From: a virus
Reading direction: 5' to 3' (one strand)
UHGV virus genome: UHGV-0177896
Length of the DNA stretch: 41,409 nt
Shown here: one piece after another, positions 1 through 41,409 of the stretch
How the letters are laid out: the number at the start of each line of letters is the position of its first letter
How positions within the stretch are numbered: position 1 is the stretch's first letter
Translations under genes and position numbers: made by a program
Notes under the pieces: model-generated
The model's database searches: none
Told to the model about the DNA's origin: nothing
What the model saw: the letters and a program-made list of their open reading frames with translations, nothing else

Positions 1-49
1 TTTTATAGATGGTTTCTGGCGACCTGCACAGGAGTACGGTGATTTTTAA

Positions 50-706
50 TTATTGCAATTGCACAAGAGTCAGTTCTCCCCCAAAGACAGCACCGGTATC
101 AATATAATGCAGGTTGCCAATATCCACGCGATGGCGCAAAGGTGTATGACCAAACCAGAAATGATCAGCACCTGCAATTCCCTGCCCTTTTTGGCGTTCA
201 CCTAATCGCGAGCGGCTCCACAAGACCTGATGCAAATCGACGTCCTTTTGCCATTCATAAACATCATCTGGATAATCGGCATGAGCAATAACATGTTTGC
301 CGGTGCGGCTGTGTACTTCAAGAATAAAGGGCAAATGCTGACATTTTTCCAGCGCCGTTTTCGCTTGTTTCTGTTGATTATCTGCCAGCGCAATAAACCA
401 GTCGCCGCCATTCATCAACCATAAAGACATCTGCCGGGATGCCAGCGCATCCATCGCCATCTGTTCATGATTGCCTCTTACCGCACGAACCCAATGTTGT
501 TCCAGTAACTGCAGGCAACGTAAACTTTGCGGCCCACGATCGATAACGTCTCCCACTGAGATAAGTAAATCTCGCCACGGATCAAAACGACAATGCCATA
601 ATTTGCGGCGCAATTGCTCAAGACAACCGTGTATATCGCCTGAAAGCCAGATATGTCGCCATTGATGACCCGCAATTCTCTGATAAACGGGCGCAGGCTG
701 TTTCAT
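50..706 (-). CDS. pphA: Serine/threonine protein phosphatase, PPP/lambda-phosphatase family (218 aa)
   Basis: Translation has the metallophosphatase motifs GDIHG, GDVIDRG and GNHE. ATG at 706 with a GGGAGG SD upstream; the ORF-track start at 709 is TTG. Symbol from memory of E. coli PphA/PrpA. Confidence 0.8.
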   Translation of the reverse strand: MKQPAPVYQRIAGHQWRHIWLSGDIHGCLEQLRRKLWHCRFDPWRDLLISVGDVIDRGPQSLRCLQLLEQHWVRAVRGNHEQMAMDALASRQMSLWLMNGGDWFIALADNQQKQAKTALEKCQHLPFILEVHSRTGKHVIAHADYPDDVYEWQKDVDLHQVLWSRSRLGERQKGQGIAGADHFWFGHTPLRHRVDIGNLHYIDTGAVFGGELTLVQLQ

Positions 707-1170
707 CAATATTTTCCTCCCGCGCTAAAGATCACATAATCTTAACAAGAATGTTAAAAAACGCTGGACTCAAACAGTAGAGTGTGTGTTATGGTTGACT
801 ATAAAGTCAGCGAAGGGAATGCTTCTGGCTTTTAACAGATAAAAAGAGACCGAACACGATTCCTGTTTTCGTCAACAAACAAGAAACCCTTTTTAAATTA
901 ATTTGTTAAGCAAAATTACGCTCATCTTTTAATCCCAAACACGTACCATTGCATATTAATGCATTCAATTAGTTACCATTTTTTTCGAGTTTTTTAGAGA
1001 AAATTTCGGGACTATTTCAGACCAATCCAGGCAGAAATAAGCAATCCCTATATTGAATGATTCCGCAACAATTATGTAAAATCACCTCCGGCTGATTTTC
1101 ATTCAAACTCGCGCTATCGAACGTCCATCAGCCAGCCGTGGCACGTTCTTGCATACGACGTGCTACGGTT

Positions 1171-1725
1171 TCATTTATCTCCGACCGGAAACTTCTTATA
1201 CAAAGTCGATACGCCAACATCATAAATGATCGCCACCTTCTGGCGAGGAACTCCTGATGCAATTAGTCGCCCGGCCTGCGCCCATTGTTCTGGTGTAAGT
1301 TTGGGACGACGTCCACCAATTCGTCCCTGTGCGCGAGCAGCTTCCAGTCCAGCTTTTGTTCGTTCAACAATCAGTTCTCGTTCCATTTCAGCCAGGGCCC
1401 CCATCACATGAAAGAAAAAACGCCCCATCGGTGTGCTGGTATCAATAGCATCCGTCAGGCTGCGAAAATTAACGCCACGTTCGCGCAACTCCTCAACCAG
1501 AATGACCAGATGCCGCATACTACGCCCCAGCCGATCCAGCTTCCAGACAACCAGAGTGTCACCTGCCGATAATGTCCTGAGCAGTTTTTTCAGTCCCGGC
1601 CTTTCGGACTTTGTACCGCTTATCTTGTCTTCAAAAATCAGCTCGCATCCTGCACAGTTCAACGCATTACGTTGTAGATCGGTATTCTGGTCATTTGTTG
1701 ATACGCGTACATAGCCAATAAGCAT
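1171..1725 (-). CDS. pin: Serine-recombinase DNA invertase (Pin/Hin/Gin family, 184 aa)
   Basis: N-terminus MLIGYVRVSTNDQ is the resolvase/invertase catalytic-serine motif, with a C-terminal HTH. ATG at 1725 (internal Met of ORF 1171..1761). Sits next to an invertible tail-fibre segment. Confidence 0.9.
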   Translation of the reverse strand: MLIGYVRVSTNDQNTDLQRNALNCAGCELIFEDKISGTKSERPGLKKLLRTLSAGDTLVVWKLDRLGRSMRHLVILVEELRERGVNFRSLTDAIDTSTPMGRFFFHVMGALAEMERELIVERTKAGLEAARAQGRIGGRRPKLTPEQWAQAGRLIASGVPRQKVAIIYDVGVSTLYKKFPVGDK

Positions 1726-1751
1726 GGTAGATCTCCCTGACAAAAGCAGGA

Positions 1752-2126
1752 ATGATGCCATTTGCTCGTTATTTCTGCATTTTCATAAACGTTGGTTTGG
1801 GAGAAGCGGCAAAACGGAATGTGGGAACAGGGGAAAATCAGATACCTGATATGTCATCATATGCATCAGGTTCAGGCTGGCGAAAAATGCCAGATGGTTC
1901 AATTGAACAGTGGGGACGAATTAGTTTTCCTGGTGAACACGGGCCTGTATCCGCCAATGTTTCATTCCCGATTCCATTTACACAGACACCGGGCATTGTA
2001 ATTGTGTGCGATGGTGGTTTCGGGGGCGGGAATATGTGGGGGGCGACCAACTGGAGCACTACCGGCTTCATAGCTCACTGCAATTATGGTCTTGAAGGTG
2101 GTGCGTTTTTCGCTAAGGGCTGGTAA
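1752..2126 (+). CDS. Alternative tail-fibre C-terminal segment (Sv'-like), silent in this orientation
   Basis: ORF begins at the crossover site, which encodes NVGLGE. It lacks its own start context and would fuse to the constant part of the tail-fibre gene after inversion. Followed directly by a tfa-like gene. Confidence 0.6.
1780..1805. repeat. Invertase crossover site, left (hix/gix-like 26 bp)
   Basis: Plus strand reads TTTTCATAAACG TT GGTTTGGGAGAA. Its reverse complement shares the half-site TTCTCCCAAACC and central AA with the site at 3596..3621, so the two are in inverted orientation. Confidence 0.8.
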
Positions 2127-2569
2127 TGATGAAATATCTGTACGTAAACAACCTGGCATATCCTTACGAACTTCAGTCTCTTTATGTTGAAAAAGGTGAA
2201 TGGCCTGAAGAAAAAGGTGTTGATATAGACGAAGTAATTTTCAGGGAATATTTCTATGACACACCACCAGAAGGAAAATACAGATGTGTTGGAGAAGATG
2301 GACTGCCTGCATGGGCAGATATTCCTCCACCAACACGTGAAGAACAAATTGCATCAGCCGAAACTAAAAAGCAGCAATTGATTAATCAGGCCAACGATTA
2401 TATGAACAGTAGACAATGGGTTGGTAAAGCGGCTATTGGTCGTCTGAAAGGTGAGGAACTGGCGCAATATAATTTGTGGCTGGATTATCTGGACGCACTG
2501 GAGCTGGTCGATACTTCCAGTGCACCAGATATTGAATGGCCTACTCCTCCGGCAGTTCAGGCCAGATGA
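2126..2569 (+). CDS. Tail-fibre assembly protein, alternative copy (Tfa/U'-like)
   Basis: 147-aa ORF with a C-terminus typical of tail-fibre assembly chaperones (ELAQYNLWLDYLDALELVDTSSAPDIEWPTPP). Lies inside the invertible segment, convergent with the other tfa. Confidence 0.75.
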   Translation: MMKYLYVNNLAYPYELQSLYVEKGEWPEEKGVDIDEVIFREYFYDTPPEGKYRCVGEDGLPAWADIPPPTREEQIASAETKKQQLINQANDYMNSRQWVGKAAIGRLKGEELAQYNLWLDYLDALELVDTSSAPDIEWPTPPAVQAR

Positions 2570-3143
2570 CATCCGGCGCGGTGCTGGTATCTGTTGCCGT
2601 CACCGCGTCAATGTAATCCAGCACGGCGTTAAGTCGGGTTGTTTCTGCCTGCGTCAACTTCCGTCCGGCCTGTAATTTCAGCTGAATCAGACTAATGGAA
2701 GCCATTGCTGCATTAATCAGTGACTGGCGCTGTGCTTCTGCCGCGTCTAGTGCGGCGCTATGCTGTACCTCGGTATCCGTCATCCATTTCTCACCATCCC
2801 ATTTATCGTATGGCGTTAATGGGGCGATAGTGGTTGTATTTTCAGGGTAATCACCCGGAACTGTGATTTCTTTGGTATCTCCCGTTTCGGTACTATAGAC
2901 AACTTCACCGCGATGGTCTGGCACATATTCCCATGAATTTAAATCTACAGAGCGACAGATTGCATAACCAGCTTTATGTGTACCTGGTGCATCCAGACAG
3001 GAACATGCCGGGATGCCGACGCCGACAGAAAGATATTCAGTTGATGCAGAAATATATTCCCGCGTCTCACCGTCATAGTTATAAACGGTGATATTTCCTG
3101 CTTGAGTGGCAATAAATTCGTTATTTAATACAGCGTCATTCAT
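2541..3143 (-). CDS. Tail-fibre assembly protein (Tfa/U-like)
   Basis: 200-aa ORF directly downstream of the tail-fibre gene. C-terminus RLNAVLDYIDAVTATDTSTAPDVIWPELP parallels the alternative copy. Confidence 0.75.
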   Translation of the reverse strand: MNDAVLNNEFIATQAGNITVYNYDGETREYISASTEYLSVGVGIPACSCLDAPGTHKAGYAICRSVDLNSWEYVPDHRGEVVYSTETGDTKEITVPGDYPENTTTIAPLTPYDKWDGEKWMTDTEVQHSAALDAAEAQRQSLINAAMASISLIQLKLQAGRKLTQAETTRLNAVLDYIDAVTATDTSTAPDVIWPELPEE

Positions 3144-3964
3144 TATGCAGCTCTCACGATATAATTAAATGCAATATTACGGGGACGCGCGGATACGTAA
3201 GCCCACCAATCATATCTTTGTGCACCTTTGCTGGATGCATCAAATATCCACTTTTTGCCATTTATGGTGTTCCACTGATTGGAGGTAAGACTGTCACCGA
3301 ATCCATAGTTTGCAGAACCCAGCGAACTGATATCCCCTGTATCATTGTCATCAAAGCCGGAAACGATAGTCCCCTCCTGAAATGACAGTATCGTACGCCC
3401 TGAGTCAACCCCGCGCCCGTCATCCCAGCCACGGATAAACTCCCCGCGCAAATCAGGCAGTCTGAGCGACGGATAGGCAAGCGCCAGTTGGGGGTATTGT
3501 GAGGCCGTGAAAGCAGCTCCATTACACTTGAGCCATCCCGCTGGCGGGACGGCAAGAGGCCACGGCACCGGAACGCCAACAGGCAAAGCAGAGCCTTCTC
3601 CCAAACCAAGGTTTTCGAGAGCCGTTTTCACCGTGCCATCCGATTTGATATCACCAAACGGATTCTTGCGGCTCAGGTATTCAACAGCAAACCCCGATCC
3701 CAGCAATTCAACAAAACCGGGCAGATCACCATTATCAAGCACATCCCGTTGCGTTTTATCACTTACAAACTGGGCCAGAGCTGCAGCAATAAAGCTGGCC
3801 TGCCGAATAACCTTATTGACTTGCGCACTGGAGGCTTTCCCTGCTGTAAATCCAGATAAAAGCGCGGGCAACGCTTCCCATTCCTCCTGCGATATAACAT
3901 TGGCTTTTCGATCCGTTGCAAACGCTTTAAAGTCATTTTTCGCCATCAGAGTAATACTCCCCAT
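3143..3964 (-). CDS. Tail-fibre protein (constant N-terminal part plus variable C-terminal part)
   Basis: 273-aa ORF. The crossover site at 3596..3621 lies in-frame and encodes ENLGLGE about 119 codons in. An alternative ATG at 3946 overlaps the upstream stop as ATGA. Confidence 0.75.
3596..3621. repeat. Invertase crossover site, right (hix/gix-like 26 bp)
   Basis: Reads TTCTCCCAAACC AA GGTTTTCGAGAG, containing the AAACCAAGGTTT core typical of Hin/Gin/Pin sites. Inverted partner at 1780..1805. Confidence 0.8.
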
Positions 3965-4626
3965 GCTCCTACATCAAAACCACTGATGAATTCGTTATCC
4001 ATATCAAAACCAAAAAATTTTGAGCCTTCCGATGGGGTTTCCACCGAAGGTGTTTCAATGCCACCCGCCCATACCCCGGCGGCTTTTACTGTGAGATACC
4101 CCTGTTTAATTGCCGCAATTAACTCACGCGATACATCTGAAATATCAGTATCAGGAAAGACCCAGACCGATATCGTCATGTCCTGGTTATCGACTATCTG
4201 CATTCGCAGTCCGGATCCTGCTGTTGCCGCGTCAAGAATTGCCGGAAGCGAATCATTCCGTCCGTCCCAGTTATTAATCGCAATCTTCGCTTTAAGGATG
4301 ACACGATAAGTTTCATCGCTGAGGTACATGTATCCGGAATCAGGATCGTATGGCCCCTGCCATACACCCTGATCATATCCAAGCCCGTCGGTATCCCAGC
4401 TGAAATAAACACCTGAAATAGGCTGGCTGACAACACGGCTACGTCCGATCCACAATCCCAGAATGTCAAGTTGCACACCAACCGCAGAGTCAATATCAAA
4501 TGCAGTAATCAGCCCTCTGGTGGCAGCCGCAACATCAATAAGCGGCCGGGTCATCAGATCAACATGTGCAAGAAATTTAGGTTTGGTGGCGTGGTAGTTC
4601 GTGATTAGTTCGGTGTATTTGCTCAT
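3946..4626 (-). CDS. Baseplate/tail protein (Mu gp48-like, YmfQ-like)
   Basis: 226-aa ORF immediately upstream of the tail fibre and downstream of the J-like baseplate gene. Family assignment from position and general sequence character. Confidence 0.6.
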
Positions 4627-5822
4627 GACTCCACCGTTATAACGATATTTTCCGGGGTACAGGACGCAGATTCGTTGTATCTGATATCAATGTTTGATGA
4701 CGACAAAGCCCCCGGGGATTTCCCAATCGTCAGTTCCTGAATATCGTAATAGCGTGCATTCCCGCCACTCACCACGCCAAGATTCGCCGGTGAGTAAATG
4801 CGACTTAAAAGGACCGAATCACCAATCATCAGACTATTGATATAGTCGGAAATAGCCTGCTGGATCTGCTGCCCTATCTGTGAGGTATAACCCGTAAAAA
4901 CTTTTAATTTAATCCGGGCATAAACAGGCACATCACTGGAACGCGAAAATTTGATTACATGGGGATTGCCGTATTTATCCGGAACCGTAACGGATGTTGT
5001 ACCGTGAGTGGCTGTCCCCTGGCCTTTATTCCCTCTGATAGCCTGAGCAATATCCGTCACATCACCGCCATCCACAATTACAGCAACAGAGTGTGGCGGT
5101 AACCCGTTACCGTCCTCCGAACCATTATCGTTTTCATAGAGTTTGTGGCGGGTTACACCGGTAACATTAGAAACAGCACCATTCAGTGCTTCAAATGGGG
5201 TTATTGATGGCAACGCAACACTTTGCGACTGTCGGATACGTAACTCCGCATCAGTTTCTGCCGGAGTGCCCACAGTAGCCGCAGCAGGATTGGTTACCGA
5301 AACCCAGCCACGGGTTGGCGTATTAATTTCAGTGATAGTTCCAGCCAGCGCCGCCACTGCACCACTGACGGAACATGTTGCGGTCACCATCACTGTACCA
5401 TCCACGCCGACCACCACTGAAGCAGGCAAACGCCATATCACATTATTACTGTCTTTCACGCTGCCATTAATGATGGTTGTTCCGGCAGTTCCTGTAAGAA
5501 GCAAATCAACCGTAGAGTTCGTCGCGCCTTTACGTGAAATACCATTTATTTTCACGTTACTGGTCAGTGCAGCCCCATAGCTGGTTGCTGGTGAAAAACA
5601 GTTGTAGACAGTTATCGCCATATTATTGGCATCATGAATCGCCAGCGCCATCAGAGCCACCATCTGGCCGTCTTTGCTGTCCGGTTCGAGGTAGGCATCA
5701 CTGCCATAAATCTGCTGAAAATAGCTAATCAGGGTGCTGAGTATCGTCTGATAATCAGGCGCACTGATCCCCTCCGCGGTTACCTTTGCAGATAAACCGA
5801 GAGAATCAAGGTTCAGAGCCAT
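4623..5822 (-). CDS. Baseplate J-like protein (Mu gp47-like)
   Basis: 399-aa ORF in the baseplate operon; size and order match baseplate J/gp47. Confidence 0.65.
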   Translation of the reverse strand: MALNLDSLGLSAKVTAEGISAPDYQTILSTLISYFQQIYGSDAYLEPDSKDGQMVALMALAIHDANNMAITVYNCFSPATSYGAALTSNVKINGISRKGATNSTVDLLLTGTAGTTIINGSVKDSNNVIWRLPASVVVGVDGTVMVTATCSVSGAVAALAGTITEINTPTRGWVSVTNPAAATVGTPAETDAELRIRQSQSVALPSITPFEALNGAVSNVTGVTRHKLYENDNGSEDGNGLPPHSVAVIVDGGDVTDIAQAIRGNKGQGTATHGTTSVTVPDKYGNPHVIKFSRSSDVPVYARIKLKVFTGYTSQIGQQIQQAISDYINSLMIGDSVLLSRIYSPANLGVVSGGNARYYDIQELTIGKSPGALSSSNIDIRYNESASCTPENIVITVES

Positions 5823-6175
5823 TACGCCTCCGATGTAACAGTCGTTATTCCATAAAGAGTGTCGATTTCAGCGGAAAACATGACACGTCGGGTCGTGGTA
5901 TCCACCGTCGTATTGAAAGAGAGGATTGATTTAACGCCCTGCGTTTCGAGGATGCGCTTACGGATCGCCAGGTTGTAGGTTTCCGGCTTCTGCTTACCGA
6001 GTACGGACTGGATCCACGGAGTCCCCTCGGTGGTGTCGAGAAACCATTGCCCATACCACAATTCGAATCGCGTTTTTACCGCCTGCGCCACGGCCTCCGG
6101 TGAGTTAATCAGCCAGGTGTCATCACCGCTGCCAAAGGTGTAATCGCCATCGGCGTCTTCACGTCTGTATCGCAT
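5822..6175 (-). CDS. Baseplate wedge protein (gpW/gp25-like, Mu gp46-like)
   Basis: 117-aa ORF between the V-like and J-like baseplate genes, with overlapping stop/start. Confidence 0.55.
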   Translation of the reverse strand: MRYRREDADGDYTFGSGDDTWLINSPEAVAQAVKTRFELWYGQWFLDTTEGTPWIQSVLGKQKPETYNLAIRKRILETQGVKSILSFNTTVDTTTRRVMFSAEIDTLYGITTVTSEA

Positions 6176-6927
6176 CAGTTTACTCCGTCGGTATTGCTTC
6201 CACCGCGCTGAACACCACCATGAGTGTGCGTATCATCAATTGGCTTGCCGTTAGCCTTCACGCTACCCAAAAACTCAACAGCACCAGTGATTTTTGAAGC
6301 CACACCAGAAACCACAGACCCCACCATGCCACCCATCCAGGTTAACAGGCCATGAATGGTTACTTTCTCAGAAAAATCAGCCAGAGGGGCAACCACATCA
6401 AGACCACCCGGAGCGACAATTTTAATTTTCCTGGTATCAGGATTAAGCTCAAAATAGGTGCTGCCGTCATCACTACGCAACTGTGTGGCACTGGTATTAA
6501 TACCGCTAATCTTCCTTGCCTGCGACTGGGGACCGACAATACAAAACGCATCCGATAAATCATGCATTCTGTCATCGACCGGCTCCTGTATCCCGCCGCT
6601 CTGCCACCAGAAATCAATACAACGATCGGCAAAAATCATCAAACATTCATCACCGGCTTTAACTGGGAACGTTAGCGTGCATCCTCCGCCGCGCGGGAAT
6701 ACCACTGGCACATCCACCAGCAATGGGTAATTTTGGGTAATGCGGTTGCCGTCATTATCCTTTTCAACCGAACGGATAGCAGGCTGCACAACTGCCGTCA
6801 CCGCATCAGGATCGAATGACTGAATAATGCCAGGCAAGGCGACACGGATCTGGTTCTTTGTTGTTTCCCGTTCAGATTTGAATGTTTCGGCAAGGTCGCC
6901 GCTGCGGGTCTGGTCAGATACGGCCAT
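6175..6927 (-). CDS. Baseplate assembly protein V / spike (Mu gp45-like)
   Basis: 250-aa ORF, first baseplate gene after the terminator. Position and size fit gpV-type spike proteins. Confidence 0.6.
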   Translation of the reverse strand: MAVSDQTRSGDLAETFKSERETTKNQIRVALPGIIQSFDPDAVTAVVQPAIRSVEKDNDGNRITQNYPLLVDVPVVFPRGGGCTLTFPVKAGDECLMIFADRCIDFWWQSGGIQEPVDDRMHDLSDAFCIVGPQSQARKISGINTSATQLRSDDGSTYFELNPDTRKIKIVAPGGLDVVAPLADFSEKVTIHGLLTWMGGMVGSVVSGVASKITGAVEFLGSVKANGKPIDDTHTHGGVQRGGSNTDGVN

Positions 6928-6940
6928 TTAGTAGGCTCCA

Positions 6941-6970
6941 GAAAGCAAAAAACCCGCCTGGTGGCGGGTT
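6941..6970 (-). terminator. Rho-independent terminator (minus strand) closing the tail cargo cassette
   Basis: GC stem AACCCGCC/GGCGGGTT at 6951..6970, followed on the minus strand by a T-rich tract (TTTTGCTTTC). Sits just upstream of the gp45-like RBS. Confidence 0.6.
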
Positions 6971-6988
6971 TGATTTATAAGAGCTTCA

Positions 6989-7162
6989 CTAACTATCTTT
7001 CTTGGGAAAAGTTGAAGGCTTGTCGTGATAGCTTTCCGTCATAATTTCGATATCCCCGAAAGGTACTCTAGCAATAATCTCTTGCTCATAGTTATCTAGG
7101 AAAGAGACCTCAGGCTCACTTGGTTTAGGTTGTGGTTCATTTTGGTCTTCTGGACAGGACAT
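6989..7162 (-). CDS. Small acidic, proline-rich hypothetical protein (57 aa)
   Basis: Hand-translated: MSCPEDQNEPQPKPSEPEVSFLDNYEQEIIARVPFGDIEIMTESYHDKPSTFPKKDS. ATG at 7162 lies 2 nt after the upstream stop (TGAATATG). Below the 60-aa ORF-track cutoff. Confidence 0.3.
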   Translation of the reverse strand: MSCPEDQNEPQPKPSEPEVSFLDNYEQEIIARVPFGDIEIMTESYHDKPSTFPKKDS

Positions 7163-7164
7163 AT

Positions 7165-7695
7165 TCAAACCTTACTTATTAACATGCACGTTACAGAAAT
7201 AATAAAAAATACAAATGACATAACCATCCATCGAAACAACTCATTTACAAACGCTGATTTTTCTTTATGGATTTTCTCGATTCTATCAATAGCCCTACCA
7301 TACATTATCAAATGAAATCTGACTGTGTCATCTCTACTACCCCTCAGAAGAAATTCATGTTGTTCAGGTGTTCGATGCACAGGCATTTTGGGAATATTTC
7401 TAAGTTCCCAACATTTCCATAAATAATAAAAACAAAAAACCAAACATACAAAACATGAACATAGACACAATAGAGACAATCTTGCGGATAGACTAGTCTT
7501 TAACTGTTGTCCCAGCTCAAAGGACCCAAAAACGGCTAATAATGCAGAAATCTCAACACCAAGCACAGCAAGAAGAAAATTAGCTTTGTCCTCTAACCGC
7601 CTGTATGTTGTCTTAACTTCTTCATACCTGTCTCTCGAGTACGACAAAATCGTATCTACTTCAAGGCCAACAGCCTCATTCCTTTGATTGCACAT
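7165..7695 (-). CDS. Hypothetical integral membrane protein, low-GC cargo gene
   Basis: 176 aa with about three hydrophobic helices, one Cys-rich (LSLLCLCSCFVCLVFCFYYLW). Local DNA is markedly AT-rich compared with the flanking tail genes. No recognisable domain. Confidence 0.55.
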   Translation of the reverse strand: MCNQRNEAVGLEVDTILSYSRDRYEEVKTTYRRLEDKANFLLAVLGVEISALLAVFGSFELGQQLKTSLSARLSLLCLCSCFVCLVFCFYYLWKCWELRNIPKMPVHRTPEQHEFLLRGSRDDTVRFHLIMYGRAIDRIEKIHKEKSAFVNELFRWMVMSFVFFIISVTCMLISKV

Positions 7696-7701
7696 ATTGT
7701 A

Positions 7702-8055
7702 TTAATCGTCAACCTTCTTACAAGGAAACGAACCTATGATTCTCGGCGCATCCATGCTGTTCTGCAGTAGTTGGACATTCAAGAAACGCGTTTCGGTACC
7801 CGGACGGCGAATGAACTCGAAACCGTAATTGTTACCGTCTTTGGCTGGCATAAGCCCCATATCCGCCTTCATTCCATTACCGTTGCCGAGCGTTTTGATT
7901 TTCTGGGAGGTAACTGTCTCACCATTAATCCTGAACAATGAATCAGGAATCAACTCTAATTTGTAGCCACCACACTGAAGCGTGACACCGCCAGGATTCG
8001 CAGCAAATGCGAACCCCGGAAGGAAACAGAGTCCAATAACAATCCACTTTTTCAC
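7702..8055 (-). CDS. Hypothetical secreted/periplasmic protein with signal peptide, cargo gene
   Basis: N-terminus MKKWIVIGLCFLPGFAFA-ANP looks like a signal-peptidase I signal. GTG start at 8055 overlaps the hub gene stop (TAGTG). 117 aa. Confidence 0.5.
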   Translation of the reverse strand: MKKWIVIGLCFLPGFAFAANPGGVTLQCGGYKLELIPDSLFRINGETVTSQKIKTLGNGNGMKADMGLMPAKDGNNYGFEFIRRPGTETRFLNVQLLQNSMDAPRIIGSFPCKKVDD

Positions 8056-9122
8056 TATCCTACCTCACGCTGTAAAGACGACGCCGAACGAAGATCCGCC
8101 GCACCGCGCGCTTCGCACATCATATCCATGTACCACGCCTGGCCCCTTGTGTCGCCAGTGTACATAATCCCGCGCACAATATAAACGCCATCCGTTGCGA
8201 TGCTGGCAGGCTGCGATGTGGTGCCGCTTAGCGTAATATTTCCGTCCGTGTTCTGGTCAGTGATCTGCCCACCGGCCATCGCGATATCGTTGTTCGACAA
8301 CGCGGTACGATACACTGAAGCCTGATCCAGTTGAATGAGCCCGTTAACCCGGATGTTCGGATTAATAAGCGCGCGGACGTTTACGCCGTTACCGATAGTC
8401 TGCTGCGGCATGCCAATAAGCCCGGTAGCGCTGTTGAGCACAATCGCTTCGTGAACATATTCGTTATTCGCCACCATCTGGCGCTGACCGTCCACGAATT
8501 GCCATGTTGCGCCACACTGCCCGGCTACGTTATCCATTAGATGCCGCGTCATGCCAAAGAGCACCCGCCCCCGGGGGAATACAGTAGCAGGCATTTCAGG
8601 CGTCAGGCCTTCGGTCGCACCTTTGGCTTCGAAGTCTTTCATCAGCGCACGGTTCACATCAGCGACCGTGTAACCGGCAGCCAGCGTCTGTGAGGTTATA
8701 CTGGTGGCAAAAGCCAGATCAGTATCTGCTGCCTGAATCAGGACGTAGGAATCAACCGGACTGTCTTTTCCTGTGACCGAGTAGCGAATTTCACCGCTGA
8801 AAATCAGTCCGTAGTTGCGACCATCACTCTGGCCCACGTCCGCCGCGTCAACTTCCCGCACTGTCCCGACGTCGCTTGCCGACACTTCCGGCGCGATACC
8901 GTCGTAACCCGCAATCAGACGCACTTTCGAAAACTCCTGCCCGGTAATTCGGTTCACAGTATCTGCCGAGAGGTTATAAATTTTGATAGTCCCTACCCGG
9001 GACGCGCTGCTGATGTTGAACCAGTCGATCGTAAAGGTGACTTTGAAATCACTTAGCTCAATTCCCTGACCGTTCCCGTCCACAAGCTGCAGCTCGAAAT
9101 GTCTCATCCAGTTCTGTGACAT
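8055..9122 (-). CDS. Baseplate hub / tail protein (P2 gpD-like or Mu gp44-like)
   Basis: 355-aa ORF downstream of the tape measure and two small tail genes. Size and order fit the hub protein. Confidence 0.55.
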   Translation of the reverse strand: MSQNWMRHFELQLVDGNGQGIELSDFKVTFTIDWFNISSASRVGTIKIYNLSADTVNRITGQEFSKVRLIAGYDGIAPEVSASDVGTVREVDAADVGQSDGRNYGLIFSGEIRYSVTGKDSPVDSYVLIQAADTDLAFATSITSQTLAAGYTVADVNRALMKDFEAKGATEGLTPEMPATVFPRGRVLFGMTRHLMDNVAGQCGATWQFVDGQRQMVANNEYVHEAIVLNSATGLIGMPQQTIGNGVNVRALINPNIRVNGLIQLDQASVYRTALSNNDIAMAGGQITDQNTDGNITLSGTTSQPASIATDGVYIVRGIMYTGDTRGQAWYMDMMCEARGAADLRSASSLQREVG

Positions 9123-9124
9123 GC

Positions 9125-9427
9125 TTACTCCGTTGATACCAGTAAATGACTGCGGCCGCCCAGGTCAGTTTTTGTGGGGTAATCCTGTGTGTTGTCATCA
9201 CAGACCACCACCAGCTTAAAACCAAGCCCCATACAGGCATACTGCGCCAGCAAGTCAGCACCAGTGACGAGAGGAATACCGGAGATTACCGGCTCCCCTC
9301 TGTCGTTCTGCAGGTCCATAATCCAGTAAAGATCGCGCCATATGATGCTAATCCGCCAGGTGACACCACCCAGGACGATGCTGAACTGCTGATTGTCCGC
9401 TGTCAGCGGAATTTCCTGAATTGTCAT
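9125..9427 (-). CDS. Small tail protein (hypothetical, 100 aa)
   Basis: ORF packed within the tail operon between the tape measure and hub genes. Confidence 0.45.
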   Translation of the reverse strand: MTIQEIPLTADNQQFSIVLGGVTWRISIIWRDLYWIMDLQNDRGEPVISGIPLVTGADLLAQYACMGLGFKLVVVCDDNTQDYPTKTDLGGRSHLLVSTE

Positions 9428-10014
9428 TATCCGCCTCCCAGTAATGACGCCACGTTACCCGTGATGCTTTTCAGCAGTGAAGTATCTGGAGGCTTTGTGG
9501 TTTTGTTGCCGCTGTTCTGTACCGCCGACGTGCTGGCCCCTTCCTTCATGTTGGTTTTATCCGCGACGGTAATCTGCTGTGTCCGGGAGATAAGGACCTC
9601 CCTCAGGGTGAGGACGGCGGACAGGACGTTTTCGGTTGTCTTGTCCGTCGTCACTTCCAGCGCCCGGATCAACATGTTGCTGTACAGTCGTTTACCGGTT
9701 ACCACATCGAAGGGGATACGGCTTTCCTGCAGATCCAGTAGCTCCTGATACGTCTGCTGAGGACTCAGGCCGAGCAGGCTGGTAGCCATCAGGTTACTGG
9801 CAAAATCCAGCAATGCGCCGCCACCGGCGAAACCAACCTCCATCACCACTTCTGACGGTTTTTTATAGGCATGATCAGCGACAGCGGCCCCGACCTCTAC
9901 CGGATGCTCTGTTATTTCAAGCATATCTGTATGCTTCTCTGAAATAACAACACTGGGAACAATCATTCCTATTTTTCTGCTCTGCTGATGAAAAAGTGTA
10001 GAGAGAATATCCAC
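9427..10014 (-). CDS. Tail protein (hypothetical, 195 aa; gpU-like position)
   Basis: ORF immediately downstream of the tape measure with a coupled stop/start. Confidence 0.45.
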   Translation of the reverse strand: MDILSTLFHQQSRKIGMIVPSVVISEKHTDMLEITEHPVEVGAAVADHAYKKPSEVVMEVGFAGGGALLDFASNLMATSLLGLSPQQTYQELLDLQESRIPFDVVTGKRLYSNMLIRALEVTTDKTTENVLSAVLTLREVLISRTQQITVADKTNMKEGASTSAVQNSGNKTTKPPDTSLLKSITGNVASLLGGG

Positions 10015-12002
10015 TACCCCACCCTCACCTGATTACTTCGCATGACCTGAGCATTTGCAGACTGTTGCCGACGTGCAACCTCATTACCGACAGCGTGCGG
10101 ATCTCCGCCACCGTAAATGTGGTAGGTATTTTGCTGGTTAACCTCTGTCACTTTGCCACTAATTCCCGCCACGGCAGCCTTATTAATCAGCTCTCGAGAA
10201 TAGATATTTCTTCCATTCTCATGCTGGATAATGCTGCTCATCAATGCTGACATGGTTTGCGGATCGCTCATATTCAGGGCAGCCCGGGGATCCACTCCCA
10301 GTCGTTGCGATACAGCCCTGATATACGCGGTTGTGTTGTTATTATCAGACGCAGGTGCCCAGGTAGAGATAATTTTCTCCACACTGTTTATTCCCCGTCC
10401 GGCGTACAGCATTAACTGACGAGCAAGAGCCCGTAATCCATCAAAAGCAGTTTCAAATCTGGCAAATCGCCCGCCCGGGCGTTCAAGAGAAGCCCCAGCC
10501 TGACCAGCAAAATTAAGATTTCCCGGATTGTTATTCCGTTCTCCTCGTTTCGTAGCCTGTGCATGTTGTTCCGGCTCATCATCACCAAACCAGCCGCTTA
10601 CCGTCCGGCCCACACTGCGGGGATCAAATCCCCAGTGCTCTTTAATCCAGTCGGCAGTACTGTTAGCGCTGTCTGTAACCATCGGCATCGCTGACGGATT
10701 TTCGCTGCCCTGATTAAGTATCTGTTTGCCGATGCTGACGGCATCAGCCCAGCGGCCATCTTTGATAGCGTTGAGCAGGTCGGCGATCATGTTCAGCATT
10801 TTGCTGAATTCGCCCATCTGGTCGATGAAGTTGCTGAAATCCCACTTCAGGGACCATGATTTGGGGTCAATATTGAGCAGTTTCGCCAGCGCTTTTACCA
10901 GGTCGTTAACGGTCGTTTTAAGGTCACGAACCATCTTCAGCGCGGCATCAACCTCCGGTTTCCACTTGCCCCAGTCAATCAGGCTGTCGCCGCCTTCCTT
11001 CCAGGTCTGATAGTCCTCCCACAGGAGGGCAATCCCCGCCGCCAGCGCGGTAATGAGGCCAATCGGCGACATCCAGAACGTACTGTTCAGAATGCGCAGC
11101 GCAATCGTCAGTGCGCCAAACAGCGAGATCAACTCCCGCGTTTGCTTATCCAGCGATTGCCACCAGGTGATGAGGCCTGATGTCCCCTCAATCAGTCTGA
11201 AGAACAACCGCCCGATAATATCCCCGAGCGCCAGAATGCCTTTTATGGCTTTCGTCAGGGTCTGCTCGATACGCGGGAAGTTGTCCAGGATATGGCGGCG
11301 CAGAGTGTCCAGCGAACCCGCAAGCCCACCCGCAAGATTAGAGCCGATTTTGTCACGGGCCATGCCTGCCATCGCGCCAAACTCACGCAGGGAGGTCATA
11401 AATTTGTTGGAGCTTCTGGCCGCCTCGTCAGCATTGAAGCCGATAGCTTTCGCCATTGCGCTGTACTGCCCGGAGAAGCCACCCACACCGCGACGCACAG
11501 CCATCAGGGTATTTTCGTCAATGCCCAGCATCTGCGCATACTGGTTAGCACGGTAATACGGCATGTCGCTGAGCTTCTGGCCTACCCCTGTAAAAATAGC
11601 GGCCATGTCACGCATGTTACCGCTGGCATCCCGTGTCTGTACCCCCAGACGATTCAGAAATCCCTCCGCCCCGGGATTATTACGAATAAACCGGGAGAGG
11701 TTTTCCAGAGAAGATCGCGCAGCGTCCACGCTGCCGCCAACCTGCGAAACCGCATAGCCAATAGACTGAATTCCCTGGACTGTCGCGCCAGTGCGCTGTG
11801 ACGCCCAGTAAAGATTATCCAGGCCGGAGGCAATCTTAGCCGTAAAGGCCACCACGGACAGTGCAGCTCCTTCAACGGCCAACCCCATTTTGATGACATT
11901 TGCAGTTGTACCGGCGAGGACAGAACCGAATTTTTTTGCTCCAGCATCATCCACACTGAAGCCAAGCGAGACGAGGAAATCTTTAATAGTTTCAGCGTTC
12001 AT
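10014..12002 (-). CDS. Tail tape measure protein
   Basis: About 662 aa, Ala/Gly-rich with long predicted helical stretches. ATG at 12002 with a GGAGAGAGG SD; the ORF-track start at 12023 is TTG. Located after the chaperone/frameshift pair. Confidence 0.8.
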   Translation of the reverse strand: MNAETIKDFLVSLGFSVDDAGAKKFGSVLAGTTANVIKMGLAVEGAALSVVAFTAKIASGLDNLYWASQRTGATVQGIQSIGYAVSQVGGSVDAARSSLENLSRFIRNNPGAEGFLNRLGVQTRDASGNMRDMAAIFTGVGQKLSDMPYYRANQYAQMLGIDENTLMAVRRGVGGFSGQYSAMAKAIGFNADEAARSSNKFMTSLREFGAMAGMARDKIGSNLAGGLAGSLDTLRRHILDNFPRIEQTLTKAIKGILALGDIIGRLFFRLIEGTSGLITWWQSLDKQTRELISLFGALTIALRILNSTFWMSPIGLITALAAGIALLWEDYQTWKEGGDSLIDWGKWKPEVDAALKMVRDLKTTVNDLVKALAKLLNIDPKSWSLKWDFSNFIDQMGEFSKMLNMIADLLNAIKDGRWADAVSIGKQILNQGSENPSAMPMVTDSANSTADWIKEHWGFDPRSVGRTVSGWFGDDEPEQHAQATKRGERNNNPGNLNFAGQAGASLERPGGRFARFETAFDGLRALARQLMLYAGRGINSVEKIISTWAPASDNNNTTAYIRAVSQRLGVDPRAALNMSDPQTMSALMSSIIQHENGRNIYSRELINKAAVAGISGKVTEVNQQNTYHIYGGGDPHAVGNEVARRQQSANAQVMRSNQVRVG

Positions 12003-12231
12003 TATCCTCTCTCCATTTCTCAATGCGCCGCTGGTTATCCGCTTTTACCGCCAGATGGTCATTCAAGAGAGCAATATCGTACAAATCGACAGAGCCATCT
12101 TTAAGTGCTGTATAAGGAATTAACCCGGCGTCAACCGGATTGAGAAGGTAGGACAGCCCGTCCGGCAGGCTGTTAAACGTCAGCCCTGTTGCAGGCTCTG
12201 CGTCGTGCTGGTAAGGGGGGTAGGCAAAAAA
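11992..12231 (-). CDS. -1 frameshift extension of the tail assembly chaperone (G-T / E+E' type)
   Basis: Slippery heptamer T_TTT_TTG at 12225..12231 near the 3' end of the chaperone gene. The -1 frame stays open for 77 codons and ends at a TGA just past the tape measure ATG. Confidence 0.65.
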   Translation of the reverse strand, partial: FFAYPPYQHDAEPATGLTFNSLPDGLSYLLNPVDAGLIPYTALKDGSVDLYDIALLNDHLAVKADNQRRIEKWREDNER

Positions 12232-12632
12232 TTTCCCAGCGAATCGGCGACCACCCGCACCACCAGATGAAGCATGACCAGCAGGTCAATATCATCAAAC
12301 ATCAGTTCGCCCCGGGTAAATACCGGCACCCATCCGTCCATATGACGCCGCGACACCACCGCAAGACAGGGATGAATAATCGCATCGGTGTCATCTTCGG
12401 TCAGGGAAGACAGTTCCTCAGCGATACGCGGGAGCATGGTTTCAAACACCGGTTTTAACTGCTCGAATTTCACGGTGTCGATTTTGCCGTCAGCAGGCAA
12501 ACGGGAGCGAATGCTCCCGAAATCTGACATCATTCCCGCCAGTACCGGCAGAAGTTTGCGGGTCACTTTCAACTGGTCAAAAACGCTGAGTTTTGCCACG
12601 CGATATTTCACGCCTTTGATTTCGAATTCCAT
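12180..12632 (-). CDS. Tail assembly chaperone (lambda G / P2 E analogue)
   Basis: 150-aa ORF between the tube and tape measure genes, carrying the slippery site and a downstream -1 ORF. Confidence 0.7.
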   Translation of the reverse strand: MEFEIKGVKYRVAKLSVFDQLKVTRKLLPVLAGMMSDFGSIRSRLPADGKIDTVKFEQLKPVFETMLPRIAEELSSLTEDDTDAIIHPCLAVVSRRHMDGWVPVFTRGELMFDDIDLLVMLHLVVRVVADSLGNFLPTPLTSTTQSLQQG

Positions 12633-12635
12633 GTA

Positions 12636-13076
12636 TTAAAACTCCCCGAGAACCTGGTCAATCTTGCCGCAGTCAAACACCCACGGCATCGTATTACCGG
12701 TTTTAGCGTTGGCGTTATCCGGTTGTTTCTGGAACGCAACACTGCGTGCTGTGATGATGTCGCCGCTGACCTTGTTGCGGATCACGATAACGTTATTCCC
12801 CCATGTGGCAGAAGACTGGCTCTGTGCGTTATACGCCAGCGACAATTTTTTATTTGTCGGTGATGTCTTCAGAAGGTTAACGGTAATCGTCCCGCTTTTA
12901 TCTGCATGGAGGCTGTGCATCACTTCACCATCAGCACCGATGGTCATGGTGTTTTTAGGACCGCCCATCGCAACCACAATCCCCTCTTCAGAACTTGCCG
13001 AACCGTACCCGAGGTCAATCGAACCGGTCGGCCCGGTCAGCGTCGCAGTGACATCCATAAAAGAATAGGTAGACAT
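12636..13076 (-). CDS. Tail tube protein
   Basis: 146-aa ORF immediately downstream of the sheath gene; canonical sheath-tube-chaperone-tape measure order. Confidence 0.6.
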   Translation of the reverse strand: MSTYSFMDVTATLTGPTGSIDLGYGSASSEEGIVVAMGGPKNTMTIGADGEVMHSLHADKSGTITVNLLKTSPTNKKLSLAYNAQSQSSATWGNNVIVIRNKVSGDIITARSVAFQKQPDNANAKTGNTMPWVFDCGKIDQVLGEF

Positions 13077-13086
13077 TCACTTCCCC

Positions 13087-14232
13087 TTAGCGAACAACGT
13101 TAATCTGTACGTCAGCGTAATGAACCGCGCCTGCAAGTTTTATTGCAGCCTGAATCACCGGAGCCTTACGGGCTTCACGTTCTGATTGTGCCTGTTCATC
13201 CAGCGGCTGGGCGTATACGTAATAACCTTTGGGCAGCGTGTCACCTGATGACAACTGACCAAGGTCGCCACCGTTCCATACGCCCGGAGCAATCAGTCCA
13301 TTCTGAACGGCCTGATCCAGTGATTTTTCAACATTTGATAACAGTCGGGTAATACCGGCTTCAGTCTGGGGAACTTTCGTGGTGCTGGTATAAAGCAGGT
13401 TATAGAGGTTGGTCTGCACATAATTCTGTAACCAGTCCAGGCCGTGGCGTTCATCAAAGAAATCGCCGTTAGCCATCACTCCCTGCTGGAGGATAGCCGT
13501 ATCATTCTGGTAGTACACGAATACATTGCAGTTTTTTGCATCAAGTGCCGATGCCTGGCTGACTGTCAGTGTTTCATACCCGACACCCGGCTCCTGCTTA
13601 AACTTGAGCGTAATCGCGGTATTACTGCCATTGAAATTAACCGTGAATGCCCGGCCAAATGCAGATAACGCAGCATATTTATTACCCGATGAATACTGAA
13701 TAAAACTGCGTGAATATCCGGCGGTTTTCAGTTTTGATGCCAAATCATCGCTGGATGCAGTCTGCAGGCATTTATCATCGCTTGTCGTAATCGCCAGAAT
13801 ACGGCTTACAGAAGAGGATTCGATCACCGCAGCCACTTTCAGCCAGTCTGCATCCGGAATATCTTCATCGTCTGCAATCCCCAGCCCATACCATGAAGTA
13901 TAATCGAGCATGGCATTCACAGCCTGCTCCAGCGTCTCAGGCGTGGCCTGTTCGCTGTCTCCCTTCGTTTTCACCCAACGACCAACAAAAACCTCCTGAG
14001 GTTTCGGTGATTGTGAGAAAAACACCTGCGCAGCTTTATATTCTGGTGATTCCACGCCAAAATCTTTTCCAATATCTTCCGCGGCAGAATAACGACGAAT
14101 GCGCTCACTTACCGGAATGATTGTGGACGGGCCGAGAATGAGTAATGCACCAAAATTTCGCCCTGATGCTGCACGCGGCGACATGATCACATCAACATTA
14201 ACAACGTTTGATACAGGCAAGCCCTGTGCCAT
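13087..14232 (-). CDS. Contractile tail sheath protein
   Basis: 381-aa ORF upstream of the tube gene; size and position typical of myovirus sheath proteins. Confidence 0.65.
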
Positions 14233-14235
14233 AGC

Positions 14236-14844
14236 TTAATCTCCGAAAAAGATGACTGGTGCTTCCACCAGCGATTTAATACCGTACTCGCGCACAACCT
14301 TCCGGCGCAGACGCACCGTCATATCGTAGCGGCGGACCCATTGCTGATTAATAAGTTCAGGGAAGGGAGTCAGACCTGTGTAATCGCCAAGAGACAGCCC
14401 CAGCGCATTCAGTGCTGCGTTGTTCTGCGGTACAGATATACCGTCACGAAACCGGGACGCATACACCATCCCCGACGGACCATAAAACGAAGCCATACAC
14501 TCAATCGTTTCATGCCGCCAGAGCTGAGAGCCATCATCGGTCTGTCTGGTGAATGCCGGACTGTCATCACCTGACCATCCGATAACCCCAAACGCACACC
14601 AGTTCGTTTCAGCCGGTAGCAGTGGCGGTTGCTCTTTCTGCCAGCGCGGACGAACCATCCCGGCAGACAGACCGGAAACGTTACGCATCCACTGGCTTAA
14701 CAGCCTGTCGAGCGCTTCGTCATAATCCGGATCGCCACTGGTTGGTATCAGCCATCCGCGCTCTGTGCTGGTGTTATTGCTCAACCGAAATTCCCCCATC
14801 AAACGGCAGCAACTCACAATGCGCCTGAACGAATCCGGCACCAT
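14236..14844 (-). CDS. Head-tail joining / tail completion protein
   Basis: ORF between the head and tail modules. The true start may be an internal Met (about 14799), given overlap with the upstream ORF. Confidence 0.45.
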   Translation of the reverse strand: MVPDSFRRIVSCCRLMGEFRLSNNTSTERGWLIPTSGDPDYDEALDRLLSQWMRNVSGLSAGMVRPRWQKEQPPLLPAETNWCAFGVIGWSGDDSPAFTRQTDDGSQLWRHETIECMASFYGPSGMVYASRFRDGISVPQNNAALNALGLSLGDYTGLTPFPELINQQWVRRYDMTVRLRRKVVREYGIKSLVEAPVIFFGD

Positions 14845-15163
14845 ACGCTGTATACGGGTCGACGAAAGTCACACGATAATCACGGCCCTGATACGTCACG
14901 ATATCGGCATCACGGCCAGTCTGTCCCTGCGTCAGTCGCTCAGTCGTCACAATCAGAATTGCACCACTGATTACCTGCCCGGCCTGCATACGACGGTTTT
15001 CCAGAGAGCGATCAACAGTTACGACTCCGGCAAACTGCTTTTTAACTTCGCTGTCGCTGCCGATCCCGTCCTCATCCACCGTTTGCCCACGGCGTGTTAC
15101 CCACAAATTGAAGTCGCAAAAATCGAGGTCAAAAAGCACATCTGTTACATCAAGTGTCGGCAT
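14774..15163 (-). CDS. Head-tail connector protein (hypothetical, 129 aa)
   Basis: Compactly arranged ORF in the neck-gene block. Confidence 0.45.
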   Translation of the reverse strand: MPTLDVTDVLFDLDFCDFNLWVTRRGQTVDEDGIGSDSEVKKQFAGVVTVDRSLENRRMQAGQVISGAILIVTTERLTQGQTGRDADIVTYQGRDYRVTFVDPYTAYGAGFVQAHCELLPFDGGISVEQ

Positions 15164-15704
15164 TTTTATCCCTCACAACATGGGTAATCGCTCTGCGATA
15201 TTGCCCGGTGTCAATTAATGGTTTCGCCAGTTCGGTTCCCGGGGATTCGCCAGCAGCACGCCGGGCAAGTTCCAGTGTTGCCCCCTTGCGCCCCCGACGA
15301 GCCCGGGCTTCAACAGTACTGTCAGCAAGCGGCGTAAAGCCGGTAATGGTCATGTAACGCCTGACGCCATTAACGGCCAGCGTTCCGGCACGGTTGAGTG
15401 CGCTTTCTGCTCCCGCAGCATTACCATCAAGTGCAGCCTGCGCCGCGGTTTTGAGCTGCGGCACCGTCAGCTCTTCTGCCGATTTAACGCCGGGGACCAG
15501 GTGAGGTCGTGGCGGGATGTTCTGCTCTGGTGAGCCGTATTCGTTGAGGTAACCGATGCCCGCATTACCAAACGGAACATCATCCCGCCCGCTGTCTTCC
15601 GAAGGGATGCCGACCAGCACATCTTTTTTGGTTAACGACCTGAGCGCATCCAGAATGGCCTTAGCGTTATCCACCCTCGTTGTTACACCGCTTTTGAAAC
15701 TCAT
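15150..15704 (-). CDS. Head-tail connector / head completion protein (hypothetical, 184 aa)
   Basis: ORF in the neck-gene block with overlapping stop/start to its neighbours. Confidence 0.45.
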
Positions 15705-16108
15705 AGCTGGCGACCGCCTGCACCGAACATCGTGATCAACTGATAAAATTCAGCGCCATATCGGGTGTTATTCCAGAAACCTGCATCAGGATTCAGCGTC
15801 GCGCTGGTGTCATAGCTGACGCTTACCTTGTCAACGGACTTTGAGGACTGAACACCATTGGTTGAACCGCCCGGACCACCAGCCAGCATCGCTCTGCTGT
15901 CTGCCGCCCAGAGCGTCATGTAGTGCGCAACGAACAACCCGGCAAAGTACGGAAACAACTTTTTGCCGGTGACGTTTTCGGTCAGCAGTTCATCGGCCAG
16001 ATTCAGACGGAACCCGATTTGGGCGTCTGGATATTTTGCCGGGTCAGCAAACTGCGGGAAGTCGCGTCGAAAATCACTTACCGCTGGCAGACTTTGATTC
16101 TTTGACAT
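15701..16108 (-). CDS. Head-tail connector protein (hypothetical)
   Basis: ORF 15701..16192 trimmed to the internal ATG at 16108 (MSKNQ...) to limit overlap with the upstream gene. Start is uncertain. Confidence 0.4.
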
Positions 16109-16442
16109 CTTTAGCCCCATTACCGCCAGCCCGGGCGGCAGTAATTTGCGCCTGCAGGCTGTCGTTCTGCTCCTGCAGTTTGAGCAATGCATTTTTCAGA
16201 TCGGCAATCAGCTTATCTTTGTCGGCAATCTGCGCTTGCAGGCCGTCGATAATGGGTTGCAGATCATCGGTGTCGCTAATCACGCTTTCGGAAAGCTCAG
16301 AGTGCGCCTGGGTGAACCAGTGCGACGCGACTTCTTCCGGTACGTTATGTCGTCCCCGGCCAAACTCCTGTTTTGACTGATCGCCGAGCGTCAGCGTAAA
16401 CGGGGTGTGAACATGGATGGTAACCAGCTTTTCTTTCGCCAT
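16074..16442 (-). CDS. Hypothetical head-associated protein (122 aa)
   Basis: ATG at 16442 with an AAGGAAA SD, starting [12 protein letters not shown]-terminal half is predicted coiled-coil ([33 protein letters not shown]). Confidence 0.5.
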
Positions 16443-16482
16443 TTCAGTTTCCTTCAGGCCCCTTTCGGGGCCATTCTGGTTA

Positions 16483-17424
16483 TCAGATACCGTCCACATA
16501 GGACAGAGTTTCTTTATACACTGGCTCAACCGCACCCAGCTTGCCGTAGTAAGTGACGATCTGATACAGACCGCGATACTGCACCGGCACGCTCTGAAGC
16601 GGAACCAGCGGGTAGCGGACGTATTTTTTATCGTTGGTGTACGCAACCATGCGATCCTTTTTCCCCACACCACGGCCTTTCAGCCATTTAACCGCGCGGA
16701 TATTCAGCGGAACACCGTTCTGGTGATAGCTGATGGTGTTGGTCTGAAGATACGTCAACAAGGACTGGTTACCCGCAGATGAAACGATGATGCTGGACAA
16801 CAGAGCAAACTGCTCAGGCGGGATCAGCAAATCACGCGGAACCACAGAGTAACCGGAAGCGGCCCACGCATCAGACAGCACCTGGTTAATGCTTGCGCGG
16901 ATTTCGTCCGGTGTTGAGGTTGCCCACGTTTTGGCAGCGTTGTTGACAGGCACGCCGTCCAGGGTAACAAGGCCTTTCAGGTTTAATGCGGAATCGCCAA
17001 CATATACCTGTTCATCGTTATCCATCTGCCATTTCAGTTGCATACCGTCATACTTCTGCGTATCAATCGGGCGGCCGACCTGCTGAGCAGCCTGCAATTC
17101 TATGACCGTCCAGCCAAGTTCCATCCCCCACAGGTTCAGCGGGTTACCGGATTTGCCGGTATCCACGTTCACGCCAGCAATAGCGGTTGAGTCTTTGCCT
17201 ACCCAGTTTTTGCCATTCGGATTTGCACCAGTACCCGCAGCGGCGAAGCTGGTATTCGTCCAGCTGGAAATGTCATCTGCGATAGAGACATCTTCACGCA
17301 ACTGAATATCGCGGGTCCAGGTGTACCCCACCAGTGGCAGGTTCAGCGTCTGGTCGAGTCGCTCCAGCTCCCCGATGAGAAAGGCACCAGAGCTGTCAAC
17401 GGTTGCCTGATCAAAAGTAATCAT
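16483..17424 (-). CDS. Major capsid protein
   Basis: 313-aa ORF downstream of the scaffold/protease-like and small head protein genes; size and position fit a major capsid protein. Confidence 0.6.
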   Translation of the reverse strand: MITFDQATVDSSGAFLIGELERLDQTLNLPLVGYTWTRDIQLREDVSIADDISSWTNTSFAAAGTGANPNGKNWVGKDSTAIAGVNVDTGKSGNPLNLWGMELGWTVIELQAAQQVGRPIDTQKYDGMQLKWQMDNDEQVYVGDSALNLKGLVTLDGVPVNNAAKTWATSTPDEIRASINQVLSDAWAASGYSVVPRDLLIPPEQFALLSSIIVSSAGNQSLLTYLQTNTISYHQNGVPLNIRAVKWLKGRGVGKKDRMVAYTNDKKYVRYPLVPLQSVPVQYRGLYQIVTYYGKLGAVEPVYKETLSYVDGI

Positions 17425-17435
17425 TCGTCTGTTCC

Positions 17436-17942
17436 TTAAATCTTCCAGGAAATTTCTGCATTGCCGTCAGCATCACCGGCACCTGTGAATTCAGCGTTGG
17501 TCAGCACCACATTTTTGCCACTGACTGACGTGGACATGAATCCACCCAGCGGCACTTTGATGGATTCATCAGTGGAGACGACAACGTATACCGGGTCGCC
17601 TTTTTTGATGGTGCTGGCATCAAAATCAGAACCGAGATTAACAGTCACGTAGCCACGCTTCATGGCGTCGCCCGGGAAGTTCTTGCCTGTTCCCACCTGG
17701 CGAACCATGTCCGGCTGCGACGTGGTCGGATAAGGGCGCACGTAGATCCCCTTCACCTTGTCTGCGGTATCACCATCTGCCAGCGGCACGAAAAAACCGT
17801 CATCATCGTATTTACCAGCCAGGCCATAGGCAGCGAAGGCGTTATCGGATTTAAGGACCACCGGTTCGACGGTTAAGTCCTGCGGGCGAGAGACAGCCCC
17901 GGCAATGCCAACAGGCATCCGGTACAGAAATACATTATTCAT
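17436..17942 (-). CDS. Head protein (decoration or scaffold-like, 168 aa)
   Basis: ORF between the scaffold/protease-like gene and the major capsid gene. Confidence 0.45.
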   Translation of the reverse strand: MNNVFLYRMPVGIAGAVSRPQDLTVEPVVLKSDNAFAAYGLAGKYDDDGFFVPLADGDTADKVKGIYVRPYPTTSQPDMVRQVGTGKNFPGDAMKRGYVTVNLGSDFDASTIKKGDPVYVVVSTDESIKVPLGGFMSTSVSGKNVVLTNAEFTGAGDADGNAEISWKI

Positions 17943-17945
17943 TTT

Positions 17946-19166
17946 TTACCCTTTACGGTTTGCCCAGAATTCAGCGTTTTGTTTGTTCAGGGAAGCGATA
18001 CTGGTCATGCCCATGTTTGGGCGCTGTGCATCGCCGGTGGTGGCGCGGGTGTTTCGCCCTTTGGCAATCTCAGACACGGCATTAAACGCCATGTCGACCG
18101 ATTGTTTCGGCAATTTGCGGATATCCGCATCACCGACTATCTGGCGAACCAACGTTTTGTCAGCAGAAGACAGAACCTCGCGTTTGAACGCGGTCGGTTT
18201 CATCTTACGGCTCAGATCGATACCCGGAACGATAACTTCAGCACGCCAGGCTGAGTCACCAGTAATCGTGGTTTCCTCTTCATCGTCCTCGCCGTCACCG
18301 GTCGGATTATCGTCAGGCTTATTGTCGTTATCGCCCGTGGCATTTCCGTCCAGCTTAGCCAGCAGGGCTTTCAGTAATGTTTTGAGGTCATCATCACTGT
18401 CGCCGGTTGGACCTCCACCCATCTCTGGTGCTTTGTCCGGTAGTGGTTGCTGCGGGGACAGGTTGATGTTGAGATTAACGCCCTGCGGCAAATCCCCCTC
18501 ATCTCCTGTAACCGATGCGGGAGCCGACTCCACCAGTTCGTTCATGGTGTCGGCATCTCCTGTCTTGATGGCTGCACGCATGCGGTTCCACCAGCTTTTC
18601 TTTTGATTTGCCATTGTGTCTCTGTCTCCAATTGCACAACGATTTCCGGCTCTGCCTTTAGGGACAAGAGCCACATGGTTTCCGGTAATATCGACCTGCT
18701 CGGCTTTACCTGGCTCGGTCTGCTCATACTCCGCGTCATAGCCGCACGACACTTCGCGCAGGCCATCTTCGATAAGCTGAATGGCGCTTTCGTCTTTGAC
18801 GATAAGGTCAGCCAGCATCAAATCAGACTGCTCACCCGTCCCGCGCCGGACATTCTGGAGGTGCCCGACAGCAAGCTCTTTCCAGTTCTCGGGATTTACC
18901 AGCCGCACATTCCCGTTTTCATCTTCAGGATGCAGGATCGTGATGCTCATCCCTTCGAATGAGGCAAGCGTGGCCGGATGGAATACCTGCTCAGGAGAAC
19001 GTGTGACGACTATTTCACCGAACTTATCGGGTTTCAGTTTTGGCAGGTCATCAGCACCATAGAGCTGCTTACCTGTTCGTCCTATCGGCACGTCTTTGCA
19101 CAGCAACGAGCCGTCAGCCAGCTGATAGCGGGTTTCCCCCAGCCGGGTATTGAAAAAATATTTCAT
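17946..19166 (-). CDS. Head scaffolding / prohead protease-like protein (Mu gpI-like position)
   Basis: 406-aa ORF with an acidic low-complexity central region (GDSDDD...DDNPTGDGEDDEEE). Lies between the morphogenesis gene and the capsid genes. Confidence 0.5.
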   Translation of the reverse strand: MKYFFNTRLGETRYQLADGSLLCKDVPIGRTGKQLYGADDLPKLKPDKFGEIVVTRSPEQVFHPATLASFEGMSITILHPEDENGNVRLVNPENWKELAVGHLQNVRRGTGEQSDLMLADLIVKDESAIQLIEDGLREVSCGYDAEYEQTEPGKAEQVDITGNHVALVPKGRAGNRCAIGDRDTMANQKKSWWNRMRAAIKTGDADTMNELVESAPASVTGDEGDLPQGVNLNINLSPQQPLPDKAPEMGGGPTGDSDDDLKTLLKALLAKLDGNATGDNDNKPDDNPTGDGEDDEEETTITGDSAWRAEVIVPGIDLSRKMKPTAFKREVLSSADKTLVRQIVGDADIRKLPKQSVDMAFNAVSEIAKGRNTRATTGDAQRPNMGMTSIASLNKQNAEFWANRKG

Positions 19167-19180
19167 GTGTTACCTGCGAT

Positions 19181-19954
19181 TCAGGCGGGATAAGAATGGG
19201 AGGAGGGAAAAACGATTTCTTTATAACAGCGACAATTCGGGAGCTCGCCAGCGTGACCGGTCATGCCATCAAGCGTTGGAGGTTTGCCCCATTCGACAAA
19301 TTTACCTTCCATTTCCCGATGAGAATGCCTGACGTCACCATCTTCGGCTGTACGCCAGATATAACCATTCGAACCAATTGCCAGCGCACGCGCCTGATCC
19401 AGCGCGCCGGTTGCACGTCCAAGTTCAGTACGGGCAATCAGGTCAGCTCTGGACTTTGCTATATCACCCGATGCGGCTATTTCTTTAGCAAAATGTTCCG
19501 CTCTCCCACCGGTCACAACAGCTTCAATCGCCCGATTCTGGATGTCGTACACCCTGTCAGCCGCCTCGAGGGGTAGCGATTTAATGTACTTAACCTGTTC
19601 AGCAACGATGGATTTCATCACCTGCCCTGGCGGGGCACTGTTTACCAGATTGCGTAGCTCACGGCTGATGGTTTTGCTGTGTTTACGCCACTGCTCATCA
19701 TTCTTGCGCACAATATCGGCGGTAAAGTTTTCCGCGACCTTTGTCGCCCAGGGGGTGATGATTTCACTGTAGCGTTCCAGCGCCTCAATAATTTCCGTGA
19801 TACTGTCATTTGAACCATCGTAGTGACCATTTACGATGTCCCCGACCGCCCGCGCTATCCTGCGTAGGCTGGTTCGATACCGGATTTCCGCCTGACGGTT
19901 CCTGCGGTTCGTCATCAGGTTCGCCGATGCCGGGCGGCGCTTCATCTTCGGCAT
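19181..19954 (-). CDS. Head morphogenesis protein (Mu gpF / SPP1 gp7 family)
   Basis: 257-aa ORF downstream of the portal. The first ~50 codons overlap the portal 3' end in another frame, so the start is uncertain. Confidence 0.55.
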   Translation of the reverse strand: MPKMKRRPASANLMTNRRNRQAEIRYRTSLRRIARAVGDIVNGHYDGSNDSITEIIEALERYSEIITPWATKVAENFTADIVRKNDEQWRKHSKTISRELRNLVNSAPPGQVMKSIVAEQVKYIKSLPLEAADRVYDIQNRAIEAVVTGGRAEHFAKEIAASGDIAKSRADLIARTELGRATGALDQARALAIGSNGYIWRTAEDGDVRHSHREMEGKFVEWGKPPTLDGMTGHAGELPNCRCYKEIVFPSSHSYPA

Positions 19955-21272
19955 TCTCGATGTCCTCGTCGGTAATGGATGCCCCGATGCCGGTTACGTC
20001 AGAATTTTCTCGCAAATCAGTCATAGCGGCTTTCAGTGTCATCAGACCATCACCCAGCGCTGTACTGATTGCGTTGGTAGTGTTTAACGCCACCGTTGAG
20101 CGATCGACATCAGACATTTGCCAGAGCGGGTTAAACTCAAACGTGAAATCGTCCGGCAGCGGCTTGCCAAGCTCCGAACGATGCATGATGTCCAGTATCC
20201 GCCGCACCGGAAGACGTAAACGCCTCTCCTGCAACGAGCTTACCCGGTCGTAATAGTTGGCAAGGTCTGCATCGCCGGTAGAAAATCCCTTCGGGGACTG
20301 TCCGAACAACCGCACCAGTGGGATACCAACAGCGCCACTAATCTGTTCTGCAAACTGTGAAAGGATGTCATCCAGACCACTGAAGCTGTACTGATGGGTT
20401 TCAAACTTATCCCGCGAGTCCATGAGCGTCATGCCTTCATTGCTCTGGAACTGTCGAATCAGGTCGATATTCTTCAGCAACGCTTCATACGCAGGACCAC
20501 CAAGTGCGATAAGCTCGCGTAGCTTCTCCACGCTGTAGGTACGCAAATGCGCCTTGTAGACCAGCTGCGCCGCGCCGACAGTAGCGCTGTCGAACGCGGT
20601 AAGACGATCCCAGATACGCTCTACAACCGACATTCCCCATTCGTTCTCGGTCATCTTCTGCTGGAATGGCAGCGTGACGCCATCAAAGCGAATCAGGCGA
20701 CTGTGATGAATGCGCCAGGCAGGAATTCCCGTTGCTGTGGTCACCACATCGTAAAACTCAGGTTTACCCAGGTCCGGCCCCATATCTTTAATGCGGCGGG
20801 TCAGTACCGGGTCGATCATCCAGCGGTCGAGCGGGAGAATCCCCTTAAACTTGCCCTTACCGATGGTTTCGGGTCGCAGCGGGGTCATTGGTGCCTGCCC
20901 CTCAATCATGATGAAACCCACCGCGCCGCCGTAGAGGCGCGACCATTTCAGCACGTCGTTCAGCGCATCCCAGATTTGCAACTCATCCAGTTGTGATTCG
21001 AGAATGCCACGATCTTTTGCATCAATTTCCGACGTGATGCGAATGCCTTTGCGGGTCATATCATCCGGGATAGCATCGACCGCTTCGCCGATGATCCAAG
21101 ACGAACGATAGGACCATTCCACCAGCATGCGGTTACGACTGGTGAAATTAGCCCGGTAGGTGGATGCTGAGTGCTGGTTAGGTGTCTGCATCCCTACGCG
21201 GGCAATAAAATTCTCATAACCATCAGCTGTGGCCTGCGCAGTTCGCCGCAGGGCTTGTTTGTTTCGTGCCAT
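19806..21272 (-). CDS. Portal protein
   Basis: 488-aa ORF directly after the large terminase, with TGATG stop/start overlap. Size and position are those of a portal. Confidence 0.75.
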   Translation of the reverse strand: MARNKQALRRTAQATADGYENFIARVGMQTPNQHSASTYRANFTSRNRMLVEWSYRSSWIIGEAVDAIPDDMTRKGIRITSEIDAKDRGILESQLDELQIWDALNDVLKWSRLYGGAVGFIMIEGQAPMTPLRPETIGKGKFKGILPLDRWMIDPVLTRRIKDMGPDLGKPEFYDVVTTATGIPAWRIHHSRLIRFDGVTLPFQQKMTENEWGMSVVERIWDRLTAFDSATVGAAQLVYKAHLRTYSVEKLRELIALGGPAYEALLKNIDLIRQFQSNEGMTLMDSRDKFETHQYSFSGLDDILSQFAEQISGAVGIPLVRLFGQSPKGFSTGDADLANYYDRVSSLQERRLRLPVRRILDIMHRSELGKPLPDDFTFEFNPLWQMSDVDRSTVALNTTNAISTALGDGLMTLKAAMTDLRENSDVTGIGASITDEDIENAEDEAPPGIGEPDDEPQEPSGGNPVSNQPTQDSAGGRGHRKWSLRWFK

Positions 21273-22894
21273 CAGGCCTGTCTCCCTAGCAGCTCCCAGA
21301 TGTTCAGGGCTGAATTCATTGGGGCATAGTTGATCATCACCGAGTCGGCAAGGTTTGGCGACCGGGTTTCATCAGGCTGTTTATCAATAACGATTTTTCC
21401 CACACCATTAATGGAATAGGTCGGCTGCGAAAGCTCAATGATGAGTTTATCTTTGAGTGCCATGCTACTGCTGATTGAGATGATTTCGTCCGGGTTGTAA
21501 GCCATACCTTCAACCACAGCGCGCCAGGTATTCTGAAAAAGTTTACGTAACCGCCACCAGCTCTGGGCTTTGGCGTTAGCGAAGAAGTCCTTGTTCAGAC
21601 GTGCGGCTTGCCCGTTGTCCCCGCGAACAGCTTCATCATCCGGATCAAATACCGCGCCACTACCTCGAAACGGTGTGGCAAGTATTGACGGTCGACGCGC
21701 AGCGTTACGCAGTTCGTTGATAGCGCGTGCATCGCCGCGAACGCCAGCGCCCAGCCCGTCCTCATCAAAGCGAAACTCTTCGAGGTTGTCCTGTTCGCAA
21801 AAGCCGAAAACCTTCTCGACGGACTGATAAATGTCGCTGCCCACACCGGACCATTCCCGCACATTTTCCAGGAGGAAGCCATGACGGGTGGAAAAGGCAT
21901 TTTTGTCCCTGCCTTCGTCGGCGACATCCATCGCGCCAAGTCGTTTGCCTGTTGGCTGGATACCCAGTTTGATATGCGCATCAACGGCAGCCTGTACCCA
22001 TTCGGATGGAATCAGAACGCCTTCCGCTGATGCGCTGTAGTTCAGATCAAGTTCCTGTGCCACCACCACCGGATTATCGATTTTCTCGCATTCCCTGCGA
22101 TACCACTCTTCATCCTTGCGAGGATCATCCCGCCAGTGGAATGTGAATACCGGTATCTTCCCGCCATGACGCTTCTGAGCGAACGGGTTAGCCATGCCGT
22201 TAACTGAACTCAGGTCGATACGGCAACGCGTCGTTTGTGACAACGCCGCATCAATCAGCAGAGGACGCTGAAGGAATGCAGCCTCATCAACCAGATAAAG
22301 CGTGGTACGGTCACCACGACCAATATTATCGCCAGCCTCGCCTTTGATAACGGCACCAGTTTCAGGAAACTCAACACGCATATATGGCGCGTGCTTCTTC
22401 TCACTCCACGAACCGCGAAACTCTACAGGTAGCGTTTCCACGAACTTGCGTGCCTTCCAGAACAATGCTTTCGGGTCACCAGTGCTGTCGACGTATTCCT
22501 CTTTACGGGAGCCGAAACCGATAACCATTTCTTTGTTGAAGAGACAAAGCGAGCAGGCCAGTCCGATCGCGGTCCAACTGAGCCCCATTTCACGGGATTT
22601 TTCGGTAATACCATTCTCCCGATTGCCCCAGCGTTCCATAATCCAGTGGATCCACTCCTCCTGCTTAGGGAAGAGTAAAAACGGAATGGTCACCGGCAGG
22701 CCATAATCAATATTACGCGGGTCCGTTGTCATGCCCCAGTCGATGATGAACTGAGCCGGATTGGTTCGGTAAAACTGCTTCAATACGGGCAATATTTCAG
22801 GATTCTGGCGAATGCGCTGTAGGCGTTCCATCCGCCATTCAAAAACCATCTGGTAATCAGGATGTTTAAAATCGAAGGGGAATGGTAACGGCAT
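21272..22894 (-). CDS. Terminase large subunit
   Basis: 540-aa ORF following the small terminase, with an ATPase-type N-terminal half and nuclease-type C-terminal half by general pattern. Confidence 0.8.
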
Positions 22895-22896
22895 AC

Positions 22897-23448
22897 TTAG
22901 CCCATCATTTTTCTATACGCCTCTGCAGCCTGCTCCGGCGTTAAGTTGGTAATTTCTGTTCTGACTGGTCCTCCATCAGCGCCAGTCACTTCATTTTTGA
23001 CGTTGTCTTTAAACGCCTGAACAGAAACATGACGCCCAAGCAACTCAAGGTTTTTAACCTTATCAGGCCATTTGATTTTCTTCAGAAGTGCGGCGCTATC
23101 TGCGGATACCATCTCCACGACATCCATTCCTGATAGCGTTGTGCGCCATACCTTAGGCCAGTCTTTAATGGGCTTTAGCTCACCGTTTTGCAGGAGAATG
23201 TCGAGCACATCCATCTGGTCGATTTCAATAAGGCGATTAAGTACATATTCTGCATTAATACCAACAAGATCATTGCGTTGCGCTTTCAGTTCAGCGATTC
23301 TGAATTGTATGTCAGGTTTTGACAGGTTTTCGGATGCGGTACGGTTAGCTGTCTTTGCGCTGTACCCCGCCCGAATAGCCGCTTGCGTGGCGTTTAAATC
23401 GATGAGGTACTCGCGACAGAACATTTCTTGCTTGTCGGTGAGTGCCAT
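22897..23448 (-). CDS. Terminase small subunit
   Basis: 183-aa ORF. N-terminus [30 protein letters not shown] is a typical terS HTH-type opening. Immediately upstream of terL. Confidence 0.75.
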
Positions 23449-23467
23449 TGATATACCTGAGGAAATT

Positions 23468-24016
23468 ATGAAGTTAGAAGATTTCGCAGCTTATAACCGC
23501 CCTCAATCGAAGGTGTCCGATGAGAGGAAATTTCTTGATTACATTCACAGTCGGAACAGATGGGTTGAGTTTATCAAAAGCATCGATAACGCAAAGCCAG
23601 TATCAATTGCCATGAAAAATTCATTCCATAGTCAATGGGTTGAGTCTGGGGCCTTTATACGTGAAAAGATCAACGACGACTCAATTCTCCTCAAACTATT
23701 AACGCTCTTATTGCCAACATATGATGGTGACAGCCTTGTACTTTATCGGGGGGAAAATAAAGACAGGTTCGATAAAGGGCTCATTGGATTTTGCTGGACA
23801 ACGGACATTTCAGTCGCCGAGAAGTTTGGTCGTGGATTGAATGCATACAAATCACCAGGTTTGCTGTTAAGAGCTGAAGCTCCAGCCTGTTCTATATTAG
23901 CTGGCCCCAATGCCCACAGTCGTTATCTTGGTGAAAATGAGTTCACGGTTAACCCCTCGCGTCTTTCAAACATAACCGTTATTGAAACCTATCCGGACAA
24001 CTCTTTTTTCAAATGA
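23468..24016 (+). CDS. Orphan cargo protein antisense to the late operon; possible ADP-ribosyltransferase-like fold (hypothesis)
   Basis: 182 aa; ATG at 23468 with a GAGG SD 5 nt upstream. Lower GC than its neighbours. Contains LYRG (Arg), FCWTTD (S/T-S/T) and GENEF (ExE) in the order of R-S-E ART motifs. Confidence 0.6.
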   Translation: MKLEDFAAYNRPQSKVSDERKFLDYIHSRNRWVEFIKSIDNAKPVSIAMKNSFHSQWVESGAFIREKINDDSILLKLLTLLLPTYDGDSLVLYRGENKDRFDKGLIGFCWTTDISVAEKFGRGLNAYKSPGLLLRAEAPACSILAGPNAHSRYLGENEFTVNPSRLSNITVIETYPDNSFFK

Positions 24017-24148
24017 TGAATAAATAGATGCCCTATACTTCACCCGCCACTGGTACGCCGTTTCGATGGCCTCCCAGTCCGGTTTTGCCATGAATTTTTC
24101 CTCTTAGTGACATTATCGAAGCCCCTTATCAAAGGAGCTTCTGTAATG

Positions 24149-24334
24149 TCAGTCCCGAACGAACGTAACCTTCGTGTTTGTCGCTCGCCGTACAAGGCGC
24201 GCCGCTTCGCGTTGCATTTCATCGATAACTTTTGGCGTCATCGGCTGATGCGCATATTTACGTTCAATCTCTGCAAAAATCCCGTTCATCGTTTCGCTGT
24301 CTGGTGGGATAACTTTAACGTTTAATCGTGCCAT
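24149..24334 (-). CDS. Small hypothetical protein downstream of the spanins (61 aa)
   Basis: ATG at 24334 (MARLNVKV...) with a weak RBS. A plus-strand ORF 24146..24325 with a strong AAGGAG SD competes for the same DNA, so which is real is unresolved. Confidence 0.3.
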   Translation of the reverse strand: MARLNVKVIPPDSETMNGIFAEIERKYAHQPMTPKVIDEMQREAARLVRRATNTKVTFVRD

Positions 24335-24590
24335 TGGTTTGTGCTGCCCTGTTTTTCTCAAAAGTCCTGATATCAGCCTTATCCCTGTTGCACTGTGCTA
24401 ACGCTGACAACAACGCAACATTCAGGTTAAGGCTAGCTCCCCACGTAAACGGGTCGGGTAAATCTGGCTGGGGTGTTTCATCCGTCAGACTGGCTGGTAA
24501 CGGAACGACCGGCACCGACACGTATACCGTTCGCGTATTCGTGCAACCGCTTAACTGCGCCAGAAGGAACGATACGAACAGCGCAATCAT
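24315..24590 (-). CDS. o-spanin lipoprotein (Rz1-like), overlapped architecture
   Basis: ATG at 24590 in the +1 frame inside Rz. Lipobox LLAQLSGC followed by a Pro-rich segment (VPVVPLPASLTDETPQPDLPDP). Extends past the Rz stop. Confidence 0.65.
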   Translation of the reverse strand: MIALFVSFLLAQLSGCTNTRTVYVSVPVVPLPASLTDETPQPDLPDPFTWGASLNLNVALLSALAQCNRDKADIRTFEKNRAAQTNGTIKR

Positions 24591-24870
24591 CACCCGAAAC
24601 AGCCACTTTGATATCTTCCTGGGTTCTCTGTGACTCCAGTGCGATCTGCTGTTTTGCATGCTGGTTAGCCTCTATAACTGTATTGATGATTTGCAGAGAT
24701 TGCAGGACGTTACTGGTAATGGCTGTTGCAGATTCAGCATTTCGTACAGCCTCATCAGCACGCTCCTTTTCGTGCTGATATTTGCTGTAGTAATGCCCGG
24801 CAGACCAGATAAAAGAACCGATGACGGTAACAAAGAAGGCAACAATAACCAGCTTATATCTCAGCTTCAT
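24478..24870 (-). CDS. i-spanin (Rz-like)
   Basis: 130 aa with an N-terminal TM helix (LVIVAFFVTVIGSFIW) and charged helical periplasmic domain. Directly downstream of the endolysin. Confidence 0.75.
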   Translation of the reverse strand: MKLRYKLVIVAFFVTVIGSFIWSAGHYYSKYQHEKERADEAVRNAESATAITSNVLQSLQIINTVIEANQHAKQQIALESQRTQEDIKVAVSGDDCAVRIVPSGAVKRLHEYANGIRVGAGRSVTSQSDG

Positions 24871-25330
24871 TTACCACCCCACCAGCTTCTTTAAATCGGG
24901 AAATCAGGTCACCGATTCTATGTTCATACTGACCGTAACCTGCACCAGGTAACGACGCCCAGATATTGCTGCACCGGTCGATTGCCTGACGAATATCGCC
25001 GCGGTCAATCATCGGTAAAGCGCCACGCTCTTTAATCTGCTGCAGCGCTACAGCATCCTGACTTTCTGGAGAAAAATCTTTCAGGCCAAGTTGCTTGCGG
25101 TAGGCATCCCACCAGCGTGAAAGAAGCTGGTAACGTCCAGCGGCTGTTGATTTGAGTTTCGGATTTAGCGTGACAAGTTTGCGGGGGTGATCGGAGTAAT
25201 CAGTGAACAGTTCGCCACCGACAATAACATCATAACCGTGATTTCTGGTTTTCTGCCGTCCGTTATCTGTTCCTTCTGACCATGCCACCATATCCAGGAA
25301 AGCTTTACGCTGGGAATTAAGTGTCTGCAT
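24854..25330 (-). CDS. Endolysin (lambda R-like lytic transglycosylase/lysozyme)
   Basis: 158-aa ORF between holin and spanin with a strong AAGGAG SD. Sequence character consistent with the lambda R family. Confidence 0.75.
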   Translation of the reverse strand: MQTLNSQRKAFLDMVAWSEGTDNGRQKTRNHGYDVIVGGELFTDYSDHPRKLVTLNPKLKSTAAGRYQLLSRWWDAYRKQLGLKDFSPESQDAVALQQIKERGALPMIDRGDIRQAIDRCSNIWASLPGAGYGQYEHRIGDLISRFKEAGGVVNEAEI

Positions 25331-25333
25331 TAA

Positions 25334-25675
25334 TTACTCCTTATGGGCACCGAACTTGTTACCGATGACCCTCATTGCCGCACCACGAATAGCATCAACA
25401 CCAATCAGCCCCACCCCACCACCAATGGCAACAGAAAGTGATTTAGGCCATCCGACATACTCAAGCGCGGATGCAAAGGTCAGCGTCAGAGCACCACAAA
25501 GCAGAATCTCAAGCGTTTTTCGTTTCCAGCCGCCGCCACCGCCAAAATAGGCAATGCGCAAACCAGCCATAATAATTGACATAACCACTGCGCCCAGCGG
25601 CGTATCTCCACGCCACCAACTTTGTAAGAGTTCCAGTAAGTCAGGCCAGGAATGAGGGGCATTGTGCATTTTCAT
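25334..25675 (-). CDS. Class I holin with dual start (lambda S-like)
   Basis: Begins MKM (ATG at 25675 and 25669), the same Met1-Lys2-Met3 arrangement as lambda S107/S105. Multiple TM segments and a charged C-terminus. Confidence 0.75.
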   Translation of the reverse strand: MKMHNAPHSWPDLLELLQSWWRGDTPLGAVVMSIIMAGLRIAYFGGGGGWKRKTLEILLCGALTLTFASALEYVGWPKSLSVAIGGGVGLIGVDAIRGAAMRVIGNKFGAHKE

Positions 25676-25891
25676 AAGCCTCAGCTCTGAGAGTTCGGAT
25701 GGTGCTAAGTGTAAGATTCAGGCTCTCAGGCTTGCTAACAAGAAGTCGAGGATGTTTCCGGAGCCTAACAACGAAAAGCCCCGGGACATGCCGGGGCCAG
25801 ATGGAGTGCCAGATTAAGCTTCTGGCAGTATATACTCGTGTTTGATATCGTTAAATCGCCAAAAGTAACAATTCAAACAAAGAGGATTTTT

Positions 25892-26053
25892 ATGTCTGAA
25901 AAAAACAAGCCACAAGGTGAAAATAAACCTCAGCAACCCGTGGCACCAAAACCAACTCCAACACAAAGTACTGCAGACTTTGCTACACGTCGTGTTTTTG
26001 TTGGAGATTCTGCCGACTCAGTCATTGAACATATAAAAAAACAGCCGAGATAA
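25892..26053 (+). CDS. Small low-complexity hypothetical protein, convergent with the membrane cargo gene
   Basis: 53 aa (MSEKNKPQGENKPQQPVAPKPTPTQ...) with an AGAGGA SD 6 nt upstream of ATG 25892. Its 3' end overlaps the membrane gene on the opposite strand. Confidence 0.35.
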   Translation: MSEKNKPQGENKPQQPVAPKPTPTQSTADFATRRVFVGDSADSVIEHIKKQPR

Positions 26054-26591
26054 ATATCGCAGCTACCGGAGCAAGGATGGTATACATCCTTGCTTTATCG
26101 AGACTCGTGCGGATTTTCTCATTTTCCAACAGTAACTCTCTTGCTGTATCACTCAAGTCAACAAGGCGATACCTTCGTATAAGCGGCAATAACTTATCAG
26201 GTCCTAAATATCCTGCATCAGCGAATATTTTAAAGCTCGATGGCTCCATATCCTTATATTTTTCATGATATAGATGATCAGGAGGGGCATTGATCAGGCC
26301 CCTAACCTTCACAGATAAACCAGTACATACCAAGTAAATGGCGCACCATGTCCATAGTAATGTAAATGTGGTAATTCCAGCGGTGAGAAAATCGAAATTA
26401 GTTTTCTGTGTCAGCAATAAAAAAGATGAGCCAATTCCAACAATCTGAATGTTCAGAAGTTTGTATCCATTCTCAACATTGGTTTTGTTAGAAAGATGAA
26501 TCTCTCGTATCGTCTCTTCCCCTTGTTTTTCAAGATAATCGACGAGCTCATCATCTACTCCTAAAAAATAATCTTTAGGTAGTTCTCTCAT
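26022..26591 (-). CDS. Hypothetical membrane protein, first gene after PR'/tR' (stx-equivalent cargo slot)
   Basis: 189 aa with a GGAGGTGA SD, a ~45-aa acidic N-terminal domain and about three TM helices. Markedly AT-rich. Sits between the Q terminator and the holin. Confidence 0.6.
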   Translation of the reverse strand: MRELPKDYFLGVDDELVDYLEKQGEETIREIHLSNKTNVENGYKLLNIQIVGIGSSFLLLTQKTNFDFLTAGITTFTLLWTWCAIYLVCTGLSVKVRGLINAPPDHLYHEKYKDMEPSSFKIFADAGYLGPDKLLPLIRRYRLVDLSDTARELLLENEKIRTSLDKARMYTILAPVAAIFISAVFLYVQ

Positions 26592-26699
26592 CTCACCTCC
26601 ACATCCTGTACTGAAAACAATTTTACCAGAATGTCTCGATTCCAGGTATTCCGCCAGGAATCGCGCTCCAGAAATGAAACATCAGGTTCGCCAGTACCA

Positions 26700-26730
26700 G
26701 AAACAACAAAACCCGCTCAATGGCGGGTTT
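26700..26730 (-). terminator. tR'-like rho-independent terminator downstream of PR'
   Basis: Stem AACCCGC/GCGGGTT with a 6-nt loop, followed on the minus strand by TTTTGTTGTTT. Lies about 55-60 nt downstream of the predicted late promoter. Confidence 0.6.
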
Positions 26731-26787
26731 TGGTAAAGTTCATGCGCTTGGTTCGCCTCGCGATACAGCTTTGCGAAGCATACCGGA

Positions 26788-26816
26788 ATTGAAGCAGTTT
26801 ATGCGTAAAAAATCAA
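26788..26816 (-). promoter_or_regulatory. Late promoter PR'-like (-35 TTGATT, 17-bp spacer, -10 TTCAAT) overlapping the Q stop
   Basis: Minus strand reads TTGATT-N17-TTCAAT immediately after the Q gene, with the tR' hairpin a short distance downstream. Same layout as lambda PR'/6S/tR'. Confidence 0.45.
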
Positions 26817-27355
26817 GCTATTTTTTGAGCAAATGATTCTCGCATGGGAATATATAGGGCATACTCAGCAACAGCCAACCAATTAGCAATTCGCTTTTCG
26901 CATGTGCTAAAACACCACTCAGGATGTGCATCATTTAGCAATTCAGCCATTTTGCGCTTAGCCATCCCCCGTCCTTCATACCGTTGCCGGAGGACACTAA
27001 TCAATCCAGGATGCTCTGCCAGCACCTCACTTATGACTCTATCAATACATAACGCCTCTGCATCAGTACAATGCGCCAGCCAGGTCTTTTGCTTGCCATT
27101 GATCATCTCTCGCAAAAACGCTTCCAGCTCAGGTTTCTCTATTCCCGCTTTTTTCATCCTGCGCAGGGCTTCATTGACGGCTGTTTTCGTCAATTTTTGG
27201 GATGCCAGCAACTGGTTAAACATATTTCCCGTCTTACCGCCGCCAATATACGACCAGCGCCCCCACATGCGCAGTTTTCCCTGAATCCAGACACTTTCCA
27301 GCGTGGTGAGACGAAGGTGTTCCCCGCTTTTGCCTGTATTTGTTGGGTAAATCAT
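26813..27355 (-). CDS. Late-gene antiterminator Q
   Basis: 180 aa from ATG 27355 (MIYPTNTG...) with a GGAGAAAGG SD. Last gene before the PR'/tR' signals and the lysis cassette. Start overlaps the upstream stop as ATGA. Confidence 0.65.
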   Translation of the reverse strand: MIYPTNTGKSGEHLRLTTLESVWIQGKLRMWGRWSYIGGGKTGNMFNQLLASQKLTKTAVNEALRRMKKAGIEKPELEAFLREMINGKQKTWLAHCTDAEALCIDRVISEVLAEHPGLISVLRQRYEGRGMAKRKMAELLNDAHPEWCFSTCEKRIANWLAVAEYALYIPMRESFAQKIA

Positions 27356-27642
27356 AAATAACCTTCCTTTCTCCAGATTTCTTGTGTGCGAAAAACACCT
27401 TCTGCATGCATCAGGCGTAATTCTTCTTTGGTGTAATCGCTGGTTTTTACCCGCCCGTCGATTAAATCGTGGCATGAGCTGCAGGCAATCGCTGCCTGCA
27501 TATCGTGTGGTTTTGTCGCTGTTCCGCACGTCCCCGCCAACCTGTAATGCGCCAGCACAGAAGTTTCGGGATTGTGATTGCAGTAGCCAGAAATTCTGAC
27601 GGTGCACATCTGCCCCCGCGCCGCTTTACGTAAATCCACCAT
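27352..27642 (-). CDS. YbcO-like protein (DUF1364; putative Zn-binding nuclease of nin regions)
   Basis: 96 aa: MVDLRKAARGQMCTVRISGYCNHNPETSVLAHYRLAGTCGTATKP...IACSSCHD, a Cys/His pattern remembered from YbcO of DLP12-type nin regions. Immediately upstream of Q. Confidence 0.55.
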   Translation of the reverse strand: MVDLRKAARGQMCTVRISGYCNHNPETSVLAHYRLAGTCGTATKPHDMQAAIACSSCHDLIDGRVKTSDYTKEELRLMHAEGVFRTQEIWRKEGYL

Positions 27643-28241
27643 TACGCAAACTCCAGTAACTGTGCGGCCACATTTTCGACTTCCTCCGGAGAGGAAAATT
27701 TACGGAACAGGATCCAGTTCCACAGCACATTCAGTACAGATTTATAAACCTGCTGAAACACGGTTTCGTCCATGTTCGCAAATGCGATAGATTTTGCCCT
27801 GCACCCACGACTACCATCAGGATAAATATGCTCGGTGTAAAATCCGGCCTGAATGGTTACCCACTCGCGGAAAGCGTCAAACGACTTTAGCAATGCCGTA
27901 TCCCGGGTTCTGCATGTCGCAACTGTATTAAGGTATTGCTCTGCGGCATCACTCAGGGCTGGAGTGTGTTCCCGACCTACTGATTCGCACAGGTAATCAA
28001 CGAAGCCTGATACCAGTTTTCGTTCGCGAGGCGTGATCGCCCCACCGACCGGAGTCCAGTAATCGAATCCCAGTTGCAGGAGTTTGAAAAAACGCTTGTG
28101 GAATGCGTAGTTACGCACACGCTTAAAGTCTGCGTGTATCCACTCACCTATTTTGATTTGATGCAAAAAATCGCAACTCTCCGGCGTCGCCGGGAGAAGT
28201 AATCCGGAAGAGGTTTGTTTGACCAGTTGTATATGCGCCAT
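27642..28241 (-). CDS. Nin-region hypothetical protein (DUF1367-like)
   Basis: 199-aa ORF with a GGAGAA SD, translationally coupled to the YbcO-like gene. Family name is a tentative recollection. Confidence 0.45.
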   Translation of the reverse strand: MAHIQLVKQTSSGLLLPATPESCDFLHQIKIGEWIHADFKRVRNYAFHKRFFKLLQLGFDYWTPVGGAITPRERKLVSGFVDYLCESVGREHTPALSDAAEQYLNTVATCRTRDTALLKSFDAFREWVTIQAGFYTEHIYPDGSRGCRAKSIAFANMDETVFQQVYKSVLNVLWNWILFRKFSSPEEVENVAAQLLEFA

Positions 28242-28312
28242 CGTAGTTCTCCGCTGGCGCAGTAGAATTGGTGTTCAGCCCGTTATGTAGTATACCAGAA
28301 TTAATGCCAATA

Positions 28313-28525
28313 CTAACAGGATGCTCTGACTCGCAATTCATCCAGCAGTTTATCATTTCCCATAATGTCACTTACCCTCATCGGTAAAAAAATTGCCTTT
28401 CGACCATTACGATACATCATTGATTTTGGGGTTTCAGGGAAGTAATCCATTTCGACTATAACTGACAGGTCATCACGACGTATGACTGCGTATTTGCAAC
28501 TAAATAGTTTCTTTATTTTTTCCAC
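28313..28525 (-). CDS. Small hypothetical protein in an AT-rich islet (70 aa, GTG start)
   Basis: GTG at 28525 preceded by GGAGG 4 nt upstream. Both the ORF and the ~150 bp upstream are AT-rich. No recognisable domain. Confidence 0.35.
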   Translation of the reverse strand: MEKIKKLFSCKYAVIRRDDLSVIVEMDYFPETPKSMMYRNGRKAIFLPMRVSDIMGNDKLLDELRVRASC

Positions 28526-28704
28526 GATGCCTCCGAGTTTATAAGTACAAACGGTTATATCCACATAGAGACAAAAATATTAATCTGAAAAATATTTATT
28601 TCACGCCGTATATTTGATTATTTAATGTGCAGGTACAATGACTTTTATTTTTTGTTGTGTATATAATCAAATATATGGTTATTTTTCACCCTGCACATTC
28701 AGCG

Positions 28705-28732
28705 CGCAACAAAAAACCCGCCGAAGCGGGTT
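28705..28732 (-). terminator. Rho-independent terminator at the 3' end of the hok-type toxin transcript
   Basis: Stem AACCCGC/GCGGGTT followed on the minus strand by TTTTTTGTTG, about 70 nt downstream of the toxin stop. Confidence 0.6.
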
Positions 28733-28800
28733 TAGTGCGGGTGCGTTGAGGGTGCCTGACACATGAGAGGTGGCGAGGGATTTCTCCCCCGCCTGGTCTC

Positions 28801-28956
28801 TTACTCCTCAGGTTCGTAAGCTGTGAAGACAGCGACCTCCGTCTGGCCGGTTCGGATTCGTACCTCGCAGAGGTCCTTCCTCGTTACCAGTGCCGTCACT
28901 ATGACGGTTAAACAGATGACAATCAGGGCGACTAACATCGCCTTTTGCTGCTTCAT
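28801..28956 (-). CDS. hok: Hok/Gef-family type I toxin (51 aa)
   Basis: MKQQKAMLVALIVICLTVIVTALVTRKDLCEVRIRTGQTEVAVFTAYEPEE: a single TM helix plus the conserved RKDLCEV...IRTGQTEVAVF core. AAGGAGAAG SD; an in-frame upstream ATG at 29013 may correspond to mok. Confidence 0.85.
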   Translation of the reverse strand: MKQQKAMLVALIVICLTVIVTALVTRKDLCEVRIRTGQTEVAVFTAYEPEE

Positions 28957-29294
28957 AGCCTGCTTCTCCTTGCCTTTCGGCACGTAAGAGGCTAACCTAC
29001 ATTTGTGAGACATAGATTGGGCCTCAGATTAATGTTAAGCGTCTTGCAGGACGCGTAATGTTAACTGGGGCTTTTCTCTGTCTGCCTTACAGTGGCATGC
29101 CCGAGGCAGACAGCCTCAAGCACCCGCAGCAATCTTACCGACACCGATAAGAAAACGCTATTTTTTATTGCCAGCACCTTCTATCCAGGCTAATTTATCT
29201 GCGTCAGAACGGCGCAATGCGCTCGCCTGAGATACGTTTACTTGCCATGGTAACAACAGGTAACGGCAATTGTTGTTTCTGTTTTGTTTCCTTC

Positions 29295-29327
29295 AAAAAC
29301 CCCGGACCATCAATCCGGGGTTTTTGT
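29295..29327. terminator. Bidirectional rho-independent terminator
   Basis: Hairpin AACCCCGGA/TCCGGGGTT flanked by an A-tract on one side and a T-tract on the other. It separates the nin-like operon from the hok locus. Confidence 0.6.
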
Positions 29328-29330
29328 TTG

Positions 29331-29414
29331 TTAACCCCAACGGCAAATCGAATACACCACCAGCGCCACCGCCATCACCATTCCTACCGTTGCGAATGCT
29401 TCAGGCCAGGTCAT
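29331..29414 (-). CDS. 27-aa hydrophobic peptide, translationally coupled
   Basis: MTWPEAFATVGMVMAVALVVYSICRWG; ATG overlaps the stop of the upstream 274-aa gene as ATGA, with GGAGGA 9 nt upstream. Followed directly by the terminator. Below ORF-track cutoff. Confidence 0.35.
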   Translation of the reverse strand: MTWPEAFATVGMVMAVALVVYSICRWG

Positions 29415-30235
29415 CGTAAAATATCCTCCACACCTACCAACCCGTTCTGCTTCAGATATTCCATCGCCTTATCAGGCAAGCTGCTTAAACTATTGGCGTA
29501 CTTTAAGGAGTGAGCCAGACGCTTAACCCACATTGTTAATTCGCTAACCTGGTTACCTGGCACTGGCGACGCTACTGTCTGTTCCAGAACGTCATCAGGT
29601 ACTACCGGCTCTACTGCCAACTGACTGGCATATTTGTTAATGGTAACGATAAGCTCTTGCTCGGCCTCATCCAGACAATCACCAACACCTCGCCTGTCAC
29701 CGTCAAAATCATCGAAATCGGCACGAATCCTGGCAACCTCCCGGATTGCGGACAACACTTCACCAGGAATTAGCGGAGAGTTGGTTGACGTTTCCGAAAT
29801 TTCCCGAAAATTATTGGTTGACGAATCCTTGTTTTCCCGAAAGTTTCCTGACTGAAGCATGGCTTCGCGGCAATCGTTCCATCCTTCAGCATAATCACTA
29901 TACGCAAGAGGCCAACCTCTTATGTATTCACGCGGCAACTTATCAGGCACTACCAGCGCTGGCGATGATGCATAAAGTGGTGTTATTTTTGCCCGAAAAT
30001 CACCTACTTTATGCAGTCGCACCCACCGTTCGACTTCTGCTTTGTCAGAATACATAGCGGTGAACGTATTATATTCATGGTCAATTTGCGTGAAGGTTGC
30101 CTTCCACGCCACCGGCTCTGCTTCCAGCGATGCCAGCGCAATCCGTGCCAGTTCCATTTGTTCACCACGGGTAAGCCCGTTTTCAAGCGGGTTTTTAATG
30201 AACAATTCAATACGTTCTTTGGTAATAGTGGTCAT
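29411..30235 (-). CDS. Hypothetical acidic protein (274 aa), nin-like region
   Basis: ATG at 30235 with an AAGGAG SD 6 nt upstream. No recognisable domain. Confidence 0.55.
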   Translation of the reverse strand: MTTITKERIELFIKNPLENGLTRGEQMELARIALASLEAEPVAWKATFTQIDHEYNTFTAMYSDKAEVERWVRLHKVGDFRAKITPLYASSPALVVPDKLPREYIRGWPLAYSDYAEGWNDCREAMLQSGNFRENKDSSTNNFREISETSTNSPLIPGEVLSAIREVARIRADFDDFDGDRRGVGDCLDEAEQELIVTINKYASQLAVEPVVPDDVLEQTVASPVPGNQVSELTMWVKRLAHSLKYANSLSSLPDKAMEYLKQNGLVGVEDILR

Positions 30236-30245
30236 GTGTTACTCC

Positions 30246-30509
30246 TTAACCCGCAGTGCTTTCAACTGATGAGGGGAACAAAATCTTTTCATCAAACCCT
30301 GCATTCATATCATGAACAGCAACACACCAATCCATCGACGAACGATTATCAAGAGCCTCCATGATTTCATCCATGCGGCGTAGGTCATACAGGTAAATGC
30401 TTTTATCGCCAATGGTGTAAAAACCAATTTTTTTCGGTGATGGGCAGCGATCAAGAACGTTCTGTAATTCGCTCAACCATGCCTGTTCCTTTTTTGTCAA
30501 AGTTGCCAT
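30246..30509 (-). CDS. Hypothetical protein (87 aa)
   Basis: ATG at 30509, immediately downstream of junction-repeat copy 1, which supplies its AAGGAGAG SD. Confidence 0.5.
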   Translation of the reverse strand: MATLTKKEQAWLSELQNVLDRCPSPKKIGFYTIGDKSIYLYDLRRMDEIMEALDNRSSMDWCVAVHDMNAGFDEKILFPSSVESTAG

Positions 30510-30510
30510 A

Positions 30511-31002
30511 TCACTCTCCTTTGATGCGAATGCCAGTGGTACTCATTCTCCTGATTTCCCAGAGCACACGAGGAATACCACCGTTTCCGACCGGATCGCG
30601 TTTACTCCGCAGGGCGACGCTTGATTCCGCCCAGCTTTTTCTTGGAGGAAGCTCTTTCACACGAACAAAACCAGCTGCGCGAAGAGATGCTCCTGATTCA
30701 TCTGCCCGGGTGTACGTAATACAACGTTGATAACCCATAGCTTTTGCTGCCCGCCAGACAGCACCATAAAGCGCGCTGTTAGCGTTGCGTTCTCCTGTGG
30801 TACATGTGCGATTTACTTCAAGCGTTAATCCATCGTCCAAATGTCGTGCAACAGGTCGACCAGCTGTCGCCACACCTATCAATTCTCCGGCATCATTTAT
30901 CAGACCAATGCTGAATTTATGCCCAACAGGTGGTTTATTGTGTCGGTGATGTCTGGATATAAACGCCTTCGCAACACGAAGAGTAACCGGTGAAATTTGC
31001 AT
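30511..31002 (-). CDS. Hypothetical protein (163 aa)
   Basis: ATG at 31002 (MQISPVTL...), downstream of junction-repeat copy 2. Its C-terminus GIRIKGE is encoded by repeat copy 1. Confidence 0.5.
   Translation of the reverse strand: MQISPVTLRVAKAFISRHHRHNKPPVGHKFSIGLINDAGELIGVATAGRPVARHLDDGLTLEVNRTCTTGERNANSALYGAVWRAAKAMGYQRCITYTRADESGASLRAAGFVRVKELPPRKSWAESSVALRSKRDPVGNGGIPRVLWEIRRMSTTGIRIKGE
30512..30536. repeat. Gene-junction repeat, copy 1 (CTCTCCTTTGATGCGAATGCCAG)
   Basis: On the minus strand it reads CTGGCATTCGCATCAAAGGAGAG-TGA-tATG: the last codons and stop of one gene plus the SD of the next. Confidence 0.75.
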
Positions 31003-31004
31003 TC

Positions 31005-31026
31005 TCACTCTCCTTTGATGCGAATG
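31005..31026. repeat. Gene-junction repeat, copy 2 (shorter match)
   Basis: TCACTCTCCTTTGATGCGAATG, in the same stop/SD/start arrangement between consecutive genes. Confidence 0.7.
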
Positions 31027-31481
31027 TTTACAGCCTGACAAGCCTCTTCGAGAACCCAGTCAACAGCGTCTTTCCATGCTCCGGTTTCGACTGGCGGATT
31101 TTCACGCTTAACCTGTTCATAGAAGCGCACCGCTTTAACCAGTCCTTCCGGCGCTGGGTGCCCTGTCTGCGCCCTGACCCACGCCACTCGTGCCGGATTC
31201 ATATGGCACATGTTGTGCCCTCTTTCTTCATGGTAATGCTCTTTACCCTCGTTAAACGGCAACGCCTCATTCAGCCCGGCACTTCTGAAATCAGCGTGTA
31301 ATTGCTCCAGCGCTGCCTCACAGGGGGTACCAATTAATGTGAGATAATCGAAAAGATTGGCGCATAAACCATAATTTTGAGAAAACACTCCGCCGGGTTT
31401 TGCCCCGTTCTTCAGCCACAAATCATAAGCAATATAAAACCCGTAAAGCTGTTGCCTGATATTTTCTTTGATTTCTTGCAT
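31005..31481 (-). CDS. Hypothetical protein (158 aa)
   Basis: ORF ending in NIRIKGE, which is encoded by junction-repeat copy 2. Confidence 0.5.
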   Translation of the reverse strand: MQEIKENIRQQLYGFYIAYDLWLKNGAKPGGVFSQNYGLCANLFDYLTLIGTPCEAALEQLHADFRSAGLNEALPFNEGKEHYHEERGHNMCHMNPARVAWVRAQTGHPAPEGLVKAVRFYEQVKRENPPVETGAWKDAVDWVLEEACQAVNIRIKGE

Positions 31482-31576
31482 TATTTGTTACCGCCCTTTC
31501 GGGCGGCCTCCTGATGTTCTGAGGGTGCAGAAATCCCTCCGGTTAAGGATCGAATTTTTAACAGTGCTAAATTTAA

Positions 31577-31933
31577 TTATTCAGTTCTGGATTTTGTCAC
31601 CCTGCGTATCCGCGCTTTCGCGTTACGCTCAATCTGAATTAACTTTTCTATATTTTTCCGTCTTTCCTGTTCCTCCTGGCGCAATAGCCTTACATCATCT
31701 GCCAGTCTGGTTTCTCTTTTCGCCACAGAGAGCATCCAGTCAAATGGCTCCACAACTGCACCGCAGATTTTACAGCGGACCTGACGCTCTTTTTCGTCAA
31801 CCCGGACAGAAGCGTGATGGCAATATGGTCTTTCCGATGGCTCATAAAGAAAATTAACCTGATTACGAGGGTCATCCTCTTTTACCGGAAATAAAACGAT
31901 ATTGCTTAACTCATCTTCTGGTTTTATTTCCAT
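31577..31933 (-). CDS. Hypothetical protein with Cys/His cluster (118 aa)
   Basis: ATG at 31933 after junction-repeat copy 3 (AAGGAGAG SD). Contains CHH...CKIC, possibly a zinc ribbon. Confidence 0.45.
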   Translation of the reverse strand: MEIKPEDELSNIVLFPVKEDDPRNQVNFLYEPSERPYCHHASVRVDEKERQVRCKICGAVVEPFDWMLSVAKRETRLADDVRLLRQEEQERRKNIEKLIQIERNAKARIRRVTKSRTE

Positions 31934-31935
31934 GC

Positions 31936-31961
31936 TCCTCTCCTTTGATGCGAATGCCAGC
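31936..31961. repeat. Gene-junction repeat, copy 3 (CTCTCCTTTGATGCGAATGCCAG)
   Basis: Same 23-bp core plus flanking GGTA. Here it is intergenic and supplies the AAGGAGAG SD for the ATG at 31933. Confidence 0.75.
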
Positions 31962-31990
31962 GGTAATTGAAGCCTGATAGCTAATTTCAC

Positions 31991-32413
31991 TCACAGTACC
32001 GCCTCCTGAAAATTACCCTGATAGAAAGCCAGTACACGCTGCATAACTTCGCTCTTCCGGCACTCGCGACAGATTATGTTTAGGCGACTGTCGTAGCGAC
32101 GTATTTCTCCGTCTGGTAATGACCAGATAAGGTCCGGATCAACCGCAGATGGTTTCTTCAGCTTTGCCCTTGAGAGCTTTTTACGGGCATTTTGCCAGTC
32201 CTTACGCGCCTGTTCAGACGGGAATAACCCGTAACCAGAGTTGTATACATCGCCACTGGCAACCAGCTCTCTGGCGAGAACGCTCATCAGATATCTTGTC
32301 GCACCTGTCTTGGCTTCCAGTTGCCGTAACGTCTCGCGTCCACTCTGGCGTACAAGTTCCACAATGCGCGCTTTCACTTCTTCCCGTTCTTCCTGTGTAA
32401 ATACTCTTGCCAT
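31991..32413 (-). CDS. Hypothetical protein (140 aa)
   Basis: ATG at 32413 (MARVFTQEEREE...) with GGAGG 5 nt upstream. Confidence 0.45.
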   Translation of the reverse strand: MARVFTQEEREEVKARIVELVRQSGRETLRQLEAKTGATRYLMSVLARELVASGDVYNSGYGLFPSEQARKDWQNARKKLSRAKLKKPSAVDPDLIWSLPDGEIRRYDSRLNIICRECRKSEVMQRVLAFYQGNFQEAVL

Positions 32414-32428
32414 AAGCGCCTCCGGCAA

Positions 32429-33190
32429 TCACTTTTCCGACACAATAAGACTGGAGGAATCTACAATCTGTCGGACAATATCCCGGTACTTGTTCAGCTC
32501 CCGCAGCGCGGCGCAGACTCGCTCCCACTTCTGGACATGACTTTTCGCCCGACGCAGTTCGCGGTTTGCCATATGCAGCGATGGTAAAATCAGGTCATCC
32601 GATCGCGTTTCGGTGAACGATGGCAGCGACTGCACAATGTCCGCCACAGTTTCTGTTTTAATATCTTCCTGTGTTGCAGCTTCCTGTACTGGTAACGCAA
32701 CACATGCAGGCTGAGGAAAGGCTTTACCATCAGTTTCCGCTACCGATGCCGCTTTCGGCTCTGCTGGTAAATTATCGCCCGGTATGCAGTAACGAAATTT
32801 ACCGCCCTGATTTACGCGAATCAGACGACCTTTGCTGATTGCCATTGCCAGCGTTGAAGCCACTTTGCGTGATGTGGTACCAAACAATGTAGCCAGCTCA
32901 TCAGCCGTTTGTGGTCCGCGTTGTTCAATCGTCGCGGTTAAATCGCACTCTGAGATTTTCGCTACTGTTGCTGTGGTGGTTTCTTCCGGCAGTTCTGCCT
33001 GCGCTGGCTGTTCCTGCTGAACGTTGTTATCAGCCACACGCCAGGTGTACGCGCTTTTATCAACAAAACCAGCCTTTTTCAGTTCCCATAGTTCGTTCAG
33101 CACTTCTTCACGACTGATATCAAGTCGCGCAGCAAGTTCTATGGATGTGGCTTTTCCCATTGCTTTCAGTGCGTCAAAAACAGTCTCCAT
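32429..33190 (-). CDS. Hypothetical protein with N-terminal winged-helix-like region (253 aa)
   Basis: ATG at 33190 ([43 protein letters not shown]), with a second HTH-like stretch mid-protein. Downstream of the DnaC-like gene. Confidence 0.45.
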
Positions 33191-33212
33191 TAAATTTTTC
33201 TCCCGGTAAAAA

Positions 33213-33959
33213 TTACTTCGCAATTCCTGGCTGGACGACATTCGGACGCCAGCTCTCCCAGTTAAAATTCACCCAACACCCGCCGTTCATGGTCATGCGA
33301 TCCATAATCCTCTCGCCGAGCAATGTTTTCATGGCCTCATAGTTCAGGTTTGTCAGCATTCCCACGCTACGCATCGACGCTGTCCGTCGATCAATAATCT
33401 GGTGCAGTACCACCTGCTCGTTTTTCGTCTCGCGCTGAATGCCAATTTCATCAAGAACCAGCAGATCCACTTCGCACAGCTCCCGCAAAAATTTTTCGCC
33501 TGACTGCCCGTCGTCATAGCTGGCGTGCAGGGCGCTCATAACATCAGCCACGGTAACCACAATCACTGTCTGACCGTCTTTCAGCAGGCGATTCCCGATA
33601 GCTGCCGCTAAGTGATTTTTCCCGGTACCAGGTTTTCCGCTGAACGCAAAATTTGTACACCCGGTCATCAGTTCATCGGCGATGGATTTCGCCTGGCTTA
33701 ACGCGTATCGCTGCCCTTCGTTCTGCACCTGGTAATTCGCAAACGAGCATTTGCGGTGCAACGGCTGGATGCCAGAGCGATTCAGGATTTTTTCCACCCG
33801 CAACTGACGATTCAGGCGGTTGATCTCCTCGCAACGTTTCTGGCCTTCAGCAAGTTGCCACTCGCGCCACTCCGCAACCGTTCTGAATGGGGCGGTTACA
33901 TGTGGTGGGGTCAGTCTGCGGATACGCTCCAGAACGCCTCCTGTCGCAATATTTTTCAT
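33213..33959 (-). CDS. DnaC/IstB-like replication helicase loader (AAA+ ATPase)
   Basis: Walker [16 protein letters not shown] and Walker [10 protein letters not shown] are present. 248 aa, downstream of the DnaT-like initiator gene. Same position as YdaV in Rac. Confidence 0.85.
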
Positions 33960-33965
33960 GGTCCG

Positions 33966-34754
33966 TTACCCCCTGAAGCCTGGCGGGATCGCACTGTCCG
34001 GCAACGAGACGGTGTTAACCTGTCGGAGCAACGTCTCAGGCCGAACACCTTTCGGCGCGAACAGGCCCTGGTATTCATTGGCGATGCTGTGTCGAATCAC
34101 CTGCTCAGGTGTAAAACCCTGCTGACGGAATTTTTCCAGCTCCCGTATCGCCCCGTTAGCGCCCTGCTCCGTTCGAATCGGTTTTCGCAATGCCTGCCTG
34201 AACTGAACCCACTCATGCCAGAGTGTTTCCGGCAACCAGTCAGGCAGCTCGATAGCCTCCGGCTCGAATTTTTTAGACGCTCGTTTTTGGCGAGGGGGAT
34301 TTAGGGGGAGATCAGTATTTATATCTTCCTCTTCCTCTTCCTCTGGTAACGCTTTTTGATCCGTTTGTGTAACGCTGGCAGCGTTACCTTTTCGTTTCAG
34401 TTCGCGTATTTTTGTAACTCGCTCGTTTGTAACCGCCCGTTTTTTAGAGCTTTTTCCGTTATGACGTTCAAAGTTAGGTAGAGAAAGCCCAACGTCATTT
34501 TCGACCAGCCATCCAACCTGAATTAACGCATCAGCAAAACCAGCCATAAAAGTGATGCGATCTATTGCACTTTTTGTAACGCCGCGAGCGTTACAATCTG
34601 CATTACCGTCTATCATTTGTTGATCCGCCCATGCCCAGAAGCGAATAACCTTCCCTAATGCGGCATCTGGATCAATATTCAGAATCTCAGCAAGCCTGAA
34701 TATTTCCGGCTTATCCGGCGTAATAACCTCGAGCTTTATCCAGTTTGAAGCCAT
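33966..34754 (-). CDS. Replication initiation / primosomal protein (YdaU-like)
   Basis: 262-aa ORF preceding the DnaC-like gene, with a central acidic linker (EEEEEEDINTD). Contains two 19-bp palindromes in its coding sequence. Confidence 0.55.
   Translation of the reverse strand: MASNWIKLEVITPDKPEIFRLAEILNIDPDAALGKVIRFWAWADQQMIDGNADCNARGVTKSAIDRITFMAGFADALIQVGWLVENDVGLSLPNFERHNGKSSKKRAVTNERVTKIRELKRKGNAASVTQTDQKALPEEEEEEDINTDLPLNPPRQKRASKKFEPEAIELPDWLPETLWHEWVQFRQALRKPIRTEQGANGAIRELEKFRQQGFTPEQVIRHSIANEYQGLFAPKGVRPETLLRQVNTVSLPDSAIPPGFRG
34369..34387. repeat. 19-bp palindrome GTAACGCTGGCAGCGTTAC (copy 1 of 3)
   Basis: Perfect GTAACGC-N5-GCGTTAC dyad inside the replication gene; an extra GTAACGC half-site lies at 34346..34352. 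Confidence 0.7.
34576..34594. repeat. 19-bp palindrome GTAACGCCGCGAGCGTTAC (copy 2 of 3)
   Basis: Same GTAACGC-N5-GCGTTAC dyad, 207 bp from copy 1, inside the replication gene. Confidence 0.7.
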
Positions 34755-34767
34755 TTGTTTTCACCTT

Positions 34768-34786
34768 GTAACGCTCGCAGCGTTAC
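34768..34786. repeat. 19-bp palindrome GTAACGCTCGCAGCGTTAC (copy 3 of 3)
   Basis: Same dyad, immediately upstream of the replication gene's RBS and ATG (34754). Confidence 0.7.
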
Positions 34787-34831
34787 ATTTAACTGATACC
34801 GAACAAAACAATCCGGCACGATTAATTTCAA

Positions 34832-35254
34832 TCAATGCACTACGACAGAATCGCCGGGCGACCCACCACCGCTGAAATGTGCTTTCCGGTAAACGGCCTG
34901 GACTGCATCATCATGCGCATCAATTGCCGTACTCAACGCTTCCTGCGCCGCCAGTAATGCACGGCGTTCCAGGGTATCGAAGATGCAGAGTCGGTGACGC
35001 AGCTCGCGCGGAAGAATTGCCAGAACCGCAGGGATCAGTTTCTGAATTTTTTCCCTTTGCGCTTTCGTTTCACCTTTCAACCAACGGTGATAGATATTCT
35101 GCTGATTGTTCCAGTCCTTGCCTGGTACAAGGGGCAATTCGCCGCCCCCCTGGCGCAGATATTCTTCAGTAATTGCGTTAGCGACCCACGCCTGCCCTTT
35201 TTCGGCTGCCAGGGCTAACAACACTGATTCGATGTGCTCATGCCTGATTTTCAT
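34832..35254 (-). CDS. ydaT: YdaT-like early protein (CII-like position, 140 aa)
   Basis: 140-aa ORF translationally coupled (ATGA) to the Cro-like gene. Matches my recollection of Rac YdaT in length and N-terminus (MKIxHEHIESVL). Confidence 0.5.
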   Translation of the reverse strand: MKIRHEHIESVLLALAAEKGQAWVANAITEEYLRQGGGELPLVPGKDWNNQQNIYHRWLKGETKAQREKIQKLIPAVLAILPRELRHRLCIFDTLERRALLAAQEALSTAIDAHDDAVQAVYRKAHFSGGGSPGDSVVVH

Positions 35255-35493
35255 GAATCAACCGCTCCTATGCTGTTTTCGCTATGCTTACCGTCTGGGG
35301 GGAATACATCGTCAAGTCCACAATGAGCGCCAAGCCGATTAAGGGTAGAAACAATTTTTCTGCACTCCTCTAGTCCAGGGGTACGAAAATTTGCTTCGTA
35401 ATTTGCCAGTCGGCTTTGTATCCACCCTAACTGAACAGCAAGTTGTCTTTGAGACAGCCCAAGCTGTTTTCGATATGTTGAAATTTTGTTCAT
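35251..35493 (-). CDS. ydaS: Cro-like HTH regulator (YdaS-like, XRE family)
   Basis: 80 aa with an HTH (LGLSQRQLAVQLGWIQSRLANYE). First gene of the early operon, divergent from the repressor gene, with a GGAGG SD. Confidence 0.6.
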   Translation of the reverse strand: MNKISTYRKQLGLSQRQLAVQLGWIQSRLANYEANFRTPGLEECRKIVSTLNRLGAHCGLDDVFPPDGKHSENSIGAVDS

Positions 35494-35589
35494 TGAAAAC
35501 CTCCGATGACAATTTTAAACACACCTTGTGTTATATGGTCAAGCTGTTTTGTGTTTTATGTAAATCACGATTCGTGATACAAGGATGCA
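35494..35589. promoter_or_regulatory. Divergent immunity control region with candidate operators
   Basis: 96-bp gap between divergent HTH genes. Holds the dyad AACACA-CCT-TGTGTT (35518..35532), a second TTGTGTT (35549..35555) and the perfect 15-bp palindrome ATCACGATTCGTGAT (35564..35578). Confidence 0.55.
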
Positions 35590-36009
35590 ATGGAAAAAGA
35601 AAACGAAAAAATTGCCGCTAGTAGGCTCAATGACAAAATTGCAATGCGTCTTAAAGAGCGCAGGCAGAAGCTTGGTTTATCTCAAGGAAAACTTGCTGAA
35701 ATCTGCGGATGGACGCAATCGCGTATAGGTAACTATGAGGCGGGCAGCAGAAATGTTGGAGTGCATGACGCTGTCGTATTGGGAAAGGCACTTGGCATAT
35801 CTCCTCCTGAGCTCCTATTTGGAGAACAGGAATCTTCTGAATTGTGGTTAAATGAATCCCAACGAAAACTTCTTGAGTTGTTTAACCAGCTACCGGGCTC
35901 AGAACAACAACGAATGATTGAGCTATTTGAAGTCCGGCTAAAAGAAATCGATGAGTATGTAGAAAAATATTTGAGAGGCAGGCTTAAAGATAATCCCCCA
36001 CCGGAGTAA
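35590..36009 (+). CDS. XRE-family HTH repressor (RacR/CI-like)
   Basis: 139 aa with HTH LGLSQGKLAEICGWTQSRIGNYEAG. Divergent from the Cro-like operon and followed by a strong terminator. Confidence 0.7.
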   Translation: MEKENEKIAASRLNDKIAMRLKERRQKLGLSQGKLAEICGWTQSRIGNYEAGSRNVGVHDAVVLGKALGISPPELLFGEQESSELWLNESQRKLLELFNQLPGSEQQRMIELFEVRLKEIDEYVEKYLRGRLKDNPPPE

Positions 36010-36039
36010 TGATCTTGCTATCACAGTAATATGCCAATC

Positions 36040-36063
36040 AGCCCGCTATCAGCGGGCTTTTTT
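36040..36063 (+). terminator. Rho-independent terminator downstream of the repressor gene
   Basis: Stem AGCCCGCT/AGCGGGCT with a 3-nt loop, followed by TTTTTT. Confidence 0.7.
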
Positions 36064-36105
36064 GTACCATCATCATATGACACTCACCACAAAACACATT
36101 TCGTG

Positions 36106-36134
36106 TTGACATAAGAAAACGCATTGTGTTTAAT
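36106..36134 (+). promoter_or_regulatory. Sigma70-like promoter (TTGACA-N17-TTTAAT) with operator-like dyad
   Basis: Consensus -35 TTGACA at 36106..36111 and -10 TTTAAT at 36129..36134. The dyad ACACATTTCGTGT overlaps the -35, and a TTGTGTT motif like those in the immunity region sits in the spacer. Confidence 0.5.
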
Positions 36135-36308
36135 AAGCATATCCAAACAACGCCCCACCAGAGAACGGCTGGACAATACCTCGAGTTATCCAGCCACTGA
36201 ACAGGGCTAAGTAGCCAGCCTGAGGCATACGAACATGACGGCAGTTGTTGATTGATACAAAGCGCAGTAGATAAAACGTTCCGCCACCCGGCGTTAAGGG
36301 GAAAAAAG

Positions 36309-36527
36309 ATGGTTGGTGAAGATCTGGTTGTTATTAACGGTCAATTGTGCAGCAAAGATGTGGCAGCCATGCTTATTAGCAAGGTTCTTCCAACTGTGCT
36401 GGAGGTCATTGCAGAAAAAGTAAAGGCTGGTCGTCCAGACAAGGAAGTTGAAGAGGCGGCAAAAACAGTTGTTCATGCCGCTACAGAAGCAATTATTTTG
36501 AAGAGCCTAGTTTCGCCCAAGCCTTAA
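36309..36527 (+). CDS. Hypothetical small protein (72 aa)
   Basis: ATG at 36309 with an AAGGGG SD 7 nt upstream. First ORF downstream of the promoter at 36106. Confidence 0.45.
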   Translation: MVGEDLVVINGQLCSKDVAAMLISKVLPTVLEVIAEKVKAGRPDKEVEEAAKTVVHAATEAIILKSLVSPKP

Positions 36528-36687
36528 GTGAATCGGCGCTTTTTTTAGCATCACGTTCATTGAGTAATGACAAAAACTCATTCTCAGCATTCTCGATTTC
36601 CGAGAAAAATTCTTGATGAGTTGTTTCTCGCTGCGATCTGATGCTGAAAGCTAAAGCAAGTAGCCAGGCTTTGTCTTTATTATCCAT
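36493..36687 (-). CDS. Hypothetical small protein (64 aa), opposite strand within the early-left region
   Basis: ATG at 36687 with a weak SD. Convergent with, and overlapping, the 3' end of the 36309..36527 ORF. Uncertain. Confidence 0.3.
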   Translation of the reverse strand: MDNKDKAWLLALAFSIRSQRETTHQEFFSEIENAENEFLSLLNERDAKKSADSLKAWAKLGSSK

Positions 36688-37083
36688 AGGAATACCTTAT
36701 TACTGGTTGTGTGAGAACTCCAGTATACCACCGAGCCTGAAGTGGTAAAAAGACAGGCGCACAACACGAAGGCGCATTTCCGGTATTCATAAAGAGTCGG
36801 TCTTGTCTGTTAAATTTAAATGGTGGGAGTGCGCCTCCGGTTGTAAATAACGACAATTGCTATGTGTAGTCTTTGGCGGCATCAGTTCTACTCCGTGGCT
36901 GCCCTGCCGCCCCTTTTTAAAGTGAATTTTGTGATGCGGTGAATGCGGCTAAGCGCACGCAGCACAGTTAAAAGCATCAGTGTTATGGGTGGATTATCCG
37001 GCGTTAATTGTTAACTGGTTAACGTCACCTGGAGGCACCAGGCACCGCATCGACAAAATTCATTTGTAAAAATGGAGATAATT

Positions 37084-37305
37084 ATGATTGCTCATCACTT
37101 CGGAACTGATGAAATACCACGTCAGTGTGTGACCCCTGGCGATTATGTTCTTCATGAAGGTCGGACATATATCGCCTCGGCAAACAATATTAAAAAGCGA
37201 AAACTTTATATTCGTAGCCTGACTACAAAAACATGCATTTCTGACTGCATGATTAGAGTCTTCCTCGGTCGTGATGGTTTACCTGTAAAGGCGGAGTCAT
37301 GGTAA
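37084..37305 (+). CDS. kilR: KilR-like cell-division inhibitor (73 aa)
   Basis: [46 protein letters not shown]... matches my recollection of Rac KilR. ATG at 37084 with GGAG 6 nt upstream. Confidence 0.6.
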
Positions 37306-37475
37306 TGACTAAGAAAATAAAATGTGCTTATCACCTTTGCAATAAAGAAATTGAAGAAAGCAAAATCATTACAAGACCACTTCATTTCATGCGTGGAGTT
37401 ATACCAACGACGGAAATGAAAAAATATTGTAGTGAAATCTGTGCCGAAAAAGACCAGATGGCACACGAACTTTAA
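37305..37475 (+). CDS. ydaE: YdaE-like small Cys-rich (zinc-binding) protein (56 aa)
   Basis: Hand-translated: [56 protein letters not shown]. Four Cys in a C-x4-C...C-x3-C pattern. Below ORF-track cutoff. Confidence 0.5.
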   Translation: MTKKIKCAYHLCNKEIEESKIITRPLHFMRGVIPTTEMKKYCSEICAEKDQMAHEL

Positions 37476-37549
37476 TTAACTGACTATCCGAAACTGAATT
37501 TATGCCAGCAATGGCAGGGATTCGCTCAACCTTAATTAAGGAGAAAAAC

Positions 37550-37825
37550 ATGATTACCAGTTATGAAGCCACTGTTGTTACTACTGATGACATTGTTCAC
37601 GAAGTTACCCTGGAAGGAAAGCGTATTGGCTACGTGATTAAGACAGAAAATAAAGAAACCCCATTCACTGTGGTTGATATCGACGGTCCATCAGGCAACG
37701 TTAAAACACTTAACGATGGTGTTAAAAAAATGTGTCTGGTGCACATAGGAAAGAATCTGCCCGCAGAAAAAAAAGCCGAATTTCTGGCAACTCTGATTGC
37801 AATGAAATTAAAAGGTGAAATCTGA
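37550..37825 (+). CDS. racC: RacC-like protein (91 aa)
   Basis: ATG at 37550 (MITSYEATVVTTDDIVHEV...) with a TAAGGAG SD. Immediately upstream of recE, as in Rac. Confidence 0.6.
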   Translation: MITSYEATVVTTDDIVHEVTLEGKRIGYVIKTENKETPFTVVDIDGPSGNVKTLNDGVKKMCLVHIGKNLPAEKKAEFLATLIAMKLKGEI

Positions 37826-37923
37826 AAAAAGAAAGCCTGCACACTGTGCAGGCCTGAGTGAAGAACCTGGGACATTTATTCATCACTCGCATTAATTTTA
37901 ATCTGAGTTGAGGTTAAAAAACA

Positions 37924-40557
37924 ATGAGCACCGATAAACAAGTTTACCCACTGTATTACGAAGCAAAAAATGACAAAGTAAGAAAACGTCTCGGTATTAA
38001 AGGCGGTTTCTACTGGGCTGAAGCGAAAAAATTATCCATTGCCATCTCCCGTGGTGCTGTTGCGATTGACGATGCTGGCTACGATGAAGATGACTTTAAA
38101 AAACCTGTTCGCGTCAATTTGCCCGTTGTTGATGACCTTCCACCAGAAGGCGTATTTGATACGGAATTCTGCAACCGTTACGAAAAAGGCGGGGAAGATG
38201 GCATCACAATGGTATTTATCGCGCCCTCATCCTCTGCGCAGGACAAACCAGCCAGCACTGACAATACCAATGTTAATGGCGAAGACATGACGGAGATTGA
38301 GGAGAATATGCTACTCCCGATTTCCGGTCAGGAGCTGCCCATTCGCTGGCTTGCTCAACACGGCAGCGAAAAACCGGTAACGCACGTTTCACGCGACGAA
38401 CTACAGGCATTACACATTGCACGAGCTGAAGAACTACCAGCTGTTACTGCCCTGGCTGTTTCCCACAAAACCAGCCTGCTCGACCCGCTGGAAATTCGCG
38501 ATCTCCACAAACTGGTGCGTGATACTGACAGAGTTTTCCCTAATCCAGGCAATTCAAGCCTGGGGCTGATGACTGCTTTTTTCGAAGCATACCTGGACGC
38601 AGACTACACCGATCGCGGTCTGCTGACAAAAGAGTGGATGAAAGGAAATCGTGTTTCACGCATCACGCGCACGGCTTCCGGCGCTAATGCTGGCGGCGGG
38701 AACCTCACCGATCGCGGCGAAGGTTTCGTTCACGATCTGACGTCACTGGCGCGCGACGTAGCCACTGGCGTACTGGCTCGTTCAATGGACGTGGACATTT
38801 ATAACCTTCATCCGGCACACGCTAAACGTGTCGAGGAAATTATCGCTGAAAATAAACCACCCTTTTCTGTTTTCCGCGACAAATTCATCACCATGCCTGG
38901 TGGGCTGGATTATTCCCGCGCCATCGTGGTTGCGTCCGTAAAAGAAGCACCAATTGGGATCGAGGTTATCCCCGCACACGTCACTGAATATCTGAACAAA
39001 GTACTGACTGAAACTGATCATGCCAACCCTGATCCAGAAATCGTGGATATTGCCTGCGGTCGTTCCTCTGCCCCGATGCCGCAGCGTGTAACAGAAGAAG
39101 AAAAACAGGATGATGAAGAAAAACTGCAACCATCTTGCGCAATGGCAGATGAACAGGCAACGGCTGAAACAGTGGAACCGGATGCAACTGAACATCATCA
39201 GGACACGCAGTCGCTGGATGCTCAGTCACAGGTAAATTCTGTTGATGCGAAATATCAGAAACTGCGGGCAGAACTCCATGAAGCCCGGAAAAACATTCCG
39301 CCCAAAAATCCTGTCGATGCAGACAAATTACTGGCTGCCTCTCGCGGAGAATTTGTTGAAGGGATTAGCGACCCGAACGATCCGAAATGGGTTAAGGGGA
39401 TCCAGACTCGCGATTCTGTGTACCAGAACCAGCCAGAAACGGAAAAAATCAGCCCGGATGCGAAACAACCTGAGCCAGTAGTGCAACAGGAACCGGAAAT
39501 AGTCTGCAATGCCTGCGGTCAGACTGGCGGGGATAACTGCCCTGACTGTGGTGCGGTGATGGGCGACGCAACATACCAGGAAACATTCGGTGAAGAGAAT
39601 CAGGTTGAAGCTAAGGAAAAAGATCCGGAGGAAATGGAAGGCGCTGAACATCCGCACAATGAGAATGCTGGCAGCGATCCGCATCGCGATTGCAGTGATG
39701 AAACTGGCGAAGTCGCAGATCCCGTAATCGTAGAAGACATAGAGCCAGGTATTTATTACGGAATTTCGAATGAGAATTACCACGCGGGTCCCGGTGTCAG
39801 TAAGTCTCAGCTCGATGACATTGCTGATACTCCGGCACTGTATTTGTGGCGTAAAAATGCCCCCGTGGACACTACAAAGACAAAAACGCTCGATTTAGGA
39901 ACCGCTTTCCACTGCCGGGTACTTGAACCGGAAGAATTCAGTAACCGCTTTATCGTAGCACCTGAATTTAACCGCCGTACAAACGCCGGAAAAGAAGAAG
40001 AGAAAGCGTTTCTGATGGAATGCGCAAGCACAGGAAAAACGGTTATCACTGCGGAAGAAGGCCGGAAAATTGAACTCATGTATCAAAGCGTTATGGCTTT
40101 GCCGCTGGGGCAATGGCTTGTTGAAAGCGCCGGACACGCTGAATCATCAATTTACTGGGAAGATCCGGAAACAGGAATTTTGTGTCGGTGCCGTCCGGAC
40201 AAAATTATTCCTGAATTTCACTGGATCATGGACGTGAAAACCACAGCGGATATTCAACGATTCAAAACGGCTTATTACGACTACCGCTATCACGTTCAGG
40301 ATGCATTCTACAGTGACGGTTATGAAGCACAGTTTGGCGTGCTGCCAACTTTCGTTTTTCTGGTTGCCAGCACAACTGTTGAATGCGGACGTTACCCGGT
40401 TGAGATTTTCATGATGGGCGAAGAAGCAAAACTGGCAGGCCAGCAGGAATATCACCGCAATCTGAGGACCCTGGCTGACTGCCTGAATACCGATGAATGG
40501 CCAGCTATTAAAACGTTATCACTGCCCCGCTGGGCTAAGGAGTATGCAAATGACTAA
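37924..40557 (+). CDS. recE: Exonuclease VIII (RecE), full length (877 aa)
   Basis: C-terminal domain matches the RecE nuclease region as I recall it ([25 protein letters not shown]...[22 protein letters not shown]). Followed by and overlapping recT. No internal stops. Confidence 0.85.
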
Positions 40558-41359
40558 GCAACCACCTATCGCAAAAGCCGATCTGCAAAAAACCCAGGGA
40601 AACCGTGCACCAGCAGCAGTAAAAAATAACGACGTGATCAGCTTTATTAATCAGCCATCAATGAAAGAGCAACTGGCAGCAGCTCTCCCACGCCATATGA
40701 CGGCTGAACGAATGATACGTATCGCCACCACAGAAATTCGTAAGGTTCCGGCGCTAGGAAACTGTGACACCATGAGTTTTGTCAGTGCGATCGTTCAGTG
40801 TTCACAGCTCGGCCTTGAGCCAGGTAGCGCCCTCGGCCACGCATATTTACTGCCTTTTGGTAATAAAAACGAAAAGAGCGGTAAAAAGAACGTTCAGCTA
40901 ATCATTGGTTATCGCGGCATGATTGATCTGGCTCGCCGTTCTGGTCAAATCGCCAGCCTGTCAGCCCGTGTTGTCCGTGAAGGTGACGAGTTTAGTTTTG
41001 AATTTGGCCTTGATGAAAAGTTAATACACCGCCCGGGAGAAAACGAAGATGCACCAGTGACCCACGTCTATGCTGTCGCAAGACTGAAAGACGGAGGGAC
41101 TCAGTTTGAAGTTATGACGCGCAAACAGATTGAACTGGTGCGCAGCCAGAGTAAGGCTGGTAATAACGGGCCATGGGTAACTCACTGGGAAGAAATGGCA
41201 AAAAAAACGGCTATTCGTCGCCTGTTTAAATACCTGCCTGTCTCAATTGAAATCCAGCGTGCAGTATCAATGGATGAAAAGGAACCACTGACAATCGATC
41301 CGGCAGACTCCTCTGTATTAACCGGGGAATACAGTGTAATCGATAATTCAGAAGAATAA
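40550..41359 (+). CDS. recT: RecT single-strand annealing protein (269 aa)
   Basis: ATG at 40550 ([29 protein letters not shown]...) with a TAAGGAG SD. Overlaps the recE stop by 8 nt. Matches RecT throughout as I recall it. Confidence 0.9.
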
Positions 41360-41409
41360 TTCAGCCTGGCGGTGTAATGCACCGCCAACGTGAGACAGTT
41401 TTTATGACA

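Follow-up and report, generated by a model that had tools for sequence, protein, structure and literature searches.

A Pin-type invertible tail-fibre segment in an Escherichia coli prophage and its opposite orientation in near-identical genomes

Genes and features of the invertible region

The analysed window (the whole stretch of 41,409 nucleotides) appears to hold a complete prophage with head, tail, lysis, and replication genes. Near one of its ends lie a DNA invertase gene, two sets of tail-fibre and chaperone genes, and two short inverted sites. The features of this region are as follows (coordinates refer to the window).

1171..1725, minus strand: pin, encoding a DNA invertase of 184 aa, located beyond the invertible segment and transcribed away from it
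1636..1707, minus strand: putative enhancer of recombination (Fis-binding 'sis' element) within pin, at coding nucleotides 19-90
1752-2126, plus strand: ORF of the gp53-like fibre C-terminus, with its own ATG at 1752/1755
1780..1805, minus strand: pin-proximal 26-bp crossover site, central dinucleotide at 1792-1793
1794..3607, no strand: invertible segment of about 1.8 kb, taken between the central dinucleotides
1806..2126, plus strand: alternative fibre C-terminus (106 aa; Pfam Gp53-like_C, E = 1.3e-07), not joined to the fibre gene in the window orientation
2126..2569, plus strand: tail-fibre assembly chaperone of the gp53-like tip (147 aa; Pfam Caudo_TAP, E = 3.2e-33)
2541..3143, minus strand: tail-fibre assembly chaperone of the Collar-domain tip (200 aa; Pfam Caudo_TAP, E = 1.4e-30)
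3143..3595, minus strand: variable fibre C-terminus in the expressed position (150 aa; Pfam Collar, E = 8.8e-15)
3143-3946/3964, minus strand: tail-fibre ORF with Collar domain (from the ORF list and Pfam)
3596..3621, plus strand: fibre-internal 26-bp crossover site, central dinucleotide at 3608-3609
3622..3946, minus strand: constant N-terminal part of the tail-fibre gene (ATG at 3946), coding for 117 aa when the site is included

The product of pin carries the Pfam domains Resolvase (E = 8.8e-52) and HTH_7 (E = 3.7e-14). It was 95.7% identical to PinE of e14 and 77.2% identical to Gin of phage Mu, and an identical protein is named pinE in RefSeq (WP_000904983.1). Comparison with the PDB returned the Gin structure 3uj3 (E = 1.3e-93) and gamma-delta resolvase (E = 4e-31), with Ser9 aligned to the S9A substitution of the crystallised Gin mutant (3uj3). 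Size and architecture correspond to those of the Gin/Cin/Hin/Pin invertases (i.e. about 185-195 aa, an N-terminal catalytic domain, a serine at about position 9-10, and a C-terminal helix-turn-helix). Judged by its sequence, pin is intact, and the adjacent serine invertase named in a preliminary description of this DNA was thus confirmed.

In the P1 record, the 'enhancer of Cin-mediated C-segment inversion' is annotated at nucleotides 19-90 of cin. The same nucleotides of pin aligned to it without gaps and were identical at 69 of 72 positions to e14 pinE, at 55 of 72 to cin, and at 54 of 72 to gin. This stretch, which ends 72 bp short of the site at 1780-1805, would be expected to function as a Fis-dependent enhancer. 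A loose scan of the pin 5′ region for the Fis consensus turned up several candidate sites, among which no clear pair stood out. Scanning positions 700-4700 for promoters and terminators gave 7 promoter-like sites versus 6.1 expected.

Upstream of the fibre gene, the tail operon includes genes for a DUF2612 protein and baseplate J. The fibre starts at the ATG at 3946 and not at 3964, according to the RefSeq annotation of a near-identical prophage. Each alternative fibre C-terminus is directly followed by its own chaperone gene, and the two cassettes are convergent. ORFs and Pfam domains agree with the proposal that the sites bracket about 1.8 kb holding two convergent sets of fibre C-terminus plus chaperone. 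The reading frames across the sites were also as claimed previously: the minus strand of the fibre-internal site is read in the fibre gene as LENLGLGE (ENLGLGE in the earlier claim), and the pin-proximal ORF runs through its site as ...INVGLGEAA (NVGLGE). Both states of the segment give an in-frame fibre, of 267 aa in the window and of 223 aa after an in-silico flip.

Crossover sites and orientation of the segment

The fibre-internal site reads TTCTCCCAAACCAAGGTTTTCGAGAG, i.e. TTCTCCCAAACC-AA-GGTTTTCGAGAG, and the reverse complement of the pin-proximal site reads TTCTCCCAAACCAACGTTTATGAAAA, i.e. TTCTCCCAAACC-AA-CGTTTATGAAAA. The two sites (1780-1805 and 3596-3621) are in opposite orientation. 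Their four half-sites comprise TTCTCCCAAACC (twice), CTCTCGAAAACC, and TTTTCATAAACG, and the AA core is common to both sites. Coordinates and sequences of the two inverted sites with a central AA had been given before and proved correct; the sites coincide with the inverted repeat ranked first in this region (arms at 1787-1806 and 3595-3614, 20 nt, 95% complementary, spacing 1788 nt). The 14-mer TTCTCCCAAACCAA, shared by both sites, occurs in exactly two copies in the window, on opposite strands, and in 0 of 100 dinucleotide-preserving shuffles. Moreover, both sites are base for base those of the Pin system of E. coli K-12 e14, as taken from the K-12 genome record (pin-proximal site, L006 4739-4764; fibre-internal site, L006 2912-2937). 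The crossover sites are thus real and non-random.

A half-site scan of the whole window detected no third good crossover site, the runner-up (36581-36606) scoring 16/20. A third site would permit multiple inversions, as in the Min system of p15B and in an EPEC P2-like prophage. Among species-representative genomes, the exact 26-bp site was found at eight loci only (seven in Escherichia or Shigella and one on a contig labelled Bacillota), which is too few to judge taxonomic spread.

A megablast search with the region 1100-4100 in its native orientation against 5,426 complete E. coli genomes returned no full-length match (best match: 79% coverage, 92% identity), which at first hinted at a source outside E. 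coli. The same region flipped in silico matched E. coli AVS0790 and AVS0196 with 100% identity over 100% of its length; a native full-length match was missing because the near-identical genomes carry the segment flipped. Compared with the prophage that adjoins pphA in E. coli AVS0196, the entire window differs only by one SNP at position 28269 and by the orientation of the segment. Flipping any interval from 1792..3609 to 1807..3594 yields the AVS0196 sequence, apart from this SNP. With no other difference between the two assemblies, the exchange is confined to the 16-bp identical core, which includes the central dinucleotide (breakpoints within 1792-1807 and 3594-3609). The single mismatched repeat position (1791/3610), directly outside the central dinucleotide, stayed put.

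The segment flipped very recently in an otherwise identical lineage, as seen in assemblies of different isolates rather than in reads from one culture. The preliminary description had proposed that inversion swaps the fibre end, and had named the finding of a single orientation as evidence against the switch. The opposite orientation is present in the assemblies of AVS0196 and AVS0790, and the 223-aa product of the in-silico flip is the gp53-like domain protein annotated as a CDS in AVS0196. The Collar-tip state with the exact cassette of the window was found in this window only.

More distant relatives displayed a comparable picture. In SM107 and SJ7, the flanks are collinear and the interior is inverted, with the alignment switching within the same repeats. 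Among other E. coli genomes, 59 had the Collar-type junction and 9 the gp53-type junction (coverage of at least 80%). In metagenomes, the same 55-nt site plus constant stretch was joined to 36 Collar-like, 16 gp53-like, and 16 other cassettes.

Two rival readings were considered. One attributes the orientation difference to RecA-dependent recombination between the short repeats, or to a mere choice made during assembly. The breakpoints are resolvable only to the 16-bp identical core, which by itself distinguishes no mechanism. However, 16-20 bp of homology is shorter than the length required for efficient RecA recombination in E. coli, and the repeats are the exact 26-bp sites of a characterised invertase system, located beside an intact invertase. 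As to assembly, the flipped state recurs in two independent complete assemblies, repeats of 20 bp are not long enough to mislead an assembler, and an assembler that picked between two real subpopulations would itself provide evidence of flipping. Given the exact invertase sites and the two agreeing assemblies, we rejected this explanation as highly improbable. The other holds that the element has become a locked relic, unable to flip any more. Locked relatives do exist, e.g. E. coli SJ7 with its frameshifted pinE, but the opposite orientation occurs in a genome only one SNP away over 41 kb, and pin of the window is intact. For these two reasons, a relic was likewise rejected and appears scarcely credible.

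Proposed switch and its possible roles

The locus is best explained as a working inversion switch of the Pin type (Gin/Cin/Hin/Pin family) that closes the tail operon in a full-length E. coli prophage adjoining pphA; we assign this reading a probability of about 0.9. By analogy with the family, Pin dimers would bind both 26-bp sites, and the Fis-bound enhancer in the 5′ end of pin (1636-1707) would join the sites on supercoiled DNA. Ser9 would then cut both sites at the central AA/TT dinucleotide, and half of the tetramer would turn by 180 degrees before the ends are rejoined. In the state of the window, the predicted fibre combines the 117-aa constant N-terminus with the 150-aa Collar-domain tip and is served by the 200-aa chaperone. 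In the state of AVS0196 and AVS0790, the same 117-aa N-terminus would carry the 106-aa gp53-like tip, accompanied by the 147-aa chaperone. Particles from the two states would probably adsorb to different receptors, so that host range is hedged. Collar and gp53-like C, the domain families of the two tips, are unrelated, which fits a use of different receptors. Two host-range states would also be expected, on sound grounds, from the homologous systems of Mu, P1, and e14. For e14, inversion of the segment has been demonstrated by PCR or qPCR (PMC4272514, PMC12529663).

The adjacent pin need not be the main actor. Invertases of other prophages (PinQ/PinR-like) might act on the segment in trans: for e14, both PinQ and PinR are reported to invert the segment, PinQ driving it further towards the inverted state than PinE does (PMC12529663). 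The sites of the window are those of e14. In addition, AVS0196 and AVS0790 each contain four places similar to the 3-kb query region, pointing to related modules elsewhere in these genomes. Nevertheless, we regard a leading role of such enzymes as unlikely. The local gene is an intact pin whose product shares 95.7% identity with PinE, and it occupies the canonical position along with its enhancer-homologous stretch; PinE alone produced about 49% inversion (PMC12529663). Invertases acting in trans would in any case alter only the acting enzyme and not the nature of the element.

Doubt also concerns the part of the segment that is unjoined to the fibre gene in the window. The preliminary description held it to be a silent alternative cassette of a Pin-type segment. 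The Pin-type segment and the alternative cassette were both recovered, but 'silent' may be too strong a label, as the pin-proximal ORF has its own ATG like e14 stfE. A function has been reported for the corresponding e14 product in a 2025 paper (PMC12529663). The switch could accordingly serve the lysogen, with the product of the pin-proximal ORF (from 1752/1755) or the fibre being made in the lysogen and masking surface receptors, so that flipping would toggle resistance to other phages. Three observations are in line with this idea: (i) the chimeric e14 product StfE2 reportedly blocks T2 adsorption (PMC12529663); (ii) the start of the pin-proximal ORF resembles that of e14 stfE; and (iii) the ORF is annotated as a CDS in RefSeq. 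On the other hand, the classical phage function suffices for a prophage that looks complete. The only Shine-Dalgarno-like motif (AGGA) lies 0 and 3 nt ahead of the ATGs at 1752/1755, a poor spacing. Overlap with the crossover site and with the region upstream of pin would in itself account for the conservation of the leader. Service to the lysogen therefore seems quite unlikely. A combined scheme is similarly doubtful: the pin-proximal cassette with its chaperone might yield, from its own ATG, a free receptor-binding domain that masks a receptor of the lysogen like e14 StfE2, so that host range and phage resistance are both toggled, perhaps by invertases of other prophages at infection.

As a Pin-type switch, the element adds one more copy to the known systems of the Pin/Gin/Cin/Hin kind. 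It brings little new biology, as RefSeq already contains this prophage and its annotated pinE and fibre genes. It does offer a clean natural example, a pair of assemblies set apart by a single SNP and a single flip, and a reminder that such orientation differences between assemblies represent phase variation and not strain differences or errors. Protection of lysogens against other phages by such switches is a recent claim. Since the prophage looks complete, it should be convenient for testing host-range switching as well as this claimed protection.

Comparison with known systems

The closest counterpart is the P segment of e14 (pinE, stfP/ycfK, tfaP, tfaE, and stfE), with which the window shares identical 26-bp sites and a 95.7% identical invertase. 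The layout is also the same, i.e. the constant fibre part, a site, two convergent tip-plus-chaperone cassettes, the second site, and the outward-facing pin. Cassette types correspond as well (gp53-like tip with TfaP-like chaperone, Collar tip with TfaE-like chaperone), and the end of the constant fibre part is conserved. Identity to e14 differs among the exchanged genes: the Collar-side chaperone is 87% identical to TfaE and the gp53-side chaperone 52% identical to TfaP, whereas the tips have diverged (Collar tip 52% identical to StfE, gp53-like tip 26%). The constant fibre N-terminus is mostly unrelated between the two elements, and the fibre gene is preceded by a DUF2612 gene in the window but by that of YmfQ in e14. 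The window element is a full-length prophage by pphA whose tail module is of the myovirus type and whose early region is Rac-like; in contrast, e14 is decayed and located at icd.

The G segment of Mu with its invertase Gin (S/U and S′/U′) resembles the window in an invertase of 77% identity and in 26-bp sites of the half-site type TT.TC..AAACC. In both, the invertase is encoded outside the segment by a gene that points outward and has a site immediately upstream, and a constant fibre N-terminus is combined with alternative C-termini and chaperones. Mu differs in its segment of 3 kb, its much larger tips, its phage type, and the central dinucleotide (GA/TC in Mu versus AA/TT in the window). The C segment of P1 with Cin belongs to the same family, and the enhancer stretch of cin is the one matched at 55 of 72 positions above. 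However, cin faces its 4.2-kb segment, and cixL overlaps the cin 3′ end. Finally, Hin of Salmonella represents the same invertase subclass, with 26-bp sites and, about 100 bp from one of them, an enhancer bound by Fis (PMC3798978). Unlike pin, the hin gene is located inside its own segment, and inversion there flips a promoter for flagellin genes rather than swapping the coding end of a fibre.

Architecture of the invertible segment

The anatomy of the element was established from its ORFs, domains and repeats. These bore out the preliminary description of two convergent sets of tail-fibre tip and chaperone, bracketed by two 26-bp sites at the positions claimed, with a serine invertase adjacent.

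Features of the invertible segment and its borders
1171-1725, minus strand: pin invertase, 184 aa, with Resolvase and HTH_7 domains
1752-2126, plus strand: gp53-like fibre C-terminal domain
1780-1805: pin-proximal crossover site, 26 bp (reverse complement TTCTCCCAAACCAACGTTTATGAAAA)
2126-2569, plus strand: Caudo_TAP chaperone
2541-3143, minus strand: Caudo_TAP chaperone
3143-3946, minus strand: fibre with phage tail Collar domain
3596-3621: fibre-internal crossover site, 26 bp (sequence TTCTCCCAAACCAAGGTTTTCGAGAG)

The invertase gene is intact. The chaperone genes converge and share 29 bp at their 3′ ends (2541-2569), and DUF2612 and baseplate J genes lie upstream of the fibre on the minus strand, followed by the remaining tail operon. 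The top-ranked inverted repeat of 1000-4300 in a repeat finder had arms of 20 nt with one mismatch (1787-1806 and 3595-3614), 1788 nt apart. A 14-mer common to both sites had exactly two occurrences in the 41.4-kb window, one on each strand, and was absent from 100 of 100 shuffles. In a scan of all 26-mers of the window, with both arms scored for the half-site pattern TTCTC..AAACC, the two sites reached 19/20 and 18/20; no third site was found window-wide, only one weak unrelated candidate (36581-36606). This is therefore a two-site system, and a multi-site shufflon was rejected. A second inverted repeat inside the segment (2479-2496 and 2605-2622; 18 nt, 83%) is produced by the conserved C-termini of the two chaperone genes and is not a crossover site.

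Both sites are read in frame as previously proposed, the fibre-internal one as LENLGLGE and the other as NVGLGE within the pin-proximal ORF. Inversion of 1794-3607 in silico yielded an uninterrupted fibre ORF ending FAKGW, in line with the proposed swap of the fibre end. From the ATG at 3946, the fibre comprises 267 aa with the Collar tip in the window's state and 223 aa with the gp53-like tip in the flipped state, with a constant part of 117 aa common to both. By analogy with Mu, P1 and related systems, the two states would be expected to confer different host ranges. Compatible with such a phage role, the pin-proximal ORF may itself be expressed and alter the lysogen's sensitivity to other phages: it has an ATG of its own, its leader resembles that of stfE in e14, the defective prophage of E. 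coli K-12, and such an effect was claimed for e14 StfE2 (PMC12529663). However, the Shine-Dalgarno-like sequence, as read from the DNA, is poorly spaced to the ATG, the leader coincides in part with the crossover site and the region upstream of pin, and the prophage looks complete, which speaks against a lysogen role.

The segment flipped recently at these sites

By megablast, native 1100-4100 had no full-length match among 5,426 complete E. coli genomes (best match, 79% coverage at 92% identity). After an in-silico flip, the whole of this interval aligned to E. coli AVS0790 and AVS0196 with 100.0% identity (100% coverage), and window 1-25000 aligned to both, likewise with 100.0% identity, as two blocks that together cover 93%. 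Compared position by position, the whole window had 1,323 mismatches to AVS0196, all within 1807-3594 except one at 28269 (T in the window, G in AVS0196), which was the sole difference remaining after the in-silico flip. Flipping any interval between the limits 1792..3609 and 1807..3594 reproduced the AVS0196 sequence, which places the exchange within the 16 bp that the two repeats share without mismatch, a core that includes the central dinucleotide (1792-1793 and 3608-3609). Immediately beyond this dinucleotide, the only position at which the repeats differ (1791/3610) stayed put, as cleavage at the central 2 bp would predict, with the cut resolvable only to the 16-bp core.

The chromosomal location of the prophage, adjoining pphA and yebW, does not differ between the two genomes. 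Given this and the near-identity, the segment flipped within a lineage with one substitution in 41 kb. Both orientations thus exist in otherwise identical DNA, which excludes a locked relic; the preliminary observation is confirmed and its interpretation supported. The orientation difference is very unlikely to stem from RecA recombination or from an assembly artefact, since the repeat of 16-20 bp coincides with known invertase sites and two complete assemblies are concordant. As in the invertase family, an invertasome would assemble on a Fis-bound enhancer, make a staggered cut at the central AA/TT and undergo subunit rotation. Much of the flipping may be due to invertases encoded by other prophages, as reported for e14 (PMC12529663), and AVS0196 holds four places similar to this region; their action is compatible with that of the local Pin.

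Related copies and the surrounding prophage

In related prophages of E. coli SM107 and SJ7, the flanks were collinear with the window and the interior was inverted, the alignments changing strand within 1787-1806 and 3595-3614. According to its annotation, pinE is frameshifted in SJ7 (3045-3598 of its locus), so locked copies also exist. The SJ7 copy is in the gp53-expressed state and may be locked unless flipped in trans. Queries of 401 nt across the fibre-internal junction reached at least 80% coverage in 59 genomes for the Collar state and in nine for the gp53 state.

Metagenome contigs were scanned for exact matches to a 55-nt stretch (site plus constant region). Of the loci returned, 80 were classified; their variable side was Collar-like in 36, gp53-like in 16 (four at least 99% identical to the window's cassette), other in 16, and too short to classify in 12. 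Six of these 12 were whole contigs ending 1-46 nt past the site, which suggests assembly breaks at a polymorphic junction. The identical stretch is joined to at least three variable-cassette classes, and the site and constant fibre stretch look like a common attachment point at which fibre tips can be exchanged. The 26-bp site was also noted in exact form (155-180) on a 5.8-kb contig of a metagenome-assembled genome labelled as Bacillota; this contig probably belongs to an enterobacterial phage and was mis-binned.

The window (1-41409) is a mosaic prophage inserted beside pphA (50-706), with (i) a myovirus-type tail/head module (baseplate J, DUF2612, DUF3383, DUF2184, DUF1073); (ii) lambda-type lysis genes; (iii) a Rac-like early region (ydaT, ydaV, kil, recE, recT, start of ralR); and (iv) a hokD type I toxin gene (28801-28956), as annotated for the identical prophage of AVS0196. 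Within the tail operon, two ORFs of 176 and 59 aa (6989-7695, minus strand) separate the spike gene from the tail gene that follows; the larger one probably encodes a membrane protein. The GC content of this stretch drops to 0.355, compared with about 0.5 in its surroundings. RefSeq annotates no CDS at the equivalent place in AVS0196, Pfam gave no match, and PADLOC gave weak matches to the Pycsar membrane effector PycTM (E 2.6e-4, 19 bits). The prophage may carry an accessory gene here that annotation has missed.

Comparison with e14, Mu, P1 and Hin

Comparison sequences were taken from the K-12 MG1655 record (e14) and a phage collection (Mu and P1). Both e14 crossover sites are identical to those of the window, whereas Mu sites are of the same half-site type with a different core. 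Pin is 95.7% identical to e14 PinE (eight substitutions) and 77% identical to Mu Gin. Its best solved-structure matches were Gin (E 1.3e-93), with Ser9 aligning to the alanine of the S9A crystal mutant.

The P1 record annotates an enhancer of Cin-mediated inversion at cin nucleotides 19-90. The corresponding stretch of pin (1636-1707) aligns without gaps and is identical at 69/72 positions to e14, 55/72 to cin and 54/72 to gin; outside it, the identity of pin with gin and cin is about 70%. Between this putative enhancer and the pin-proximal site lie 72 bp; in the Hin system, the enhancer is at a similar distance, roughly 100 bp, from a hix site (PMC3798978).

The cassettes are mosaic relatives of those of e14 (identities: TfaE 87%, TfaP 52%, StfE tip 52%, StfP tip 26%), and the last 27 residues of the StfP constant part are common with the window fibre. 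The e14 system, with identical sites, flips in culture according to PCR (PMC4272514) and qPCR (PMC12529663). The element is thus known biology, another instance of the Pin system that RefSeq already annotates as such; all that it adds is a clean natural example of a flip whose position could be narrowed to the site core.

Follow-up and report, generated by a model that had tools for sequence, protein, structure and literature searches.

In phage P2, a contractile-tailed temperate phage of E. coli, the tail assembly chaperone gene E is flanked by the tube gene (FII) and the tape measure gene (T), and a -1 shift within it produces E+E', whose extension reaches a few nucleotides past the start of T. 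This is an experimentally established translational frameshift for which no downstream RNA structure has been reported (PMC3091744), and its efficiency is reported to be 2 to 3 times that of the lambda frameshift (PMC5009743). The logic is alike in lambda, where an abundant chaperone, gpG, is accompanied by a rare -1 fusion, gpGT, whose extra domain connects the tape measure with the tail tube protein, and where the tape measure gene likewise follows directly after the chaperone gene. The ratio of the two lambda proteins is approximately 30:1 (PMC5009743), a value that is not to be assumed for the locus described here. The criteria for a G/GT-type gene (Xu, Hendrix and Duda 2004) were taken as they are summarized in PMC3091744 and PMC5009743. 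Measured against them, our locus has the gene position, a shifted downstream open reading frame (ORF) that lacks a start, an in-phase slippery site within the overlap, and conservation of the arrangement. As in P2, its predicted shift is to the -1 frame and its extension overlaps the start of the tape measure gene by a few nucleotides.

The window analyzed was the whole 41,409-nucleotide stretch of virus genome UHGV-0177896. The locus is the tail assembly chaperone gene of an SEN34-like (Brunovirus-type) contractile-tailed E. coli prophage, and the minus strand carries all genes of the region, including the feature studied here, a refinement of an earlier sequence-only reading of this DNA. The sheath gene (13087..14232; DUF3383, phrog_205) is followed by the tail tube gene (12636..13076; Pfam PF11681, E = 8.8e-61), which lies directly upstream of the chaperone gene. 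The tube family PF11681 is also labelled Phage_Tube_PhiTE. Two overlapping ORFs fill the interval from the tube gene to the tape measure gene (10014..12002; matched by phrog_2276, tail length tape measure protein, at E = 6e-282). One is the chaperone ORF, the equivalent of G (12180..12632), which encodes 150 amino acids (aa) from an ATG start to a TGA stop by standard decoding, and the other is a -1 frame extension, the equivalent of T (11992..12231). The chaperone presumably has the tape measure protein as its client, and the T domain presumably has the tail tube protein as its partner. The tape measure protein also has a C-terminal lysozyme/transglycosylase-like region, in which phrog_873 (named endolysin) matches residues 474 to 650.

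The core slippery heptamer, T_TTT_TTG, is located at 12225..12231. The minus strand reads CTG GGA AAT TTT TTG CCT at this site, and the first T of TTTTTTG is a third codon position, which gives the X_XXY_YYZ phase and would place TTT in the P site and TTG in the A site of a -1 shift. The TTG of the heptamer is the 15th sense codon before the chaperone stop. The heptamer forms the 3'-terminal part of a 13-nucleotide (nt) tract, G_GGA_AAT_TTT_TTG (12225..12237), a second refinement of the earlier reading, and this tract holds three overlapping in-phase heptamers, G_GGA_AAT, A_AAT_TTT (12234..12228), and T_TTT_TTG. The -1 frame is open from 12285 and overlaps the chaperone frame by 106 nt, a stretch that contains all three heptamers. 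From the first TTT it runs for 79 codons, and past the two TTT codons there are 77 sense codons before a TGA at 11994..11992. The tape measure gene begins with an ATG at 12002..12000 (ATGAACGCTGA), in agreement with the RefSeq start, and the tape measure gene and the -1 ORF overlap by 11 nt. The sequence-only reading had placed an in-phase heptamer 15 codons before the chaperone stop and had described a -1 frame that is open for 77 codons and ends just past the tape measure start, and the sequence confirmed both. The extension has no start of its own; its first ATG, GTG, or TTG is a TTG 49 codons past the heptamer, within the DUF6889 domain. The complete frameshift gene, the equivalent of GT, spans 11992..12632 and is predicted to encode a 213-aa chaperone-DUF6889 fusion. 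From these features and the comparisons given below, we consider it highly likely that a programmed -1 slip at T_TTT_TTG yields a second, longer product of the chaperone gene. Each prediction of the frameshift reading that was open to computational examination was borne out.

The chaperone belongs to Pfam family PF21822, Phage_TAC_15 (E = 3.1e-30; residues 6 to 136; 105.8 bits, the curated gathering cut-off being 22 bits), matches phrog_1688, tail assembly chaperone (E = 1.8e-61), and is named 'phage tail assembly chaperone' in RefSeq. Together with the phrog_2276 match, these results uphold the chaperone and tape measure assignments made earlier. The -1 extension contains DUF6889 (PF21829; E = 9e-20; model positions 2 to 40 of 40; 70.6 bits, with a cut-off of 23.9 bits), the core of which lies at 12001..12117 and corresponds to residues 173 to 211 of the 213-aa fusion. 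The extension was also matched by phrog_4364 (E = 1.9e-23), and these two matches demonstrate that the -1 frame is coding. Beyond PF21822 and PF21829, the fusion protein had no Pfam match at E <= 0.01. Three large repeat proteins that matched the extension (P0131, P0141, and P0147) were rejected as spurious, as they had only a short repeated 'KDGS…D' motif in common with it. In an AF2 model of a 96%-identical fusion, which matched phage tail assembly chaperones in BFVD (E = 1e-7), the shift junction fell where the final helix of the chaperone domain ends, residues 138 to 158 formed a disordered linker, and a separately folded helical C-terminal domain, that of DUF6889, followed (pLDDT 84 to 90). 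A sequence search of the PDB gave no match and a fold search gave no significant one, NCBIfam had no model for the protein, and no mention of DUF6889 was found in the literature searched.

The locus was compared to those of its Enterobacterales relatives, a set of 46 loci from approximately 42 species with chaperone identities of 51 to 84%. Because they are related by descent, these loci are not independent observations. The sequence-only reading had held that a downstream -1 ORF not conserved in relatives would speak against it; the extension was in the -1 frame at all 46 loci. An in-phase T_TTT_TTG was present at 45 of them, the other one having TTTTTTC, and GGA, which is a rare Gly codon, and AAT, never AAC, were invariant wherever the Gly-Asn pair was retained. 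The conserved peptide that the tract encodes, SLGNF, accounts for part of its conservation at the nucleotide level. In the 20 codons 5' of the heptamer, the most variable position was the third position of frame 0 (0.90 bits), and in the 14-codon overlap and beyond, it was the third position of frame -1 (1.16 to 1.19 bits). Amino acid identity within the overlap was 0.71 in frame -1 versus 0.43 in frame 0. These results demonstrate that the frame under selection switches exactly at the heptamer. Scans of viral contigs with P0158 and P0136 yielded no distant DNA relatives, and the relatives found in the first of the viral-contig scans were at 93 to 99% identity only.

Nine more distant phages had the -1 arrangement at the homologous codon, with varied slippery heptamers that were canonical in all but one. 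The sequence at the shift codon was C_CCT_TTT in Burkholderia phages Magia and BgManors32, G_GGA_AAT in Bordetella IFTN9, T_TTT_TTT in a Providencia relative, G_GGT_TTT_TTC in a Ralstonia relative, G_GGA_AAT_TTT in an Acinetobacter relative, and T_TCT_TTT, which is imperfect, in Burkholderia E192a. The fusion also aligned end to end, and without a gap at the junction, with seven uninterrupted proteins of 191 to 210 aa. Both Pfam domains were present in several of these uninterrupted proteins, from Methylobacterium and metagenomes, and at the junction SLGNFFAYPP of the predicted fusion was aligned with SLARFFTYAP of the Methylobacterium type.

Counts of the motif itself carry no weight, because the number of TTTTTTG copies in the window was close to that expected by chance (17 versus 13.5), and the 79-codon open frame alone was only mildly unlikely by chance. 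Across the window, the -1 frame that followed an in-phase heptamer in an ORF of 100 aa or more stayed open for a median of 12 codons; the few longer -1 open stretches were mostly in ORFs that overlapped other, longer ORFs. It is the comparative evidence, and not the motif, that raises the frameshift observation above chance. We also looked for RNA signals that might stimulate a shift. Folds of the 55 and 102 nt past the heptamer were no better than those of shuffled sequences (z = -0.17 and -0.90), the first 20 nt or so past the heptamer were unpaired in the minimum-free-energy fold, and no conserved stem-loop or pseudoknot of the IS3, IS911, or dnaX type was found 5 to 9 nt downstream (alifold consensus of -0.4 kcal/mol for 45 sequences). 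A long-range stem is possible in some Erwinia and Photorhabdus loci only. No Shine-Dalgarno-like stimulator was seen by eye upstream, the nearest such sequence, GGGTGG, being too far from the heptamer at 19 nt. In an E. coli reporter, frameshifting at U_UUU_UUG was 0.12% when unstimulated and rose to 0.25% when the IS911 stimulator was added and to 0.77% when the IS3 pseudoknot was, and the values for the lambda heptamer, G_GGA_AAG, in the same three contexts were 0.28%, 3.8%, and 43% (PMC4066793 Table S3). Since U_UUU_UUG is a poor shifter and no RNA structure was found, the frameshift yield here could be very low.

The frameshift might be real and yet occur mainly at A_AAT_TTT, or be spread over the 13-nt tract, rather than at T_TTT_TTG. 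We regard this as unlikely, though it deserves weight: A_AAU_UUU reached 11.4% with the IS3 pseudoknot in E. coli, approximately 15 times the value for U_UUU_UUG (PMC4066793 Table S3), the tract GGGAAATTTTTTG with all three of its heptamers is retained in most of the 46 loci, and the Acinetobacter and Bordetella relatives retain the upstream heptamers only. Unstimulated, however, A_AAU_UUU was no better than U_UUU_UUG in the same reporter (0.07% versus 0.12%), and GGT_TTT_TTG of P2 works without an upstream heptamer. Furthermore, both upstream heptamers are gone from four Erwinia/Kalamiella loci, where T_TTT_TTG is the sole in-phase heptamer that remains, and at locus L121 a -1-frame TGA lies immediately 5' of T_TTT_TTG, which must therefore be sufficient there. 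Slippage could also be transcriptional, with RNA polymerase adding one U at the T6 run to give a minority of U7 mRNAs in which the fusion is a single open frame. The site is homopolymeric, the resulting product (…GNFFAYPP…) would be identical to that of a P-site slip, and one public Logan contig has a T7 run and encodes exactly the predicted fusion, which shows that a base can be added to the run. E. coli RNA polymerase slips efficiently on runs of approximately 8 to 9 or more, and six is short by that measure. Distant homologues carry CCCTTTT or GGGAAAT at the same codon, in phase with the ribosomal X_XXY_YYZ rule, and cannot use polymerase slippage because their homopolymer runs are only 3 to 4 nt long. 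As the identical site of P2 is also attributed to translational frameshifting (PMC3091744), we consider a transcriptional origin improbable.

Two further explanations dispense with recoding. The downstream frame could be an independent small gene that encodes a 54-aa DUF6889 protein, initiated either at CTG 12156 or through coupling to termination at the end of the chaperone frame. PGAP annotates such a coding sequence (CDS) in hundreds of E. coli genomes, gene callers predict DUF6889 proteins of 40 to 80 aa in many genomes, and some lineages have an internal ATG (the Met of 'FLMRPV'). However, CTG is a very rare initiator, this one is not conserved and is replaced by GAA in many relatives, and a start at the first ATG, GTG, or TTG here would truncate the DUF6889 domain. 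The constraint on frame -1 begins at the heptamer, approximately 28 codons ahead of any candidate start, with conservation at the protein level across those codons (FFARTP[YR]QRD...), and the single-ORF fused homologues align across the junction. An independent gene is thus very improbable. The other explanation is a decayed or mis-sequenced gene, in which an ancestral single fused T7 ORF was interrupted by mutation, or in which T6 is a homopolymer sequencing error. Distant in-frame fusions and the one T7 contig agree with this reading, to which we nevertheless assign next to no probability: the T6 run was present in 75 of 75 IMG/VR loci with a readable tract, in the 46 loci across approximately 42 species, and in complete phage genomes from independent laboratories. 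In addition, the frame-0 tail always stops within 13 to 18 codons past the heptamer, and the split architecture is kept in distant genera with different heptamers.

With a programmed -1 slip at T_TTT_TTG as the favored reading, we infer that most ribosomes would translate the 150 codons of the chaperone and stop. A minority would move back by one nucleotide on U_UUU_UUG, where tRNA-Phe would occupy the P site, paired with UUU, and tRNA-Leu the A site, paired with UUG, and A_AAU_UUU, which overlaps one codon upstream, may also contribute. Slipped ribosomes would decode 77 further codons in the -1 frame and produce the 213-aa fusion, made up of the chaperone domain, a flexible linker, and the C-terminal DUF6889 domain. 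By analogy with gpG/gpGT of lambda and E/E+E' of P2, the chaperone and the fusion would both coat the tape measure protein, the rare fusion would recruit the tube protein via its extra domain so that the tail is polymerized to the correct length, and neither protein would remain in the virion. A broader reading joins two proposals, and we offer the pair tentatively, as possible but rather doubtful. The 13-nt tract would be a composite, stimulator-free shift site, in which successive slip chances lift the weak U_UUU_UUG to a useful yield, and DUF6889 would serve as the 'T' domain throughout the KPP10/E217/Pam3-type tail lineage, that is, of tails whose tube, sheath, and baseplate genes match those Pfam families. 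On the DUF6889 side, alphaproteobacterial relatives would have swapped recoding for an in-frame fusion and a separate chaperone paralogue. The synonymous positions in GGA, AAT (never AAC), TTT (never TTC), and TTG are invariant across most Enterobacterales.

The frameshift is known as an annotation in homologues and is unannotated at this locus. The GenBank records of Klebsiella phage Mulock and Burkholderia phage Magia contain a joined -1 CDS called 'tape measure chaperone frameshift product', which is a database call only; the announcement paper for Mulock does not mention the frameshift, and a literature search on SEN34 together with frameshifting gave nothing relevant. RefSeq has a separate 54-aa 'DUF6889 family protein' in every E. 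coli match listed, of approximately 300 with the region. This RefSeq/PGAP CDS (WP_071819661.1) corresponds to 11992..12156 when its coordinates are mapped from locus L004, and in the one record inspected its start was the CTG codon at 12156..12154. In our reading of the sequence, it is probably a piece of the frameshift product that was annotated wrongly. In several phage records of GenBank, a gap of approximately 180 nt is left. The value of these results is mainly one of annotation, public records having split one probable frameshift gene into two. If the gene is of the G/GT type, DUF6889 would by analogy gain a predicted role as the tube-recruiting extension of Phage_TAC_15 chaperones. The locus also adds a well-conserved natural U_UUU_UUG site which, together with that of P2, suggests that U_UUU_UUG is used in E. 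coli phages despite its poor reporter scores. The understanding of tail assembly and recoding is unchanged.

Klebsiella phage Mulock (CPT_Mulock_014/015) is a true homologue of this locus, with an extension that is 62.5% identical and an identical tract, GGGAAATTTTTTG. Burkholderia phage Magia (CPT_Magia_015/016) is also a true homologue but has C_CCT_TTT as its heptamer. The Methylobacterium-type proteins P0230, P0231, and P0234 match the predicted fusion in both domains and in their order, and are colinear with it; unlike this locus, their genes are single uninterrupted ORFs without a slippery heptamer. The fused gene is placed after the tape measure gene in two of these loci, no tape measure gene having been identified in the third, and in one locus a chaperone-only paralogue adjoins the fused gene and supplies the short form. 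This arrangement is a two-gene or fusion-only solution and not recoding.

Compared to lambda, the tail here is of the contractile rather than the noncontractile type. The lambda shift needs no stimulator and none was found here either, and the tract contains a G_GGA_AAN heptamer that resembles G_GGA_AAG of lambda, where slippage takes place on tRNA-Lys at a site far slipperier in E. coli than U_UUU_UUG (PMC4066793). The slip site of P2, GGT_TTT_TTG, has the same heptamer in the same phase, without an upstream heptamer, whereas two further in-phase heptamers precede it here. The P2 proteins are 91 and 142 aa long versus 150 and 213 aa for the chaperone and the predicted fusion. Similarity to P2 was not detectable between E and the chaperone (BLASTP E = 0.39) or between E' and the extension (no alignment), so the resemblance to P2 is functional and not that of one sequence family. 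Taken together, the geometry, the domains, and the conservation agree with the lambda G/G-T and P2 E/E+E' arrangement that the sequence-only reading had proposed, and the heptamer is the one that P2 uses.

The programmed -1 frameshift proposed in the tail assembly chaperone is a real feature of the sequence, and its interpretation is well supported, so that slippage itself is predicted with high confidence. All of the genes concerned lie on the minus strand, and the chaperone ORF (12632..12180, minus, 150 aa) ends, read 5' to 3', with …GAT TCG CTG GGA AAT TTT TTG CCT ACC…(14 codons)…TGA. The first T of the slippery heptamer TTTTTTG (12231..12225, minus) occupies a third codon position and the heptamer is therefore in X_XXY_YYZ phase. 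The -1 frame is open from 12285 and continues past the two TTT codons for 77 more sense codons to a TGA at 11994..11992, overlapping the tape measure gene, whose ATG is at 12002..12000, by 11 nt (ATGAACGCTGA). Re-reading the sequence confirmed every figure of the sequence-only reading: the heptamer position, the 77-codon open frame, and its end just past the tape measure start. The motif by itself means little, as the window has 17 copies of TTTTTTG versus 13.5 expected. The median -1 open length after in-phase heptamers in window ORFs of at least 100 aa was 12 codons, and the longer exceptions were mostly inside ORFs overlapping other, longer ORFs.

When the hypothetical fusion protein was searched against Pfam, residues 6-136 matched Phage_TAC_15 (PF21822; E 3.1e-30) and residues 173-211, which are encoded wholly in the -1 frame, matched DUF6889 (PF21829; E 9e-20, model positions 2-40 of 40). 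In PHROGs, the chaperone matched phrog_1688 'tail assembly chaperone' and the -1 extension phrog_4364, a 54-aa family of unknown function. The tape measure gene (10014..12002, minus) matched phrog_2276 and has a region matching phrog_873 'endolysin'. The chaperone and tape measure assignments made earlier are backed by phrog_1688/PF21822 and phrog_2276, respectively. The chaperone is in the canonical position between the tube (PF11681) and tape measure genes. The neighborhood also holds a sheath gene (DUF3383, phrog_205), Dit-like and Pam3_gp18-like genes detected with Pfam/PHROGs, and a gene that matches the E217 gp41 baseplate hub weakly, below the score threshold; together these genes make up a contractile tail module. 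Residues ~474-650 of the tape measure protein (its C-terminal third) match the endolysin/transglycosylase families phrog_873 and phrog_7182, and some copies are named 'lytic transglycosylase' in RefSeq; this protein appears to have a built-in cell-wall hydrolase.

A prophage of E. coli AVS0790 matches the window at 100% identity, and 315 of the 5426 complete E. coli genomes carry the region. Related phages include Salmonella phage SEN34 (Brunovirus), Yersinia phage YP3, and Escherichia phages vB_EcoM-689R2 and similar; in all three phage records checked (SEN34, YP3, and vB_EcoM-689R2), ~180 nt between the chaperone and tape measure genes carry no annotation. RefSeq/PGAP separately calls a 54-aa 'DUF6889 family protein' (WP_071819661.1; 12156..11992, minus) whose first codon, at 12156..12154, is CTG, and such a feature was under the region in all 15 matches listed of ~300 from E. 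coli. The earliest ATG, GTG, or TTG in the -1 frame of the window is a TTG 49 codons past the heptamer, inside DUF6889. The downstream frame is plainly coding, without a credible start of its own.

We compared 46 loci, comprising the window, three phages, and those from a one-genome-per-species scan that gave 43 loci with chaperone identities of 51-84%, one of them a short gene fragment only. DUF6889 homology lay in the -1 frame relative to the chaperone in every locus, with an in-phase T_TTT_TTG at the same codon (TTTTTTC in Rouxiella), and the -1 ORF ended 234-252 nt past the heptamer, exactly 237 nt in most. Conservation of this ORF in relatives had been set beforehand as a test of the frameshift, and it was conserved in 46/46 Enterobacterales loci. 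The complete tract G_GGA_AAT_TTT_TTG was present in most of the 46 loci. In four Erwinia/Kalamiella loci the Asn codon is altered (GGC GGT, GGT GAT, or GGC AGT), leaving T_TTT_TTG alone, and in locus L121 a -1-frame TGA directly 5' of the heptamer means that no shift is possible farther upstream there. Wherever Gly-Asn is kept (12225..12237, minus, in the window; L086-L128 among the relatives), the rare Gly codon GGA and AAT (never AAC) are invariant, a constancy suggesting that selection acts on the nucleotides of the whole 13-nt tract and not just on the protein sequence. Two records labeled with Bacteroidota hosts showed high amino-acid identity to this tail module: L096 (Chryseobacterium sp. 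18061 contig; chaperone 69%, extension 81%, slip tract identical) and Elizabethkingia phage EKP1 (OM284015.1, 11062..11292; extension 62%), which suggests that the records are contaminated or their hosts misassigned.

The frame under selection was then followed by codon-position entropy in 31 distinct ungapped sequences. The most variable position was the frame 0 third position in the 20 codons 5' of the heptamer (0.90 bits; others 0.47 and 0.25), and the frame -1 third position both in the 14-codon overlap 3' of it (1.16 bits; others 0.56 and 0.65) and in the -1 ORF past the chaperone stop (1.19 bits). Mean pairwise amino-acid identity in the overlap was 0.71 in frame -1 versus 0.43 in frame 0. 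These results indicate that selection changes frame at the heptamer, as a frameshift product would predict; an independently initiated small protein, as in the separate RefSeq call, would not predict a switch at that point. A tblastn search of phage genomes with the extension matched 39 records, and all nine distant ones inspected had the -1 arrangement with a shift-prone motif at the homologous codon ([N/S]-L-[G/S]-x-F). The in-phase motif was GGGAAATTTTTTG, as in the window, in Klebsiella Mulock and Hafnia yong1, C_CCT_TTT in Burkholderia Magia and BgManors32, G_GGA_AAT in Bordetella IFTN9, T_TTT_TTT in Providencia PSTCR3, G_GGT_TTT_TTC in Ralstonia PY059YO380, and T_TTG_GGA_AAT_TTT in Acinetobacter A785.1; Burkholderia E192a had an imperfect T_TCT_TTT. 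In several of these motifs, identical bases come in runs of just 3-4, which speaks against polymerase slippage as the mechanism in this family. A fixed position with a varying canonical in-phase heptamer is the signature that ribosomal -1 frameshifting would leave.

A library-wide search with the 79-aa extension returned mostly 40-80-aa ORF calls, together with 190-210-aa proteins in which the domain is C-terminal. Seven of the latter aligned with the predicted fusion from end to end and crossed its junction without a gap (window …ADSLGNFFAYPPY… versus …RASLARFFTYAPV… and …RDSLARFLAYEPI…). A profile search gave further fused proteins, several with both Pfam domains, among them proteins of two Methylobacterium assemblies, one encoded on a 6.27-Mb contig. 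In the Methylobacterium-type loci L129 (3001..3630), L130 (3001..3600), and L131 (2570..3591), Phage_TAC_15 and DUF6889 share a single ORF, and the DNA showed genuine uninterrupted ORFs without slippery heptamers, demonstrating that the two-domain polypeptide is a real biological entity. The fused gene is downstream of the tape measure gene in L129 and L130, and in L131 a 144-aa chaperone-only paralogue is directly upstream of it; at least one lineage thus looks to use two genes, rather than recoding, to make the short and the long form. Large repeat proteins (P0131, P0141, P0147, and P0172; 392-3661 aa) also matched the extension via a repeated motif, e.g., 'NPDVGFYDIVAIKDGSLNYFDISD', but were rejected as homologues, as 5-9 repeats inflate the scores and the matches probably do not reflect homology.

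In a single Logan contig 96% identical to the window (SRR23924998_45326; L005 1900..1910), T7 replaces T6 and gives an in-frame 213-aa ORF (P0001), either through a homopolymer sequencing error or as a natural 'fusion-only' mutant. T6 was found in 75/75 IMG/VR loci with a readable tract and is therefore the normal state. The T7 fusion shares 96% identity with the predicted product, and an AF2 model of it was made from a 15-sequence alignment (mean pLDDT 80.4, pTM 0.73). Residues 1-137 formed a compact alpha/beta chaperone domain with junction residues 135/136 at the end of its last helix, residues 138-158 a disordered linker (pLDDT <50 at 145-155), and residues 160-212 a helical domain (pLDDT 84-90). 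Phage tail assembly chaperones were among its best BFVD matches (E 1e-7); neither the fusion nor its model had a significant match in the PDB.

Sharma et al. (2014; PMC4066793, Table S3) measured -1 frameshifting per heptamer in E. coli with no stimulator, the IS911 stimulator, or the IS3 pseudoknot downstream: 0.118%, 0.247%, and 0.765% for U_UUU_UUG; 0.070%, 0.355%, and 11.4% for A_AAU_UUU; 0.069%, 0.112%, and 1.05% for G_GGA_AAU; and 0.277%, 3.80%, and 43.0% for the lambda heptamer G_GGA_AAG. No stimulatory structure 3' of the heptamer was found in window folds or in the consensus fold of 45 relatives, which was empty; the first ~20 nt past the heptamer were unpaired in the minimum-free-energy fold, and window folds did not improve on shuffles (z = -0.17 and -0.90). 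In Photorhabdus and Erwinia loci (L114-L118, L121-L123; ~7-70 nt 3' of the heptamer), ACUCCCCG, which starts 7 nt past the heptamer, can pair with CGGGGA ~55 nt downstream, at energies down to -33.6 kcal/mol (L122). The stem may act as a stimulator in these lineages; the window lacks it, and it is no consensus feature of the family. Going by the reporter data alone, we would expect a low yield. P2 E/E+E' uses the same heptamer, in phase as GGT_TTT_TTG and marked 'site of -1 translational frameshift' in its RefSeq record, without downstream structure (PMC3091744) and at a reported 2-3 times lambda's efficiency (PMC5009743); native context clearly matters, and the heptamer is thus adequate. T_TTT_TTG is the universal element of the Enterobacterales loci and is sufficient in Erwinia, and the upstream heptamers, kept at synonymous positions (GGA, AAT) in most lineages, may raise the yield. 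The junction would read …GNFLAYPP… after a two-tRNA slip at T_TTT_TTG, and …GNFFAYPP… after a P-site slip, one at A_AAT_TTT, or transcriptional insertion.

Joined CDSs named 'tape measure chaperone frameshift product' are already in the GenBank records of Mulock and Magia, so annotation of the family frameshift exists for two phages, and solely in database records; a literature search found no experimental test of or paper on the Phage_TAC_15 plus DUF6889 frameshift. Reading the site as a G/GT-type frameshift would, if true, lift RefSeq's separate 54-aa protein into the chaperone's longer product, fixing a systematic annotation error and giving DUF6889 a role. This is ordinary biology, a previously unannotated case of a very well known frameshift type. 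The likeness drawn earlier to lambda G/GT and P2 E/E+E' is upheld functionally, as gene position, -1 direction, and overlap with the tape measure start are all as in the window, and the P2 heptamer is the same. By sequence, however, the chaperone is not of the P2 E family but belongs to Phage_TAC_15 plus DUF6889.

Follow-up and report, generated by a model that had tools for sequence, protein, structure and literature searches.

Between the late antiterminator gene Q and the holin gene of the virus genome UHGV-0177896, an E. coli prophage (41,409 nucleotides, hereafter called the window), we found an ~860-bp cassette (25777 to ~26635) with two convergent genes, one for a predicted inner-membrane protein and one for a much smaller protein. 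We tentatively read the cassette as a self-contained, horizontally mobile accessory element, or moron, made of two convergent units that may encode antagonists of the toxin/antidote kind, the membrane protein being the effector. From what the sequences suggest, this joint reading falls just short of an even chance. What comparative analysis adds here is the reality of the small open reading frame (ORF), its near-obligate pairing with the membrane gene, the portability of the pair, a covarying stem-loop, and a conserved putative promoter.

A two-gene cassette in the Q-holin interval

The slot is bounded upstream by Q (26813-27355, minus strand; Pfam DUF1133, E = 1e-108, and Phage_antitermQ, E = 5e-6), which PGAP labels "DUF1133 family protein," and downstream by the gene of a lambda-family holin (25334-25675, minus strand; Pfam Phage_holin_3_1, E = 2e-27). 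The same Q-S slot holds stx in Stx phages and the nmpC/lc porin genes in DLP12/PA-2. A preliminary description of the locus had placed an AT-rich, 189-aa membrane gene here as cargo, preceded by a PR′-like promoter and a tR′ terminator. The ORF, its GC content (38.4%, versus 49.3% for the window), and its Pfam-identified neighbors bear out the cargo claim, and scans returned candidates for both upstream signals. The promoter candidate, TTGGCT-18-TATATT, lies within the 3′ end of Q (26849-26878, minus strand; 9 of 12 matches in a consensus scan), and the tR′-like intrinsic terminator upstream of the membrane gene (26707-26732, minus strand; terminator scan) has a 10-bp stem with TTGTTTCT. An equivalent hairpin, with compensatory changes, is found 5′ of the gene in most other genera.

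The small gene, on the plus strand, interrupts the minus-strand late operon between Q/tR′ and the holin gene. In keeping with the moron concept (PMC3594210), the cassette has its own downstream terminator (25798-25777, minus strand), deviates in composition, and is variably present between otherwise adjacent genes. Prophages with the same backbone have extra genes (L030) or other cargo at the slot, as in L029, a related prophage with the same holin and an unrelated cargo.

A predicted inner-membrane protein with cytoplasmic domains

The membrane-protein gene (26022-26591, minus strand) codes for 189 residues, labeled by PGAP as hypothetical protein WP_021527603.1 on an identical E. coli chromosome; the locus of the lysogen E. 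coli AVS0790 is 100% identical. An acidic N-terminal domain and about three transmembrane (TM) helices had been proposed, and both were recovered. The net charge over the N-terminal 43 residues is −6. Kyte-Doolittle means are 1.73 (residues 45-61), ~1.5 (68-92), and 1.87 (169-189), and the AlphaFold2 model (mean pLDDT, 83) has long helices at residues 14-62, 68-92, and 134-188; three TM helices or so are thus a reasonable estimate. In the predicted layout, an acidic, cytoplasmic N-terminal helix leads into TM1, which contains an invariant VGIGSSF motif; TM2 follows, then a basic, cytoplasmic middle region containing an RRYRL motif, and last a C-terminal TM. According to this model, the two soluble regions would face the cytoplasm, and hardly any of the protein would be exposed to the periplasm.

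Relatives form 104 protein clusters with 42 to 98% identity across Enterobacterales (a profile search gave ~100 clusters at the 50% identity level), and the protein belongs to PHROG 11870, of unknown function. Truncated alleles are frequent and spread over many clusters, e.g., P0036, P0085, and P0096.

Upstream of the gene, conservation points to the box GACATTCTGGTAAAAT (26620-26635, minus strand) as a putative extended −10 promoter (TGg-TAAAAT). A box of the form GACATTCnGGTAA(A/G)AT, ~30 nt 5′ of the ATG, is kept in 10 of 16 diverse loci, and transcription is predicted from the sequence to start near 26613 (minus strand). The Morganella and Pantoea loci have no such box, and their terminator abuts the ribosome-binding site; lacking a recognizable promoter of its own, the membrane gene would there be expressed mainly by antiterminated late transcription.

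The convergent ORF is under purifying selection

A convergent, Pro/Lys/Gln-rich ORF of 53 aa with a good Shine-Dalgarno sequence and a 3′ overlap had also been described, correctly in all these respects. The small gene (25892-26053, plus strand; PGAP product WP_001419877.1) has the Shine-Dalgarno sequence AAGAGGA 5′ of its ATG, and its 3′ end overlaps that of the membrane gene by 32 nt (26022-26053). The protein contains 7 Pro, 6 Lys, and 5 Gln residues, the Pro/Lys/Gln richness being in its N-terminal half, and it has a conserved F-x-x-x-R-V-x-V-G-D-S-A motif followed by a conserved basic tail, for an overall charge of +3. It is mostly disordered, measures 47 to 58 aa among relatives, and belongs to PHROG 14506. 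A 53-codon ORF is by itself not beyond chance, because the window holds dozens of ORFs of 30 to 70 aa; the case for the small ORF rests on comparative evidence. Its dN/dS is 0.08 to 0.32, with saturated dS, and mismatches at the three codon positions (1278/1028/2039) display third-position periodicity. As judged from these alignments, the small ORF is a real gene under purifying selection.

A putative promoter precedes it (25822-25869, plus strand), composed of a −35-like CTGGCA (25822-25827) and an extended −10, TGaTATCGT (25843-25851), with a conserved box, TAAATCGCCAAAAGTAAC, downstream of these elements. All 40 unique upstream segments (40/40) have this pattern, and conservation is ≥90% at positions outside the anchoring pattern. 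The downstream box recurs in a module with 24% identity in the membrane protein, and it precedes the unrelated gene in L029. Transcription is predicted to start near 25858 (plus strand). The extended −10-like boxes of both genes are conserved, yet they fall below the threshold of the promoter scan; their conservation suggests that they may be active. A minus-strand promoter at 25854-25827 was rejected, as its −10 is not kept in other loci, and the conserved box was likewise not accepted as a sigma-28 or sigma-E promoter after by-eye comparison with the consensus sequences.

Overlapping transcripts and a covarying stem-loop

A hairpin had been noted at 25776-25800, between the two ORFs and the holin gene. 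Its position ahead of the holin gene stands, and we refined it to a minus-strand intrinsic terminator (25777-25798; 8 pairs, then TTTCGTTGTT; terminator scan) that ends the membrane-gene unit and is part of the conserved cassette end. This terminator is kept, with compensatory changes, beside unrelated holins and in other genera. Cross-genus alignment and folding revealed a second conserved hairpin upstream, TGCCAGA-N7-TCTGGCA (25807-25827), whose 3′ arm overlaps the −35-like element of the small gene; folded jointly, the two hairpins reach −26.3 kcal/mol (z = −3.4). The sequences compared indicate that the conserved cassette end is the terminator together with the putative promoter of the small gene. 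On the minus strand, the scan found no terminator between the membrane-gene stop codon and 25798. Because its terminator sits at 25777-25798, the membrane-gene mRNA would include a complete antisense copy of the small gene. The geometry of genes and terminators implies complete overlap of complementary transcripts, each RNA thus being predicted to be antisense to the other, with ends predicted near 26097 (plus strand) and 25777 (minus strand).

The predicted small-gene transcript contains a stem-loop inside the membrane coding sequence (26069-26095, plus strand; GAGCAAGGATG / CATCCTTGCTT), 15 nt past the small-ORF stop and within membrane-gene codons ~R166-P175. It folds at −18.4 kcal/mol (z = −4.9) on the plus strand, versus −15.0 kcal/mol on the minus strand. 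An alignment of 41 unique sequences has 83% of its cells paired, and in 8 pairs both sides vary; this covariation was reached by none of 500 shuffles (0/500), and slid registers dropped to 39 to 48%. Pair 20-48 is G·U in 38 of the 41 sequences, which fixes A as the first codon base on the membrane strand, i.e., AGR Arg or AAR Lys and not CGN Arg. Such G·U pairs argue that the stem-loop is specific to the plus (small-gene) strand. We read it as a 3′-end or terminator-like element of the small gene; that transcription terminates there is less certain, since the U-tract that follows it in some loci is missing in most. A weak stem-loop in the lineage without the small gene was discounted, as two lineages that have the small gene are equally weak. 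A stem-loop selected within coding sequence provides a clean example of overlapping RNA and protein constraints.

Conservation of the pair across genera and contexts

That the two genes work together, one as an antisense or partner component, in a possible exclusion or abortive-infection module had been suggested from the locus. Comparative genomics of the Q-S interval showed that the ORFs are preserved in homologous insertions: of 105 intact loci with the membrane gene, 103 have the small ORF too, 102 of them detected by HMM and one (L104) with a diverged copy. The orientation is always convergent, and the 3′ overlap is 20 to 42 nt across the paired loci, which come from Escherichia, Citrobacter, Serratia, Yersinia, Pantoea, Providencia, Morganella, and others. 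Purifying selection acts on both ORFs, whose length is kept over 24 to 98% identity. This pairing, the coding selection, the kept overlap, the strand-specific covarying stem-loop, and the conserved putative promoter all favor a functional pair of this kind. Only one lineage, in Salmonella, was found to have the membrane gene intact but no small gene. That lineage has a co-directional ORF downstream.

The cassette is present in 254 of 5,426 complete E. coli genomes, where a common allele changes the C-termini of both proteins. Only 2 records of the plasmid collection carry it, which argues that it is not a plasmid addiction module, and the isolated-phage collection has 5 such records only. The membrane gene is repeatedly found disrupted next to a small gene that is still intact (by an IS3 insertion in L003, by frameshifts in L010, and in truncated clusters), an asymmetry of decay that rests on few independent events. 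The frequent truncated alleles and the lack of a family match would suit a selfish or decaying passenger of no host-relevant function, with the small ORF and the RNA features as by-products. We regard this as extremely unlikely, given purifying selection and length conservation in both ORFs, covariation in the stem-loop, and an architecture kept across genera and contexts.

The flanks of the cassette are mosaic, with three unrelated Q families, at least three holin families (holin_3_1, holin_2, and holin_8 are linked to the membrane gene), and different endolysin types. In 83 of the 105 loci, the 2.5 kb downstream include a recognizable holin or endolysin gene; in close relatives, the late genes start with the membrane gene, directly followed by the holin gene. 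This proximity is what speaks for a lysis-timing accessory, in which the membrane protein would be an antiholin, a holin modulator, or a depolarizing factor, expressed along with the holin, and the small gene would bar its expression in lysogens. Such a role is very unlikely in our estimation. With at least three unrelated holin families and varied endolysins as company, a specific protein partner is improbable; L029 has the same holin and an unrelated cargo at the site; neither the protein nor 40 of its relatives matches a holin family in Pfam; and distant relatives are not near lysis genes.

These distant relatives, with 24 to 36% identity, still have a similar small partner, and they lie beside cI/cro, in a tail-gene moron cluster, or after a primase gene. 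Their location away from lysis genes argues that the pair is a portable module and not a lysis gene. As far as the genomic contexts indicate, the module is not tied to the Q-S position: the designation as cargo of that slot holds here and for close relatives, whereas distant ones adjoin the immunity region or other accessory spots. In the cI-adjacent relatives, the small gene is directly downstream of the repressor gene and co-oriented with it, which implies expression in the lysogen.

Comparison with known families

Scans of Pfam, NCBIfam, PADLOC, and PHROG with both proteins returned PHROGs of unknown function only, and PADLOC-DB v2 gave no defense-family match at E ≤ 1 for either. The cassette proteins matched no known defense, superinfection-exclusion, holin, or toxin-antitoxin family. 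Scanning 40 distant relatives of the membrane protein against Pfam yielded sub-threshold noise only; no match in a PDB sequence-profile search had an E value below 0.09, and no specific fold match was found for the cassette proteins. Rfam had no match within the cassette. Outside it, in the nin region, hok/sok and a weak isrK-like match were detected. A literature search by accession and PHROG identifier found no papers on either protein, and both are annotated as hypothetical only and placed in no curated family. By tblastn against 50,697 phage records, the membrane protein matched 5, none of them named phi80, P22, HK97, T4, or lambda.

An inner-membrane protein encoded by a prophage moron has the classic profile of a superinfection exclusion protein, and the cI-adjacent and tail-gene moron cluster relatives are in accessory spots. 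On the model of P22 SieA, HK97 gp15, or T4 Imm, the membrane protein would block DNA entry or a membrane receptor, and the small gene would be a mere regulator of its level. We nevertheless judge this reading improbable. There was no Pfam match at all, including to the SieB family (PF14163); P22, HK97, and T4 were not among the names of the five phage records; and the protein is predicted to expose almost nothing to the periplasm, its soluble regions facing the cytoplasm. Known exclusion proteins, moreover, work alone and are not known to have an obligate convergent partner.

A toxin/antidote-like model

Under the toxin/antidote-like reading, one unit would produce a three-helix inner-membrane protein with cytoplasmic soluble parts and the other a basic, largely disordered protein of ~50 aa. 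The membrane-gene transcript would extend across all of the small gene, promoter included, as far as the terminator at 25777-25798, and the small-gene transcript would enter the last ~75 nt of the membrane coding sequence, where the stem-loop would end or stabilize it. In the lysogen, the small gene would be on, and its transcription, its RNA, and probably its protein would hold the membrane protein at a low level or inactive, by possible antisense interference and possibly by contact between the two proteins, as the basic tail of the small protein could bind the acidic cytoplasmic N-domain of the membrane protein. The balance would flip upon collapse of small-gene output, i.e., after induction, when Q-modified late transcription sweeps over the small gene; upon shut-off of PRM, in the cI-adjacent relatives; or, on superinfection, when the incoming phage turns host transcription off. 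The freed membrane protein would act on the inner membrane, and its biological role may be in abortive infection or exclusion or in a lytic-phase membrane function. Under this model it would be toxic or membrane-active; no homology pointed to such an activity.

Several observations count in favor of this model: the near-obligate convergent pairing, kept across contexts at 24 to 36% identity; purifying selection on the small ORF, the stem-loop, and the conserved extended −10; the lysogen expression implied by the cI-adjacent relatives; the asymmetric decay, in which the membrane gene is lost and the small gene kept; the complementary charges (−6 for the N-domain and +3 for the small protein); and the precedent of Tai/Ati in phi80. 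The bracketing terminators, the low GC content, and the mosaic flanks likewise count for a mobile cassette of this kind. Against it counts the common E. coli allele altering both C-termini, and the Salmonella lineage without the small gene argues against strong unconditional toxicity, unless its downstream co-directional ORF replaces the antidote.

Convergent, 3′-overlapping genes are known from type I toxin-antitoxin systems such as txpA/RatA and bsrG/SR4 of B. subtilis and par (fst/RNA II) of E. faecalis. The cassette resembles them in combining a membrane-targeted product with a short opposite-strand gene, in the 3′ complementarity of the transcripts that its geometry predicts, and in a short transcript whose predicted 3′ end is structured; such systems, too, are often found in prophages. 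It differs in that its membrane protein has 189 aa, three helices, and two cytoplasmic regions, versus a peptide of <60 aa, and in that its opposite-strand gene codes for a protein under purifying selection and not for a noncoding RNA, although an additional RNA role of the small gene is possible. It also departs from type II systems, as its genes are convergent instead of forming a co-directional bicistronic operon and its small protein is largely disordered, without a Pfam domain, unlike a DNA-binding antitoxin.

The Tai/Ati (tail assembly inhibition) system of phi80, made of two antagonistic genes, has an opposite-strand gene inside the Q operon that is on in the lysogen and is down-regulated by late transcription, its level falling upon Q expression, and the partner comes from late transcription (PMC11364771). 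There, the opposite-strand gene codes for a large (26 kDa) soluble defense protein and the late-strand gene for the small one (PMC11364771). The opposite-strand gene of the cassette similarly interrupts the Q late operon; however, the larger product here comes from the late strand, and it is a membrane protein. Sequences were compared for the membrane protein only, by tblastn, and phi80 was not named among the 5 records.

This shared "noncontiguous operon" layout also speaks for a polarity opposite to that of our model. The small protein would then be the lysogen effector, blocking a host target or a step of incoming or competing phages, and the membrane protein would confer late, Q-driven self-immunity by sequestering or neutralizing it in the phage's own lytic cycle. 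The best-conserved putative promoter does belong to the small gene, which in the cI-adjacent relatives sits behind the repressor in the manner of rexAB, and in Morganella and Pantoea the membrane gene directly follows the terminator without a recognizable promoter. Yet the −10-like box before the membrane gene is conserved in most loci, the membrane gene is outside the late operon in the cI-adjacent relatives, and a mostly disordered protein of 47 to 58 aa would be an unusual effector. A prophage that kept the small gene but lost the membrane gene, as recurs among the loci, would, moreover, be autoimmune, and the tblastn search matched no record named phi80. We therefore consider the opposite polarity unlikely.

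With lambdoid morons and the lysogenic-conversion cargo of the Q-S interval, the cassette shares the slot, AT-richness, its own terminator, probably its own promoter, and a mosaic distribution. In contrast to them, it is a two-gene convergent unit with a mutual antisense overlap, and it has no virulence or porin homology. Like lambda RexAB, SieB, and P22 SieA, it involves an inner-membrane protein of a temperate phage, and its distant relatives occupy the rexAB-like spot behind the repressor. No sequence homology to SieA, SieB, or RexB was seen: the cassette proteins have no Pfam match, and the records found by tblastn include none named P22 or lambda. The partner is a disordered protein of ~50 aa rather than a RexA-like sensor, and no PADLOC family was matched either.

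Significance

The cassette is common in E. coli and in many enteric genera, and yet both of its proteins are merely called hypothetical. It is possible, if doubtful, that they represent an undescribed phage-borne class of toxin/antidote or abortive-infection systems, in which a three-helix inner-membrane effector would be controlled by a dual-function convergent gene, acting through its antisense mRNA and through a neutralizing, proline-rich, basic protein of ~50 aa; the class would be portable among Q-S, cI-adjacent, and other accessory spots in Enterobacterales and beyond. If the pair functions in toxin/antidote control or in defense, it would be a new architecture mixing type I and type II toxin-antitoxin logic, in which a large membrane effector is under the control of an antisense partner that itself codes for protein. 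It would also be a second case, besides Tai/Ati and apparently unrelated to it in sequence, of an opposite-strand gene in the Q late operon serving as a lysogeny/lysis switch. The Q-S slot, home of the Shiga toxin genes, would then be a site for defense cargo as well.

Gene organization of the antiterminator-holin interval

The window is a lambdoid E. coli prophage with its late region on the minus strand, where DUF1367/NinB (27642-28241), DUF1364 (27352-27642) and a DUF1133/Q-type antiterminator (26813-27355) precede the cassette, and a lambda-family holin (25334-25675), a GH24 endolysin (24854-25330) and Rz follow it. The preliminary description of the slot, an AT-rich gene for a 189-aa membrane protein and a convergent 53-aa ORF with a good Shine-Dalgarno sequence, proved accurate. 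The membrane gene (26022-26591, minus strand) has 38.4% GC versus 49.3% for the window, and the small ORF (25892-26053, plus strand), preceded by an AAGAGGA ribosome-binding site, overlaps its 3′ end by 32 nt. The proposed tR′ terminator was found as a minus-strand terminator between Q and the membrane gene (26707-26732), and the hairpin noted at 25776..25800, between the two genes and the holin gene, is a minus-strand intrinsic terminator predicted to end the membrane-gene unit (25777-25798).

The cassette region is 100% identical in the chromosome of E. coli AVS0790, in which PGAP labels both ORFs hypothetical proteins, and 254 of 5,426 complete E. coli genomes carry the cassette. Few isolated phages (5 of 50,697 records) and few plasmids (2 records) carry the module. 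A 52.9%-identical copy of the membrane gene is present in each of two records of about 47.5 kb, Actinobacillus phage vB_Apl-pPE4 (PP818812.1) and E. coli plasmid CP100067.1 (47.7 kb). The former has 92.7% DNA identity to the window near the Q terminator, and this "Actinobacillus" phage may really be an enterobacterial phage-plasmid.

Elsewhere in the prophage, a 182-aa ORF (23468-24016, plus strand; WP_000762846.1, hypothetical) is likely another moron, given that it lies on the opposite strand and separates the small terminase gene from the Rz/Rz1 lysis genes. Its YRGE...WTT...ENEF motifs recall, by eye, R-S-E ADP-ribosyltransferases; Pfam gave no match and PADLOC noise only. The nin region upstream of NinB holds a complete hok/sok type I toxin-antitoxin locus (28801-29125, minus strand; Pfam HOK_GEF, E = 2e-23; Rfam sok, 118 bits), adjoined by a below-threshold Rfam match to the isrK sRNA (28711-28792, minus strand; 29.8 bits versus a gathering score of 50). 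In Salmonella Gifsy-1, a toxic gene linked to an antiterminator is under IsrK control.

Co-inheritance of the two genes

Protein database searches with the small ORF returned close relatives only. By tblastn and direct inspection, all the diverged membrane-gene homologues examined proved to have a convergent ORF of 47 to 58 aa overlapping their 3′ ends. Alignment of the homologues gave a small-protein consensus that begins with M-S/T and a variable Lys/Pro/Gln-rich stretch, followed by the core [D/G]-F-[S/T]-x-x-R-[V/M]-x-V-G-D-S-A-[D/E] and a basic tail. Pairwise dN/dS values were 0.08 to 0.32, with synonymous sites near saturation, and mismatches at codon positions 1, 2 and 3 numbered 1278, 1028 and 2039. 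These signatures show that selection acts on the small protein itself and not just on an RNA or DNA element, and they mark the small ORF as a real gene. From the single sequence, AlphaFold2 predicted with low confidence that the N-terminal half is unstructured and that the conserved C-terminal half forms two short helices.

An HMM of the small protein detected the small gene in 102 of the 105 loci whose membrane gene is full length; in each case it lies on the strand opposite the membrane gene, with an overlap of 20 to 42 nt. Locus L104, an apparent exception, has a diverged copy. This near-obligate pairing supports the antisense or partner relation suspected earlier, and the preliminary interpretation is to that extent upheld in part. 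The only true exception is one Salmonella lineage (loci L026 and L027). The two genes, one for a membrane protein that faces the cytoplasm and one for a small basic protein predicted to be disordered, form convergent units that are fully and mutually antisense at their 3′ ends and are co-inherited as one unit. At positions 4590-5000 of L026 (Salmonella enterica AAEDGP010000025.1), the membrane gene is followed by a co-directional ORF (MKLTVGDIRFSESGY...), with no convergent small gene; this ORF is a possible substitute partner.

A 1-nt deletion allele in the overlap region, seen in E. coli 126096 (L004) and in matches H31, H33 and H35, lengthens the small ORF into a read-through ORF and also alters the C terminus of the membrane protein (190 aa). 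The allele is present in about 10% of sampled E. coli copies. It may also account for sequences of 100 and 130 aa that cluster with the small protein, one of which, of 100 aa, is on about 400 contigs. In E. coli E1 (locus L003, positions 2918-4080), an IS3 insertion took most of the membrane gene, and the small gene and its promoter are intact.

The membrane protein family

Searching a collection of 5.8 billion proteins returned 104 clusters of membrane-protein relatives, nearly all of 189 aa and with 42 to 98% identity, from Escherichia, Klebsiella, Citrobacter, Enterobacter, Salmonella, Serratia, Yersinia, Pantoea, Providencia, Proteus, Morganella and Sodalis, every one annotated hypothetical. 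Invariant positions include F9, E21, E25, W80, P104, L107-Y108, R140/R142 and P175, and the TM1 motif VGIGS-F is likewise invariant. About 100 further clusters (50% identity level), of 160 to 200 aa and with the same architecture down to about 20% identity, came from a profile search of 1.84 billion representatives. Neither the protein nor its distant relatives matched Pfam, NCBIfam, PADLOC or PDB sequences, and fold searches gave non-specific long-helix matches only. Judged by these searches, this is a real, widespread family without a name.

With 36 homologues supplied, AlphaFold2 (mean pLDDT, 83) predicted long helices at residues 14-62 and 134-188, running from the cytoplasm into the membrane, and a further helix at 68-92. 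Residues 1-43 have a net charge of -6, and region 93-168 contains 14 Lys/Arg, a number consistent with an N-in topology that places the two soluble parts in the cytoplasm.

Transcription signals and RNA structure

Read on the minus strand, the 3′ end of the membrane-gene unit contains in every locus, in this order, a conserved box, a hairpin (TGCCAGA...TCTGGCA) and the intrinsic terminator, a series that stands downstream of the small gene's start; the terminator stem has compensatory substitutions between loci. A scan of the window revealed no other minus-strand terminator from the membrane stop codon to 25798, so that a non-antiterminated membrane-gene transcript is predicted to end just before the holin gene and would carry the complete antisense of the small gene.

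On the plus strand, the conserved box reads as a putative small-gene promoter, with an extended -10 element, TGaTATCGT (25843-25851), in which TG, T-12, A-11, T-10 and T-7 are kept and the two least critical positions vary, and a -35-like element, CTGGCA, 18 nt upstream. The pattern was present in 40 of 40 unique upstream segments, and the box survives in a module at 24% identity. The bases after the -10 element, ATCGCC..A.A..AAC, show extra conservation (at least 90%). Most loci have a conserved GACATTCnGGTAAAAT box, a possible promoter of the membrane gene itself, about 30 nt upstream of that gene's ATG; Morganella and Pantoea instead have a terminator directly adjoining the ribosome-binding site.

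A plus-strand stem-loop (26069-26095; -18.4 kcal/mol, z = -4.9) lies within membrane codons ~R166-P175, 15 to 27 nt past the small ORF stop codon. In a gap-free alignment of 41 unique sequences, pairing holds in 83% of cells and both sides vary in 8 of 15 pairs, a covariation reached by 0 of 500 shuffles; pairing falls to 39 to 48% in shifted registers. G·U pairs are frequent on the small-gene strand. Pair 20-48 is G·U in 38 of 41 sequences, its partner base fixing A as the first base of a membrane-strand codon (AGR Arg or AAR Lys, not CGN Arg). Of 14 loci, 10 give a more stable fold on the small-gene strand than on the other, a somewhat biased count because hairpins were picked on that strand. 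A U-tract follows in a minority of loci only; the stem-loop may serve for termination in some loci and for 3′-end stabilization or processing in others.

Genomic contexts of the module

The comparison of the Q-S interval proposed in the preliminary description showed both ORFs preserved among related loci within mosaic flanks. In close relatives, the cassette always follows a late antiterminator and directly precedes a holin; three unrelated families are represented among the Q genes (DUF1133, PF03589 and PF06530), the holins belong to holin_3_1, holin_2_1/2_3 or holin_8, and the lysins to GH24 or GH19. With a small reference set, 83 of 105 loci showed a recognizable holin or endolysin no more than 2.5 kb downstream, and 81 showed a Q gene upstream.

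Distant relatives (24 to 36% identity) keep a convergent proline-rich small ORF with a basic tail, e.g., MSNKKEKSPPPPPPPPPQKSGRTLPAFDHKPKGLKKTQNKRK and MSDKKTNSPAKTTQKPVENGYSKPKAPPPPPVSQSVPTFDHMPEGLKKKK, and are found elsewhere. In two of them, the neighbors are cro and a cI-like repressor, and the small gene follows the repressor directly in the same orientation, as rexAB does in lambda. One belongs to a tail-gene moron cluster with PemK, a lipoprotein and an antirepressor, and one follows a VapE-like primase. The pair is thus a portable module, independent of lysis genes, which favors temperate-phage sites for accessory genes expressed in the lysogen. Both these non-lysis sites and the range of holin partners weaken one rival reading, that the cassette is a lysis-timing accessory.

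In the E. coli prophage L029 (FDAARGOS_1287, NZ_CP070071.1; locus positions 3194-3472), whose holin and terminator/promoter block are the same as the window's, an unrelated 92-aa gene (MASFTVRVELVG...) replaces the cassette. Preceded by the promoter box, it has the position and orientation of the small gene and converges on a 76-aa gene; it had no match in Pfam or PADLOC. This suggests that the promoter block drives interchangeable opposite-strand cargo.

Relation to known systems and proposed function

[quoted passage not shown] The two arrangements closest to its presumed way of working are the type I toxin-antitoxin loci of Gram-positive prophages, which also overlap at their 3′ ends, and the Tai/Ati "noncontiguous operon." The cassette differs from the former in that its "toxin" is large and its antisense partner is a conserved protein, and from the latter in that its two partners are swapped in size and strand. 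The searches revealed no sequence similarity to either arrangement, and the 5 tblastn matches of the membrane protein among 50,697 phage records include none named phi80. As it departs from defining features of both arrangements, the cassette is not classed with any named family. A literature search found no paper mentioning either protein.

We tentatively regard the cassette as an antagonistic, toxin/antidote-like pair, with the small gene on in the lysogen and the membrane protein as restrained effector, and put the chance of this a little short of even. A rival reading, modelled on phi80 Tai/Ati (PMC11364771), reverses the polarity. Hints supporting the antagonistic pair with a restrained membrane protein are the complementary charges of the two proteins and an asymmetric decay: the small gene survives intact where the membrane gene is truncated, frameshifted or hit by an IS3 insertion, and the converse, a membrane gene kept with the small gene gone, was seen in one lineage only. 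Restraint could operate at transcription, by promoter occlusion or collision, through duplexes between the RNAs and, probably, through direct binding. Lysogeny would favor the small gene, via its own promoter or read-through from the repressor operon, and induction would favor the membrane gene, through Q-modified transcription across the small gene or loss of PRM transcription; the predicted switch would have the same sign in Q-adjacent and cI-adjacent contexts. Superinfection by a phage that silences host transcription would likewise favor the membrane gene, provided that the small RNA or protein is short-lived, and such loss of a short-lived antidote under host shutoff is a classical route to abortive infection. 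In the other rival readings, the cassette would encode a plain superinfection-exclusion protein and its regulator, or would be a functionless passenger. The module is common, compact, well delimited and experimentally tractable, and combines unusual, overlapping coding and RNA constraints.

Follow-up and report, generated by a model that had tools for sequence, protein, structure and literature searches.

We analysed a 41,409-nt virus genome, UHGV-0177896 (the window), whose minus strand between positions 28708 and 29137 very probably carries a complete hok/mok/sok type I toxin–antitoxin cassette of the hokD/hokW lineage, located in the nin/Q region of a Rac-like lambdoid prophage. Over 681 bp the locus is 100% identical to a prophage present in three RefSeq Escherichia coli genomes, and in the identical RefSeq record this is a Rac-like lambdoid prophage adjoining yebY/copD. 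Many lambdoid phages match the region at 92–96% identity, and a copy of the cassette with at least 80% coverage is present in 4005 of 5426 complete E. coli genomes. The best phage match carries the label of an Actinobacillus phage.

Genes on the minus strand are arranged as a cro-like gene, ydaT, replication genes, several small genes, a 274-aa ORF, a 27-aa ORF, a hairpin and hok, followed by an 83-aa ORF, DUF1367, YbcO/DUF1364, a DUF1133 Q-like antiterminator, and lysis and morphogenesis genes. This order makes hok co-directional with the early-right transcription unit (repressor-proximal, replication, nin and Q genes, all on the minus strand), within which the cassette lies just behind a bidirectional hairpin. 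An earlier note on this DNA, made from the letters alone, had placed the locus between nin-like genes and Q, which agrees with the gene order of the identical RefSeq prophage. The same slot is occupied by hok in phage mEp460, in MN652886 and in the Qin prophage of K-12. The upstream hairpin (29294..29326), with A5 and T5 on either side of a perfect 13-bp inverted repeat, can therefore be read as a terminator on either strand; it is a putative insulator of the cassette from upstream phage genes. A scan of 28500–29450 found no terminator downstream besides that of hok itself, so the earlier description of the cassette as lying between two phage terminators is half true, holding for the upstream side only.

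The toxin gene is a 51-aa ORF (28801..28956, minus strand) that matches Pfam PF01848 HOK_GEF over the whole profile (positions 1–42 of 42; E 1.8e-23; 82.3 bits against a cut-off of 22) and PHROG 251, ‘MokW-like host killing’, at 7e-33, while NCBIfam Hok models match it below their strict cut-offs (49 versus 73 bits). Its Shine–Dalgarno (SD) sequence, AAGGAG (28966..28971, minus strand), is read directly in the sequence 9 nt before the ATG. Both the Hok/Gef assignment and the strong SD had been anticipated, as had an in-frame upstream start that might be mok. The latter opens a 70-codon frame (28801..29013, minus strand) with an ATG at 29011–29013, 19 codons upstream of hok, and has its own SD, GAGG (29022..29025, minus strand), 8 nt upstream.

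Comparative analyses drew on a scan of one genome per species that returned 59 related loci, from which 39 distinct full-length mRNAs were aligned; these homologues come from Escherichia, Shigella, Kluyvera, Pseudocitrobacter, Photorhabdus, Pantoea and two Enterobacteriaceae/Proteobacteria assemblies. The mok SD is present in 38 of the 39, positioned 6–10 nt before the mok ATG, with two of its four columns fully invariant, and is the same motif as the mok SD of plasmid R1 (PMC9841398). An ATG follows GAGG at 6–10 nt in 37 homologues, opening a mok that is in frame with hok in 25, in the +1 frame in nine because of one extra T, and only 19 codons long in three, where it terminates at the hok start. 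The earlier note had named inactivating mutations across homologues as grounds for abandoning the proposal. No such mutations were seen: 46 of 50 related loci retain intact Hok ORFs of 48–51 aa and third codon positions of hok are 2.4–3 times more variable than first and second positions, so this objection falls away.

We set the 5′ end of the hok/mok mRNA by homology at the conserved GGGUGC (position 29125) and its 3′ end by the terminator, giving a full-length transcript of ~414 nt (28712..29125, minus strand). The intrinsic terminator (28708..28733, minus strand) consists of a hairpin at 28714–28733 with an 8-bp stem and a loop of 4, followed by a T-run, and corresponds to the dedicated terminator that had been noticed previously. 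Six nucleotides before GGGUGC lies TAAGAT (29132..29137, minus strand), a putative −10 of the hok/mok promoter; in homologues the hexamer equally far from this motif is TAGAAT, TATAAT, TACAAT or TATATT, and it is at this element that sequence homology between loci starts. No good −35 was found 16–18 nt upstream of it, where there is an A-rich tract. A simple sigma-70 scan flagged neither this promoter nor that of Sok, and both were placed by comparison with homologues.

Within the mRNA (all elements on the minus strand), the tac element GGGUGCUUGAGG (nt 1–12; 29114..29125) is predicted to pair with the fbi element CCUCAACGCACCC (nt 375–387; 28739..28751), forming a 12-bp duplex in the minimum free energy (MFE) structure. 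The tac sequence is invariant among the 39 homologues except at positions 4, 10 and 12. It is followed by a 5′ hairpin (nt 13–48; 29078..29113) of 13 pairs that is found in both conformers discussed below; 89.9% of its cells are paired across the 39 homologues, four pairs have changed on both sides, and relative to phage 933W there is a compensatory G–C to A–U change. This hairpin contains the 9-bp stem CTGTCTGCC/GGCAGACAG that had been put at about 29081..29114 and taken for a fold-back element. The stem exists, but it occupies 29078–29086 and 29105–29113, extends to 13 pairs in the predicted fold and, being part of a hairpin common to both conformers, is not the fold-back, which is the pairing of tac with fbi. 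By-eye inspection also showed a CTGT...ACAG motif within the 5′ hairpin, with a spacing of 7 nt compared with 8 for a LexA box; such a box had been considered as an explanation for RecA-dependent loss of Sok.

Further elements are the ucb, or anti-SD of mok (AAGCCCCAG, nt 53–61; 29065..29073), whose partner in the full-length fold is the mok SD region; the dcb (GCCUC, nt 134–138; 28988..28992), which pairs with GAGGC (nt 101–105) in the truncated fold; and a GC-rich hairpin in the 3′ UTR (28772..28793) of nine pairs, with 97.8% of cells paired and three pairs changed on both sides. The truncated R1 mRNA is protected from exonucleases by its last stem-loop (PMC9841398), and we infer that the 3′ UTR hairpin forms the 3′ end of the processed mRNA here.

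The 414-nt RNA has an MFE of -174.9 kcal/mol (z -7.66 versus shuffles). In this full-length fold the hok SD is paired with an upstream CUCUU and the hok start region with the 3′ part of the coding sequence. When the fold was imposed on the 39 homologues, 86.7% of cells were paired compared with 40–47% for slid partners, and 34 pairs had changed on both sides. Shuffles never attained the observed percentage paired, number of both-side changes or covariation score; in the count of further pair types, the 39 homologues did not exceed the shuffles.

Evidence for the tac/fbi lock was obtained in several ways. A repeat finder independently detected the pairing (29114–29125 with 28739–28751) as an inverted repeat. 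MAFFT places the Photorhabdus fbi one column out of register, so that the alignment-based test understates tac/fbi pairing, and every sequence was therefore re-tested by direct duplex folding. All 39 homologues retain the duplex, with energies of -16 to -23 kcal/mol and a mean of -19.7 kcal/mol versus -8.6 kcal/mol for shuffled 3′ partners. Compensatory swaps convert U4:A to C4:G (26 versus 11 sequences) and G12:C to A12:U. Position 4 of tac is the bulged base of the tac/ucb helix, which leaves it able to covary with fbi as few other tac positions are.

Shortening the mRNA to 365 or 350 nt, which removes fbi, switched the predicted fold to pairings of tac with ucb and of the mok SD (GAGGC) with dcb. 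Two such conformers have been described for R1 hok mRNA (PMC9841398), and computational folding of the window sequence thus reproduces both known hok mRNA conformers. The tac/ucb helix was formed in 99.6% of cells and the SD/dcb helix in 38–39 of 39 sequences. Pairs in these two helices never vary, so covariation speaks neither for nor against either of them.

A convergent antisense Sok gene is predicted on the plus strand of the cassette. The earlier note reported that the Sok promoter could not be located by eye; comparison with homologues now places it at 28970..28998 (plus strand), with a −35 of TTGCCT (28970–28975), a 17-nt spacer and a −10 of TAACCT (28993–28998). The equivalent place in 37 of 39 homologues holds TTGCCT or TTGACC, a spacer of 17–18 nt, and TAAYCT or a close variant. 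The candidate promoter makes 8 of 12 consensus matches, its −35 overlaps the hok SD and its −10 abuts dcb; R1 has the same overlap of the Sok −35 with the hok SD, and a −10 beside dcb (PMC9841398). Projecting the sokW annotation of 933W through the alignment yields a predicted Sok RNA of 71 nt (29005..29075, plus strand) that starts at the G at 29005 and is in register with annotated sokW. This RNA is predicted to have a 14-nt single-stranded 5′ tail, a long hairpin and the 3′ UUUU of GGGGCUUUU (-29.2 kcal/mol; z -5.27), and its sequence complements the SD and the start codon of mok.

A covariance-model search bore out the extended regulatory leader proposed earlier. Rfam RF01794 matches 28951..29125 on the hok-sense strand over its full length (1–157), scoring 118.1 bits (cut-off 59; E 1.9e-26). 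In 933W the match likewise falls on the hokW-sense strand, and the sokW of that record is annotated on the opposite strand. The family labelled ‘sok’ therefore in effect models the hok mRNA leader, and a match to it does not reveal the strand of the antitoxin.

The closest characterized relative of the cassette is hokW-mokW-sokW of 933W/Sp5, with 91.8% identity to the 933W genes over 400 nt. The two share a 51-aa toxin (46 of 51 residues identical), an in-frame 70-codon mok and a 71-nt Sok in register; the 933W leader belongs to the same Rfam family (113.5 bits), and 933W carries the same unannotated 27-aa ORF upstream. They differ in the C-terminus of Hok (T45V, A46D, P49S and E51K) and at several positions of the Sok 5′ tail over the first mok codons. 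Location differs as well: in 933W, hokW is found close to the genome end, past a very large ORF upstream of it, whereas the window copy is situated between replication/nin genes and Q, and 933W lacks the 195-bp spacer bearing the upstream hairpin.

Hok of the K-12 Qin locus hokD (relF) matches that of the window at 50 of 51 residues. K-12 hokD occupies the same slot, upstream of Q-region genes in a lambdoid prophage that also has DicF, and shares the hok SD, 3′ UTR hairpin, fbi and terminator with the window. In contrast, it is devoid of tac, the 5′ hairpin, ucb, mok and the Sok gene, and has relB-relE upstream instead. The homologous stretch begins at the hok SD and takes in fbi and the terminator; upstream of it, where K-12 has relE, similarity ends abruptly, and the Rfam leader match is absent at K-12 hokD. 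Conversely, the relBE-hokD arrangement is absent from the window, which has the native leader, and the identical RefSeq prophage has no relBE annotation. Together, the truncation in K-12 and the full leader here imply that the window holds the intact form, in agreement with a report that hokD lost its canonical components by rearrangement (PMC12214031). An 83-aa ORF lies just downstream in both the window and K-12, with no detectable similarity between the two.

Comparison with R1 was made through an IncFII plasmid locus encoding a 52-aa Hok, which we take to be that of R1 and which is, according to the database, a very common plasmid Hok. This locus has a 5′ GGnGCUUGAGGCU tac, a 5′ hairpin, the GAGG mok SD, the AAGGAG hok SD and the GCCUCUUAC box, as the window does, and belongs to the same Rfam family (87.2 bits). 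Its mok ATG is 57 nt (19 codons) upstream and in frame, again as in the window; a supposed out-of-frame mok in R1 was rejected on this ground. The two-conformer logic of R1 hok (PMC9841398) is also common to both. Differences are that the Hok proteins share only 47% identity, that the R1-type locus is plasmid-borne with a role in post-segregational killing whereas the window copy is in a prophage, and that the Sok hairpin of the window lineage is longer, through an insert of 18–20 nt in which the repeat TAATGTTAA occurs twice. Certain homologues are, judging by sequence and position, presumably chromosomal loci of the hokC (gef)/mokC/sokC type. These align along the whole mRNA, with tac, fbi, mok SD and Sok promoter position in common with the window and protein identity of ~82–84%, but their Sok-target hairpin is shorter, without the 18–20-nt insert, and their Sok promoter reads TTGACC at −35 and CACTCT at −10.

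Assignment of the cassette to the hok/sok family is thus supported by the protein family, the covariance model, the fold, comparative covariation and near-identity to the experimentally tested hokW-sokW, and the Pfam, Rfam and folding scores lie well outside what chance would give. Nothing in the locus departs from the known family: lineage, prophage occurrence and mechanism have, like the family itself, all been described already, and this type of locus has reportedly been described since the 933W annotation of 1999 and was studied experimentally in 2021. The discovery value is accordingly small. What the window shows is an intact version of the locus that is truncated in K-12 as relBE-hokD, and the coordinates given here fill a gap in RefSeq, where copies of the identical prophage have the toxin ORF annotated as hokD with both mok and sok left unannotated.

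We envisage the following regulation, in which RNA pairings are predictions from folding and comparison, and 3′ processing, RNase III cleavage, instability of Sok and killing are inferred from R1 and hokW-sokW. The weak promoter would yield a stable mRNA of ~414 nt in which the 5′ tac is locked to the 3′ fbi and the mok SD is masked by ucb, so that the full-length RNA would be neither translated nor bound by Sok. Slow 3′ trimming would remove fbi, after which the tac/ucb and mok SD/dcb pairings could form and mok would become translatable; translation of hok would depend on that of mok. The 71-nt Sok RNA, made convergently from a promoter inside the mok–hok junction, would pair across the mok SD and start codon, and RNase III would cut the duplex. 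Should the supply of Sok stop, the stable processed mRNA would be translated and the 51-aa Hok would damage the inner membrane. Killing by Hok, its neutralization by Sok, cleavage of the duplex by RNase III and 3′ processing of the mRNA are thus expected here by analogy with relatives, and intact anatomy does not prove activity.

Experiments on those relatives inform the probable role. In hokW-sokW, HokW is toxic and SokW acts as its antitoxin with partial dependence on RNase III and Hfq; SokW of Sp5 is lost after mitomycin C treatment in a RecA-dependent manner, and HokW can then be found in the inner membrane. Deleting the locus halves phage release and has no effect on normal growth (PMC8621323). 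A survey of Hok homologues counts HokD among the toxic ones (10.1101/2025.08.07.668861). We suggest, with moderate confidence, that the likeliest role of the window cassette is similar: Sok may be lost after prophage induction, and Hok may then aid growth arrest, lysis and phage release. This role is favoured because, among prophage copies of this lineage, hokW-sokW is the one case studied experimentally (PMC8621323). However, hokW sits elsewhere in its phage, and its role may not transfer to the copy in the nin region. Retention of the prophage and exclusion of other phages are possible secondary roles; the earlier note had proposed prophage stabilisation and abortive infection, both of which are plausible as functions of the family.

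As a principal function, either of these seems unlikely. If the cassette served prophage addiction, cells losing the prophage would lose short-lived Sok and be killed by the stable hok mRNA. Such a role is established for hok/sok on plasmid R1 (PMC8621323, PMC9841398), and the design it requires, a stable locked mRNA with an unstable antisense RNA, is present in the window. Nevertheless, the hokW-sokW phenotype concerned induction and not loss, the absence of a deletion effect on normal growth also argues against addiction (PMC8621323), and chromosomal hok loci tested in the 1990s were negative for post-segregational killing (10.1101/2025.08.07.668861). Abortive infection, in which a superinfecting lytic phage would halt host transcription and with it Sok so that Hok kills the cell before the invader matures, is about equally doubtful, since a survey found that hok is not enriched next to defence systems (10.1101/2025.08.07.668861).

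Somewhat less probable still is that the cassette is intact but too tightly repressed to kill, and persists silently by travelling with a phage module. The weak appearance of the hok promoter, the extreme commonness of the cassette and its mosaic flanks are compatible with such silent carriage, which stays alive because chromosomal loci failed the killing tests mentioned above. Yet every regulatory element has been retained in five genera, together with compensatory changes and constraint at the codon level, a pattern that neutral decay would not preserve, and hokW-sokW, at 92% identity, has a measurable phenotype (PMC8621323).

Position within the early-right unit raises a further, improbable reading. 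Upon induction, antiterminated read-through from upstream might generate hok RNA with an extended 5′ end that lacks the tac/fbi lock and might silence the Sok promoter head-on, making the cassette a timed auxiliary lysis factor. The gene for the putative 27-aa membrane peptide at 29331..29414 might participate in this scheme. If true, production of Hok would be hard-wired to the lytic switch. Finally, the prospect that the window holds a decayed relic like K-12 hokD, with a toxin ORF and no working control region, is suggested by the RefSeq name hokD and the missing mok and sok annotation but is refuted by the full leader at 118 bits, as opposed to the relE/relB sequence without an Rfam leader upstream of the K-12 gene.

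Several other features of the locus were observed. The codon for Tyr47 of Hok, UAC (28816..28818, minus strand), lies within a UACGAA that is invariant in the 39 homologues, and the sequence of this region is identical to that of K-12 hokD, whose mRNA reportedly undergoes A-to-I editing to Cys at the equivalent position (PMC12214031). The invariant UACGAA around this codon matches the TadA editing site reported for hokD (PMC12214031). Among the neighbours, the 83-aa ORF downstream of hok was considered as a candidate Rem and rejected, as neither K-12 Rem nor the ‘rem’ of MN652886 is similar to it. The 274-aa ORF is split by PGAP into pseudogene fragments and is a mosaic of several PHROG families. 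Immediately upstream of hok, the window and 933W alike carry the conserved, unannotated and hydrophobic 27-aa ORF. Nested inverted repeats occur in the AT-rich spacer on the downstream side of hok, and DicF is found at 36861..36912.

The cassette overlaps an Rfam match whose name is misleading as to strand. RF01794 is called 'sok antitoxin', yet it matches the hok-sense strand, lying at 28951..29125 (-) in the window and at 2718..2892 (-) in the related locus L001, and the match runs from the 5' end of the hok mRNA to the hok AUG. In the Stx2 phage 933W it falls on the strand opposite the annotated sokW. RF01794 is a model of the hok leader, and the strand of a match is therefore not the strand of the antitoxin.

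Across homologues, the most variable part of this leader is the segment in which the first mok codons coincide with the sequence encoding the Sok 5' tail (window 28997..29017, columns 108-128 of alignment A2, which compares homologous hok mRNAs). In that alignment 55% of its cells are paired and few of its columns are conserved. Copies of hok/sok occur at a median of 2 and a maximum of 9 places per genome, and the variability of this segment would fit selection against cross-talk among several copies in the same genome.

The Tyr47 codon of Hok is a UAC within the hexamer UACGAA (28813..28818, - strand), which is invariant in the alignment of homologues (39/39) and identical in the window and K-12 hokD. 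A-to-I editing producing Cys at the equivalent position has been reported for the hokC, hokD, and hokE mRNAs (PMC12214031). RNA editing may therefore also tune the toxicity of the window copy.

Upstream of hok lies a hydrophobic ORF of 27 aa, MTWPEAFATVGMVMAVALVVYSICRWG (window 29331..29414; L001 2934..3017; - strand in both), which is without annotation in RefSeq and in 933W alike, and for which searches of Pfam, PHROG, and NCBIfam returned no match. The copy in 933W is intact, differs by four amino acids, and is separated by ~40 nt from the hokW leader downstream of it, although the gene preceding it is not that of the window; further copies are present in three other related loci (L005, L010, and L027). 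In the window the ATG of the 27-aa ORF overlaps the stop codon of a continuous 274-aa ORF (29411..30235, -). PGAP splits this longer ORF into a pair of pseudogene fragments, one named 'DUF551 partial' and the other a hypothetical protein whose C-terminus is missing, and no Pfam family matches it at E 0.01 or better. Because separate segments match separate PHROG families, the 274-aa ORF has the appearance of a mosaic or a gene fusion.

Directly downstream of hok is an 83-aa ORF (28313..28564, -), called at a shorter 70 aa by RefSeq, which belongs to PHROG 1813, a family whose function is not known. Its size and position are those of Rem in the cryptic K-12 prophage Qin and in other phages. An assignment as Rem was rejected, since comparison with K-12 Rem and with the 'rem' of MN652886, a phage record with hok in the same slot, detected no similarity to either. 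Between this ORF and the hok terminator, an AT-rich spacer (28565..28700) contains nested inverted repeats, one of 19 nt (28606-24 / 28660-78) and a second, perfect one of 10 nt (28624-33 / 28690-99), together with a promoter-like site (10/12 matches, 28638-28667, +) that faces hok.

Among the related loci, L020, at about 15-18 kb on the chromosome of E. coli ECDA1023, which we take from its sequence and position to be of hokC type, has a 3' UTR broken right after the stop codon; the fbi element, which pairs with the mRNA 5' end, was sought there and not found. An insertion-inactivated hokC has been described for K-12, and the interruption in L020 would fit a comparable event.

Several near-identical sequences carry unexpected host labels. 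The cassette is of E. coli type, and its best phage match (H1) is PP818812.1, 'Actinobacillus phage vB_Apl-pPE4', at 96.3% identity, a match that also takes in the region of the 27-aa ORF. Near-identical cassette fragments also occur in L027, labelled as Xanthomonas pisi, and in L022, labelled as Acinetobacter idrijaensis, both of them contigs. The likely cause is a mislabelled host or contamination.

Elsewhere in the window, in the prophage's leftward operon, the small RNA DicF (36861..36912, +; Rfam RF00039, 60.9 bits, cut-off 48) is located upstream of a kil gene. K-12 Qin, which holds a truncated hokD, also has dicF.

Follow-up and report, generated by a model that had tools for sequence, protein, structure and literature searches.

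A conserved 27-codon frame in a Rac-like prophage points to a widespread, uncatalogued family of predicted membrane micropeptides in phages

Between a long reading frame and a terminator hairpin, the virus genome UHGV-0177896 (41,409 nt analysed as a whole and called here the window) carries on its minus strand a reading frame of 27 codons, which raises the question of whether so short a frame is a gene and, if it is, what its product might do in the cell. Length is of little help in answering it, for 71 ORFs of 20 aa or longer lie wholly or partly in the 4 kb around it and a 27-codon ORF taken alone is within chance expectation; its significance comes from conservation. The minus strand from 29414 to 29331 reads ATG ACC TGG CCT GAA GCA TTC … CGT TGG GGT TAA, and the features of the locus are as follows.

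29331..29414, minus strand: 27-codon peptide ORF with its stop, predicted product MTWPEAFATVGMVMAVALVVYSICRWG (basis: sequence, frame conservation, pN/pS and family)
29414..29412, minus strand: start codon ATG of the peptide
29333..29331, minus strand: stop codon TAA of the peptide
29411..29414, minus strand: ATGA start/stop overlap, the upstream TGA (29413..29411) sharing two bases with the peptide ATG
29424..29429, minus strand: Shine-Dalgarno sequence GGAGGA, 9 nt 5' of the ATG and within the 3' end of the upstream gene
29411..30235, minus strand: upstream 274-aa ORF, a mosaic early-region protein to which the peptide is coupled
29294..29326, no strand assigned: GC-rich hairpin, bidirectional intrinsic terminator with A-run and T-run flanks, CAAAAACCCCGGA…TCCGGGGTTTTTG
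28801..29125, minus strand: neighbouring hok/sok type I toxin-antitoxin locus, separate from the peptide gene
28801..29013, minus strand: mok ORF
28801..28956, minus strand: hok, annotated hokD by RefSeq
28951..29125, minus strand: match to the Rfam sok model (RF01794, 118 bits, E = 6e-28)

The first-pass annotation had proposed at this place a hydrophobic peptide of 27 residues, preceded by a GGAGGA Shine-Dalgarno sequence and entered through an ATGA stop/start overlap, and all three elements were recovered: the frame is present on the minus strand and translates to MTWPEAFATVGMVMAVALVVYSICRWG, the GGAGGA motif occupies 29429..29424, and the start codon overlaps the upstream TGA as listed. 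As there is no upstream in-frame start, 27 aa is the maximum length of the product. The peptide is read in another frame than the upstream gene, and with its start overlapping the upstream stop and its Shine-Dalgarno sequence inside the upstream gene it has the geometry of a termination-reinitiation cistron; GGAGGTG or GGAGGA stands at the equivalent position in related loci. Residues 6-24 have a mean Kyte-Doolittle hydropathy of 2.23, which fits the single transmembrane (TM) helix that had been predicted; with a hydrophobic moment of 0.53 per residue, this helix lacks amphipathic character. The product has a conserved N-terminal cap, M-x-W-P-E-A-F, and a basic-aromatic-Gly C-terminus, R-W-G.

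The window is a Rac-like lambdoid prophage inserted between pphA and yebY, and seven complete E. coli chromosomes match it around the ORF without a difference (100% identity). On the strand of the peptide, the gene order begins with replication genes (a cro-like HTH gene, YdaT, YdaU and an ATP-binding protein), runs through DUF1627, DUF977, several small genes and an XF1762-family gene to the 274-aa ORF, the peptide, the terminator and hok/sok, and ends with DUF1367, DUF1364 and DUF1133, followed by the lysis and structural genes. The upstream gene had been described as the last nin-like gene, which is acceptable as a position, between the ydaU/ydaV-type replication genes and the DUF1367/DUF1364/DUF1133 block, but not as an identity, since the 274-aa protein has no Pfam hit and is a patchwork of phrog_5117, 14306, 660 and 924, all PHROG families of unknown function. 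Its N-terminus is common to DUF551 genes found upstream of the peptide elsewhere, and PGAP annotates this ORF as two pseudogene fragments. Nor is the place at the end of a gene series general, the peptide gene often not being the last one in other phages; in 933W and VT1-Sakai it lies in the leftward early region. The claim of a bidirectional terminator directly after the peptide agrees with the hairpin at 29294..29326, which begins 4 nt past the peptide stop, has a folding energy of -25.5 kcal/mol (z = -3.4) and, with an A-run on one side and a T-run on the other, can stop transcription arriving from either direction. A consensus scan, which is a weak method, found no promoter close upstream of the peptide; the preceding gene contains one weak promoter-like site, about 300 nt before the peptide.

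The 84 nt of the ORF are common in E. coli. By blastn they match 1583 of 5426 complete genomes (about 29%) at 2714 places, often several to a genome and up to seven; of 1643 records, 1642 are matched over 80% or more of the query length. By tblastn the peptide matches 95 phage records, in 92 of them over its full length and with identity down to 59%, including 933W, VT2-Sakai, VT1-Sakai, Min27, BP-4795, ArgO145 and POCJ13. About 180 plasmids also carry the gene, mostly non-mobilizable E. coli and Salmonella replicons of 92-105 kb, taken from their size to be P1-like phage-plasmids. The blastn match in 933W is limited to the ORF itself, between the unrelated L0139 and sokW/mokW/hokW, and the predicted product there, MTWPEAFANVGTVMAVVLVVYSICRWR, also starts at an ATGA overlap. 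Av-05 belongs to the Vequintavirinae, which are virulent myoviruses, and its genes are tightly packed around the ORF; there an 82-nt interval between two annotated genes, with nothing else in it, is taken up exactly by the ORF. A scan of species-representative genomes with a strict N-terminal DNA pattern found Escherichia, Shigella and one possible member of the Pseudobdellovibrionaceae, together with about 15 chance hits, all without a hydrophobic segment, and two tiny contigs labelled Xanthomonas and Acinetobacter that are probably contaminants. The K-12 prophages Rac and Qin have no copy of the peptide, and therefore the best K-12 small-protein datasets are probably uninformative. The supposition that gene callers miss the frame was confirmed for RefSeq/PGAP, which leaves it unannotated in an identical chromosome, and for all five phage records inspected (933W, Stx2 phage I, VT1-Sakai, ArgO145 and Av-05), while some GenBank submissions do call a 27-aa product, named 'hypothetical protein' or 'bacteriophage protein'.

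At least five unrelated upstream gene types, or C-termini, precede the peptide: two DUF551 architectures (about 80% of loci), the L0139 type of 933W, the '…NGLVGVEDILR' type of the window and two more, and the upstream protein of the window and at least three other types are without DUF551. A stop/start overlap is kept in 112 of 121 loci, as ATGA in 96 and as ATGATGA in 16. Downstream, where the context was classified in 132 loci, hok/sok directly abuts the peptide in 33 and follows behind a spacer in another 33, the spacer holding in some a terminator, like that of the window, and in others a second small TM ORF (MSDDISLAMEGALAV…); 40 loci have another co-directional gene within 60 nt, and the remaining 26 have other contexts, such as terminators or a type II toxin-antitoxin pair. 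A terminator follows the peptide in about a fifth of loci (25/121). Comparison of these sequences indicates that the peptide gene is an independent module that recombines at its own borders.

Two scans of IMG/VR bear on the conservation of the frame. In the first, the pattern fixed WPEAF, Y21 and R25-W26 and placed no constraint on the start, the stop or the other codons, and among 120 interior loci codon 1 was ATG or GTG in 118 and codon 28 a stop in 119. In the second, the N-terminal half alone was fixed, so that indels could be detected; about 133 true loci were obtained, 121 of them of exactly 27 codons, with a few in-frame variants of 23-29 codons and about six damaged copies (one premature stop, one stop loss, two start-region frameshifts and two changes of ATG to ATA). 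The reading frame, whose conservation in relatives had been proposed as a check, is thus intact in about 95% of some 133 loci and free there of the disruption that would speak against a gene, these counts coming from interrelated E. coli loci and not representing independent events.

Variation within the ORF peaks at third codon positions. The in-frame pN/pS, pooled, is 0.33, whereas reading in the other two sense frames gives 0.84 and 1.80; for codons 8-20, which the pattern leaves unconstrained, the values are 0.48 against 0.63 and 2.0, the contrast with sense frame +1 being modest on these TM codons. All four Gly codons are used at Gly11 and all four Ala codons at the invariant Ala15, three synonymous codons each at A13, A17 and G27, and the stop codon alternates between TAA (50) and TGA (7) at one fixed position. 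The amino acid of codon 2 varies (T, N, S or I), with A as first base in 56 of 58 unique sequences; the two exceptions are frameshifted copies, and in all intact copies the codon begins with A, by which the ATGA overlap is preserved. Ungapped pairwise identity is 0.74-0.94 inside the ORF and falls to about 0.33 within 12 nt past the stop, with an upstream decay over about 30 nt. The antisense mirror frame, whose third positions are also those of the sense frame, stays open in 59 of 61 sequences and has a pN/pS of 0.36, so that substitution ratios alone do not fix the strand; the sense strand was assigned from the conserved start, Shine-Dalgarno sequence, overlap and stop, from the module edges and from the deep protein family described below. 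No conserved RNA structure was found over the ORF by RNAalifold (consensus of -2.2 kcal/mol, 0 of 13 predicted pairs compensatory). Taken as a whole, the substitution patterns indicate that the ORF is under protein-level selection, and we regard it as very probable that the 27-codon frame is a real, translated gene for a membrane peptide.

The family extends well beyond the enterobacterial loci, into phages known from metagenomes. A profile search of 5.8 billion proteins, with a query built from duplicated peptides, returned 108 hits, all short and with no informative name, and when 1.84 billion cluster representatives were searched exhaustively with HMMER, 151 clusters (defined at 50% identity) came out at E <= 0.001, nearly all of 24-60 aa. 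Their broad consensus is M-x-W-P-[ED]-A-F-A-x-V-G-x-x-[FW]-A-x-A-[FW]-x-x-W-A-x-x-[KR]-[YW]-G. Natural variants of the motif (WPDAF, WPQAF, WPSAF and WSDAF) occur in these clusters, and since this search uses no word index, the variation suggests a functional motif rather than an artefact of ascertainment. Two of the 151 clusters (P0171 and P0173) are in-frame fusions to the upstream protein in which the internal Met is kept. Six deep-branch members could be placed on contigs, and all of them lie in phage early or DNA-metabolism arrays with overlaps of 4 nt, next to genes for DNA ligase, DHHA1, ThyX with an intein, VRR_NUC, HTH and a Lar-like protein; no recurrent partner gene that would name a target was seen among the deep-branch contigs examined. 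The stop of the upstream ORF overlaps or abuts the peptide start in 9 of 10 remote members examined, as well as in Av-05, and the following gene often overlaps the peptide stop too. A tblastn search of phage records with a 24-aa subfamily gave no match. From its conservation and distribution, the frame in the window can be read as a genuine gene of a widespread, uncatalogued 'WPEAF' family of phage micropeptides with 24-35 residues.

No known family accounts for it in the libraries searched. The window peptide had no significant match in Pfam, PHROGs v4, NCBIfam r20 or PADLOC, up to three variants of the E. coli branch had none in Pfam, PHROGs or NCBIfam, and 40 diverse family members had none in Pfam or PHROGs; in the PDB, no chain, KdpF included, matched the family profile at E <= 10. 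Three identities were considered and rejected. KdpF (NCBIfam TIGR02115) scored 14.4 bits against a cut-off of 26.85, over 12 residues, and the context is a prophage early operon; Hok/Gef (PF01848) gave no hit even at E <= 10, the sole Hok-annotated hit being the natural peptide-Hok chimera P0127, which carries a Hok C-terminus; and a C-terminal extension of DUF551 (PF04448) is contradicted by the different frame, by the several upstream types without DUF551 and by the low number of fusions (2/151). Among the papers that could be searched, none contains the sequence or mentions the peptide. It is absent from the searchable supplements of the RIBOseq study of strain Sakai (Hücker 2017), for which cultures were uninduced and reads from multi-copy genes are problematic; a protein-modelling paper on the exo-xis region makes no mention of a TM segment or short ORF, and the supplement of the Pro-SMP finder holds no match to the peptide.

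What such a peptide would do can be proposed from its sequence and its setting. The gene is found among those of early operons, in this Rac-like prophage the rightward one and in other phages the leftward early regions or early arrays. Ribosomes ending at the upstream TGA would reinitiate on the overlapping ATG, aided by the GGAGG Shine-Dalgarno sequence. Synthesis of the peptide would then depend on transcription of the early operon, upon induction or infection, and keep approximate pace with that of the upstream protein. Its hydrophobic core of 17-19 residues, about residues 6-24, would insert in the inner membrane as a single short TM helix. By the positive-inside rule its likely topology is N-out/C-in, since the N-tail contains E5 and the sole basic residue flanking the core is R/K25. 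The residues P4, F7, G11, A15, S22 and R25 are invariant or nearly so in the E. coli branch and fall on one helical face, within 340-80° on the helical wheel around a G11-xxx-A15 motif, and G11 and A15 are also retained in the deep branches. This small-residue face and the conserved interfacial cap lead us to expect specific helix-helix packing, either of the peptide with itself or, more likely, with an inner-membrane protein of the host or phage, which would thereby be modulated. We give slightly better than an even chance to an early-operon, translationally coupled, single-pass inner-membrane micropeptide acting by helix packing, and a little under an even chance to its acting by binding a membrane partner, that is, as a modulator of an inner-membrane protein. 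Against this mechanism it may be held that a uniformly hydrophobic peptide could equally disturb the membrane directly.

Bacteria possess small single-pass membrane proteins that regulate larger membrane proteins, among them AcrZ, MgtS, MgrB, CydX and KdpF. The peptide resembles these in being shorter than 50 aa, with one hydrophobic helix, a short conserved cap and a small-residue face, and in having been missed by annotation. It differs from them in that no sequence relationship to them appears in Pfam, NCBIfam or the PDB, and in being phage-borne, in early operons, and coupled to varied upstream genes. Comparison may also be made with the small early phage proteins that act on the envelope or on cell division, such as lambda Kil, KilR of Rac, DicB and YdfD of Qin, and Imm and Sp of T4. 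Like these, the peptide is small, is encoded in early operons within non-essential accessory regions, and probably acts on host physiology soon after induction or infection; unlike them, it is much shorter, shows no homology to them and reaches in its conservation across a far broader range of phages, non-lambdoid ones and one of the Vequintavirinae among them.

The strongest competitor of the modulator reading is a membrane-damaging toxin that would oligomerise when the early operon fires and collapse the proton-motive force, shutting down the host or excluding a superinfecting phage in the manner of Ibs, ShoB or a holin-like depolariser. The peptide is indeed very hydrophobic over residues 6-24, its G-xxx-A face could support self-association, and toxin-antitoxin loci adjoin it, namely hok/sok in 50% of loci and a type II pair in ArgO145. 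Known type I toxins (Hok/Gef, Ibs, ShoB, Ldr and TisB) are similar to it in size, are likewise small, hydrophobic and prophage-resident, and one true hok/sok locus is its neighbour in the window; of the marks of a type I system, that of a small hydrophobic peptide is present in both size and hydropathy (27 aa, 2.23). The remaining architecture is of another kind, however, and a type I assignment was rejected. No promoter-like site placed for an antisense RNA over 29331..29414 was found by the consensus scan, a weak method whose result is absence of evidence, and no Rfam match reached the gathering score over the same interval, the one true hit being the sok of the neighbouring hok. There is no long 5' UTR or repressed leader and no promoter of its own was found close by, expression being predicted to be coupled and driven by the exposed Shine-Dalgarno sequence rather than repressed. 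Further points against a toxin are the helix, which is not amphipathic, the presence of up to seven copies together in one genome, the residence of the gene in early arrays of many phage types whose full cycle needs a living host, and the strongly conserved N-terminal cap, which suits specific recognition better than generic membrane damage. We therefore favour a modulator of an inner-membrane protein and consider a direct membrane-damaging toxin unlikely.

A bolder form of the modulator reading, in which we have little confidence, is that the 'WPEAF' peptides are a universal early effector of phages that docks, through the N-terminal cap and the G-xxx-A helix face, on one conserved inner-membrane machine of the host. 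Candidate machines would be a component of DNA entry or transport, an insertase, or a component of the divisome or of a protease; superinfection would be blocked or the envelope reprogrammed, and in enterobacterial prophages the neighbouring Hok might be tuned as well. If true, phages and hosts would here meet through an interface of a new class, present in about a third of E. coli genomes and in the major Shiga-toxin phages.

A functional tie to the adjacent hok/sok, by which the peptide would modulate Hok at the protein level, or its translation together with the terminator would shield the hok promoter and the 5' end of the hok mRNA from read-through transcription, seems improbable to us. 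The association is close, with hok/sok no more than 400 nt downstream in 66 of 132 loci and the peptide stop about 6 nt from a putative hok -35 box in 33 of these, the window itself keeps the peptide-hok order with the terminator between, and the chimera P0127 joins the two proteins. Half of the enterobacterial loci, on the other hand, have no hok/sok nearby, none was seen in the deep-branch contigs or in Av-05, where the called neighbours have no Hok Pfam hit, and the family is far broader than its hok-linked loci. The frequent neighbourhood may instead reflect the common ancestry of one DUF551-peptide-hok block in related E. coli prophages.

It is more doubtful still that the act of translation alone matters, either by preventing Rho-dependent polarity or by tuning the hairpin as a leader peptide does. 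The ORF is always tightly coupled to its neighbours, and its stop lies 4 nt from the extended hairpin, where a terminating ribosome would overlap the 5' arm. What stands against it is that the amino acids are constrained while invariant residues use several synonymous codons, that the motif is kept across 151 clusters with diverged DNA, that a terminator follows the ORF in no more than 25 of 121 loci, and that no regulatory codon runs or alternative hairpins are present. A leader peptide or attenuator was rejected on similar grounds, a hok promoter or a gene lying downstream at the other loci and no conserved alternative structure being found.

Least credible of all is that there is no gene on this strand, the conserved block being a non-coding mosaic boundary or linker of the kind known from the short conserved junction sequences between the modules of lambdoid phages, a structured RNA, or part of an antisense gene, as might be argued from the open mirror frame with its low pN/pS and from one phage record that calls a long antisense ORF over the region: the conserved start, Shine-Dalgarno sequence, ATGA overlap and stop mark the exact edges of the block, the codon-position bias, synonymous codon use, interchangeable stop codons and in-frame pN/pS of 0.33 counter a non-coding boundary, the RNAalifold result with its lack of compensatory pairs disposes of a structured RNA, and an antisense gene, which dN/dS cannot exclude for the mirror frame, is rejected on its boundaries (the flanks are unrelated and it would have no conserved ends), on its product, an implausible low-complexity string rich in His and Arg, and on the deep relatives found at the protein level in co-directional arrays.

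Annotation overlooks small membrane proteins systematically, although several of them are potent regulators, and the concept of a small phage-encoded membrane protein overlooked in this way is already known. Large-scale catalogues of small ORFs predict small-gene families from phage genomes and microbiomes, and the peptide resembles their entries in being a conserved short phage ORF with a predicted TM segment; the family has no model in the four profile libraries searched. The gene belongs to a large uncatalogued micropeptide family, widespread in E. coli and present in the reference Shiga-toxin phages 933W, VT2-Sakai and VT1-Sakai, and merits at the least addition to the annotations of phages and E. 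coli. One gene of 84 nt with a handful of invariant residues offers a cheap handle on how early accessory regions of temperate phages act on the host envelope, and on why hok/sok is so often directly behind the peptide gene.

The gene also explains apparent 'intergenic gaps' in phage records and some spurious 'DUF551, partial' calls. The name 'DUF551, partial' on short peptides is an annotation carry-over: one cluster at 90% identity mixes the peptide with 121-aa DUF551 proteins, which do not contain it, and calls of 40-47 aa are alternative-frame read-ins from the 3' end of DUF551.

The gene for the hydrophobic 27-codon peptide lies between an intact ORF and, beyond its bidirectional terminator, a complete type I toxin–antitoxin locus.

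Features flanking the peptide gene (window coordinates)
29411..30235, minus strand: intact 274-codon ORF, upstream of the peptide gene
28801..29125, minus strand: complete hok/sok-type type I toxin–antitoxin locus, directly 3' of the terminator
28951..29125, minus strand: sok, Rfam match of 118 bits
28801..29013, minus strand: mok
28801..28956, minus strand: hok
28711..28792, minus strand: isrK, sub-threshold Rfam match (E = 3e-4, 29.8 bits; gathering score, 50)

A hok/sok locus was found at most 400 nt from the peptide gene in 66 of the 132 related loci, and in those of the 933W type (in Stx phage 933W itself the peptide gene lies between the unrelated gene L0139 and the hok/sok locus) a putative hok -35 box sits about 6 nt from the peptide stop. 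The sub-threshold isrK match overlaps a terminator-like hairpin (28733..28714) just 3' of hok. One group of database proteins (P0127; 44 aa, five member sequences) is a natural chimera, in which peptide residues 1–15 are followed by a C-terminal portion of Hok (junction MTWPEAFTTVGIAMA|LVTRKDLCEV…). NCBI annotates it as a Hok family toxin; a deletion running from the TM-coding segment of the peptide to that of Hok presumably produced it.

Some prophages (loci L020, L031, and L038) carry, between the peptide gene and hok/sok, a second small TM ORF that is unannotated. Its 34-aa product, MSDDISLAMEGALAVIVVVGVYCLVVLLMDRLGN, found no match in PHROGs or PADLOC; the ORF has its own GGAGG and lies about 35 nt 3' of the peptide stop, and the 74-aa database entries (P0084, P0089, and P0119) are read-through fusions of the two.

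On the upstream side, the PGAP annotation of an identical chromosome has only two short pseudogene fragments at the 274-codon ORF ("hypothetical, incomplete" and "DUF551, incomplete"). The ORF product combines parts of four or more PHROG families in a mosaic, has no match in a Pfam search, and may represent a real, under-annotated gene.

The peptide itself varies in length. In-frame 6-nt expansions within the TM segment (P0058, P0072, P0074, P0079, P0080, P0085, and P0091) add Ala-Met or Ala-Val repeats (GCGATG/GCGGTG), giving variants of 29–35 aa; this hexamer is slippage-prone, and lengthens the helix while keeping the frame. A frameshifted C-terminus, "…SIAAGDKNGLRGKKS", recurs in P0093, P0094, P0098, P0099, P0104, P0112, and P0121, in the 933W-type context and mostly from read-archive assemblies; these forms reflect either genuine degeneration of the allele or an assembly error close to the ORF end.

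The name "DUF551 domain-containing protein, partial," given by NCBI to contig-edge peptide fragments of 30–39 aa (P0013, P0019, P0034, P0045, P0048, and P0050), none of which contains DUF551 sequence, is an annotation carry-over from the neighboring gene. In Stx2 converting phage I (L003, AP004402.1), the annotated 249-aa "ORF-38" (1001..1750, minus strand) overlaps three features in antisense orientation, namely the hok leader, the peptide gene, and the end of ORF-34c; it is almost certainly a spurious call. Peptide ORFs also occur in non-enterobacterial assemblies, on short contigs of Xanthomonas pisi (L134, 431 bp) and Acinetobacter idrijaensis (L142, 369 bp); both are identical to E. coli prophage alleles of the 933W type, and these contigs are probably contamination.

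What the first reader, a model, noticed from the sequence alone, without database searches (positions are those of the whole stretch)
30512..31961. A 23-bp junction sequence reused three times between consecutive nin-like genes
CTCTCCTTTGATGCGAATGCCAG (minus strand CTGGCATTCGCATCAAAGGAGAG) occurs at 30512, 31005 and 31936. In each case it provides the SD for the next gene, and in two cases it also encodes the last residues (IRIKGE) and stop of the previous gene. Unrelated genes thus share identical C-terminal tails and ribosome-binding sites. Such conserved junctions are the kind of short homology that would allow cassette exchange between phages, or they may be a shared translational-coupling element.
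Basis: seen in the sequence. Interest (0 to 1): 0.5.

Follow-up and report, generated by a model that had tools for sequence, protein, structure and literature searches.

The report
Shared gene-junction sequence for phage cassette swapping
A roughly 26-base sequence (the last codons of phage lambda's ea22 gene, a ribosome-binding site and a stop/start) sits between many unrelated accessory genes of E. coli prophages and marks where those genes are swapped, making it a clear but not fundamentally new example of a phage "linker" sequence.

Summary
The repeat is real, but the description needs correcting. The exact 23-mer occurs twice (30514-30536, 31938-31960). The third copy (31008-31026) shares 19 nt. 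About 0.01 matches are expected by chance.

The window is a Rac-like lambdoid prophage of E. coli. The repeat is the 3' end of the lambda ea22 / P22 ead gene family (lambda Ea22 ends ...AGIRIKGE*). It is fused to a Shine-Dalgarno sequence (AAAGGAG, read in frame as K-G-E), a TGA stop and the next ATG.

- **J1** lies in a 27-codon "ghost" ea22, which keeps only the first 8 codons and the tail.
- **J2** ends a chimeric protein that carries an Ea22 C-terminal domain.
- **J3** ends an unrelated XF1762-family gene whose more distant homologs lack the tail.

In 118 viral-contig occurrences the junction joins 17 upstream types to 19 downstream types, in 49 combinations. Flanking variants follow the upstream partner left of -6 and the downstream partner right of +4. 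XF1762 is a precise presence/absence cassette bounded by two junction copies. The junction occurs in both the exo-xis and post-replication operons, in a P1-like phage, and in 58% of complete E. coli genomes.

Best reading: it is a portable gene boundary that also serves as an anchor for homologous recombination. This is a new member of a known kind, of moderate interest.

The parts
31938..31960 (-). Junction copy J1 (exact 23-mer CTGGCATTCGCATCAAAGGAGAG on the coding strand). It supplies the SD for the 118-aa gene. The TGA is replaced by GAG.
31911..31994 (-). Ghost ea22 mini-ORF of 27 codons, VSEISYQASITAGIRIKGEEHGNKTRR*. Its GTG overlaps the DUF977 stop (GTGA). The first 24 nt match the ea22 start of 933W/lambda at 21 of 24 positions, and the 3' part is the tail. 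It overlaps the start of the 118-aa gene.
   Evidence: (cluster U1: 21 loci, 15 with the 27-codon form)
31577..31933 (-). 118-aa zinc-ribbon-like hypothetical gene (cassette type D0), the commonest downstream partner of the junction.
31488..31513 (-). A second, different boundary element: the hairpin CAGGAGGCCGCCCGAAAGGGCGGTAA just upstream of the 158-aa gene. It is reused upstream of other genes in sibling prophages.
   Evidence: z = -2.45; 20 loci
31005..31481 (-). 158-aa chimeric ORF. Residues 98-158 are 74% identical to the C-terminal domain of a 260-aa Ea22-like protein (cluster U11). It ends ...QAVNIRIKGE*.
31005..31027 (-). Junction copy J2: a 19-nt core shared with J1/J3, plus the TGA stop. 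It supplies the SD for XF1762 (ATG at 31002).
30511..31002 (-). XF1762-family gene (163 aa) flanked by junction copies on both sides, i.e. a cassette. The family model covers residues 3-136 only. Homologs at 80-86% identity end ...VLWEIRRMK* without the tail.
30511..30536 (-). Junction copy J3: the exact 23-mer plus the TGA stop of XF1762. It supplies the SD for the 87-aa gene (ATG at 30509).
30246..30509 (-). 87-aa hypothetical gene (cassette type D2). In 58 of 79 independently found loci it is preceded by the junction, attached to at least 9 different upstream sequences.

Best explanation
The repeat is a conserved gene-boundary ('linker') sequence of the accessory-gene pool of enterobacterial lambdoid phages. 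Its consensus is (CGCGCC)GCTGGC ATT CGC ATC AAA GGA GAG TGA (T/G) ATG. That is the last codons of the lambda ea22 / P22 ead family (..AAGIRIKGE), a stop, and the next start, with the K-G-E codons doubling as the Shine-Dalgarno of the next gene. It lies between two hypervariable stretches, the Ea22 C-terminal domain and the downstream cassette slot. It is present in several prophages of the same cell. Its nearly invariant core of about 26 nt is therefore the only homology available there. Crossovers in the core reassort what lies on either side. They are probably made by phage single-strand-annealing recombinases (RecT here; Red-beta or Erf elsewhere) or by RecA. Every recombinant keeps a correct stop, ribosome-binding site and start. 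Genes that have acquired the tail, such as XF1762, become cassettes flanked by direct repeats. Such cassettes can be gained or lost precisely, and can move between the pL exo-xis region, the pR post-replication region of Rac-like prophages, and P1-like phages. Shown by comparison: the identity with the ea22 tail, the combinatorial partners, the linkage switch, the precise indel, the constrained SD and the unconstrained peptide. Inferred: that homologous recombination is the mechanism, which enzymes act, and that the SD and coupling are used.
For: Lambda Ea22 ends ...MMSDAGIRIKGE* on the same nucleotides. P7 upf88.3 (Ead-like), 933W ea22 and HK620 hkaG carry the tail or a close variant. Of 76 Ea22-like genes found through their N-terminal 120 aa, 52 end in the exact 18-mer and 70 in a close variant. 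The junction joins 17 x 19 flank clusters in 49 combinations among 118 occurrences. Column conservation is at least 60-90% only from -6 to +7. Variants at or left of -6 associate with the upstream cluster (AMI 0.3-0.67, against 0.05-0.33 with the downstream cluster); those at or right of +4 associate with the downstream cluster (mostly 0.4-0.6, against 0.26 or less; the three nearly invariant ATG positions carry no signal). Megablast alignments to other phages start or stop at J1 and J3 (query 308 = window 30507; query 1763 = window 31962). XF1762 has a junction on both sides in nearly all E. coli-phage loci, with at least 6 upstream and at least 8 downstream partners. L255 has one junction where the window has J2-XF1762-J3, and the two HSPs overlap by 37 nt on that junction. 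The same cassettes and Ea22 C-domain types occur in both exo-xis (25) and post-replication (57) contexts. There are a median of 2 and up to 12 copies per E. coli genome. The prophage encodes recE/recT. The published minimal efficient pairing length is 23-27 bp for Red-beta and 31-34 bp for RecA (PMC3945230). Within the 21-nt tail there are 3 synonymous and 10 non-synonymous distinct variants, matching the neutral 24% synonymous, and none falls in AAAGGAG.
Against: No crossover has been observed directly. The pattern shows a module boundary and leaves the enzymology open. A 23-31-bp patch is at the lower limit for efficient recombination. Most upstream partners share long Ea22 N-terminal and coiled-coil homology, so some exchanges of the downstream side could start there rather than in the junction. 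At deeper divergence (P22 eaD: AGIKVKGE, with 4 synonymous and 2 conservative changes; other tails AAGIKEESE and AAGIKVEAE) the peptide looks conserved. The tail may therefore also matter to Ea22 proteins. In lambda itself no start codon follows the junction (TGAGATCGG), so the SD is not used there.
Confidence: 0.7

Rival explanations
1. The tail is a functional C-terminal peptide motif (AAGI+I+GE) of Ea22/Ead proteins. On this view its conservation reflects protein function, and the DNA repeat is a by-product.
For: All Ea22 proteins end in (K/R)GE, 'significance unknown' (PMC7093339). Tails from other lineages keep the AAGI..E pattern on diverged nucleotides, for example P22 eaD AGIKVKGE.
Against: The same nucleotides end an unrelated XF1762 enzyme whose homologs lack them. 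They also lie in a 27-codon ghost ORF, out of frame with the upstream DUF977 gene. Within the E. coli pool the variants are 10 non-synonymous to 3 synonymous, which is neutral. The K-G-E codons are explained by the SD.
Confidence: 0.1
2. It is only a translational element: a strong SD plus a stop/start arrangement for coupling, kept by selection for expression. Modules would be exchanged by illegitimate recombination and then filtered by selection (the Hendrix model).
For: AAAGGAG lies 6-7 nt before the ATG, with TGA 1-2 nt before the start. The SD core is invariant.
Against: An SD needs about 6-7 nt, whereas the shared core is about 26 nt and includes 15 nt upstream of the SD. Neighbouring boundaries in the same operon use other sequences. 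Illegitimate joining would not regenerate the same 26 nt between 49 different partner pairs, nor produce a precise indel between two copies.
Confidence: 0.15
3. It is the target of a site-specific or nuclease-driven system, integron-attC-like or homing-like.
For: Cassette-like presence/absence of single genes flanked by direct repeats.
Against: There is no inverted repeat or stable fold (z = -0.29, +0.99, +0.42). No dedicated recombinase is consistently adjacent, and the contexts differ: exo-xis, post-replication, P7. There is no Rfam or promoter/terminator signal.
Confidence: 0.03
4. It is a chance repeat or a purely local duplication in this genome.
For: None beyond the three copies lying within 1.5 kb of each other.
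Against: About 0.01 matches are expected by chance. The sequence occurs in hundreds of phages with different neighbours.
Confidence: 0.01

Closest known systems
Conserved 'linker'/boundary sequences of the modular theory of lambdoid phage evolution (Susskind & Botstein 1978; Botstein 1980; Clark et al. 2001 on HK620), as summarised in PMC3233612 and PMC2839356
   Same: A short conserved sequence at a gene boundary, flanked by non-homologous modules in different phages. It is proposed to target homologous recombination so that recombinants stay functional.
   Different: This one is defined precisely: the ea22/ead tail plus SD plus stop/start, with a core of about 26 nt. It occurs as tandem direct repeats in one operon, and it links two oppositely transcribed operons and a P1-like phage. 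HK620 hkaG/hkaF carries an exact copy, so Clark et al. may have listed it. That paper is not in the held library, so I could not check.
The '+GE' C-terminal tripeptide and mosaic organisation of Ea22 proteins (Dydecka et al. 2020, PMC7093339; Sci Rep 2024, PMC10834534)
   Same: The same tail on the same gene family. The hypervariable C-terminal domains were already noted.
   Different: Those papers treat it as a protein motif of unknown significance. Here K-G-E is read as AAA GGA GAG, the SD of the next gene. The tail is also found on non-Ea22 genes and in ghost ORFs.
PeSL regulatory cassettes of T4-type phages (Arbiol et al. 2010, PMC2839356)
   Same: Repeated short elements ending in an SD plus start. 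They flank variable ORFans and give precise gain, loss or replacement by recombination between copies.
   Different: PeSLs are intergenic, span about 100 bp, and contain a sigma-70 promoter and a stem-loop terminator. The junction here overlaps a coding 3' end, spans about 26-31 nt, and has no promoter, terminator or structure. Mini-circles have not been tested.
Integron gene cassettes (attC x attI)
   Same: Single promoterless genes bounded by repeats and inserted into an expressed array.
   Different: Integrons need a tyrosine recombinase and folded, imperfectly palindromic attC sites. Neither is present here.

Membership tests
Lambdoid boundary/linker sequence | Short conserved sequence located exactly at a gene boundary | tested here: met
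   Stop/SD/start at all three copies. Conservation is confined to -6..+7 around the 18-mer.
Lambdoid boundary/linker sequence | The same sequence flanked by different, non-homologous modules in different phages | tested here: met
   17 upstream x 19 downstream clusters in 49 combinations. Independent gene-anchored samples agree.
Lambdoid boundary/linker sequence | Homology breakpoints and linkage switch coincide with the sequence | tested here: met
   Alignment ends at window 30507 and 31962. AMI switch between -6 and +4. Overlapping HSPs on a single junction in L255.
Lambdoid boundary/linker sequence | Recombination at the sequence demonstrated experimentally | not testable with these tools
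   Needs phage crosses. Only published minimal pairing lengths were available.
ead/Ea22-like gene 3' end | Nucleotide identity with the 3' terminus of lambda ea22 and its homologs | tested here: met
   Lambda: GCTGGCATTCGCATCAAAGGAGAGTGA. 52 of 76 Ea22-like genes carry the exact 18-mer.
ead/Ea22-like gene 3' end | The upstream ORF is an Ea22-like protein (VSEINYQALRE N-terminus, LLDERERNQQYIKRRDQENE coiled coil) | tested here: not met
   In the window, J1 keeps only 8 N-terminal codons, J2 keeps only a C-terminal domain, and J3 follows XF1762. The feature is met for most copies elsewhere.
PeSL-type regulatory cassette | Sigma-70 promoter plus stem-loop terminator within the repeat | tested here: not met
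   No promoter or terminator at the copies. No significant fold.
Integron attC | Imperfect inverted repeat that folds, with an associated integron integrase | tested here: not met
   Fold z-scores of -0.29 to +0.99. No integrase next to the arrays.
Translational-coupling junction | SD inside the 3' end of the upstream ORF, with the stop within a few nt of the next start | tested here: met
   AAAGGAG-N6-7-ATG and TGA-N1-2-ATG. The SD is invariant. Actual coupling was not testable.
Chi recombination hotspot | GCTGGTGG octamer | tested here: not met
   The junction reads GCTGGCAT.

The most novel reading that the evidence does not exclude
The Ea22-tail junction may be the adaptor of a recombinase-independent, integron-like cassette system in enterobacterial temperate phages. 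Any gene that acquires the tail would become a direct-repeat-flanked cassette. Such a cassette could hop by short-homology recombination, possibly through excised mini-circles as shown for T4 PeSLs. The targets would be the pL exo-xis region, the pR post-replication region and P1-like plasmid prophages, and the cassette would always land in frame with a ready-made ribosome-binding site. On this reading the junction is maintained because it promotes that exchange. It would also explain the unexplained '+GE' end of Ea22 proteins.
Probability: 0.3. Interest if true: 0.6.

Novelty: new member of a known kind. Interest (0 to 1): 0.4.

Why it matters
There is a long-standing argument over how phage mosaicism arises. 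One view is targeted homologous recombination at conserved linkers (Botstein). The other is random illegitimate joining followed by selection (Hendrix). This junction is an unusually clean and abundant test case. It has a defined core of about 26 nt at the published pairing threshold of Red-beta-type recombinases. It has dozens of partner combinations, and it is present in lambda itself and in most E. coli genomes. It can therefore be tested directly with standard lambda genetics. It also offers a simple explanation for the '+GE' tail of Ea22 proteins. It identifies ghost ea22 remnants that annotation pipelines miss. And it shows that exo-xis accessory genes, which affect lysogeny in Shiga-toxin phages, circulate between operons and phage types.

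Tried and rejected
- RNA-element idea: no Rfam family at the copies and no significant fold.
- Promoter/terminator idea: none at the copies.
- Paralogy of the window genes: rejected by blastp; only the tail is shared.
- Chi-like site: the sequence is GCTGGCAT, not GCTGGTGG.
- Taxonomic range from one genome per species was largely uninformative. 33 of 63 hits are lambda contamination and 21 are chance 18-mers, against about 17 expected. The 9 that remain are Escherichia, Shigella and Shimwellia, plus three short or MAG contigs.
- My first windowed measure of the shared patch length ('ext_tol') was too strict and gave zeros. I used the column-conservation line and the AMI analysis instead.
- Literature search for the sequence or the peptide found only a lambda-transgene paper. 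Clark et al. 2001 is not held, so I could not check whether this exact boundary was listed there.
The gene-anchored locus scans already answered the tail question.

Full report
**Observation.** The exact 23-mer occurs twice on the + strand, at 30514-30536 and 31938-31960. It does not occur three times, and the coordinates in the finding are 2 nt low. The third site, 31008-31026, shares 19 nt and then diverges. The repeat finder groups the three as one family with spacings of 494 and 930 nt. Chance expectation is 0.00-0.01 matches.

All genes here are on the minus strand. Reading that strand, the copies are:
- J1: ...ACCGCTGGCATTCGCATCAAAGGAGAG GAGC ATG (118-aa gene)
- J2: ...GTAAACATTCGCATCAAAGGAGAG TGA GA ATG (XF1762)
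- J3: ...ACCACTGGCATTCGCATCAAAGGAGAG TGA T ATG (87-aa gene)

Each copy therefore places AAAGGAG 6-7 nt before a start codon.

**Setting.** The window is 100% identical to a prophage of E. coli AVS0790. The annotation shows a Rac-like lambdoid prophage. One arm carries recE/recT and kil. The rightward operon (minus strand here) runs:
- cro-like gene, ydaT, ydaU-like gene, ydaV (DnaC-like), DUF1627, DUF977
- 118-aa gene, 158-aa gene, XF1762, 87-aa gene
- DUF551-like pseudogene fragments, hokD/sok
- DUF1367, DUF1364, DUF1133, then the lysis genes

Positionally this is the nin-equivalent region. Pfam and NCBIfam name only XF1762 and DUF977 among the genes that flank the junction copies. blastp finds no similarity among those genes other than the tail.

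**What the sequence is.** A 40-nt query finds it in 389 phage records: lambda, 933W and many Stx phages, HK633, Salmonella phages and the P1-like phage P7. Where annotated, it lies at the end of 'ead/Ea22-like family' genes.
- Lambda Ea22 ends ...MMSDAGIRIKGE* on GCTGGCATTCGCATCAAAGGAGAGTGA.
- P7 upf88.3 (Ead-like) ends ...AAIRAAGIRIKGE* and is followed by TGATATG of upf89.0.
- HK620 hkaG (EaD-like) carries an exact copy followed by hkaF.

Ea22-like genes were also collected through their N-terminal 120 residues, independently of the tail. Of 76 such genes, 52 end in the exact 18-mer and 70 in a close variant.

The literature describes Ea22 as mosaic: a shared N-terminus and coiled coil with unrelated C-terminal domains. 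It notes that all Ea22 proteins end in (K/R)-G-E, 'significance unknown' (PMC7093339; PMC10834534). Read as nucleotides, K-G-E is AAA GGA GAG, the Shine-Dalgarno sequence of the next gene.

**The three window copies.**
- **J1** lies in a 27-codon ORF (31994-31911), VSEISYQASITAGIRIKGEEHGNKTRR*. Its GTG overlaps the DUF977 stop. Its first 24 nt match the start of ea22 in 933W and lambda at 21 of 24 positions. It is a ghost ea22 reduced to its two conserved ends. This form is common: cluster U1 has 21 loci.
- **J2** ends a 158-aa ORF. Its last 61 residues are 74% identical to the C-terminal domain of a 260-aa Ea22-like protein.
- **J3** ends an XF1762-family protein. The NCBIfam model covers residues 3-136 of 163. 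XF1762 homologs at 80-86% identity end ...VLWEIRRMK* or ...RRGV* with no tail. A few carry other local tail variants, RAAGIKWEAE* and SAAGIKVEVK*.

The tail is therefore an add-on to XF1762.

**Evidence for exchange at the junction.**
Flank clustering gives 17 upstream and 19 downstream clusters joined in 49 combinations among 118 occurrences.
- *Extent of conservation.* Across one representative per combination, conservation is high only from -6 to +7 around the 18-mer, about 31 nt.
- *Linkage switch.* Variants at or left of -6 associate with the upstream cluster and those at or right of +4 with the downstream cluster. The linkage switch therefore lies inside the nearly invariant core of about 26 nt.
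- *Alignment ends.* Megablast alignments of the window to other phages begin or end at J3 and J1.
- *87-aa gene.* Found independently in 79 loci, it is preceded by the junction in 58. In those it is attached to at least 9 different upstream sequences. 18 loci have a DUF4014 tail instead.
- *XF1762.* It has a junction on both sides in nearly all E. coli-phage loci, with at least 6 upstream and at least 8 downstream partners.
- *Precise indel.* Contig L255 has a single junction exactly where the window has J2-XF1762-J3, and the two HSPs overlap by 37 nt on it. This is a precise cassette presence/absence bounded by the direct repeats.
- *Sibling prophages.* Prophages with the same backbone carry different cassettes between the 118-aa gene and hokD.

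**Distribution.** Of the IMG/VR occurrences, 57 lie downstream of DUF977/DUF1627/ydaV (pR operon). 25 lie between exo/orf60a-63-61 and xis/int (pL operon), and 40 are undetermined. Five cassette types and five Ea22 C-domain types occur in both compartments. 3129 of 5426 complete E. coli genomes carry the junction, with a median of 2 and up to 12 places, 476 of them on plasmids. In one-genome-per-species data the genuine hits are Escherichia, Shigella and Shimwellia, plus three short or MAG contigs. The other hits are lambda contamination or chance 18-mers.

**What is constrained.** In 81 distinct-context copies collected independently of the 18-mer, the 21 nt encoding GIRIKGE show 13 distinct single-base variants. 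Three are synonymous and 10 non-synonymous, which equals the neutral expectation of 24% synonymous. None falls in the 7 nt AAAGGAG ((14/21)^13 is about 0.005). Within this pool the SD is constrained and the peptide is not. No significant RNA fold, Rfam family, promoter or terminator coincides with the copies.

At deeper divergence the tail keeps its amino-acid pattern on diverged nucleotides. Examples are P22 eaD AGIKVKGE and the tails AAGIKEESE and AAGIKVEAE. Some protein-level role in Ea22 cannot be excluded.

**Mechanism.** The junction is the only shared sequence between two hypervariable stretches. It is present in several co-resident prophages. Its length of 23-31 identical nt matches the published minimal efficient pairing segment of Red-beta (23-27 bp) and approaches that of RecA (31-34 bp) (PMC3945230). 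This prophage encodes RecE/RecT.

A single crossover in the core between colinear phages swaps everything downstream. Unequal crossovers between tandem copies add or delete cassettes. All products keep the stop, SD and start. These mechanistic steps are inferred, because no crossover was observed.

**Comparison and novelty.** This is the kind of element postulated by Botstein's modular theory and reported for lambdoid phages by Clark et al. 2001, as cited in PMC3233612 and PMC2839356. Functionally it resembles the PeSL cassettes of T4-type phages, but it lacks their promoter and stem-loop. It is not an integron attC site.

The specific identification appears new relative to the held literature, which has no hit for the sequence or the peptide. 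That identification has four parts:
- the ea22 tail plus SD as the junction
- ghost ea22 remnants
- tail capture by XF1762
- sharing between the pL and pR compartments and a P1-like phage

Because HK620 carries an exact copy, the 2001 paper may already list this boundary. I could not read it.

**Verdict.** New member of a known kind, interest about 0.4.

Noticed in passing
window 31488-31513 (-): A second reusable boundary element, the GC hairpin CAGGAGGCCGCCCGAAAGGGCGGTAA, lies just before the 158-aa gene. The same 26-mer precedes different genes (DUF4014, a 129-aa ORF) in sibling prophages and occurs in 20 of 289 fetched loci. Its fold has z = -2.45.
   Followed up: partly
sibling prophages L125-L129; window 29411-29443: Further shared gene ends occur in the same cassette region. 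DUF4014 ends NPYKE(N/S)* and is followed by TGATATGGCA, joined to either the 87-aa or an HNH gene. A common ..(I/V)(S/N/G)(A/V)ED(I/V)LR* tail ends the last, otherwise different, ORF before hokD, including the window's 274-aa ORF.
   Followed up: no
window 28951-29125 (-) and 36861-36912 (+): Rfam finds sok antitoxin RNA (118 bits), which goes with the annotated hokD, and DicF RNA (61 bits).
   Followed up: no
window 34368-34391, 34575-34598, 34767-34790: Three copies of a palindromic motif, TGTAACGC..GCGTTACA, lie about 200 bp apart in and just upstream of the ydaU-like replication gene. They could be iterons or operators (family D2).
   Followed up: no
window 29411-30235 (-): This is an intact 274-aa ORF with an EaA/DUF551-family N-terminus (MTTITKERIELF...). 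RefSeq annotates it only as two pseudogene fragments. It contains a 33-nt tandem repeat at 29781-29845.
   Followed up: no
loci L294-L350 (GTDB species representatives): 33 assemblies of unrelated bacteria (Streptomyces, Bacillus, Pseudoxanthomonas, Piscirickettsia and others) hold DNA 99-100% identical to phage lambda. Most of it lies on tiny, low-coverage contigs, with a few hits inside longer contigs, which points to lambda contamination.
   Followed up: partly
L122 (lambda) 2501-2560; cluster D5 loci: In lambda the junction is followed by TGAGATCGG with no start codon. Related contigs have a 7-codon stub (MSRNTGL*) before the same downstream sequence. Lambda's ea22-ea8.5 spacer therefore looks like a deleted cassette slot.
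   Followed up: partly
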